In this document: one piece after another, positions 1 through 32,000 of the stretch | Layout of the letters: the number at the start of each line of letters is the position of its first letter | Numbering within the stretch: position 1 is the first letter of the stretch | Assembly: GCA_964401865.1 (NCBI GenBank) | Contig: CAYNZZ010000004.1 | Location: 1-32,000, forward strand | Reading direction: 5' to 3' | DNA length: 32,000 nt | Origin: an uncultured Erysipelotrichaceae bacterium | Lineage (GTDB): Bacteria > Bacillota_I > Bacilli_A > Erysipelotrichales > Erysipelotrichaceae | Made by a program: the position numbers and the translations under genes | The notes under the pieces: generated by a model | Seen by the model: only the letters and a program-made list of their open reading frames with translations | The model's database searches: none | What the model was told of the DNA's origin: nothing

Positions 1-2
1 GA

Positions 3-110
3 CAATGTGGAACTTATACAATAAAAGATGGAAAACAATATAAAATACAAACAAAAGATTTGTGTAAACAAGCAAAATTAGCAAATATTGATTATAAATG
101 TAATCGCTAA
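3..110 (+). CDS. 3' end of a gene that starts upstream of the window (partial; Cys/Lys-rich C-terminus, product unknown)
   Basis: The frame is open from the window edge to TAA at 108-110 and reads QCGTYTIKDGKQYKIQTKDLCKQAKLANIDYKCNR*. No recognisable motif. Confidence 0.3.
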   Translation, partial: QCGTYTIKDGKQYKIQTKDLCKQAKLANIDYKCNR

Positions 111-214
111 ATAGTAATTTATACTATCTATTCAGAGTTATAGATAAATGTTATACTCTAGGTGATTTTAGATAAAATGATTTATATAAATCGGGATTTA
201 GGGAGATATGTGTG

Positions 215-670
215 ATGCGTGGCTGCGAATGGTGCGATTATAAAGAAAATGAGTGGTTGCTATATCAGTCATTATATTGGTCTGTCTATCTGGCAGATAG
301 ACAGGATTATGTCGGCAGATGTATTCTGATGTTGAATAGACATTGCGGCAGGCTTTCAGAATTGGATATTTCTGAGTGGATTGAATTGAAAACCATTATA
401 GATAAATTGGAATGGATCTACAAAGAGGTATTAGGAGCTGAATTAAGTAATTGGAGTTGTTTGTTAAATAACTTTTACAAAGAAGCGACACCAACCCCCC
501 ATTTGCATATCCATGTGAGACCACGATATAAAAATGCCGTTGTGATAAACGATCACGCATACATAGATACAGAATTTGCGCATCACTATGCTTTGAAAAA
601 AGAGAGCTTATTATCTGATGATGACAGGAAAACGTTGTATGCACTCATGAAGAAAAACCTTGTCTTGTAA
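215..670 (+). CDS. HIT (histidine triad) family nucleotide hydrolase/transferase
   Basis: Histidine-triad motif HLHIHVRPR (HxHxHxx) near the C-terminal third. GGGAG sits 7 nt upstream of ATG 215; the track starts 3 nt earlier at GTG 212. The gene looks more GC-rich by eye than its surroundings. Confidence 0.8.
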   Translation: MRGCEWCDYKENEWLLYQSLYWSVYLADRQDYVGRCILMLNRHCGRLSELDISEWIELKTIIDKLEWIYKEVLGAELSNWSCLLNNFYKEATPTPHLHIHVRPRYKNAVVINDHAYIDTEFAHHYALKKESLLSDDDRKTLYALMKKNLVL

Positions 671-870
671 CTTATGATTTATCTGTCTTTAACCGCTGCG
701 CTGAAACTGACAATATGCTATTGACTTTAGAATGTTGGAAAGATGTGCGCCCAGATTTAGTTTCTATTCCGGTCAATTGGAGATACGATATACCATATGG
801 TCTTTTATATGCGTTAAATCCTCCTCAAGATGTCCTTAATTTCATTGAAGAAGCTAAAAAGCTTAAATAA
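625..870 (+). pseudogene. C-terminal remnant of a regulator-like gene (possibly the effector-binding-domain end of a LysR type); no 5' part present
   Basis: Open frame 625-867 with stop at 868-870, reading ...LLTLECWKDVRPDLVSIPVNWRYDIPYGLLYALNPPQDVLNFIEEAKKLK*. It overlaps the 3' end of the HIT gene in another frame. The only Met is at 715 and has no RBS. The C-terminal pattern resembles LysR-type substrate-binding-domain ends; this is recalled from memory and weak. Confidence 0.3.
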
Positions 871-918
871 ACAGGCTGGTTATGATAGAATATCTATGTT
901 TGAAAAAGAGGAAAGAAA

Positions 919-3084
919 ATGACAAAAGAAGTTTTTAAATTTGATTTCTGCGGTCGTAATTTAATTGTCGAGACCGGTGAAGTCGCTAAACAAGCAGGAG
1001 GTTCAGTATTAGTTCGTTATGAAGATACAGTTGTTTTATCAACAGCTACTGCATCATCACAAGCTAAAGATACTGATTTTTTCCCGCTAACTGTTAGTTT
1101 TGAAGAAAAACTATATTCAGTAGGTAAGATACCTGGTGGTTTTTTAAGAAGAGAAGGTCGTCCTTCTGAACATGCTACTTTAACTGCACGTCTGATTGAT
1201 AGACCGATAAGGCCATTATTCCCCGAAGGGTTTAGGAATGAAGTTCAAGTTGTAAATACTGTTTTATCAGTGGATACCGATTGTAGTGCTGAAATGGCGG
1301 CTTTATTTGGTTCGTCTTTAGCTTTGGGTATTTCTAATATTCCGTTTGATGGTCCGGTTGCCGGAGTAATTGTTGGCTATATTGATGGTGAATATGTAAT
1401 TAATCCAACGGTCGAACAAATGGAAAGAACATTGATTAACTTAACTGTTGCCGGTACTAAAGATGCTATAAACATGGTTGAAGCCGGTGCTAAGGAAGTC
1501 AGCGAAGACTTGATGTTAGGCGCTTTGATGTTTGGTCATGAGCATATTAAGAAATTATGTGCTTTTGAAGAAGAAATAATTGCTAAATGTCAAAAGGAAA
1601 AGATGGAAGTCAAGTTATACGAAATCAATCCGGAAATTAAATCATATATCGATGCTAATGCAGCTTCTAGACTAATTGAAGCGGTTTCGATTAAACAAAA
1701 ACTTGAACGATATGGCACAATTGATAAAATCACTGATGAAATGGTTGAACACTTTGATACATTAGAATATCCTAGCGAGAAAGAAAAAGAAAAGGCTAAG
1801 AAACAAGCCTCTGAATATTGTACTGAAATCGTTGCCATGGAAGTAAGACGCTTGATTTCGGTTGAAAAGATTAGACCTGATGGTCGTGCAACCGATGAGA
1901 TTAGACCATTAAATTCACAAGTTGATATTCTTCCAAGAGTGCATGGTTCAGCCTTGTTCACAAGAGGTGAAACACAAGTATTATCTGTTACTACTTTAGG
2001 TCCGTTAGGTGATAATCAAATTATTGATGATTTAACTGAAGTAGAGGAAAAGAGATTCATGCATCATTATAATTTCCCACCTTATTCAGTTGGTGAAGTT
2101 GGAAGAATGGGAAATCCTGGAAGAAGAGAAATTGGACATGGTGCATTGGGCGAAAGAGCCTTAGCTCAAGTGCTTCCAAGCGTTGATGAATTCCCTTATT
2201 GCATTAGAACAGTTGCTGAAGTGTTAGAATCAAACGGTTCTTCTTCACAAGCTTCAATCTGTGCGGGGACAATGTCTTTAATGGCTGCAGGTGTTCCTAT
2301 TAAGGCTCCGGTTGCCGGCATTGCAATGGGTCTAATCACTTATGGTGACCATTATACTATTTTGAGTGATATACAAGGTATGGAAGACCACTATGGAGAC
2401 ATGGACTTTAAAGTGGCTGGTACTGATAATGGCATTACTGCATTACAAATGGATATTAAGATTAAAGGCATTTCAGAACCAATCTTAAAAGAAGCTCTTG
2501 CCCAAGCCAAAAGAGGCAGAGCTACTATCATGGCTAATATGATGGCTGCTATCAACAAACCACGCCCAGAAGTATCTAAATATGCTCCTAAGATGGTTAC
2601 GATGCTGATACCGGTCGATAAGATTCGTGAAGTAATCGGAACCGGTGGAAAGATGATTAATCAGATTATTGATGAATGTAATAATGTTAAGATTGATATT
2701 GACGATGATGGAAGATGTACTATCTATCATCAGGATAAAGACTCAATCGAAAAAGCTAAATCAATGATCGAGACAATCATTAAAGAGGCTAAAGTTGGTG
2801 AAGAATATCATGCTAAGGTTGTAAGAATTGAAAAATTCGGTGCATTTGTTGAACTGTTTAAGGGACAAGATGCTCTATTACATATCTCTAAAATATCTTC
2901 AAAACGTATCGATAAAGTTGAAGATGTCTTGAAATTGGGTGATCATGTTGATGTTAAAGTCACAGAAATAGATGAAAAGGGTAGAGTAAATGTAATTAGA
3001 ACAGACATTGAATATGAAAAGAAAGATGAATCAGAACCTAAAACAAAAGGTGAAGTGCGCATCTTCAAAAAGAAAGACGAGTAA
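919..3084 (+). CDS. pnp: Polyribonucleotide nucleotidyltransferase (PNPase)
   Basis: 721 aa with two RNase PH-like domains ([17 protein letters not shown]; [21 protein letters not shown]), then KH ([15 protein letters not shown]) and S1 ([20 protein letters not shown]) domains. RBS AAGAGGAAAG lies upstream. Confidence 0.97.
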
Positions 3085-3099
3085 TTTATTCTTTAAGAT

Positions 3100-3726
3100 A
3101 TGCGAATAAGAAAGAAAAAATGGGTTAGACCTTTTCTGGATAATGAAAATAGATATCTTTTAAAAGAGAGTCTTAAAGGTGAATACTTAAAGAAATATCC
3201 ATTTAAAAGGCTTGTGTTGGAGATTGGTATGGGTATGGGTGATTTCTTGACCACTACTGCCGGATTAGATACCAATACTCTTTATATCGGTCTAGAAAAA
3301 GATGAAACCTGTGTAGCTAAAGCTATTTTAAAGGCTCAAGAGTTAAATCTAAACAATTTTTTGGTTATCAATGATAATGCACAAAATCTAGTGAATTATT
3401 TTGATTTGGAGGAAGTTGATATGATTTATCTTCAATTCTCTGATCCTTGGCCTAAAAAAGGACATTACAAAAGAAGATTGACTTATGATACTTTCTTAAA
3501 GAATTATATGGATATTTTAAAGAAAAAAGGTACGATCTTCTTTAAAACAGACAATACTATCTTATACACCTTCTCTTTACCTTCAATGACTCGCTTTGGC
3601 TTTAAACTAGTTGAAATGTCTTTGAATTACCACGAAAAAGAAAAACATTATCCAATGACTGGATATGAAGAAAAATTCGTCAATGAAGGTTTACCTATTT
3701 ATTACGCTTTATTTATGAAAGATTAA
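3100..3726 (+). CDS. trmB: tRNA (guanine-N7)-methyltransferase
   Basis: 208 aa with the SAM-MTase motif LEIGMGMGDF and the TrmB signature FSDPWPKKGHYKRRL. Confidence 0.9.
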   Translation: MRIRKKKWVRPFLDNENRYLLKESLKGEYLKKYPFKRLVLEIGMGMGDFLTTTAGLDTNTLYIGLEKDETCVAKAILKAQELNLNNFLVINDNAQNLVNYFDLEEVDMIYLQFSDPWPKKGHYKRRLTYDTFLKNYMDILKKKGTIFFKTDNTILYTFSLPSMTRFGFKLVEMSLNYHEKEKHYPMTGYEEKFVNEGLPIYYALFMKD

Positions 3727-3729
3727 AAT

Positions 3730-3775
3730 GTGGTGGCAATTGGACAATTATGTTCAATTTGCCAACCACTTTTTA
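3730..3775 (+). terminator. Rho-independent terminator after trmB
   Basis: Imperfect long stem gtggtggcaattg (3730-3742) pairs with caatttgccaaccac (3755-3769), followed by TTTTT. Confidence 0.7.
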
Positions 3776-3820
3776 TATAGTTATATAGAGAAAAATACTT
3801 AAATGGAGTAAAATATACCT

Positions 3821-4855
3821 ATGAAGAAATTATATAAAATCATTGCTTTGTGTTTGTTGATATTTACTACTTCATGTAGTAGTGCCAAGCGTTATGTTGC
3901 TTATACCGCTTACCCAATCGGTTATTTATTAAATCGTATCGGTGGCAATAAAATTGAAACTATTTCTATTCAGAATAACAATCTTGTTCAAACGGCAAAT
4001 ATTGTTGAAAACTATGAAGAGATATTAAAAGATTCATCTTATTTTTTCTATTTGGGTGGCATCGAACCTTATTTAGAGATATACGAAGACAATATAAATG
4101 GTACTGGCGTTGAAAAGGTTGACTTATCATATCTTAATGCGATTTATGATTTTAAACGCTATACTTTGGTTAATGCTAATGGAGTGGAAGTATTTGTTGA
4201 AAGTCCATACTATAATGATGAATTATTTGAATCTATCGATACTAATGAATTAGATTTATCCATTTGGATCGATCCTATTGGTATGCTGTCGATGGCTAAA
4301 GATATATATACTGTTTTATCGTCTAATTACATTGAACAGAAGGCAAATTTTGAAGCTAACTATAGACAATTGGAAAGAGATTTAATTGCTCTTGACGCCA
4401 GCTATCAGAATTTAGCCACTTCACTTAAAAAAGAGAATAAGACAATCAAGTTTGTATCGATGACCCCAAACTTTGGCAATTGGCAAAAAGCTTATGGCTT
4501 TAGTGTATATCCTGTATGTCTTTCAAAATATGGTGCTTTGCCAAATGATGCTGAATTAGATTTCATTAAGCAGAGAATTATTGCTGATGGAGTAGAATAT
4601 ATAGCTTACGAACCAAATATGTCTTCGGATATGATGGAACTTTTTGATGAACTTGAGCAGGAATTAGGATTAAAAAGAATTAATTTATATAATGTATCTT
4701 CTTTAACACCATCGCAATTAAATGAAAATAAAGATTACCTGTCTTTGATGTATGAAAATTTAAATGTTTTGGAGAATATTGCTTCATCAAATGATCATGA
4801 GGAAGAAATAACAGAAGTAGAAAATACTAGCGAAGAGGAAGTAATTGATGAGTAG
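3821..4855 (+). CDS. Metal (Zn/Mn-type) ABC transporter substrate-binding lipoprotein, ZnuA/TroA-like; orphan, with no adjacent permease or ATPase
   Basis: Signal peptide plus lipobox-like LIFTTSC. Overall ZnuA-family pattern (YTAYPIGYLLNRIGG..., IWIDPIGMLSMAKDI, FVSMTPNFGNWQKAYGF). Acidic C-terminal tail. The stop overlaps the polA start. Confidence 0.65.
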   Translation: MKKLYKIIALCLLIFTTSCSSAKRYVAYTAYPIGYLLNRIGGNKIETISIQNNNLVQTANIVENYEEILKDSSYFFYLGGIEPYLEIYEDNINGTGVEKVDLSYLNAIYDFKRYTLVNANGVEVFVESPYYNDELFESIDTNELDLSIWIDPIGMLSMAKDIYTVLSSNYIEQKANFEANYRQLERDLIALDASYQNLATSLKKENKTIKFVSMTPNFGNWQKAYGFSVYPVCLSKYGALPNDAELDFIKQRIIADGVEYIAYEPNMSSDMMELFDELEQELGLKRINLYNVSSLTPSQLNENKDYLSLMYENLNVLENIASSNDHEEEITEVENTSEEEVIDE

Positions 4856-7430
4856 AGAAAGATTGCTTTTAGTTGATGGCAACTCAATGTTGTTTAGAGC
4901 ATATTATGCAACAAGCTATACCAATATAATGAAGACATCAAATGGCATTTATACAAATGCCATTTATGCGTTTGCAACCATGCTTAAAAAGGCTATCAAT
5001 AGTTTAAAACCGAGCTATGTGGCAGTTGCTTTTGATAAAGGTAAGCACACTTTTCGTCATGATTTAGCTAGCGATTATAAAGGTGGTCGGAAAGAAACAC
5101 CACAAGAGTTGGTGATGCAGTTTGCGATTATCAGAGAATATTTAAAAGCTTATAATATTCCGTATTTTGAGTTTGACGACATTGAGGCTGATGATATTAT
5201 TGGTTCGTTATCTACTGCTTATAATGATGTTGATATCGCTATATTATCTAGTGATAGAGACCTTCTACAACTAATTGGTGACAATGTCTGCGTCTATCTC
5301 ATGAAGAAAGGTATTACTGATACTGTTTGTATGGATGAAAGAGAACTTTTAAAAGAGTATGAATTAGCTCCTAAACAGATTATTGATTTAAAAGCATTGA
5401 TGGGCGATAGTAGCGATAATATCAAGGGTGTCAAAGGTATAGGTTCCAAGACGGCGACAAAACTGTTATTGAAGTATGCGAATGTTGAAAATCTCTATGA
5501 ACATATTGATGAGATAAGTGGCAAGGTAAAAGAATGTTTAATCAATGATATGGAACAATGCTTTTTATCTAAGAAACTAGCTACTATTGTCGTTGATTTG
5601 AATTTGGATATTCCATTAGAAGATTTAAAATTAAATCCCAATTATGATACATTGAATGATTTTTATAAAAAGTATGAAATGTATTCTTTGATGAGCAAAA
5701 ATGAAAAGAAAAAGGAAATCGAATACGAGATTGTGAAGAAAGTAAGTGGTGATTTGTTACAGGATGATTCATTTATTTACTTAGATTCTGATGAATTTTC
5801 TTATTATGAACGTAATGTTTTTGGTTTGGCTATCAGTAATGGCACAAAAAATGAATATATTTTAATGGAAGATTTAAAAAATGATTATGATTTAAATGTT
5901 TATTTAAATAGTGATAAAAGAAAGAATGTATATGATTTAAAGGCAATTAAGCATGCCTTGAATCATTATGGTCTAGATATTGCTTTTGAAAATACTGATG
6001 ATTTAATGATTGTCGCTTTTTTAGTTAATAATTATTTAGACAACATCAATTCGATATCTGATTATCTAAAAAAAGAAAGATTAGTTGATCGCTTTGAGAT
6101 TTACGGCAGTGAAAAGAAACCGATTGAGTCGGATCTCAAAAAAAGAGCCTCATATACCTGCGCTTGTGCTTCGATGTGCAAAGAAGCTTGTATTGTCTTA
6201 AAAGACGAACTTCAAAATGAAGAATTGAATAATCTATATAGAGATATTGAAAAGCCACTAATCGAAGTTTTATACAAGATGGAGAAAACTGGTATCGCAT
6301 GCGATGAAAAAACTTTAGATGAAATCGCTGTAGATACTTTTAATAAAATGAATGATTACGCAAACGAAATCTATGGGATGCTTGGATATGAATTTAATCT
6401 CAATTCGCCAAAACAGTTGGCGGAAGTATTGTTTGATCGTTTAGGATTGCCGGATATCAAAAAACGTTCAACGGCTATTGAAGTGTTACAGAAGTTACAA
6501 AAATTTCACCCAATCATTGATTGCCTCATTGAATATCGCAAATTCTCAAAATTATATTCGACATACGCCGAAGGATTGAAGAAATATATACGAAGTGATG
6601 GTAAGATTCATACAATCTTTTCTCAAACCATCACACAGACTGGAAGGCTTTCATCTTATGATCCAAATCTGCAAAACATTTCTGTCAAAGATGAAGATGG
6701 CAAGATGATACGAAAGGCTTTCAAATCAAAAGAAGGCCATATACTTATTAGTTCAGATTATTCACAGATTGAACTCAGGGTTTTGGCTTCGCTGAGCGAC
6801 GAAGAAAAGATGATCACAGCTTTTAACGATGGAGTAGATATTCATACCAAGACTGCAATGGATGTCTTTCATGTGAATTTTGATGAAGTGGATAGTCATG
6901 TTCGCAGACAAGCGAAAGCTGTTAATTTTGGTGTGGTATATGGTATTTCTGACTTCGGTTTATCTAAACAGGCGTCGCTATCTATCAAAGATGCTAAACA
7001 TTTTATTGATGAATACTTCAAGACTTATCCAAAGATTAAAGAATATATGGATAAACAAATTGAATATTGCATAAATCACGGTTATGTTAAAACGATGATG
7101 AATAGACGTCGCTACATTAAAGAAATAAATGATAAAAACTATATGGTCAAAGAATTTGGTAAAAGAGCAGCGATGAATTCGCCGATTCAAGGTTCAGCGG
7201 CTGATTTGATAAAAATGGCAATGATACGTATAGACAAAATGATGAGTGAAAAGAATATGAAATCTAAAATGATTTTACAAGTTCACGACGAATTGATTTT
7301 TGATGTTTTGGAAGAAGAATTAGAAGATATGAAAGTTTTGATTAAAGAAGGAATGTCTAAAGCTTATGAATTAAAAGTTAGATTAGACTCCTCGCTATCT
7401 GTTGGCAAAACTTGGTATGAGGCTAAATAA
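4848..7430 (+). CDS. polA: DNA polymerase I
   Basis: 5'-nuclease domain (LLLVDGNSMLFRAYYA, GDSSDNIKGVKGIGSKTA). Polymerase motifs A (ISSDYSQIELRVLA), B (RRQAKAVNFGVVYG) and C (QVHDELIF). ATG 4848 is preferred over the track's TTG 4845. Confidence 0.97.
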   Translation: MSRERLLLVDGNSMLFRAYYATSYTNIMKTSNGIYTNAIYAFATMLKKAINSLKPSYVAVAFDKGKHTFRHDLASDYKGGRKETPQELVMQFAIIREYLKAYNIPYFEFDDIEADDIIGSLSTAYNDVDIAILSSDRDLLQLIGDNVCVYLMKKGITDTVCMDERELLKEYELAPKQIIDLKALMGDSSDNIKGVKGIGSKTATKLLLKYANVENLYEHIDEISGKVKECLINDMEQCFLSKKLATIVVDLNLDIPLEDLKLNPNYDTLNDFYKKYEMYSLMSKNEKKKEIEYEIVKKVSGDLLQDDSFIYLDSDEFSYYERNVFGLAISNGTKNEYILMEDLKNDYDLNVYLNSDKRKNVYDLKAIKHALNHYGLDIAFENTDDLMIVAFLVNNYLDNINSISDYLKKERLVDRFEIYGSEKKPIESDLKKRASYTCACASMCKEACIVLKDELQNEELNNLYRDIEKPLIEVLYKMEKTGIACDEKTLDEIAVDTFNKMNDYANEIYGMLGYEFNLNSPKQLAEVLFDRLGLPDIKKRSTAIEVLQKLQKFHPIIDCLIEYRKFSKLYSTYAEGLKKYIRSDGKIHTIFSQTITQTGRLSSYDPNLQNISVKDEDGKMIRKAFKSKEGHILISSDYSQIELRVLASLSDEEKMITAFNDGVDIHTKTAMDVFHVNFDEVDSHVRRQAKAVNFGVVYGISDFGLSKQASLSIKDAKHFIDEYFKTYPKIKEYMDKQIEYCINHGYVKTMMNRRRYIKEINDKNYMVKEFGKRAAMNSPIQGSAADLIKMAMIRIDKMMSEKNMKSKMILQVHDELIFDVLEEELEDMKVLIKEGMSKAYELKVRLDSSLSVGKTWYEAK

Positions 7431-7431
7431 T

Positions 7432-8817
7432 ATGCCAGAATTACCAGAGGTACAGACAGTCCTTAATACTTTAAAAGGACTGATAAAGAATAGAAAAATA
7501 ATTGATGTCGAAGTGTTATATCCCAATATTATAGTGGGTGATAGTCAAGAGTTTAAAAAAAGAGTAGTTAATCAACATTTTCGTCATTTTAATCGTCGAG
7601 GAAAATATCTGCTATTTGAACTAGATGATGTTGTGTTAGTATCGCATTTACGCATGGAAGGAAAATATTTCTTTAAAGATGAATCTGAAAGCACGAATAA
7701 ACATACACATATTATTTTTCATTTAGATGATAATAAAAAACTTGAATATAACGATACCAGAAAGTTTGGCAGAATGGAACTTTACGAAAAAGACTATGAT
7801 TTTAAGGGGTTAAAGAACCTCGGGCCTGAACCGTTTAGCGATGAATTTTCTTTACCATATGTCAAAAAGTATTTAAGTAATGAAAAACGCCCGATAAAAG
7901 AAATTCTATTAGACCAGTCCTTTGTAGCTGGTGTCGGCAATATCTATGCTGATGAAATAATATTCAATACCTTAATTCATCCAGAAACAAAAGGTAAATA
8001 TCTTGATGAAGATACAATAACAAGACTTATTGACTGCACAAGAAATATCTTGGCTGCTGCAATTGAAATGGGTGGAACAACCATTAGATCTTACACTTCT
8101 TCTCTGGGGGTTACCGGTCGTTTTCAACTATCTTTGTCTGTACATCAAAAAGAAGGCGAGCCTTGTCCGATATGTCGAAACGAAATTAAGAAGATAAAAG
8201 TTGGTGGGCGAGGAACATATTATTGTCCAAATTGTCAGAAAAAGACAAGACGCATCGGTATAACCGGTAATATTGCCGGTGGGAAATCGACAACTCTAGC
8301 TTACTTGAGTGAGCTGGGCTATCCTACTTTTAGTGCCGATGAAGAAGTTAGAAGATTATATAAAAAAGGTAATAAAGGTTATTTGTTTATCAAGGATGAA
8401 TACCCCGAAGTGTTTGATGGCGATATTTTAAATAGGAACAAACTGGCTGCGTTATTATTCAATGATAAAGATGTCAAGAAAAATATTGAATCTAAGATTC
8501 ATCCTTTAGTATTGGATGCCTATTTAAAACAGAGCATTAATAATGATATTATATTCGCTGAAATACCATTATTGTTTGAAAGCGTGTTTGATAAGTATTT
8601 TGATGAAGTATTATTGGTGTATAGTACTGATAATATTATTTTTGATAGACTTGTATTAAAAGGATATAGTATTGATGAGGCAAAAAGACGAATGAATAGT
8701 CAAATGAGTATCGAAGACAAGATATCAAAGGCCGATTATGTCATCGAGAATAATAAGACTATCAAAGAGCTTTATGATAAAATTGAAGTGTGGATTAAAG
8801 ATAGATATGTTGGGTAA
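7432..8817 (+). CDS. mutM-coaE: In-frame fusion of formamidopyrimidine-DNA glycosylase (Fpg/MutM) and dephospho-CoA kinase (CoaE)
   Basis: The N-terminus MPELPEV carries the catalytic Pro2 of Fpg. H2TH region and C-terminal zinc finger CPICRN...YYCPNCQKK are present. The frame then continues without a stop or Met into RRIGITGNIAGGKST (CoaE P-loop) and a CoaE-like body through 8817. The track start at 7402 is rejected because Fpg needs Met-Pro at its N-terminus. Confidence 0.9.
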   Translation: MPELPEVQTVLNTLKGLIKNRKIIDVEVLYPNIIVGDSQEFKKRVVNQHFRHFNRRGKYLLFELDDVVLVSHLRMEGKYFFKDESESTNKHTHIIFHLDDNKKLEYNDTRKFGRMELYEKDYDFKGLKNLGPEPFSDEFSLPYVKKYLSNEKRPIKEILLDQSFVAGVGNIYADEIIFNTLIHPETKGKYLDEDTITRLIDCTRNILAAAIEMGGTTIRSYTSSLGVTGRFQLSLSVHQKEGEPCPICRNEIKKIKVGGRGTYYCPNCQKKTRRIGITGNIAGGKSTTLAYLSELGYPTFSADEEVRRLYKKGNKGYLFIKDEYPEVFDGDILNRNKLAALLFNDKDVKKNIESKIHPLVLDAYLKQSINNDIIFAEIPLLFESVFDKYFDEVLLVYSTDNIIFDRLVLKGYSIDEAKRRMNSQMSIEDKISKADYVIENNKTIKELYDKIEVWIKDRYVG

Positions 8818-9958
8818 AAATAGATATAAAATAAAAGGTGCAAATGATTTAAAACGCGATGAATATCAATCGTTATTTTTATTGTATCAACCGATGATTT
8901 CAAATGAAGCAGTAATGATATACTGTTATTTTTTGAATCGTATCAAAGATGACGGCTATATCGTTGATATTCTCGCTAATTTAAACATATCTTTAGATAT
9001 ATTGATTTTAGGTTTAGAAAAATTAAATGAATATCGCTTGCTAGATACATATCACAATATCGAAAATGATAACTATTTATTTGTATTAAAAGAGCCTAAA
9101 TCGACAAAGGCCTTTCTAAAAGATGATATCTTTTCCAGAATATTATTGGATACGATTGGTAGTCAAAGATACGGAGAAATTCATATGGCTTTGTATGAAG
9201 CGAAAGAGAACATGAAAGCTTATGTCGATGAGACAAAACATTTAAAAATTAATACACTTATTAATTGGACTAAAGAAAAAGAGAATGATTTCCATAAGAT
9301 TAAGAATATTGAAGTCGATTCTCTTGAACATAAATCACATTTTGATATCGATGCATTTGTCAAAGGGGCAAGTCCTGTTTTGTTGCCATTTAAGTTTAGG
9401 ACTAAGGAAGTTTTAGAAACTATTGGTCGTTATGCTGATGTTTTTAATATTTCGCAAAATCAGATGCGTGTTATCGTTGGAAAAGTAGTTAATTCTGATT
9501 TGAATGAATTTAATTATGTTCGTTTTAAAAACTTATGTGCCAAGGTTCGTCAAAATTTTGAAAAGACACAAAGTGGCAAGTATGATGTTTCATGTACTTT
9601 GTTTTTAATGAATTTACAAGAGGGTAGAGAACCTAGCCCTATGGATATGCAATTGATTTCTGAGTTACTTGACAAGTATCATTTAAATGCAGAAGTAATC
9701 AATGTGTTAATCGAACACTCTTTAAATGTCTGCGACAATCGTTTGATTGCCAGCTATGTTAAATCTTTGGCTTCAGATTTACATCGCAATAACATATCTG
9801 ATGCAGTAAAGGCTAAAGAATTTTTAAATAAGAATATTAAGGTTAAAAATGCTCATCCAAAGGATGTGCTACCAGTTTATGATGATAGCAAAAATCGTAA
9901 ATACGATGTAAATGATTACGATATTCTAAAACTTATTAAGGAGTCTAACAATGACTGA
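8807..9958 (+). CDS. dnaB: Replication initiation / membrane attachment protein, Firmicute DnaB (DnaD-like domains; not the replicative helicase)
   Basis: Sits immediately upstream of dnaI and overlaps it, the classic dnaB-dnaI pair. Size and pattern fit DnaB/DnaD-domain proteins. ATG 8807 overlaps the coaE stop and is preferred over the track start at 8738, which lies inside coaE. Confidence 0.7.
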   Translation: MLGKNRYKIKGANDLKRDEYQSLFLLYQPMISNEAVMIYCYFLNRIKDDGYIVDILANLNISLDILILGLEKLNEYRLLDTYHNIENDNYLFVLKEPKSTKAFLKDDIFSRILLDTIGSQRYGEIHMALYEAKENMKAYVDETKHLKINTLINWTKEKENDFHKIKNIEVDSLEHKSHFDIDAFVKGASPVLLPFKFRTKEVLETIGRYADVFNISQNQMRVIVGKVVNSDLNEFNYVRFKNLCAKVRQNFEKTQSGKYDVSCTLFLMNLQEGREPSPMDMQLISELLDKYHLNAEVINVLIEHSLNVCDNRLIASYVKSLASDLHRNNISDAVKAKEFLNKNIKVKNAHPKDVLPVYDDSKNRKYDVNDYDILKLIKESNND

Positions 9959-10826
9959 CAACATTAAAGAAATCAATATCCAAAAAATGCTGGAAGATAA
10001 AAGTATTATTGATTTTTTAAGAAGCAATGGTCTATCACTGAATGTCATTAGAGATAATTATTTAATTTTTTTGAATTATTTAAAAAGTAAAGAAATATGT
10101 AATGGATGTAAAGGCATCAAGGAATGTAAACAACATATGTTGGGTCAATCATTAAAATTGGTATGTCTTAATCCTGAAAAGATCGTGATTAACGAACTTA
10201 AAAAGTGCGATTTTATGCTAAAGAAAGATGAACAAGAATCACATCAACAATATTTTGTCTATAATGATATATCAAAACAAAATAGAAATATTTTCTTTGA
10301 AGACGCATTTAAAACCTGCCAAGACAAGGTTTTATGTGCCGAATTAGCAAAGATATTGTCACATAAAGAGAAAAAAGGTATTTATCTATTTGGTGATTTT
10401 GGAGTAGGTAAGACATATATTTGTGCTAGTTTGATGAATTCTTTAGCTAGAAAAAAAGAAAATGTCGCTTTTGTAAAAGTTGGCAGTTTTGTTGATAAAA
10501 TGCGCAGCTTAACCATTAATGATAAAGATGCTTATGATGAACTTCTTAAAAACATTTCTAGAGTGACATATTTGGTTTTGGATGATATCGGAACCGAAGG
10601 TATTACATCTTTTTCAAGAGATGATGTTTTGTTCAACATCTTAGATTATCGAATGGAAAACCAATTAACGACTTTTTTTACATCAAACGCCGATATAGAA
10701 AAGCTTAGAAAAATTTATCAATTTGACAAATATAATAATGAGGACAATACTAGAGCGAATAGATTGATTGAAAGAATAGATAAATTATCTTATCAACATT
10801 GTTTAAAAGGCGAAAATCTTCGCTAA
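9951..10826 (+). CDS. dnaI: Primosomal protein DnaI (AAA+ helicase loader)
   Basis: N-terminal Cys cluster (CNGCKGIKECKQH), Walker A GDFGVGKTY and Walker B LVLDDIG. The start overlaps the dnaB stop. Confidence 0.88.
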   Translation: MTDNIKEINIQKMLEDKSIIDFLRSNGLSLNVIRDNYLIFLNYLKSKEICNGCKGIKECKQHMLGQSLKLVCLNPEKIVINELKKCDFMLKKDEQESHQQYFVYNDISKQNRNIFFEDAFKTCQDKVLCAELAKILSHKEKKGIYLFGDFGVGKTYICASLMNSLARKKENVAFVKVGSFVDKMRSLTINDKDAYDELLKNISRVTYLVLDDIGTEGITSFSRDDVLFNILDYRMENQLTTFFTSNADIEKLRKIYQFDKYNNEDNTRANRLIERIDKLSYQHCLKGENLR

Positions 10827-10847
10827 ATTATAGAAAGTAGGTAGATT

Positions 10848-11807
10848 ATGATTCGTAAAATCGGTATCTTAACTAGTGGAGGTGATGCTCCGGGAATGAA
10901 TGCGGCAATCCGTTCGGTTGCTAGAGTTGCTATGGCTAATGGTATTGAAGTAGCTGGTATTAAAGATGGATACAAAGGACTTGTGAATGGCGAGTTTGTC
11001 AATTTCACAAGAAGCAGTGTATCGGATATTTTGGCTCGCGGAGGTACAATACTCGGTACGGCTAGACTTCCAGAATTCAAAGATGAAGAAGTTCAGGATT
11101 TGGCTTGCCAAAAATTAAAAGACGCTAATATCGATGCTGTAGTTGTTATTGGTGGAGATGGTTCTTATAAGGGGGCACAGGCTCTAACTGATAAAGGAAT
11201 AAATTGTGTTGGTATTCCTGGAACAATTGACAATGATATTTCAGGAACTGATTTTACTATTGGTTTTGATACGGCATTAAATACCGTTGTTGAATGTGTT
11301 GATAGACTAAGAGATACATCGAGTTCACATCATCGCTGTTCGGTAATTGAAGTAATGGGTAACAGATGTGGTGATTTGGCTGTTTATTCGGGTATTTCTT
11401 GTGGAGCAGAGATTGTTGTAACATCAGAAACAGGTTATGATGAAGAAGCGATTATGGAAAAACTTAGATATCTAGATAGTCAAGGCAAGAATCATGCCAT
11501 TGTAATTATTTCTGAAAAGATTACCGATGTATCAACACTTGCCAAGAAAATATCTGACCATACTGGTTTTTCTGGTCGTGCAACAGTTTTAGGACATATT
11601 CAAAGAGGAGGAAGTCCAAGTCCTAATGACAGAGTCTTGGCTTCGATGATGGGTGAAAAAGCCGTTGACTTATTGGTGAGTGGAATTGGTGGGCATTGCG
11701 TTGCGACAGTTAAAGGAGATATCATTTCTCTTCCTATACACGATGCCTTGATGATGCCGAAATCTCAAAAAAGACATCTATATCGCTTATTCGATCGTTT
11801 AGTATAA
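10848..11807 (+). CDS. pfkA: ATP-dependent 6-phosphofructokinase
   Basis: IGILTSGGDAPGMNAAIR, VVIGGDGSY, GIPGTIDNDI and LGHIQRGGSPS motifs; 319 aa. Confidence 0.96.
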   Translation: MIRKIGILTSGGDAPGMNAAIRSVARVAMANGIEVAGIKDGYKGLVNGEFVNFTRSSVSDILARGGTILGTARLPEFKDEEVQDLACQKLKDANIDAVVVIGGDGSYKGAQALTDKGINCVGIPGTIDNDISGTDFTIGFDTALNTVVECVDRLRDTSSSHHRCSVIEVMGNRCGDLAVYSGISCGAEIVVTSETGYDEEAIMEKLRYLDSQGKNHAIVIISEKITDVSTLAKKISDHTGFSGRATVLGHIQRGGSPSPNDRVLASMMGEKAVDLLVSGIGGHCVATVKGDIISLPIHDALMMPKSQKRHLYRLFDRLV

Positions 11808-11816
11808 TAAAAAAAG

Positions 11817-11852
11817 AAGGTGTGACCTCAATAGATTTCACACCTTTATTTA
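11817..11852. terminator. Bidirectional intrinsic terminator between convergent pfkA and rnj
   Basis: Perfect 9-bp stem aaggtgtga (11817-11825) / tcacacctt (11838-11846). An A-run lies upstream and a T-rich tract downstream. Confidence 0.75.
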
Positions 11853-11854
11853 TT

Positions 11855-13621
11855 TTATTGTTCTTTACGTTTTACTGTCGCATCACGATGATTTAAGATA
11901 ACTGGAATAACGATAGGGTTACGGTTAGTCTTTTCATATAAGAACGGCTCTAAAGTATTTCTAATTGTATTTTTTAAATCGCCAAATGTAACACGTTGCT
12001 TCATCGCTAATTTTAATGCGTCATAGACGAGTAATTCAGATTCTTTCATTAAGCCTTGGTTTTCTTTAATGAAGACAAAACCCCTTGATACAATACTTGG
12101 TTTGCATAAGATAGAATTGGTTCGTGAATCTATACAAACAACTACAGCTACCATACCATTATCTGACAATATCTTGCGGTCTTTAATGACAGAAGTCGAT
12201 AAACCTGAAATGTCATTGCCATCTACATAAATAGAGTCTGTTTGAATACGTGTTTTGGCTCTTGTTACTTCGCCGTTTTTAAGAATTAAAGCATCGCCAT
12301 TCGAGCAGATAAAACAATTTTCTTTTGGTACACCTGTTTCAACGGCGGTGTCAGCGTGTAGTTTTAACATCTTATATTCACCATGCATGGGCATGAAGTA
12401 TTTAGGCTTTACAAGTTGAATCATCAGTTTCTGCTCTTCTTTAGAAGCGTGCCCTGTGGTATGCAAGGAACTAAGTGGCGTATTGACCAAAACCTTAGCA
12501 CCTACTCTAACTAATTGGTTAATAATTCCTGATACAGAAATTGCATTGCCAGGGATTGGATTAGAAGAGAATACAACGGTATCGCCAGGAATAATCTTGA
12601 CATATTTATGCGTTCCGTTAGCTATTCTGCTCAGTGCAGCTAGTGCTTCGCCTTGTGAGCCGGTACATACGATACATAATTCTTCAGCTTTAATTGAGTT
12701 GATTGATTCAGGTGAGATAAAAGTGCTAGGTTCAACATCGATTGTCTTCATCTTGAGTCCGATTTCAACGACATTTTCCATGCTTCTGCCAAACACGACC
12801 ACTTTTCTTCCGCAGTCTCTAGCTGACTTGATGATCTGAGCTAGACGATGAACATTAGATGCAAATGTCGAGACGATTAATCGCCCTTTGGTATTTTTAG
12901 TAATCTCTAATATTGAATCAGCTACTTTCTTTTCTGAAATTGAGAATCCTTCTACTTCAGAATTGGTTGAATCAGACATTAGAAGAGTTACACCAGTAGC
13001 TCCCATATAAGCCATTTTTTGATAGTCAGAATTTTGACCGATAGGCGTTAAATCGAATTTGAAATCTCCGGTTTCAACTATTCTACCATTTGGAGTATTA
13101 ATCAACACACCTAATGAATCAGGTATTGAGTGTACTGTATCAAAAAAACCTATTGTAAAGTGTTTGGTTTTGATGGAACTGTCGCCATTTATTTCGATTA
13201 TTTTAGTTTTAGAGATTTTTCTTCTTTCACTTAATTTCTTTTCAATTAATGCTTTTGCGAATCGAGGAGCATAAATCTTGTCTATACTGCATACCAATAA
13301 AAGAAAAGGAATACCACCGATATGATCCTCATGTCCATGTGTGATAATCAAGGCTTTTATTTTGTCCTTATTTTTTATTAGATGTGTATAATCAGGTATT
13401 ACATAATCAACCCCTAATAAATCATCATCAGGGAATTTTACTCCGGCATCAATGATTATTATTTCGTCATCGTGCTCAAAACAATACATATTTTTACCAA
13501 CTTCACCGAGTCCGCCTAAGGCATAGACTAAAGTATCGGTTTTGCTGTTGAAATTTTTATCATAAAAAACACTATTTGTCGCTTTTCGACGAGTTTTTTT
13601 AGCTTCTTCTTTTTTTTGCAT
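11855..13621 (-). CDS. rnj: Ribonuclease J
   Basis: 588 aa with the metallo-beta-lactamase motif ITHGHEDHIGG, a beta-CASP region and the RNase J C-terminal domain. An 8-nt homopolymer in its 5' end is in frame, which helps argue against assembly-wide homopolymer errors. Confidence 0.93.
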   Translation of the reverse strand: MQKKEEAKKTRRKATNSVFYDKNFNSKTDTLVYALGGLGEVGKNMYCFEHDDEIIIIDAGVKFPDDDLLGVDYVIPDYTHLIKNKDKIKALIITHGHEDHIGGIPFLLLVCSIDKIYAPRFAKALIEKKLSERRKISKTKIIEINGDSSIKTKHFTIGFFDTVHSIPDSLGVLINTPNGRIVETGDFKFDLTPIGQNSDYQKMAYMGATGVTLLMSDSTNSEVEGFSISEKKVADSILEITKNTKGRLIVSTFASNVHRLAQIIKSARDCGRKVVVFGRSMENVVEIGLKMKTIDVEPSTFISPESINSIKAEELCIVCTGSQGEALAALSRIANGTHKYVKIIPGDTVVFSSNPIPGNAISVSGIINQLVRVGAKVLVNTPLSSLHTTGHASKEEQKLMIQLVKPKYFMPMHGEYKMLKLHADTAVETGVPKENCFICSNGDALILKNGEVTRAKTRIQTDSIYVDGNDISGLSTSVIKDRKILSDNGMVAVVVCIDSRTNSILCKPSIVSRGFVFIKENQGLMKESELLVYDALKLAMKQRVTFGDLKNTIRNTLEPFLYEKTNRNPIVIPVILNHRDATVKRKEQ

Positions 13622-13709
13622 TACATACTCCTTTCTTGAGCTAAGAACCTATTAAAAAATAAATGATATTTTTGTATTTATTTATTATACTTTATCCTAT
13701 TTTATTTGA

Positions 13710-14270
13710 TTATTCAATGCAAATTGCATCAGGATCTTCAAAAAAAGGTTCGTCTTTATTTATGTGATCATAATAAAGAATTCCGTCAAAATGGTCGAGT
13801 TCGTGCTGAAGGACGATAGCTAAATAATCTTTAGCTTTTATGATAATCTCCTTATCCTCAAATAAGTCGTAGCCTTTCACTTTGATTCTGGCGTGGCGAT
13901 ATACATAACCACGATGATTTTCTGGAACCGATAAACATCCTTCACCACTTTTTAGATAGGCTTTTTCAATCGAATGCGAGATAATTTTCGGATTAGCTAA
14001 GGCAAATTTTTCTACTTCATTTCCTTCCTCGTCTTTTAAAACAATTGCCAACATTTTCTTGGCTATTCCGATTTGAATCGCTGCAATTCCCACGGCAGGT
14101 TGTAAGTTTTCCTTTTCGGCGATTTCATCAATTGTCGAATTATATACATATTCATAAAGTGATTTAAGAGTTTCTCTATCTTCGTCACTCAAAGGAAGCG
14201 TTACATTTTTAGATTTTTGACGAATCTCGTTATTGTCGTCTTTTACTATATTATCTGTATTTATTTTCAT
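13710..14270 (-). CDS. def: Peptide deformylase
   Basis: The three PDF motifs are present: GIAAIQIG, EGCLS and HELDH. Confidence 0.94.
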   Translation of the reverse strand: MKINTDNIVKDDNNEIRQKSKNVTLPLSDEDRETLKSLYEYVYNSTIDEIAEKENLQPAVGIAAIQIGIAKKMLAIVLKDEEGNEVEKFALANPKIISHSIEKAYLKSGEGCLSVPENHRGYVYRHARIKVKGYDLFEDKEIIIKAKDYLAIVLQHELDHFDGILYYDHINKDEPFFEDPDAICIE

Positions 14271-14328
14271 AGCATTTATTATATACTATATTTTCTTAAA
14301 AATTATAAGAATATGATAGAATGTTATT

Positions 14329-15525
14329 ATGTCAAATATGTCAAAAAAGAAGAAAAGATTTATTGTTTTTCCTGCTTATAGTGATAGATTGGTTTTAATC
14401 GGAACGATGTTTTTAGCGTTGTTTGGATGCTTTATGATAGCTAGCGCCGAAATGGGAAGCTCAGCTGGCAATTATTCCATTATCATTTCATCAGTAGTCA
14501 GGCAGTCAGCCTTTGTTTTGCTTGGGACAATAGCGATGATTATCTTTTCTCGTCGTTCGGTATTTGCGTTTAATGAACACTTCATCATTGATATAGGTTT
14601 TTGGGTGGTGTTAGGATTACTATTGATGACGCGTTTATTTGGTTCGGTAGGTGGAGCTTATGCGTGGATTAGATTTGGCAGCTATTCGATACAACCGTCA
14701 GAGTTTGCGAAAGTATATGTCATTGTCGCTTATGCGAAACTGCTCGGAAGAGATTATGGACCTGAGATAAATAAAAAGAACTTTATAAAACTTCTAGGGG
14801 CTTCGATTATATATGCTGTCATAATAGCTGTATATCAAAAAGATTTCGGTTCAGCCATAGTGCTGTTTGGTATCTCGTATGTCTTGTTAATGATAGTAAG
14901 CAGAAAAGAATTTAGAGTATATCAATTTCGTATGCTGATAATTCTGTTTGCGGTTATTGGATTGGCTTTATTCCTATTATCGCCTATGGGCACGTCAATT
15001 TTAGAAAATTTTGGCGGATATAAGGTTGGGCGTTTTTTATCGAGTGCCAATCCATTTAAATATCAGTATGATAGTGGATATCATTTAGTGATGTCGCTAG
15101 TATCGTTTGCGACCGGTGGTTTATTTGGTTTGGGATATGGGAAATCTATTCATAAATATATGAATTTCCCTAATCCTTCTAACGATTTTATCTTGCCGGT
15201 CATCGTAGAAGAAATGGGATTGGTATTTGGCTTTATTCCAATTTTAATTATGTATGGCATGGTGTTAGTTCCACTTGCAAGATATGCTTTGAAGACGACA
15301 AATATTAGAGAAAAGATAGTATTTGTTGGTACATTGATGTATTTTGTTTTACATTTCGCCTTAAATGTCGGAGGTGTTAGTGGTTTGATTCCTTTGACTG
15401 GTGTGCCTTTATTACTACTGTCATCAGGTGGTTCAAGTACTTTGGCATCAATGATGGCGATTGGAATAGCTGAATCAGAAATAGTGAGATATAGAAAAAA
15501 CAAATTACAATCAAGAGGTGAATGA
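14329..15525 (+). CDS. SEDS-family peptidoglycan glycosyltransferase (FtsW/RodA/SpoVE)
   Basis: 398 aa polytopic membrane protein with SEDS-type sequence (IQPSEFAKV, conserved C-terminal LPLTGVPLLLLSSGGSS). FtsW and RodA cannot be told apart by eye. Confidence 0.88.
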   Translation: MSNMSKKKKRFIVFPAYSDRLVLIGTMFLALFGCFMIASAEMGSSAGNYSIIISSVVRQSAFVLLGTIAMIIFSRRSVFAFNEHFIIDIGFWVVLGLLLMTRLFGSVGGAYAWIRFGSYSIQPSEFAKVYVIVAYAKLLGRDYGPEINKKNFIKLLGASIIYAVIIAVYQKDFGSAIVLFGISYVLLMIVSRKEFRVYQFRMLIILFAVIGLALFLLSPMGTSILENFGGYKVGRFLSSANPFKYQYDSGYHLVMSLVSFATGGLFGLGYGKSIHKYMNFPNPSNDFILPVIVEEMGLVFGFIPILIMYGMVLVPLARYALKTTNIREKIVFVGTLMYFVLHFALNVGGVSGLIPLTGVPLLLLSSGGSSTLASMMAIGIAESEIVRYRKNKLQSRGE

Positions 15526-16004
15526 TGAATAAAGCGATGTATCCAGGAACATTTGATCCAATTACTTATGGTCATTTAGATATAATCGAAAGAGCCAGTA
15601 AGATATATGATGAGTTGATAATCGCTATTATGCAAAATCCTCGTAAGGTCTGTACATTTTCAGTCAAAGAGAGAGTGAAAATGATTGAAAAATGTATTGG
15701 TGATTACAATAACATCAAGGTTTGTGTCGGAGAAGGTTTGACTGTTGATTTGGCTTCAAAACTAGGATGTAGGGTTTTACTAAGAGGTATTCGTGCGGTT
15801 GCTGATTATGAGTATGAATTGGGGCAAGCGACCTCTAATATGATGTTAAATAGCGATATTGAAACAGTTTTTTTAGTTTCTAAGCCCGAGTATTCTTTTT
15901 TATCATCATCAACAGCTAAAGAGGTCGCGATGTTTAAGGGCGATATCGATAGCTTTATACCTGAGTGCATAAGAGACGATGTTAAAAATAAGCTATGGAA
16001 ATAA
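15522..16004 (+). CDS. coaD: Phosphopantetheine adenylyltransferase
   Basis: YPGTFDPITYGHLDII (T/HxGH nucleotidyltransferase motif); 160 aa. The start overlaps the upstream stop (ATGATGA). Confidence 0.94.
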   Translation: MMNKAMYPGTFDPITYGHLDIIERASKIYDELIIAIMQNPRKVCTFSVKERVKMIEKCIGDYNNIKVCVGEGLTVDLASKLGCRVLLRGIRAVADYEYELGQATSNMMLNSDIETVFLVSKPEYSFLSSSTAKEVAMFKGDIDSFIPECIRDDVKNKLWK

Positions 16005-16166
16005 TTTCCTATGAGCGATTGAATTTATTGTATTTTGAATGTGCTTAGGTTTGTTGGCATTTATAATTCAACCGTTATGGAAAACTGAATAAATAAATCA
16101 CTGTTAATTGTCAGTAGATTTTATTATGCAGACTATGAATTGTATTCTATAAAATCTTATCTTTTT

Positions 16167-16200
16167 AAATAATGTAGTTTTGTATTTAACTACATTATTT
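16167..16200. terminator. Hairpin terminator between convergent coaD and the MFS gene
   Basis: Perfect 12-13 bp AT-rich stem aaataatgtagtt / aactacattattt with an 8-nt loop and T-rich 3' flank. Confidence 0.6.
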
Positions 16201-16204
16201 TATA

Positions 16205-17365
16205 TTAATGCTTTACTTTTTCTAACATTCTTTTATGCATTACTGTCATTAATATTAAGCTGATGAGTAAAAACAAAGGAAGAAGTGCGATATTGATATT
16301 ATTGGCAATAAGACCGAATATCGGTGGCATTAAAGCGGTTCCTACATATGCTGAAGCCATTTGAACACCGATGACTGCTTGTGACTTATCTTCGCCAAAA
16401 TTGTTTGGTGTAGAGTGGATAATAGATGGATAAATAGGAGCGCAACCTAGTCCAATGATAATTAAACCGAGAAGTGAAACAATGCTACTTAAAGGTAGAA
16501 CTATAAGTATTATTCCAATTAAAACTAGAATTTGACCAAGTCTAATCATCTTATTATCATCTAATTTAATTGAGATGAATCCGCTTACTAAACGCCCAAT
16601 AGTTATACCGATAAAGAATAATGAAGCATAAGAAGCGGCAATGTCATTAGCTATGTTTTCATGAAGCACTAAATAAGTACTTGCCCATAAACCAGTTGTC
16701 TGTTCTATTGCGCAATAGCAAAAGAAGGTAATCATGATTTCTTTTACGCCAGCTATGTTAATTATTTCTTTTAATGATAGAGGTTTTTGTGTACATTCTT
16801 CTTTTTCCTTATCATTTTTCTTCGTTTTCCAAAGAGGTAAACTGAATAATAAAACAGAAGTAATTATAAACTGAATAATCGAAATATATAGATAGCCTTT
16901 ATTCCAACTGTTTCCGCTGCTCAATGTATAACCCATAATATAAGGACCCAAAGAAGCTCCTACTCCCCACATACAGTGCAACCAATTCATATGTTTATTG
17001 GCGAAATGCAATGCTACATAGTTATTAAGAGAAGCGTCAACGCTTCCTGCTCCTAAGCCATAAGGGATAGCCCAAAGACATAATTCGAGATAAGAACGGC
17101 TGATCGAAAAGCCAAAAAGGGCGATAGCCGTCATTGCGACACTATATGCAGTTATAACACCAGTGCCAAAGCGTTTGGTCAATTTATCGCTTTGTAAACT
17201 AGAAACAACTGTACCGATAGCGATAATCATTGATATGATTCCTACATAAGATACAGGCACCGAAAATTCCCGATACATCATCGGCCAAGCTGAACCTAAT
17301 AACGAATCTGGTAAACCTAAACTGATGAAAGACAGATATATAATAATCAATAATATTTGAAACAT
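16205..17365 (-). CDS. MFS transporter
   Basis: 386 aa and about 12 hydrophobic segments. An MFS motif-A-like DKLTKRFG lies between the predicted TM2 and TM3. Divergent from an AraC regulator. Confidence 0.85.
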   Translation of the reverse strand: MFQILLIIIYLSFISLGLPDSLLGSAWPMMYREFSVPVSYVGIISMIIAIGTVVSSLQSDKLTKRFGTGVITAYSVAMTAIALFGFSISRSYLELCLWAIPYGLGAGSVDASLNNYVALHFANKHMNWLHCMWGVGASLGPYIMGYTLSSGNSWNKGYLYISIIQFIITSVLLFSLPLWKTKKNDKEKEECTQKPLSLKEIINIAGVKEIMITFFCYCAIEQTTGLWASTYLVLHENIANDIAASYASLFFIGITIGRLVSGFISIKLDDNKMIRLGQILVLIGIILIVLPLSSIVSLLGLIIIGLGCAPIYPSIIHSTPNNFGEDKSQAVIGVQMASAYVGTALMPPIFGLIANNINIALLPLFLLISLILMTVMHKRMLEKVKH

Positions 17366-17477
17366 TTACATACTCCTTTTCTTTATACTATAAGGATATA
17401 GTCATATTTGTATTGATACAATAAAATAATAGCCATATAATATAAAAAAATCGCCAAATAGAAAGAAAGAGATCGAT

Positions 17478-18371
17478 ATGATACTAAATGAATGTGGAGT
17501 TAGAGTTAATGATTCATTAAAAGAATTAAAGCCTCAAGGCACAATAGATTATCCCTGTAATGCATATTCATCTTTTCATTCTTGTCATCAAGAAGATGAT
17601 ATTCCTTGGCATTGGCATGAGGAGTTGGAAATCATTTACATAAGAACAGGACAAATGGAGATTATGGTTCCTTCTAAATCGTTGACTGTGAATGAAGGGG
17701 AAATGATAGTGATTAATTCAAATGTTCTTCATTATGGTAAATCAATCGCTGATACGCAAATTAATTCTTTTGTCTTTAGTACATCACTTATCAGTGGTGG
17801 TGAAAATTATATTTTTTATAAAAAATATATCAAACCGTTGTTGTCATTAAATAAGTTTGATTTTTTCAATATAAAAAAAGAAGATAATCAAGATATGATT
17901 GAACTATTTTTGAGGGCTTTCAAAGCGACAGATATTGAAGAAATAGGTTATGAATTTATTGTGAGAGAAAATTTATCCAAAATTGTAATGTATTTATATA
18001 AAGAACTATTTGATAATGATACATCATTTAAAAATGAAGATAATTTAGAAAATAAACGCGTTAAACAGATGCTTAAATACATTCATAAAAATTATGACGG
18101 CAATATTTCACTACATGACATTGCAGAATCGGCTAATATCAGTGAAAGGGAATGCTTGCGATGCTTTAAAAAGACTATTCAGTTATCACCGATTCAATAC
18201 TTATTGAAATATCGAATCATGCAGGGAGCTTCACTTCTTTTGAATGATGGCGGCAAAACAATATCTCAAATTGCAAACTTATGTGGTTTTAATAGTGCAA
18301 GTAATTTTTCTAAAACTTTTAGAAAATTATATAATTTGAGTCCAAAAGAATATCGAAATCATAGCAGATGA
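17478..18371 (+). CDS. AraC family transcriptional regulator (cupin sensor domain plus HTH)
   Basis: N-terminal cupin-like region (WHWHEELEIIYI..G). C-terminal double HTH (ISLHDIAESANISERECLRCFKK...ISQIANLCGFNSASNFSKTFRKLYNLSPKEYR). Confidence 0.9.
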   Translation: MILNECGVRVNDSLKELKPQGTIDYPCNAYSSFHSCHQEDDIPWHWHEELEIIYIRTGQMEIMVPSKSLTVNEGEMIVINSNVLHYGKSIADTQINSFVFSTSLISGGENYIFYKKYIKPLLSLNKFDFFNIKKEDNQDMIELFLRAFKATDIEEIGYEFIVRENLSKIVMYLYKELFDNDTSFKNEDNLENKRVKQMLKYIHKNYDGNISLHDIAESANISERECLRCFKKTIQLSPIQYLLKYRIMQGASLLLNDGGKTISQIANLCGFNSASNFSKTFRKLYNLSPKEYRNHSR

Positions 18372-18519
18372 TAAAACTCAAATGGCTTTGGGTCGATATT
18401 TTTTAATCACTTCGTAAACTAGAAAACACCGCATAACTTTGCAAAAATAGACAATGTAAAATTTATTCTTTTCATTATTAAATAGTATAATTAATCATAT
18501 AGAATTGAGGTTTTAAAAT

Positions 18520-18756
18520 ATGAGTTCAGAAAATAATAAAAAAAATAAAGAAAACAAAACTAATATAAGAATTATTCACAGCAAACAAGGTTCAAATAAT
18601 GGTGATATTTCTTTAGAAGAACTAATTAAGATTAAACAAAATAAAAGCAATACTAACAATGATAAAAATGGCTCAATAAATTATCGTGTGGGTGAAAATA
18701 CACGATATTTTTTATGTGTGTGGGTGGTCTATAAACTATTGTGTGGGTACAGGTAA
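18520..18756 (+). other. Small Asn/Lys-rich ORF whose 3' part is made of IS left-end sequence (probably an IS-interrupted or chimeric ORF)
   Basis: MSSENNKKNKENKTN...NDKN is followed from codon GGC (18670) by sequence belonging to the ISL3 terminal repeat. There is only a weak RBS. Low-complexity composition. Confidence 0.25.
18670..18748. repeat. Left-end repeat cluster of the ISL3 element (three GTGTGGGT cores)
   Basis: GTGTGGGT cores at 18686-18693, 18718-18725 and 18741-18748. The first is part of a small hairpin, atcgtgt...acacgat. Confidence 0.7.
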
Positions 18757-18825
18757 AAGAATAAAAAATACCCTTCTGTTGTATTATTAATCTGGTCGAA
18801 TAAATAAACAAACAAGAAGGGAGGA

Positions 18826-20177
18826 ATATATATTCCTATAGAAGATTTTATCATACATATCCTGAATGTAGATAAGGATGATATCGAAAGTTCTAAAGTC
18901 AGTATCAGTGGCAATGAAGTTATATATGAGATAAAACTTAAAAGAAAAGATATGTATTGTGATTACTGTCATGAAAAGATGATTGGTCATGGTGTAAAGA
19001 TTAGAAAAATATCACACCCTAATATCAGAGGATATAATGGAACCATATATTATAGTGCCAACAGATATATATATGCAAAAACTGTCATAAGACTAGATTT
19101 GAGAATAATCCTTTTACATTTAACGGATTCAATAATTCATATTCAAAGATAAGTGAGGTTATGAAATATCTGAAGAATCTCAATTATACCCTTGATATGA
19201 TATCCAAAGAACTCAATATATCCAAAACACATATTAATAACTATATCGATTCATATATAGTAGTACCTAAACTAAAACTGCCTGAATGGCTTGGAATAGA
19301 TGAAGTTCATTCTGATTCATTAACTTATAAAAATGCTTCTTATTTATGTGTTATTGTTGATGGTGAAAAGAGAACACTGTTTGATATTCTTGGTTCAAGA
19401 TCAAAAGATACATTAAGTAATTATTTCTCTAAGATAGATAAGAATGAAAGATTAAATGTCAGATATGTAACTATTGATATGTGGGAACCATATAAGGATA
19501 TAGCTTTAAAATACTTCCCTAACTGTATTATAGCCATTGATCCATTTCACTATATCAAACACTTATGTGATGACTTTGATAGATTAAGAATCAACCTTAT
19601 GCATCAGTGTGAATATGGAAGTCCATCATATTATCTATTAAAGACATGGAACTTTCTTTTTATAAAGGATGATATCAATCTTGATAATAAAAGGCAATAT
19701 AATCATGTATTCAAAACAGAACTAAACAGAAGAGATATATTCAATATCATGATAGATAACTTTCCTTTATTATATGAAGCATATTTACTTAAGGAAGAGT
19801 TTAGAGATATGGTTAAAACCTGTGATTATAATGAAGCTAAATCCAGATTTGATGAAATACATAAAAAGTTTAATGAATCAGGTATCAGAGAATATGATGA
19901 ATTTATTGGAATACTTGATACATGGAAAAATGAGATACTTAATTCTTTTATTAATCCTTATGATAAACATAAGCTGTCAAATGCCCTTACTGAAAACATT
20001 AATGGCAAGATAGGACAGTACATCATTATTTCCAAAGGACTTATCAATTTTAAAAGATTCAGGAAAAGAGTACTATACGCACTTAATTCATCTGCTTATT
20101 TCTCTATTACTGATAAACTGAAAAGTGTTAAGTATGATAGACTTAAAAGAGGTCCTTATAATAAAGTAAAGACATAA
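18826..20177 (+). pseudogene. ISL3-family transposase, frameshifted in an (AT)5 run and lacking an ATG start
   Basis: The N-terminal part runs in frame 1 from about 18826 (...IEDFIIHILNVDKDD...KRKDMYCDYCHEKMIGHG...) with zinc-finger half CDYC. At (AT)5 19065-19074 the frame breaks. Removing one AT unit gives RYICKNCHKTRFENNPFTFNGFNNSYSKISEVMKYL..., restoring the second CxxC and joining to the 338-aa DDE body (19161-20177). GGGAGG is followed only by ATA/ATT codons. Confidence 0.8.
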
Positions 20178-20271
20178 TTACCATTAGATATTCGACCATA
20201 TAAAAAGACATGGATATTACTCATATTTGAGCTATATTCATGCCTTATTTAGCACATTTATCGTATAGTCT

Positions 20272-20328
20272 ACCTACACGATAGTTTATAGATGTATTTT
20301 ATTAACCCACACGATAGTTTACACTACC
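20272..20328. repeat. Right-end repeat cluster of the ISL3 element (two copies, inverted relative to the left end)
   Basis: acctacacgatagtttatagat (20272-20293) and acccacacgatagtttacactacc (20305-20328). Confidence 0.7.
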
Positions 20329-20358
20329 TTTAAATTTAATAAATACTAAAACGCTCAA

Positions 20359-20830
20359 TTACGAGCGCTTTAGTAAATAAATTTGCATTAGCAACCAATA
20401 TATAAGTCCCCCAGACATATAAGCCATTATGTCCAATGGATCACTTATTGAATATTTCACATAAATAGGAGCACAATATTCCCAAAACACACCACAAACA
20501 AAAAGAAATATTTCGATTTTCCATAGACTATAGTTAATCTTATATCTTTATTAAATAGCAACAAATTGCTGTAAGCTAAGATAACCATCCCACACAATAA
20601 ATCGTTTAAATAACATGTAATAAAATAATTAACCAATTCATGATTTGATCGTAATAATCCAAATTTATTAATTAAATAAATGATTAACGATAAAAACAAC
20701 AAACCGACATTAATTTTTTTATTTTACAAAAAGCCATAATTAAAGTCGCCACAATTATAGAACCCACTACTCCCCAAAATCCTAACCCTTTATTAGAATT
20801 TGTTTGTGAACTAGATGACTCCTAATTCGA
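20359..20830 (-). pseudogene. Fragmented polytopic membrane protein gene (family uncertain, possibly VanZ-like), broken into at least 3 frames
   Basis: Three hydrophobic minus-strand segments lie in different frames: ...GLGFWGVVGSIIVATLIMAFCKIKK (breaks at an A7 run, plus-strand T-run 20714-20720), then LFLSLIIYLINKFG...LNDLLCGMVILAYSNLLLF (track ORF 20457-20702), then WKIEIFLFVCGVFWEYCAPIYVKYSISDPLDIMAYMSGGLIYWLL...KRS* (stop at 20359-20361). A weak hairpin cgctc/gagcg plus TTTT follows on the minus strand. No convincing start codon. Confidence 0.4.
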
Positions 20831-20864
20831 TTGATTTCTTAGCACAATATCCTTAGCAGGGTTA

Positions 20865-21252
20865 TTATAAATTTTTAGGAATATCAATAATTTCTTTGTT
20901 ATTGCTACAATTTATTAAAGAAATTGTAGCGCCAGAATCCGTTAGTTTATTGCAAAAACTTATTGCTTCTATATATGTTAAATCATCAGCTACACAACTA
21001 GGTAATTGATCTACTATATTTTTTTTGCTTCAACTAATCCTAGCCCAGTTAATTCTCTAACGGTCTTAATTATTATCGCAGCATTGTTTTCTTTTATTGA
21101 TTTCAAAATAATTTTATACTTAATGTGTCCTTTTGTGTTAGATACAATGTTTTCGTTTTGCTTTTCGCAATTAATTGGATATCCGCAATGGATACATCGT
21201 TTAGCTTCATCACTAATTTATTCCCGCATTCAGGGCAATTAATTATTGCCAC
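20865..21252 (-). pseudogene. Zinc-ribbon protein with a ribosomal L7/L12 C-terminal-domain-like module, disrupted by two homopolymer frameshifts
   Basis: The minus strand reads V-AIINCPECGNK, then a frame break at plus-strand T3 run 21217-19 (a 4th T is needed). It continues ISDEAKRCIHCGYPINCEKQ...KYKIILKSIKENNAAIIIKTVRELTGLGLVEAKK, then a frame break at the 8-nt run 21019-21026 (7 would be in frame), then IVDQLPSCVADDLTYIEAISFCNKLTDSGATISLINCSNNKEIIDIPKNL*. The VRELTGLGLVEAKKIVD segment closely resembles the L7/L12 CTD (VREITGLGLKEAKDLVD in B. subtilis L12). The GTG start lies 1 nt after the upstream stop. Confidence 0.7.
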
Positions 21253-21253
21253 A

Positions 21254-21724
21254 TTATTGTTGTTCCTTACTAGCTTTATATAAAGAAACTAAAGCTGAAA
21301 TTTTAGTATTTTGGACAATAGTAGCTAATGCTTCCAATAACGCAGCGATAAAGTTAAAAGTATAATATTCAACAAATGAGAATCCTATCCATACGCAAAT
21401 GTTGAGCATAAAGGCTCCAAAGTTGAATTTCATACGATGATATCTTTCGTATAAACTTTCATATAAAACTGGTTGCATACTGTCTTTAAATGAGAATATG
21501 ATTCCAAATACCAGTAAGGCAATAAGTAACCCATAACCAAATTTCTCGATTCCCTTTGCCCACTTCATTAAATCTTTTGCGTGTTTATCTTCTTTAACGC
21601 ATTCTTGTAAAGAACTTGGGAAATTGTTTTCTTGTTTTTCAATTACGACTTCATTCACAATTTCTTTGCTTTCGTTTTCATCGATCTTCTCTTCATTTGA
21701 GTTTTGTTTGTTTTCATCTATCAT
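21254..21724 (-). CDS. Hypothetical membrane protein (acidic N-terminal tail, about 3-4 hydrophobic segments)
   Basis: 156-aa ORF with a strong RBS (AAAGGAGAAAAAG). Hydrophobic stretches FGYGLLIALLVFGIIFSF and FGAFMLNICVWIGFSFVEYYTFNFIAALLEALA. No recognisable family. Confidence 0.6.
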   Translation of the reverse strand: MIDENKQNSNEEKIDENESKEIVNEVVIEKQENNFPSSLQECVKEDKHAKDLMKWAKGIEKFGYGLLIALLVFGIIFSFKDSMQPVLYESLYERYHRMKFNFGAFMLNICVWIGFSFVEYYTFNFIAALLEALATIVQNTKISALVSLYKASKEQQ

Positions 21725-21771
21725 TTTTTTCTTTTTCTCCTTTCTTTTATCATCATTCTATATAAATACAC

Positions 21772-21794
21772 ATATTTTTGCATGATATTTTGCA
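21772..21794. promoter_or_regulatory. Tandem direct repeat in the divergent promoter region (candidate operator for the adjacent RHH protein)
   Basis: ATATTTTTGCA (21772-21782), then TG, then ATATTTTGCA (21785-21794). It lies between the minus-strand membrane-protein gene and the plus-strand RHH ORF. Confidence 0.4.
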
Positions 21795-21864
21795 CTTTTT
21801 TATAAGTGTATATAACAAAATGCCTTTCTTTTAAGATGAAAGTGTAAAGGAAGGAGAAATAATA

Positions 21865-22041
21865 ATGCCTTTTAAAGTAGAGAAAGAAGAATATGTCAAT
21901 AAGACATTTAGATTAGAAAAGAAGTTAGTTGATGAGTTGGAAAAGATCTGCAACAAGAAAAACATTTCACTTAACAAACTTGTAGTAAAATGTATAAAAT
22001 ATGCATTAAATGATATGGAAGATAAAGAGGACAACGAATAG
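21865..22041 (+). CDS. Small ribbon-helix-helix (Arc/CopG/MetJ-like) DNA-binding protein, 58 aa; absent from the supplied ORF track
   Basis: GGAAGGAG RBS lies 8 nt before ATG 21865. Sequence: MPFKVEKEEYVNKTFRLEKKLVDELEKICNKKNISLNKLVVKCIKYALNDMEDKEDNE*. It shows a beta-strand (KTFRL) then helix-helix pattern typical of RHH repressors and antitoxins. Track ORF 21831..22034 (-) is its antisense shadow. Confidence 0.65.
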   Translation: MPFKVEKEEYVNKTFRLEKKLVDELEKICNKKNISLNKLVVKCIKYALNDMEDKEDNE

Positions 22042-22048
22042 TCTTCTT

Positions 22049-22372
22049 TTATTTTTTTATATTCATTCGGTAATTATCGTATCGAAATTGTCTTACAAGA
22101 GATTCGATTATTGCTTGTTGATTGCTTTCTAAGTCTGTAATATCAACCAAATTTCCATTATCACTTTGATCGTTTGACGTTAAAAAATAAACTTCATGAA
22201 TGTTAAAAATATTACAAATATCCTTTAACACGGTAAATGAAGGATTCCTTATTCCCTTTTCATATGCCGAAATTACAGACTTACTTAAACCAAGCTCTTT
22301 TGCTAAATCTGTTTGCGTCATTTCAGCCTTTTCTCTTAGCTTTTTAATTTTTTTACCAAATTCAGTATTCAT
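22049..22372 (-). CDS. XRE-family helix-turn-helix transcriptional regulator
   Basis: N-terminal HTH_3 pattern KIKKLREKAEMTQTDLAKELGLSKSVISAYEKGIRNPS; 107 aa. Confidence 0.85.
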   Translation of the reverse strand: MNTEFGKKIKKLREKAEMTQTDLAKELGLSKSVISAYEKGIRNPSFTVLKDICNIFNIHEVYFLTSNDQSDNGNLVDITDLESNQQAIIESLVRQFRYDNYRMNIKK

Positions 22373-22420
22373 ATACAGTCCTAATTTCCACTTACAATAT
22401 ACTATACTCTTTTAAAAATA

Positions 22421-22437
22421 GTCAACATATAGTTGAT
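22421..22437. promoter_or_regulatory. Palindrome upstream of the XRE gene (candidate operator)
   Basis: GTCAAC-ATATA-GTTGAT, with 5/6 complementary arms, lies about 50 bp upstream of the XRE start codon. Confidence 0.3.
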
Positions 22438-23880
22438 AAGATGTAGACTCATGATATACTTTAAGTGGAAAGGAAGTCCACTCAATGTTGAAAGTTTGTA
22501 AACAAGATAAAACTAAAGTGATGCAATTGATTCAAGAATTAAAACTTGATGGTATTGCTATGAGTAGTTCTAACTTAATTGATGACATTATCCTTTCTAT
22601 GTCTAAACAAGGAATTCTAGATTGTTTAAAAGAAGGATTTCTAGATAAAAGAAACCACAACACTACAGTTCCATTTGACTTAATCCTTGTCTTAGCAATT
22701 GCTGCTAAGATGAAAATCCATACAAGCTTATCTGACATTCCTTATGCCATTACAGATCATAGAACTTTTGCTGAACTTGGATATAATATTTTAAATTCCA
22801 ATCCCGAAGAAGGATGGTTTAAAGAAGGTACTATCAGACATTTATTGACCAAATACTCTTCTTTAGATTTGTTTAATTATTATATTAATGTAGTTCAGAA
22901 TTATGTTTTTAAAAAGATAGATTTTAAACCTGATATTCATATATTAGATTGCACAAAAATAGCAGTTAATAAAGACAATGAAAATTACGAGAATGCCACG
23001 TGGGCAATTGATCGTAAAGGTGATAAGATGTTTGGTTACAAGTTGGCTTCTTTAAGAGGTTTATATGGTGATAGCGGCATAATTGAAGATGTAAGATTTG
23101 GAACAGCTTCGACCCACGATTTAGAATTAAGTAGAAATATTCTTTACAATAGCCCTTGTCTAAATGAAGGTGATTGCTTATTAATGGACAGAGGTTTCTT
23201 TTCAAGAGAAGTAATAGATTATTTAAAAAATGAACGCAAAGTTGATGTTTATATTCCCTTGAAAAAGAATACAGCAGAATATGACTTAGCAATTGAACTA
23301 GCAGAGGAAATTGATGATTGGAAATCGCATCCAACACGTAAAAATCAAATGATATGTCATGTGCCGAAAGTTGATTCTAGTTTCCAACTATTTCCACCAC
23401 CAAAGGCTAATGTTGAATTTAATACTTGTGCAATATGGACAGAAGAAACTCAATCTTATGTAGTGTTCGCTACAACAGATATGACAAAAACAGCAGATGA
23501 AATTGTTAGAATGTATGAACTCAGGTGGGAAATTGAAGAAGATTTTAGACAACTGAAAGATTTCTGGAAGCTAGAAGATTTTAAAAGTACAAAATATAAT
23601 GTAATTAGCTTTCATTTAGTATGTGTATTGTTTGGCTATTTATTCTATCAACTATATATAAATAGTGATGATGGTGAAAAGTATATTGGTAAGTCTTTAC
23701 CAGTTATGTTAAAGAATTATAGAAATGAATTTCTAGCATACTTAGCACTATATGTCGAAGACTATTTCTGTGTTATGAGTCTTAAGGAATTTATGGAATT
23801 TAGAGATAACTGTAATAGTGAGATTAGAAAATTTCTTTTAGGATTCTTGGGATAAAAATGCTTATGTTTTATATTATCAA
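22433..23880 (+). mobile_element. IS4-family insertion sequence (boundaries tentative)
   Basis: Contains an intact DDE transposase. The only candidate ends I could find are weak: TTGATAAGATGTAGAC (22433-22448) versus the reverse complement of 23865-23880 (TTGATAATATAAAACA), 10/16 identical. No target duplication was seen. Confidence 0.45.
22485..23855 (+). CDS. IS4-family DDE transposase
   Basis: 456 aa. Catalytic D in IHILDCTKI and D in LLMDRGF. The exact IS4 signature Y-x2-R-x3-E-x6-K is present in YELRWEIEEDFRQLK. Confidence 0.88.
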   Translation: MLKVCKQDKTKVMQLIQELKLDGIAMSSSNLIDDIILSMSKQGILDCLKEGFLDKRNHNTTVPFDLILVLAIAAKMKIHTSLSDIPYAITDHRTFAELGYNILNSNPEEGWFKEGTIRHLLTKYSSLDLFNYYINVVQNYVFKKIDFKPDIHILDCTKIAVNKDNENYENATWAIDRKGDKMFGYKLASLRGLYGDSGIIEDVRFGTASTHDLELSRNILYNSPCLNEGDCLLMDRGFFSREVIDYLKNERKVDVYIPLKKNTAEYDLAIELAEEIDDWKSHPTRKNQMICHVPKVDSSFQLFPPPKANVEFNTCAIWTEETQSYVVFATTDMTKTADEIVRMYELRWEIEEDFRQLKDFWKLEDFKSTKYNVISFHLVCVLFGYLFYQLYINSDDGEKYIGKSLPVMLKNYRNEFLAYLALYVEDYFCVMSLKEFMEFRDNCNSEIRKFLLGFLG

Positions 23881-23907
23881 TATTTTTGTTTTGTCAAAAC
23901 ATTTTTA

Positions 23908-23935
23908 TTGAATAATCTACAATTTATGTTATAAT
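23908..23935 (+). promoter_or_regulatory. Strong sigma-A-type promoter with extended -10
   Basis: TTGAAT (23908-23913), 16 nt spacer, then TGtTATAAT (23927-23935). The predicted TSS is around 23939-23942. Confidence 0.6.
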
Positions 23936-23938
23936 AAT

Positions 23939-24208
23939 GGTGTCGAAAGACATACTAATATTTTGTTGTATTTTAGCAAGATATTTTTGAGGTAGAAAGA
24001 TGGTTATTCGCACGAAGATTTATTCTTCGTGTCAAGTATAGGAAGTGATTCCGATGAGATGTGGGAACTATCGCCCCACCAAAAATGTTTTATCTATATT
24101 AATTTAAAAAAGAATATACTTAGCTAGCCAGTATGCTAATAAAATATAATTGGTTTGTCAATAAGCTCGCTAGCCCTTATGCGACTAATAAATGAAGGGT
24201 GCGAATAT
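23939..24208 (+). ncRNA. Candidate non-coding leader / antitoxin RNA of the downstream ToxN-like gene (class unknown)
   Basis: About 270 nt between promoter and terminator with no convincing ORF. Local hairpins: tgtc-GAAA-gaca (23941-23952), a perfect 8-bp cacgaaga/tcttcgtg (24011-24031), and gtggg/cccac (24061-24079). The 3' part holds imperfect 46-nt repeats. Confidence 0.4.
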
Positions 24209-24210
24209 AA
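24112..24210 (+). repeat. About 2.2 imperfect tandem repeats of roughly 46 nt (candidate type III antitoxin repeats)
   Basis: Unit 1 (from 24112): GAATATACTTAGCTAGCCAGTATGC--TAATAAAATATAATTGGTTTGTC. Unit 2 (from about 24160): AATA-AGCTCGCTAGCCCTTATGCGACTAATAAATGAAGGGTGC. Unit 3 is partial (24203): GAATATAAAGG. Shared blocks are AATA..CT.GCTAGCC..TATGC..TAATAAA. GCTAGCC recurs at 24123 and 24169 (period 46). Identity is only moderate. Confidence 0.4.
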
Positions 24211-24240
24211 AGGTAATCTTAATGATTACCTTTATTTTTT
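24209..24240 (+). terminator. Intrinsic terminator directly upstream of the ToxN-like ORF's Shine-Dalgarno
   Basis: 10-bp stem aaaggtaatc (24209-24218) / gattaccttt (24224-24233) with loop ttaat, then aTTTTTT. AGGAGGT (24241-24247) and ATG 24251 follow immediately. Confidence 0.75.
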
Positions 24241-24250
24241 AGGAGGTAAA

Positions 24251-24709
24251 ATGGAAATTGTAGAGTTAGGTCTTTATGTTTTAGAAGATGATTATTTAGA
24301 TAAATATTATATTAAGGATTTCCCACAAAACAAAAAAGATGGCGAAAGACCTTTTTTCGCTTGTTTCAAAGACAATAAAGATTCTAACATATATTGGTGC
24401 ATTCCTATTAGCTCACAAGTAGATAAATATATTCCTATCATAGATAAATATCCTAATGCTGGAGAGATAATCAATTTATATGGGAAAAAATATAGTGTTT
24501 TGTTAGCCCAAAATATAATACCAGTACATAAGAAATTTATTAAACGTATATTTACTGTGGATGGAATTCACTATAAAATATTGGATAAAAATACGAAAAA
24601 AAGAATTTTAAAAAAATGTCGTTACATGAGATCGTTATTCATGAATAATAAACATTTTTATTCAGAACAAATTATTAGTTTATATAACAAAATGCAAAGT
24701 ATTGAGTGA
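24251..24709 (+). CDS. ToxN/AbiQ-like protein (candidate type III toxin endoribonuclease / abortive infection protein)
   Basis: 152 aa from ATG 24251, which has a perfect SD. The N-terminal pattern LYVLEDDYLDKYY...ERPFFACFKDNKDSNIYWCIPISSQ parallels the ToxN/AbiQ pattern (FY..S.KY.EYL......[basic]..F.GIV.....Y.APLTSPK) as I recall it. Mid region LLAQNIIPVHKKFIKRI and basic C-terminal helices are similar in layout. The track start TTG 24155 would read through the terminator and is rejected. Confidence 0.5.
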   Translation: MEIVELGLYVLEDDYLDKYYIKDFPQNKKDGERPFFACFKDNKDSNIYWCIPISSQVDKYIPIIDKYPNAGEIINLYGKKYSVLLAQNIIPVHKKFIKRIFTVDGIHYKILDKNTKKRILKKCRYMRSLFMNNKHFYSEQIISLYNKMQSIE

Positions 24710-24741
24710 AACTACTCAAAATTAAATATGAGTAGTTTTTT
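24709..24741 (+). terminator. Rho-independent terminator after the ToxN-like gene
   Basis: Perfect 10-bp stem aaactactca (24709-24718) / tgagtagttt (24729-24738), followed by TTT. Confidence 0.75.
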
Positions 24742-24853
24742 AGTCAATTTGCAATATTTATATCTACTTTACGAATTGAAAATATATTTTTTAATTATAT
24801 ATTGAAAAAATATGTTTATGATTATACTTTATTAAAGTTATAAGAGGAAGACA

Positions 24854-26161
24854 ATGAAAAAACAAAGTTTATTTAAATACACATGGCCAATTTTTATTGA
24901 GTTAATATTACAGTTCTTGGTTGGTAATGTTGACCAGATAATGTGCAATCAAGTATCTGATAGTGCGGTTAGCGCTATCAGTAATGCTAACCAGATTACT
25001 TTTTTACTATTGATTACATTTACCATTATCTCTTTGGCAATTACAATTTTAGCTAGTCAATACTATGGATCTAAACAAATTGATAGAGTATCGAAAGTAT
25101 ATTCAATGGGTATTTTTATCAATGTAGTCTTCGCTGCTATTATTATGACAGGTATATTTGTATTCGCTAGAGATATTTTTGTCTTGATGAACGTACCAGA
25201 TATTTGTCTTGATGATTCAGTTAATTATTTATTGGTTATTAATATTGGCATGATTATTCAGGCTTTATATACAACTTATGTAGCTATTTTTAGAACTAAG
25301 GCTTGGATGAAACAGACAATGTATATTTCGATTATTATGAATGGTTTGAATATTGTCGGTAACTTTATATTGATACCCCATCTTTCTGTAGTTGGCGCTG
25401 CTACTAGCAGTGTTATTGCTAAATTCATCGGTTTATCGTTTTTGATTATTTATTTTAATAGAAATGCAACTGATACGCCGATTGATTTTAAAACACTTAA
25501 ACCATTTGATTTCAACCTATTCAAACAGATAATGTCTATTGGTTTGCCGGCAGGTGCTGAGAATATTTGTTATAGCGCCAGCCAACTTGTTATTTTGAAA
25601 TTTGTAAATAGTTTTGGAAATCTAATTATCAAGACTAGAAGTTTTGCGGCTATGTTTGCTAATCTTGCGCTTATGTTTGGTTCGGCGATATCACAAGCCG
25701 TACAGATAATTGTTGGTTACGAAATAGGAAAGAAGAATTATGATAACGCTAATAAGGAAGTAATAAGGACTGCGATATATTCAGCAATTATTGGTAGTGG
25801 CATCTCACTTGTTATTTTTATTTTCTCGGATCAATTTTATGGTCTATTTATCAGCGATGCTGAGGCTCTTAAAATTGCTCATCAAATTATGTTTATCGAA
25901 ATCTTCTTGGAAGCCGGCAGAGGTGTTAATATGACCATGGTCAGAAGCTTGCAGGCAGCTGGCGATACTTTTGCTCCAGCGATGATTGGCATGGTGTCAA
26001 TGTGGGGAGTTAGTGTATTGTTGAGTTATGTACTTGGAATTGTATTTGAAATGGGATTAATTGGTGTATGGATTGCCATGTGTTCTGACGAAGTGCTTAG
26101 AGCCTTTATCTTTATTTTCAAATGGAGTAGAGGTAAGTGGAAGAATTATCAGGTTGTTTAG
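24854..26161 (+). CDS. MATE family efflux transporter
   Basis: 435 aa and about 12 TM segments. MATE-type N-terminus (TWPIFIELILQFLVGNVDQIM...SAVSAISNANQI) and internal duplication pattern. Confidence 0.88.
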   Translation: MKKQSLFKYTWPIFIELILQFLVGNVDQIMCNQVSDSAVSAISNANQITFLLLITFTIISLAITILASQYYGSKQIDRVSKVYSMGIFINVVFAAIIMTGIFVFARDIFVLMNVPDICLDDSVNYLLVINIGMIIQALYTTYVAIFRTKAWMKQTMYISIIMNGLNIVGNFILIPHLSVVGAATSSVIAKFIGLSFLIIYFNRNATDTPIDFKTLKPFDFNLFKQIMSIGLPAGAENICYSASQLVILKFVNSFGNLIIKTRSFAAMFANLALMFGSAISQAVQIIVGYEIGKKNYDNANKEVIRTAIYSAIIGSGISLVIFIFSDQFYGLFISDAEALKIAHQIMFIEIFLEAGRGVNMTMVRSLQAAGDTFAPAMIGMVSMWGVSVLLSYVLGIVFEMGLIGVWIAMCSDEVLRAFIFIFKWSRGKWKNYQVV

Positions 26162-26171
26162 GCATATATTT

Positions 26172-26205
26172 ATAAGAAGAACTGTTAAGTTCTTCTTATG
26201 TTTTT
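26172..26205 (+). terminator. Rho-independent terminator after the MATE gene
   Basis: Perfect 12-bp stem ataagaagaact / agttcttcttat with loop gtta, then gTTTTT. Confidence 0.85.
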
Positions 26206-26274
26206 CCTTATTTTAGATATTCTTATAGTTGAGTATAAATAATATGAATACTTATTTAAAATAATTTACACTTT

Positions 26275-26301
26275 TTAGCAAACATCTCTTGACAGTGCTA
26301 A
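26275..26301. promoter_or_regulatory. CIRCE-like HrcA operator 1 (overlaps the -35 of the hrcA promoter)
   Basis: TTAGCAAAC-N9-CAGTGCTAA versus consensus TTAGCACTC-N9-GAGTGCTAA (3 mismatches). Confidence 0.7.
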
Positions 26302-26317
26302 GTATTTATTATATATT
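26289..26317 (+). promoter_or_regulatory. hrcA operon sigma-A promoter
   Basis: TTGACA (26289-26294), 17 nt spacer, TATATT (26312-26317). Confidence 0.7.
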
Positions 26318-26320
26318 GTA

Positions 26321-26347
26321 TTAGCAATGAGATATTTAGAGTGCTAA
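26321..26347. promoter_or_regulatory. CIRCE HrcA operator 2 (in the 5' UTR, abutting the hrcA RBS)
   Basis: TTAGCAATG-AGATATTTA-GAGTGCTAA. The right half is perfect and the left half has 2 mismatches. Confidence 0.85.
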
Positions 26348-26363
26348 AGGAGGTGGATGAAAC

Positions 26364-27365
26364 ATGTTGACCGCAAGAAGAATAGATATATTGAAGGCGA
26401 TAGTTGAAGAGTTTGTCGAAACCGCTGAACCAGTTGGTTCCAAGACTTTGGTTGATAAGTATAGATTGCCTTATTCTAGTGCGACTATTAGAAATGACAT
26501 GGCAACCTTAGAATTAATGGGTTATCTAGAAAAACCCCATACTTCAGCGGGTCGTGTTCCATCTAATAAAGGCTATCAGTTTTATTGCGAGCATTTGCTT
26601 GAAAGACCAGTCGATGATGAAGTTAAATATGCTTTAAGCAATATTTTTCAGAAGGAATCGATGAATGTCGAAGAAGCTATTAAAGAAAGCTGTAAGATCA
26701 TCTCGGATATGACAAAGCTTACAAGCGGTGTTTTAGGTCCTGATTCTTCTAAACAAAGGCTGGAACACTTAAAGCTGTTTCCGATTGATGAAAAAACTGC
26801 TGTCTGTGTGTTTATCACTAATTTAGGGCATACTGAAAACAAGATCTTTAATTTTCAGGATGTTGTTTCGGTTGAAGATATTAAGACCTGTACGGATATC
26901 TTAAATGATCGTTTAAAGGGTACTTCGATTTATGAGTTGCCTGAAAAATTGGAATTGTTGAAACCGATCTTATCAGAAAATGTCAAAAGACACGAAATGT
27001 TATTTAATGCCTTTGCGGGAGCTTTTGTTAAATTTGCATCCGAAACATTATACTTTCAAGGTACTAGTAACATAATGTATCAACCGGAATTCCATGATAT
27101 TGAAAAATTGAAGGAATTTGTGAAAATGCTTGATAATCCTAGCTTATGGCGTAATTTAGGCAATGAGAACGAATTATCTATTGTGACATCAAAAGGTACG
27201 GAGTTGGTATGGATGGATGATTTGGCAGTAGTGTCAAGTGATGTTAAAGTTAATAAGCAAGATAGTGTGAAACTTATGGTTGTTGGTCCTAATCGTATGC
27301 AATATGATAGAATCATTGGGCTATTAGATTTCATAACTAAAGAGATAGAAAAGATGTTTAAATAG
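26364..27365 (+). CDS. hrcA: Heat-inducible transcription repressor HrcA
   Basis: N-terminal winged helix LTARRIDILKAIVEEFVETAEPVGSKTL. 333 aa. First gene of the hrcA-grpE-dnaK-dnaJ operon, preceded by CIRCE. Confidence 0.95.
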   Translation: MLTARRIDILKAIVEEFVETAEPVGSKTLVDKYRLPYSSATIRNDMATLELMGYLEKPHTSAGRVPSNKGYQFYCEHLLERPVDDEVKYALSNIFQKESMNVEEAIKESCKIISDMTKLTSGVLGPDSSKQRLEHLKLFPIDEKTAVCVFITNLGHTENKIFNFQDVVSVEDIKTCTDILNDRLKGTSIYELPEKLELLKPILSENVKRHEMLFNAFAGAFVKFASETLYFQGTSNIMYQPEFHDIEKLKEFVKMLDNPSLWRNLGNENELSIVTSKGTELVWMDDLAVVSSDVKVNKQDSVKLMVVGPNRMQYDRIIGLLDFITKEIEKMFK

Positions 27366-27370
27366 AAAGG

Positions 27371-27949
27371 ATGGAAATCGTGAGTTCTAAAAAGAAGGAA
27401 GAAAAGAAAAAAGATGAGCTTGATGTCTTGAATGATGATATCAATCCGATAGAAATAGAAGAGGAACAAGATGAGTTTTCTATGATGTCTAGAGAAGATA
27501 TGAAAAAGACAATCATCGACCTTAGAAGTGAAGTTGATAAACTTAATAACGACTATGCAAGGGCATATGCTGATACAGAAAATATGCGTAAAAGATTGCA
27601 AAATGAAGCTGATATCAAACAGAAATATCGCATTCAAAGTTTCGCTAGTGACATCTTACCGGTCATTGACAACCTAGAAAGAGCCTTGAGTCAAGAGGTA
27701 AATGAGACCAATGAAGGCTTTTATAAGGGTGTCGATATGATTTATAAGCAACTTATCGAAGCACTTAAAAAGGAAGGCGTAGTCGAGATAGAAGCTTTAA
27801 ATAAAGACTTTGATCCTAACTTTCATCAGGCTATCCTGACTGAAAAGGTTGAAGGTCAAGAAGCTGGCAAGGTAATTCAGGTGTTACAAAAAGGTTATAT
27901 GTTAAAAGACCGCATACTACGAGCTAGTATGGTTAAGGTATCAGAATAA
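27371..27949 (+). CDS. grpE: Nucleotide exchange factor GrpE
   Basis: RAYADTENMRKRL, ILPVIDNLERAL and FDPNFHQAI motifs. The start is ATG 27371, or GTG 27380 by RBS spacing. Confidence 0.94.
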   Translation: MEIVSSKKKEEKKKDELDVLNDDINPIEIEEEQDEFSMMSREDMKKTIIDLRSEVDKLNNDYARAYADTENMRKRLQNEADIKQKYRIQSFASDILPVIDNLERALSQEVNETNEGFYKGVDMIYKQLIEALKKEGVVEIEALNKDFDPNFHQAILTEKVEGQEAGKVIQVLQKGYMLKDRILRASMVKVSE

Positions 27950-27959
27950 GGAGGAATGA

Positions 27960-29786
<1,827 letters not shown>

Positions 29787-29791
29787 TTTAT

Positions 29792-29814
29792 TCCTCCCTT
29801 TGGTTAAGGGAGGA
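29792..29814 (+). other. Intercistronic hairpin between dnaK and dnaJ (weak terminator or processing/stability element)
   Basis: 9-bp GC-rich stem tcctccctt / aagggagga with loop tggtt. Only a short interrupted T tract follows. Confidence 0.4.
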
Positions 29815-29841
29815 GTTCTTTACTAGTGATGGAGGGTTTAA

Positions 29842-30978
29842 ATGGCAAAAAGAGATTATTATGAAGTGCTAGGTCTTTCAAAAGGCGCTAGTGAAGATGA
29901 AATAAAAAAAGCCTATCGAAAGATGGCTAAACAATACCATCCAGATATCAATAAAGATCCAGGAGCTGAAGAAAAGTTCAAAGAAGTAAACGAAGCTTAT
30001 GAAGTATTGTCTAATCCAGATAAAAGGGCTAATTACGATCGTTTTGGTCACGCTGGTGTTGATGGCAACTTCCAAGGCGGATTTGGCGGTGGCGATGGAT
30101 TTGGCTTCAATATGGATGATTTAAACGATATCTTCTCATCATTTACGGGTGGTTTTTCAAACTTTGGTTTTGGCGGTGGCCAAAGACAGAGAAGGAATAC
30201 CGGACCAATTAGAGGAGACAACCGCTATACGTCAATGACTATTGATTTCTTGGATGCGATTCATGGCGTTGATAAATTAATTCATGTCGATGTCGATAAA
30301 AAGTGTGATGCTTGTAATGGAACAGGCGCAAAATCACCAAATGATGTGGAAACATGTCCGACATGTGGTGGTTCAGGTCATGTTACTCATCAGACAAGAA
30401 CGGCGTTTGGCATTATGCAACAGGTTGTAGAATGTCCCGATTGTCATGGAACTGGTAAACGTATTAAGAATAAGTGCGATAAATGCAATGGCGAAGGTTA
30501 CAAGCATGCAAATGAAGAGGTTGAAATCTCGATTCCGGCCGGTATCTCTTCTGGACAACAGGTAAGAGTTGCTGGCATGGGCGAAAGAGGGGCTAATGGC
30601 GGACCTAATGGTGATTTATACATTGAAATAAATGTTCGTCCACACCAATACTTTGTAAGAGATGGCAACAATATTCATATTAAAGTTCCGATTTCGGCAA
30701 TTGATGCAACACTTGGTTGTACAATTGATGTGCCTACTGTGCATGGCGATGTAGAGCTCAATATTCCAGCAGGAACACAACCTAATCAGAAATTACGTAT
30801 CAAAGGCTATGGTGCTAAAGATGTTCGTTCAAATAATATGGGCGATCAATATGTTGAAATTGAAGTTACGATTCCAAAGAAGATTTCTAAAGAAGAAAAG
30901 GAATTGTATAATCAATTAGCTAATCGTAGCAATAAAAAAGAAAGCGTATTTGAAAAATTTAAGAAGCAATTTAAGTAA
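29842..30978 (+). CDS. dnaJ: Molecular chaperone DnaJ (Hsp40)
   Basis: J domain with HPD (YHPDINKD), a G/F-rich region and four CxxCxGxG zinc-finger repeats. Confidence 0.98.
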
Positions 30979-30996
30979 GGAGTAATCCTTACTTAA
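30971..30996 (+). other. Perfect 11-bp hairpin spanning the dnaJ stop codon
   Basis: ttaagtaagga-gtaa-tccttacttaa. It is followed by an A-run rather than a T-run, so it is not a canonical terminator. Confidence 0.4.
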
Positions 30997-31009
30997 AAAA
31001 CAAAGATTG

Positions 31010-31036
31010 TTAGCACTTTAATCATTAAAGTGCTAA
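31010..31036. promoter_or_regulatory. CIRCE HrcA operator 3, directly upstream of the clpB RBS
   Basis: TTAGCACTT-TAATCATTA-AAGTGCTAA. The half-sites are perfectly self-complementary, each with 1 mismatch to consensus. Confidence 0.85.
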
Positions 31037-31048
31037 AGGAGGTTAAGT

Positions 31049-32000
31049 ATGGACTTTGAACATCTAACTGAAAAATTACAAAATATATTAATGAAAGCTA
31101 TTATGCTTTGTAAAGACAGACATAATAGTGAACTAAGTAGTGCTCATCTGTTTAGTGCTTTTCTGGAAGATGAAGATATTGCTCAATTTATAAATAATGT
31201 AAATGGTGATTATTCATCAATGCAGCATGAAATATCCAATGCACTAGAACGTTTACCTTGTAGCACTGGTAATGTAGAACCTAAAATGTCTAATGAGGTA
31301 TATAGTGCATTTAAAGAGGCTGAAAAGATTAAAGATGAAAGAAAAGATACCTATATTGGTGCATTTGTTTTCTTTATCGCTTTACTATTTCAAAATAGTA
31401 CCTTAGCCGAAAAGATGAGAGGATTCATTAAATTAGATAAAGAGAGTTTACTAAAGAAAGAAAAAGAAATGCGAGGTGATACAATGATTAATGAACAAAA
31501 CCAAGAAAATAATCTTAATCCTTTGGAAAAGTATGGTCGCAATTTAGTTGACGATGTTAAGGCTGGCAAGATAGATCCGGTTATCGGCAGAGACGAAGAA
31601 ATCAGACGAGTGATAGAAATTTTGTCGAGAAAGACTAAAAATAATCCTGTACTGATTGGTGAACCTGGTGTTGGTAAAACTGCTATTGTCGAAGGTTTAG
31701 CGTGGCGTATATATAATGGTGATGTACCATTTGGTTTAAAGGATAAAGAATTGATTGAATTAGATATGGGTTCATTAATTGCCGGTGCTAAATATCGTGG
31801 TGAATTTGAGGAAAGACTAAAATCGGTTTTAAAAGCAGTCAAGGATAAAGATGGCGGTGTAATACTATTTATTGATGAAATTCACAATTTAGTCGGTGCA
31901 GGCAAGACAGATGGAGCTATGGATGCTGCTAACTTATTGAAACCGATGTTGGCGAGGGGTGAACTAAAATGTATTGGTTCAACTACTTTTGATGAATATC
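31049..32000 (+). CDS. clpB: ATP-dependent chaperone ClpB (5' partial; continues beyond the window)
   Basis: AGGAGG RBS then ATG 31049. Clp N-domain, then [60 protein letters not shown] (Walker A) and ILFIDEIH (Walker B). Missing from the ORF track because it has no stop within the window. Confidence 0.93.

What the first reader, a model, noticed from the sequence alone, without database searches (positions are those of the whole stretch)
23908..24741. Candidate type III toxin-antitoxin / abortive-infection module with a divergent, barely repetitive RNA partner
Seen in sequence:
- A near-consensus promoter with extended -10 lies at 23908-23935.
- About 270 nt follow with no credible ORF but several perfect local hairpins.
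- The last ~100 nt form about 2.2 imperfect repeats of ~46 nt (GCTAGCC at 24123 and 24169; GAATATA at 24112 and 24203).
- A 10-bp-stem intrinsic terminator (24209-24240) directly abuts a perfect Shine-Dalgarno and ATG 24251.
- A 152-aa ORF follows, with its own terminator at 24709-24741.

Established knowledge: type III TA / Abi loci (ToxIN, AbiQ/antiQ, CptIN and TenpIN families) have exactly this layout. A promoter drives short tandem RNA repeats, a terminator sets the RNA:toxin ratio, and then comes a ~150-190 aa endoribonuclease toxin.

Inference: the ORF's N-terminal pattern (LYVLEDDYLDKYY ... RPFFACF...IYWCIPISSQ) looks ToxN/AbiQ-like to me. The repeats are far more degenerate than in described systems, and the long structured 5' leader is not part of the canonical picture. 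So this is one of three things:
- a divergent or undescribed type III-like family,
- a system whose antitoxin is a non-repetitive structured RNA,
- a decaying locus.

It sits in an IS-rich accessory patch, which is typical for defence genes.
Basis: partly seen in the sequence, partly recalled or inferred. Interest (0 to 1): 0.72.

Follow-up and report, generated by a model that had tools for sequence, protein, structure and literature searches.

The report
CptIN toxin-antitoxin with skipping-rope leader
This is a protein-RNA (type III) toxin-antitoxin module of the known CptIN family carried on a transposon; its odd 5' leader is a copy of the orphan "skipping-rope" RNA, which elsewhere sits beside small RNase toxin genes.

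Summary
The 152-aa ORF (24251-24709) is a CptN endoribonuclease: PDB 4RMO E 2e-17, NCBIfam CptIN E 1e-23, and a predicted fold with TM 0.82 to CptN. The "barely repetitive" RNA is a canonical CptI antitoxin. It has two units of 47 and 44 nt (24114-24204), each an H-type pseudoknot. Seven base pairs show compensatory changes across 7 loci. The two units are only about 64% alike, but each is conserved between loci, so the RNA is not decaying.

Two things are new.
- The leader (23982-24087) is a skipping-rope RNA (Rfam RF02924, 42.9 bits against a threshold of 36.7). It has that family's usual promoter, a weakened built-in terminator, and no cptI promoter after it. It is therefore probably co-transcribed with cptI-cptN. 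Close relatives lack it.
- The module lies at the right end of an IS4-like transposon. Relatives have 17-bp inverted repeats and 9-bp target duplications; the window copy keeps only the right repeat.

In about 170 skipping-rope loci, 50-60% follow a PBECR3 RNase gene. Five independent layouts place the RNA beside type III toxins.

The toxin-antitoxin itself is ordinary. The link to skipping-rope RNA is the interesting lead.

The parts
23908..23935 (+). Sigma-70-type promoter TTGAAT-16-TATAAT with extended -10 (TG). By position it is the skipping-rope RNA's own promoter and probably the only promoter for the whole module.
   Evidence: 10/12, TG. The 46 nt from the -10 to the RNA start fits the roughly 40 nt seen in other skipping-rope genes. 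No + strand promoter-like site lies between 23935 and 24412.
23982..24087 (+). Skipping-rope RNA (Rfam RF02924). It is a divergent copy with a weakened P2 helix, an enlarged variable hairpin and a weak closing-helix terminator.
   Evidence: Rfam 42.9 bits against a gathering score of 36.7, E 4e-7, the only Rfam hit in the window. My own model R1 gives 40.6 bits, E 3.5e-7. The minimum-energy fold reproduces P1 and the 3' hairpin, z = -3.5.
24114..24160 (+). cptI antitoxin unit 1 (47 nt). It is an H-type pseudoknot: P1 24120-24124 with 24135-24139, P2 24128-24132 with 24149-24153. Presumed CptN cleavage sites flank it at GA^AU 24113/24114 and CA^AU 24160/24161.
   Evidence: Alignment A5 and pair counts. 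The cleavage sites are inferred from CptI of E. rectale, which ends in G44-A45 with a 2',3'-cyclic phosphate (PMC4627078).
24161..24204 (+). cptI antitoxin unit 2 (44 nt). It is an H-type pseudoknot: P1 24167-24170 with 24181-24184, P2 24174-24178 with 24195-24199. It ends at the presumed cleavage site GA^AU 24204/24205.
   Evidence: P2 reads CCCUU/AAGGG, CCCUC/GAGGG, CCCUG/CAGGG and CCCGC/GCGGG in different loci.
24207..24240 (+). Intrinsic terminator between antitoxin RNA and toxin gene. It would set the RNA:toxin ratio.
   Evidence: 12-pair stem, T run. A hairpin plus T run sits at the same place in all 7 aligned loci, with different sequences.
24241..24709 (+). Shine-Dalgarno AGGAGG (24241-24246) and cptN, a 152-aa CptN-family endoribonuclease toxin (ATG 24251, stop 24707-24709).
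24709..24741 (+). Terminator of cptN.
   Evidence: -14.8 kcal/mol, z = -4.8, then TTTTTT. Conserved in position in relatives.
24765..24780 (.). Right terminal inverted repeat of the IS4-like transposon that carries the module (TACTTTACGAATTGAA).
   Evidence: Exact match. It is the same terminus that bounds the 4.48-kb element in L044-L049, which has 9-bp target duplications.
21865..23855 (.). The rest of the shared transposon block: a 58-aa ORF (+, 21865-22041), an Xre-type HTH gene (-, 22049-22372) and a DDE_Tnp_1 transposase (+, 22485-23855).
   Evidence: Pfam. Homology to L034/L044 runs from 21770 to 23815, with protein identities of 77%, 42% and 64%.

Best explanation
The locus is an intact CptIN-family type III toxin-antitoxin module, built into the right end of an IS4-like transposon and driven by the promoter of a skipping-rope small-RNA gene.

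Proposed mechanism:
1. Transcription starts about 23942 from the 23908-23935 promoter (inferred).
2. The skipping-rope RNA (23982-24087) is made first. Its usual built-in terminator, an extended closing helix plus a U run, is reduced here to AAGA/UUUU. The polymerase therefore reads on (inferred).
3. The two cptI units fold into H-type pseudoknots (shown by covariation).
4. CptN cuts after the A of (G/C)A^AUA at 24113/24114, 24160/24161 and 24204/24205. This frees a 47-nt and a 44-nt RNA and detaches the skipping-rope fragment (inferred from CptIN of E. rectale).
5. The 24207-24240 terminator lets only a fraction of transcripts reach cptN, so the RNA is in excess (inferred from ToxIN).
6. CptN and processed CptI form an inactive complex, 2:2 in E. 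rectale. Here it may hold one of each unit, because the two units are conserved as distinct sequences (inferred).
7. If transcription stops, through phage shut-off or loss of the element, the RNA decays. Free CptN then cleaves cellular or phage RNA and arrests growth (known for the type III class, not tested here).

The net effect would be to stabilise the transposon, to abort phage infection, or both.
For: Toxin:
- 4RMO CptN E 2e-17.
- NCBIfam CptIN E 1.4e-23.
- AlphaFold model pLDDT 94. Its best PDB match is CptN, TM 0.82, ahead of MazF at 0.5, AbiQ at 0.67 and ToxN at 0.62.
- R33, S54 and S55 align with R30, S51 and S52 of CptN. R33 and S54 are nearly invariant in the 60-sequence alignment, and all three are invariant among the 8 closest sequences.

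RNA antitoxin:
- Period 46 nt, two units and a 152-aa toxin, against the published CptIN ranges of 40-48 nt, 1.9-3.4 copies and a mean of 149 aa.
- Pseudoknot test: 93.6% of cells paired, 7 pairs with double changes, 0 of 500 shuffles as good, shifted controls 34-47% paired.
- Short L1 and a 9-nt A-rich L2, as in CptI of E. rectale.
- A terminator and a Shine-Dalgarno sequence are conserved in position.

Leader:
- Searches identify the skipping-rope RNA.
- Relatives have a TTGACA-17-TATAAT promoter about 30 nt before unit 1 and no skipping-rope RNA.
- The window has no such promoter.

Transposon.
Against: - Nothing was tested experimentally: toxicity, antitoxicity, RNA processing and co-transcription are all inferred.
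- The NCBIfam score (83.4) is just under the curated cut-off (90). Relatives P0005 and P0002 pass at 92 and 97.
- Two base-specifying residues of CptN from E. rectale differ (D81 to G78, Y104 to F101).
- The arginine after the two serines (R53) is Q56 here.
- PADLOC has no match.
- The skipping-rope copy is the weakest one seen (43 bits against 60-93 elsewhere), so it may be a relic.
- A weak promoter below the scan threshold upstream of unit 1 cannot be excluded.
- The window transposon lacks a recognisable left end.
Confidence: 0.85

Rival explanations
1. The skipping-rope RNA is a working part of the system. It would be a second RNA partner (antitoxin, decoy, stabiliser or sensor) for small endoribonuclease toxins in general, fused here to cptI to give a two-RNA operon.
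For: - PBECR3 RNase genes are followed by skipping-rope RNA on the same strand in 28 of 62 viral loci and 53 of 88 metagenome loci. The gene's stop codon lies 10-50 nt before the RNA.
- No conserved protein partner lies upstream of PBECR3.
- The RNA has its own consensus promoter embedded in the end of the PBECR3 gene.
- It abuts type III toxins in five independent layouts: the window; L290; L005, in the cptN 3' UTR; L216, in the 3' UTR of a TenpN-like gene; and the L076 group, where it is divergent.
- In 1.36 Mb of skipping-rope loci, all 8 type III toxin hits lie within 1.5 kb of the RNA, and 6 lie within 300 nt.
Against: - The closest relatives of this cptIN (toxins 44-65% identical) work without it.
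- Only about 4 of roughly 70 CptN lineages have it nearby.
- The orientation varies, including divergent, which argues against a cis role.
- In sister phages the cptIN cassette next to the RNA is swapped for an unrelated cassette. That fits a shared insertion hot spot.
- Many skipping-rope copies sit beside integrases, metA or tRNA genes.
- The window copy is degenerate.
Confidence: 0.2
2. The juxtaposition is accidental. A promoter-plus-skipping-rope gene fragment recombined in front of cptI and replaced its native promoter. The RNA is a passenger or relic with no role beyond supplying a promoter.
For: - Homology with the sister element breaks at 23815 and resumes at 24115. A block of about 300 nt therefore replaces a block of about 170 nt containing the native promoter.
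- The window copy scores lowest, has a mismatched P2 helix, and deviates in a loop that is otherwise invariant in my sample.
- Only one lineage has this arrangement.
Against: - The copy still passes the Rfam threshold and keeps P1, the 3' hairpin and the conserved GAGG and GAGAUG motifs.
- Repeated independent adjacency to type III toxins is hard to ascribe to chance alone.
Confidence: 0.55
3. The module is a decaying or inactive remnant.
For: - The two repeat units are only 64% identical and Tandem Repeats Finder is silent.
- The transposon has lost its left end.
- The toxin is just under the NCBIfam cut-off.
Against: - The ORF is full length and keeps the family's invariant residues.
- Each RNA unit is conserved across loci with compensatory changes.
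- The 47/44-nt asymmetry is shared by all 7 loci.
- Promoter, terminators and Shine-Dalgarno sequence are all intact.
- Unit divergence forms a continuum across 73 CptN loci, from 36/36 identical down to chance level. The window scores 24/36.
Confidence: 0.07

Closest known systems
CptIN of Eubacterium rectale (PDB 4RMO; Rao et al. 2015, PMC4627078) and the cptIN family of Blower et al. 2012 (PMC3401426)
   Same: - Homologous toxin: E 2e-17, fold TM 0.82.
- Two pseudoknot RNA units of about 45 nt upstream, then a terminator, then the toxin.
- H-type pseudoknot with a short L1 and an A-rich L2 of about 9 nt.
- Presumed cleavage after (G/C)A.
   Different: - Only 24% identity in the structural alignment.
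- Some base-specifying residues differ (G78, F101, Q56).
- The two units are diverged paralogues (64% identical) with conserved unequal lengths.
- There is a skipping-rope RNA in the leader instead of a proximal promoter.
- The module is carried on a transposon. The 2012 survey found cptIN only on chromosomes.
ToxIN (Pectobacterium atrosepticum) and AbiQ/antiQ
   Same: The operon logic and the toxin superfold are the same (TM 0.62 to ToxN, 0.67 to AbiQ).
   Different: - A different family: Pfam ToxN_toxin is below threshold.
- ToxI has 5.5 identical 36-nt repeats and forms a 3:3 complex.
- Abortive infection is demonstrated for ToxIN and AbiQ but not for CptIN.
Skipping-rope RNA motif (Rfam RF02924; Weinberg et al. 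2017, PMC5737381)
   Same: - The leader matches the family model above its gathering score.
- It has the family's own type of promoter.
- The paper notes 3' terminators and a 'compelling association with proteins encoded nearby', with no function known and no self-cleavage.
   Different: - Here it lacks an effective terminator and runs straight into a type III antitoxin array.
- The usual neighbour in my sample, a PBECR3 RNase gene, is absent.
- I could not read the paper's supplement, so I do not know which protein it named.
Toxin-antitoxin pairs carried inside transposons (Tn3-family elements with type II modules; from my own knowledge, not checked here)
   Same: A toxin-antitoxin module sits inside the transposon boundaries and next to the transposition genes.
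   Different: Here the element is IS4-like (DDE_Tnp_1, 17-bp inverted repeats, 9-bp duplications) and the module is type III (RNA antitoxin).

Membership tests
CptIN type III toxin-antitoxin | Toxin homologous in sequence to CptN | tested here: met
   4RMO_A E 2e-17 over residues 5-138. A profile search finds 727 relatives.
CptIN type III toxin-antitoxin | Passes the curated NCBIfam NF047359 cut-off (90 bits) | tested here: not met
   83.4 bits, E 1.4e-23. The nearest relatives P0005 and P0002 score 92.4 and 97.4. The window protein is a borderline member of a divergent subclade.
CptIN type III toxin-antitoxin | CptN fold (twisted beta-sheet, Kid/MazF-like core with helices) | tested here: met
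   AlphaFold pLDDT 94.1. The top PDB hit is 4RMO, TM 0.82/0.81.
CptIN type III toxin-antitoxin | Upstream tandem RNA repeats of 40-48 nt in 1.9-3.4 copies | tested here: met
   Units of 47 and 44 nt with a 46-nt period. Family ranges are from PMC3401426 Table 2.
CptIN type III toxin-antitoxin | Each repeat folds as an H-type pseudoknot | tested here: met
   20 pairs, 93.6% of cells paired, 7 pairs with compensatory changes, 0 of 500 shuffles as good, shifted controls 34-47% paired.
CptIN type III toxin-antitoxin | Intrinsic terminator between repeats and toxin gene | tested here: met
   24207-24235 plus a T run. Present at the same position in all 7 aligned loci.
CptIN type III toxin-antitoxin | Conserved RNase active site (Ser-Ser-Arg triad, adenine-specifying residues) | tested here: inconclusive
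   S54/S55 match S51/S52, R33 matches R30 and S82 matches S85. R53 is Q56, D81 is G78 and Y104 is F101 (residue roles from PMC4627078).
CptIN type III toxin-antitoxin | Toxin is toxic, RNA neutralises it, and the toxin processes the RNA | not testable with these tools
   Needs kill/rescue assays and RNA end mapping.
ToxIN / AbiQ family (Pfam PF13958) | Matches ToxN_toxin above the gathering score | tested here: not met
   18.1 bits against 25. Fold TM is only 0.62-0.67.
Abortive-infection system | Protects a population from phage by killing infected cells | not testable with these tools
   No PADLOC match. The CptIN loci tested in E. coli gave no phage resistance (PMC3401426).
Skipping-rope RNA (RF02924) | Scores above Rfam's gathering threshold with the consensus architecture | tested here: met
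   42.9 bits against 36.7, full-length match to model positions 1-80. R1 gives 40.6 bits. The P2 helix has non-canonical pairs.
Skipping-rope RNA (RF02924) | Rho-independent terminator at the 3' end | tested here: not met
   No terminator-like site between 24087 and 24207. The P1 extension is only AAGA/UUUU, against 6-8 bp including G-C pairs in L057, L050, L052 and L005.
IS4-family transposon with passenger genes | DDE_Tnp_1 transposase, terminal inverted repeats at both ends, target-site duplication | tested here: inconclusive
   Transposase E 1e-21. The right repeat is exact. No left repeat or duplication is found in the window. All three features are met in the sister element of L044-L049.

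The most novel reading that the evidence does not exclude
Skipping-rope RNA is the RNA partner of small endoribonuclease toxins. PBECR3 plus skipping-rope RNA would then be an undescribed protein-RNA toxin-antitoxin (or toxin-regulator) cassette. The same RNA would be recruited to CptN and TenpN-like type III operons. The window shows it fused to cptI so that one transcript, cut by CptN, yields both RNAs. This would give an eight-year-old orphan RNA class a function and would define a non-repetitive RNA antitoxin type.
Probability: 0.2. Interest if true: 0.8.

Novelty: new variant of a known kind. Interest (0 to 1): 0.52.

Why it matters
As a toxin-antitoxin module this adds little, because CptIN is a described and structurally solved family. 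Three points are worth more.
- It links the orphan skipping-rope RNA to RNase toxins. That RNA has a complex conserved structure and no known function. In my sample it most often follows a PBECR3 nuclease gene, and it abuts type III toxins in five independent layouts. This turns "what does this RNA do?" into simple kill/rescue experiments.
- It shows a type III module travelling as cargo of an IS4-like transposon that lands in bacterial and phage-like genomes. This is a route for spreading such modules, and they may act as addiction modules for the element.
- It shows that CptI arrays can consist of two anciently diverged, separately conserved units. This suggests asymmetric toxin-RNA complexes, and it explains why repeat finders miss such loci.

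Tried and rejected
- Tandem Repeats Finder on 23800-24300 found nothing. The repeat is too diverged and has an indel.
- PADLOC: no family.
- Pfam ToxN_toxin: below threshold.
- Supplement of Weinberg 2017, which names the protein associated with skipping-rope RNA: not held.
- Skipping-rope RNA in the closest cptIN relatives (L034-L043, L001, L002): none at the gathering score.
- Left inverted repeat of the transposon in the window: only chance-level matches with 3-5 mismatches, for example at 18405.
- The 156-aa ORF 21254-21724 is unrelated to the 476-aa passenger gene of the sister element and has no Pfam match.
- blastn of the leader against phage genomes, and tblastn of the toxin against phages: no match.
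- Plasmids hold only distant, unnamed relatives.
- The leader has no close relative among about 180 skipping-rope loci.
- The broad CptN alignment A3 was too diverse for the search for related loci, so I replaced it with A7.
- A remnant of a PBECR3 gene upstream of the window's skipping-rope RNA: none seen by reading the sequence; the transposase gene ends at 23855.
- Source names for the toxin clusters: none.
- I did not determine the organism. The window is 32.6% G+C, and an hrcA-grpE-dnaK operon lies downstream.
Full report
OBSERVATION.
- The promoter TTGAAT-16-TATAAT with a TG extension lies at 23908-23935. It scores 10/12 and is the best + strand site in the region. Promoter-like sites as such are not enriched in this AT-rich DNA.
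- No credible ORF lies between it and 24250.
- A direct repeat, 24123-24154 and 24169-24200, has 46-nt spacing and 72% identity. It is too weak for Tandem Repeats Finder.
- A terminator lies at 24207-24235.
- AGGAGG and the ATG at 24251 follow.
- The 152-aa ORF has its own hairpin plus T run at 24709-24741.

THE TOXIN.
- The ORF matches NCBIfam 'type III toxin-antitoxin system CptIN family toxin' at E 1.4e-23. Its 83.4 bits are just under the curated cut-off of 90.
- It matches the CptN chain of PDB 4RMO at E 2e-17.
- Pfam ToxN_toxin is sub-threshold and PADLOC is silent.
- An AlphaFold model built on 60 relatives has pLDDT 94. Its best solved match is CptN (TM 0.82). MazF follows at about 0.5, AbiQ at 0.67 and ToxN at 0.62.
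- S54/S55 and R33 correspond to S51/S52 and R30 of CptN. Three other residues differ: Q56, G78 and F101.
- The exhaustive profile search finds 727 relatives but only 5 below E 1e-30. This is therefore a small, divergent subclade of a large family. Its members P0005 and P0002 pass the NCBIfam cut-off.
- Public gene calls start the protein 24 codons too early, inside the antitoxin RNA.

THE ANTITOXIN RNA.
- I aligned the upstream regions of 7 loci whose toxins are 44-65% identical to the window's. The roughly 90 nt before the terminator is the best conserved part.
- It comprises two units of 47 and 44 nt, bounded by GA^AUAUA, CA^AUAAG and GA^AUAUA.
- Each unit can form an H-type pseudoknot. P1 is UAGC/GCUA or UCGC/GCGA. 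P2 is CCAGU/AUUGG or CCCUU/AAGGG. L1 is 2 nt and L2 is a 9-nt A-rich loop.
- This is the topology described for CptI of E. rectale, whose processed RNA ends in G44-A45 with a 2',3'-cyclic phosphate.
- On the alignment, 93.6% of cells are paired and 7 of 20 pairs show compensatory double changes. No shuffle out of 500 does as well, and shifted controls pair at 34-47%.
- The units are 59-66% alike within each locus. Orthologous units are 63-85% alike between loci, and the 47-49/44-45 nt asymmetry is universal. The two units are therefore old paralogues kept distinct, not decay products.
- Across 73 distinct CptN upstream regions, unit similarity runs from perfect (36/36) to chance level, with periods of 46-47 nt. 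The window scores 24/36 and sits in the lower third.
- All parameters fall within the published CptIN ranges.

THE LEADER.
- 23982-24087 is a skipping-rope RNA (RF02924) at 42.9 bits against 36.7, E 4e-7. It is the only Rfam hit in the 32-kb window.
- A model I built from 28 other copies also finds it, at 40.6 bits.
- Weinberg et al. 2017 describe this motif as having features suggesting a sophisticated biochemical function, a 3' terminator, a 'compelling association' with nearby proteins, no self-cleavage and no known function. The supplement naming the protein is not held.
- Relatives of this cptIN have a TTGACA-17-TATAAT promoter about 30 nt before unit 1 and no skipping-rope RNA. Homology with the sister element breaks at 23815 and resumes at 24115.
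- Other skipping-rope genes have their own consensus promoter about 40 nt upstream. Many also have an extended closing helix plus a U run that serves as terminator.
- In the window the promoter spacing fits (46 nt). The extension is only AAGA/UUUU, no terminator is predicted before 24207, and no promoter is predicted before unit 1.
- Hence a promoter-plus-skipping-rope block has replaced the native cptI promoter, and the RNA is probably co-transcribed with cptI-cptN. This is an inference.

WHAT SKIPPING-ROPE RNA KEEPS COMPANY WITH.
- A core pattern found 62 viral loci and at least 120 metagenome loci. All 10 that I checked are Rfam-positive at 60-80 bits.
- In 28 of 62 viral loci, and in 53 of 88 metagenome loci with enough flank, the RNA directly follows a gene of about 131 aa on the same strand. 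That gene encodes a PBECR3 nuclease (PF18812, E 5e-26).
- No conserved protein partner lies upstream of PBECR3.
- I found no paper that links PBECR3 with this RNA.
- Type III toxins abut the RNA in five independent layouts:
  - the window;
  - L290: the RNA, then 55 nt, then cptIN with its own promoter;
  - L005: the RNA starts 18 nt after the cptN stop;
  - L216: promoter, two 57-nt repeats, terminator, a TenpN-like toxin, then the RNA and a terminator;
  - the L076 phage group, where the RNA and cptIN are divergent.
- In 1.36 Mb of skipping-rope loci, all 8 CptN or TenpN-like hits are within 1.5 kb of the RNA, and 6 are within 300 nt.

Several observations argue against a dedicated role with CptN.
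- Only about 4 of roughly 70 CptN lineages have the RNA nearby.
- The orientation varies.
- In sister phages the cptIN cassette beside the RNA is replaced by one encoding a 28-aa hydrophobic peptide.
- Other copies lie next to integrases, metA or tRNA genes.
A shared insertion hot spot in mobile elements is a live alternative.

THE TRANSPOSON.
- Loci carrying P0005 (59% identical to the window toxin) share a 4.48-kb unit. It comprises a 476-aa gene, a 55-aa ORF, an HTH gene, a DDE_Tnp_1 transposase, cptI and cptN.
- The unit is bounded by perfect 17-bp inverted repeats (CTTCAATTCGTAAAGTA) and 9-bp target duplications.
- It is inserted in different bacterial and phage-like contexts.
- The window has the homologous block from 21770 to 24780. 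Protein identities are 77% (small ORF), 42% (HTH), 64% (transposase) and 59% (CptN). The right repeat is exact at 24765-24780.
- No left repeat is found. An ISL3 element and an unrelated 156-aa ORF lie to the left.
- P0002's locus carries the same cptIN subfamily without the transposon.

VERDICT.
- This is an intact, ordinary-acting CptIN module (confidence about 0.85).
- It has an unusual skipping-rope leader and sits on a transposon.
- The RNA's role here is more likely incidental promoter capture (about 0.55) than functional (about 0.2). Even so, the wider association of this orphan RNA with RNase toxins is a concrete, testable lead.

Noticed in passing
L044:6056-10539 (also L045-L049); window 21770-24780: An IS4-like transposon of 4.48 kb with 17-bp inverted repeats (CTTCAATTCGTAAAGTA) and 9-bp target duplications. 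It carries cptIN, an HTH gene, a 55-aa ORF and a 476-aa gene with no Pfam match. It is inserted in bacterial chromosomes and in phage-like contigs that encode an intein-bearing NrdD and an RNA ligase/kinase.
   Followed up: yes
L050-L233 (e.g. L057:4709-5271): PBECR3 nuclease gene plus skipping-rope RNA forms a two-part cassette, found in 28 of 62 viral and 53 of 88 metagenome loci and always on the same strand. The RNA's -35 box TTGACA is encoded in the last codons of the PBECR3 gene. No conserved protein partner is present. It looks like an undescribed protein-RNA toxin pair.
   Followed up: partly
L216:940-1790: A complete type III-like operon: promoter, two 57-nt repeats, terminator and a 152-aa TenpN-like toxin (38.6 bits, below the cut-off). 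A skipping-rope RNA and terminator follow in its 3' UTR.
   Followed up: partly
L055:6445-6810 versus L076:6946-7703: In sister phage contigs the 758-nt cptIN cassette beside the skipping-rope RNA is replaced by a 366-nt cassette. That cassette encodes a 28-aa hydrophobic peptide (MVTYSDLIQIGILIVGICSLVYQICKKK) resembling a type I toxin.
   Followed up: no
L075:3826-3973: A skipping-rope RNA overlaps the start of a tRNA gene by 5 nt on the same strand.
   Followed up: no
window 24155-24250 (P0001): Public gene calls give the toxin 176 aa by starting upstream, inside the antitoxin RNA and terminator. The start supported by the homologue alignment and the Shine-Dalgarno sequence is ATG 24251.
   Followed up: yes
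window 19161-20177: An ISL3-family transposase gene (338 aa). Public short-read contigs of this strain break at 20179, so it is probably a multi-copy repeat. It may have removed the left end of the cptIN transposon.
   Followed up: partly
window 21254-21724 (-): A 156-aa ORF with predicted hydrophobic stretches and no Pfam match. It occupies the position of the 476-aa passenger gene of the sister transposon but is unrelated to it.
   Followed up: partly
L290:884-1147: A consensus promoter (TTGACA-17-TATAAT) lies about 235 nt upstream of the skipping-rope RNA, with no convincing ORF in between. The content of this stretch is unknown.
   Followed up: no
L234-L301: 68 CptN-encoding loci in viral contigs, plus distant unnamed relatives on 11 plasmids. 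The 2012 survey reported cptIN on chromosomes only.
   Followed up: partly
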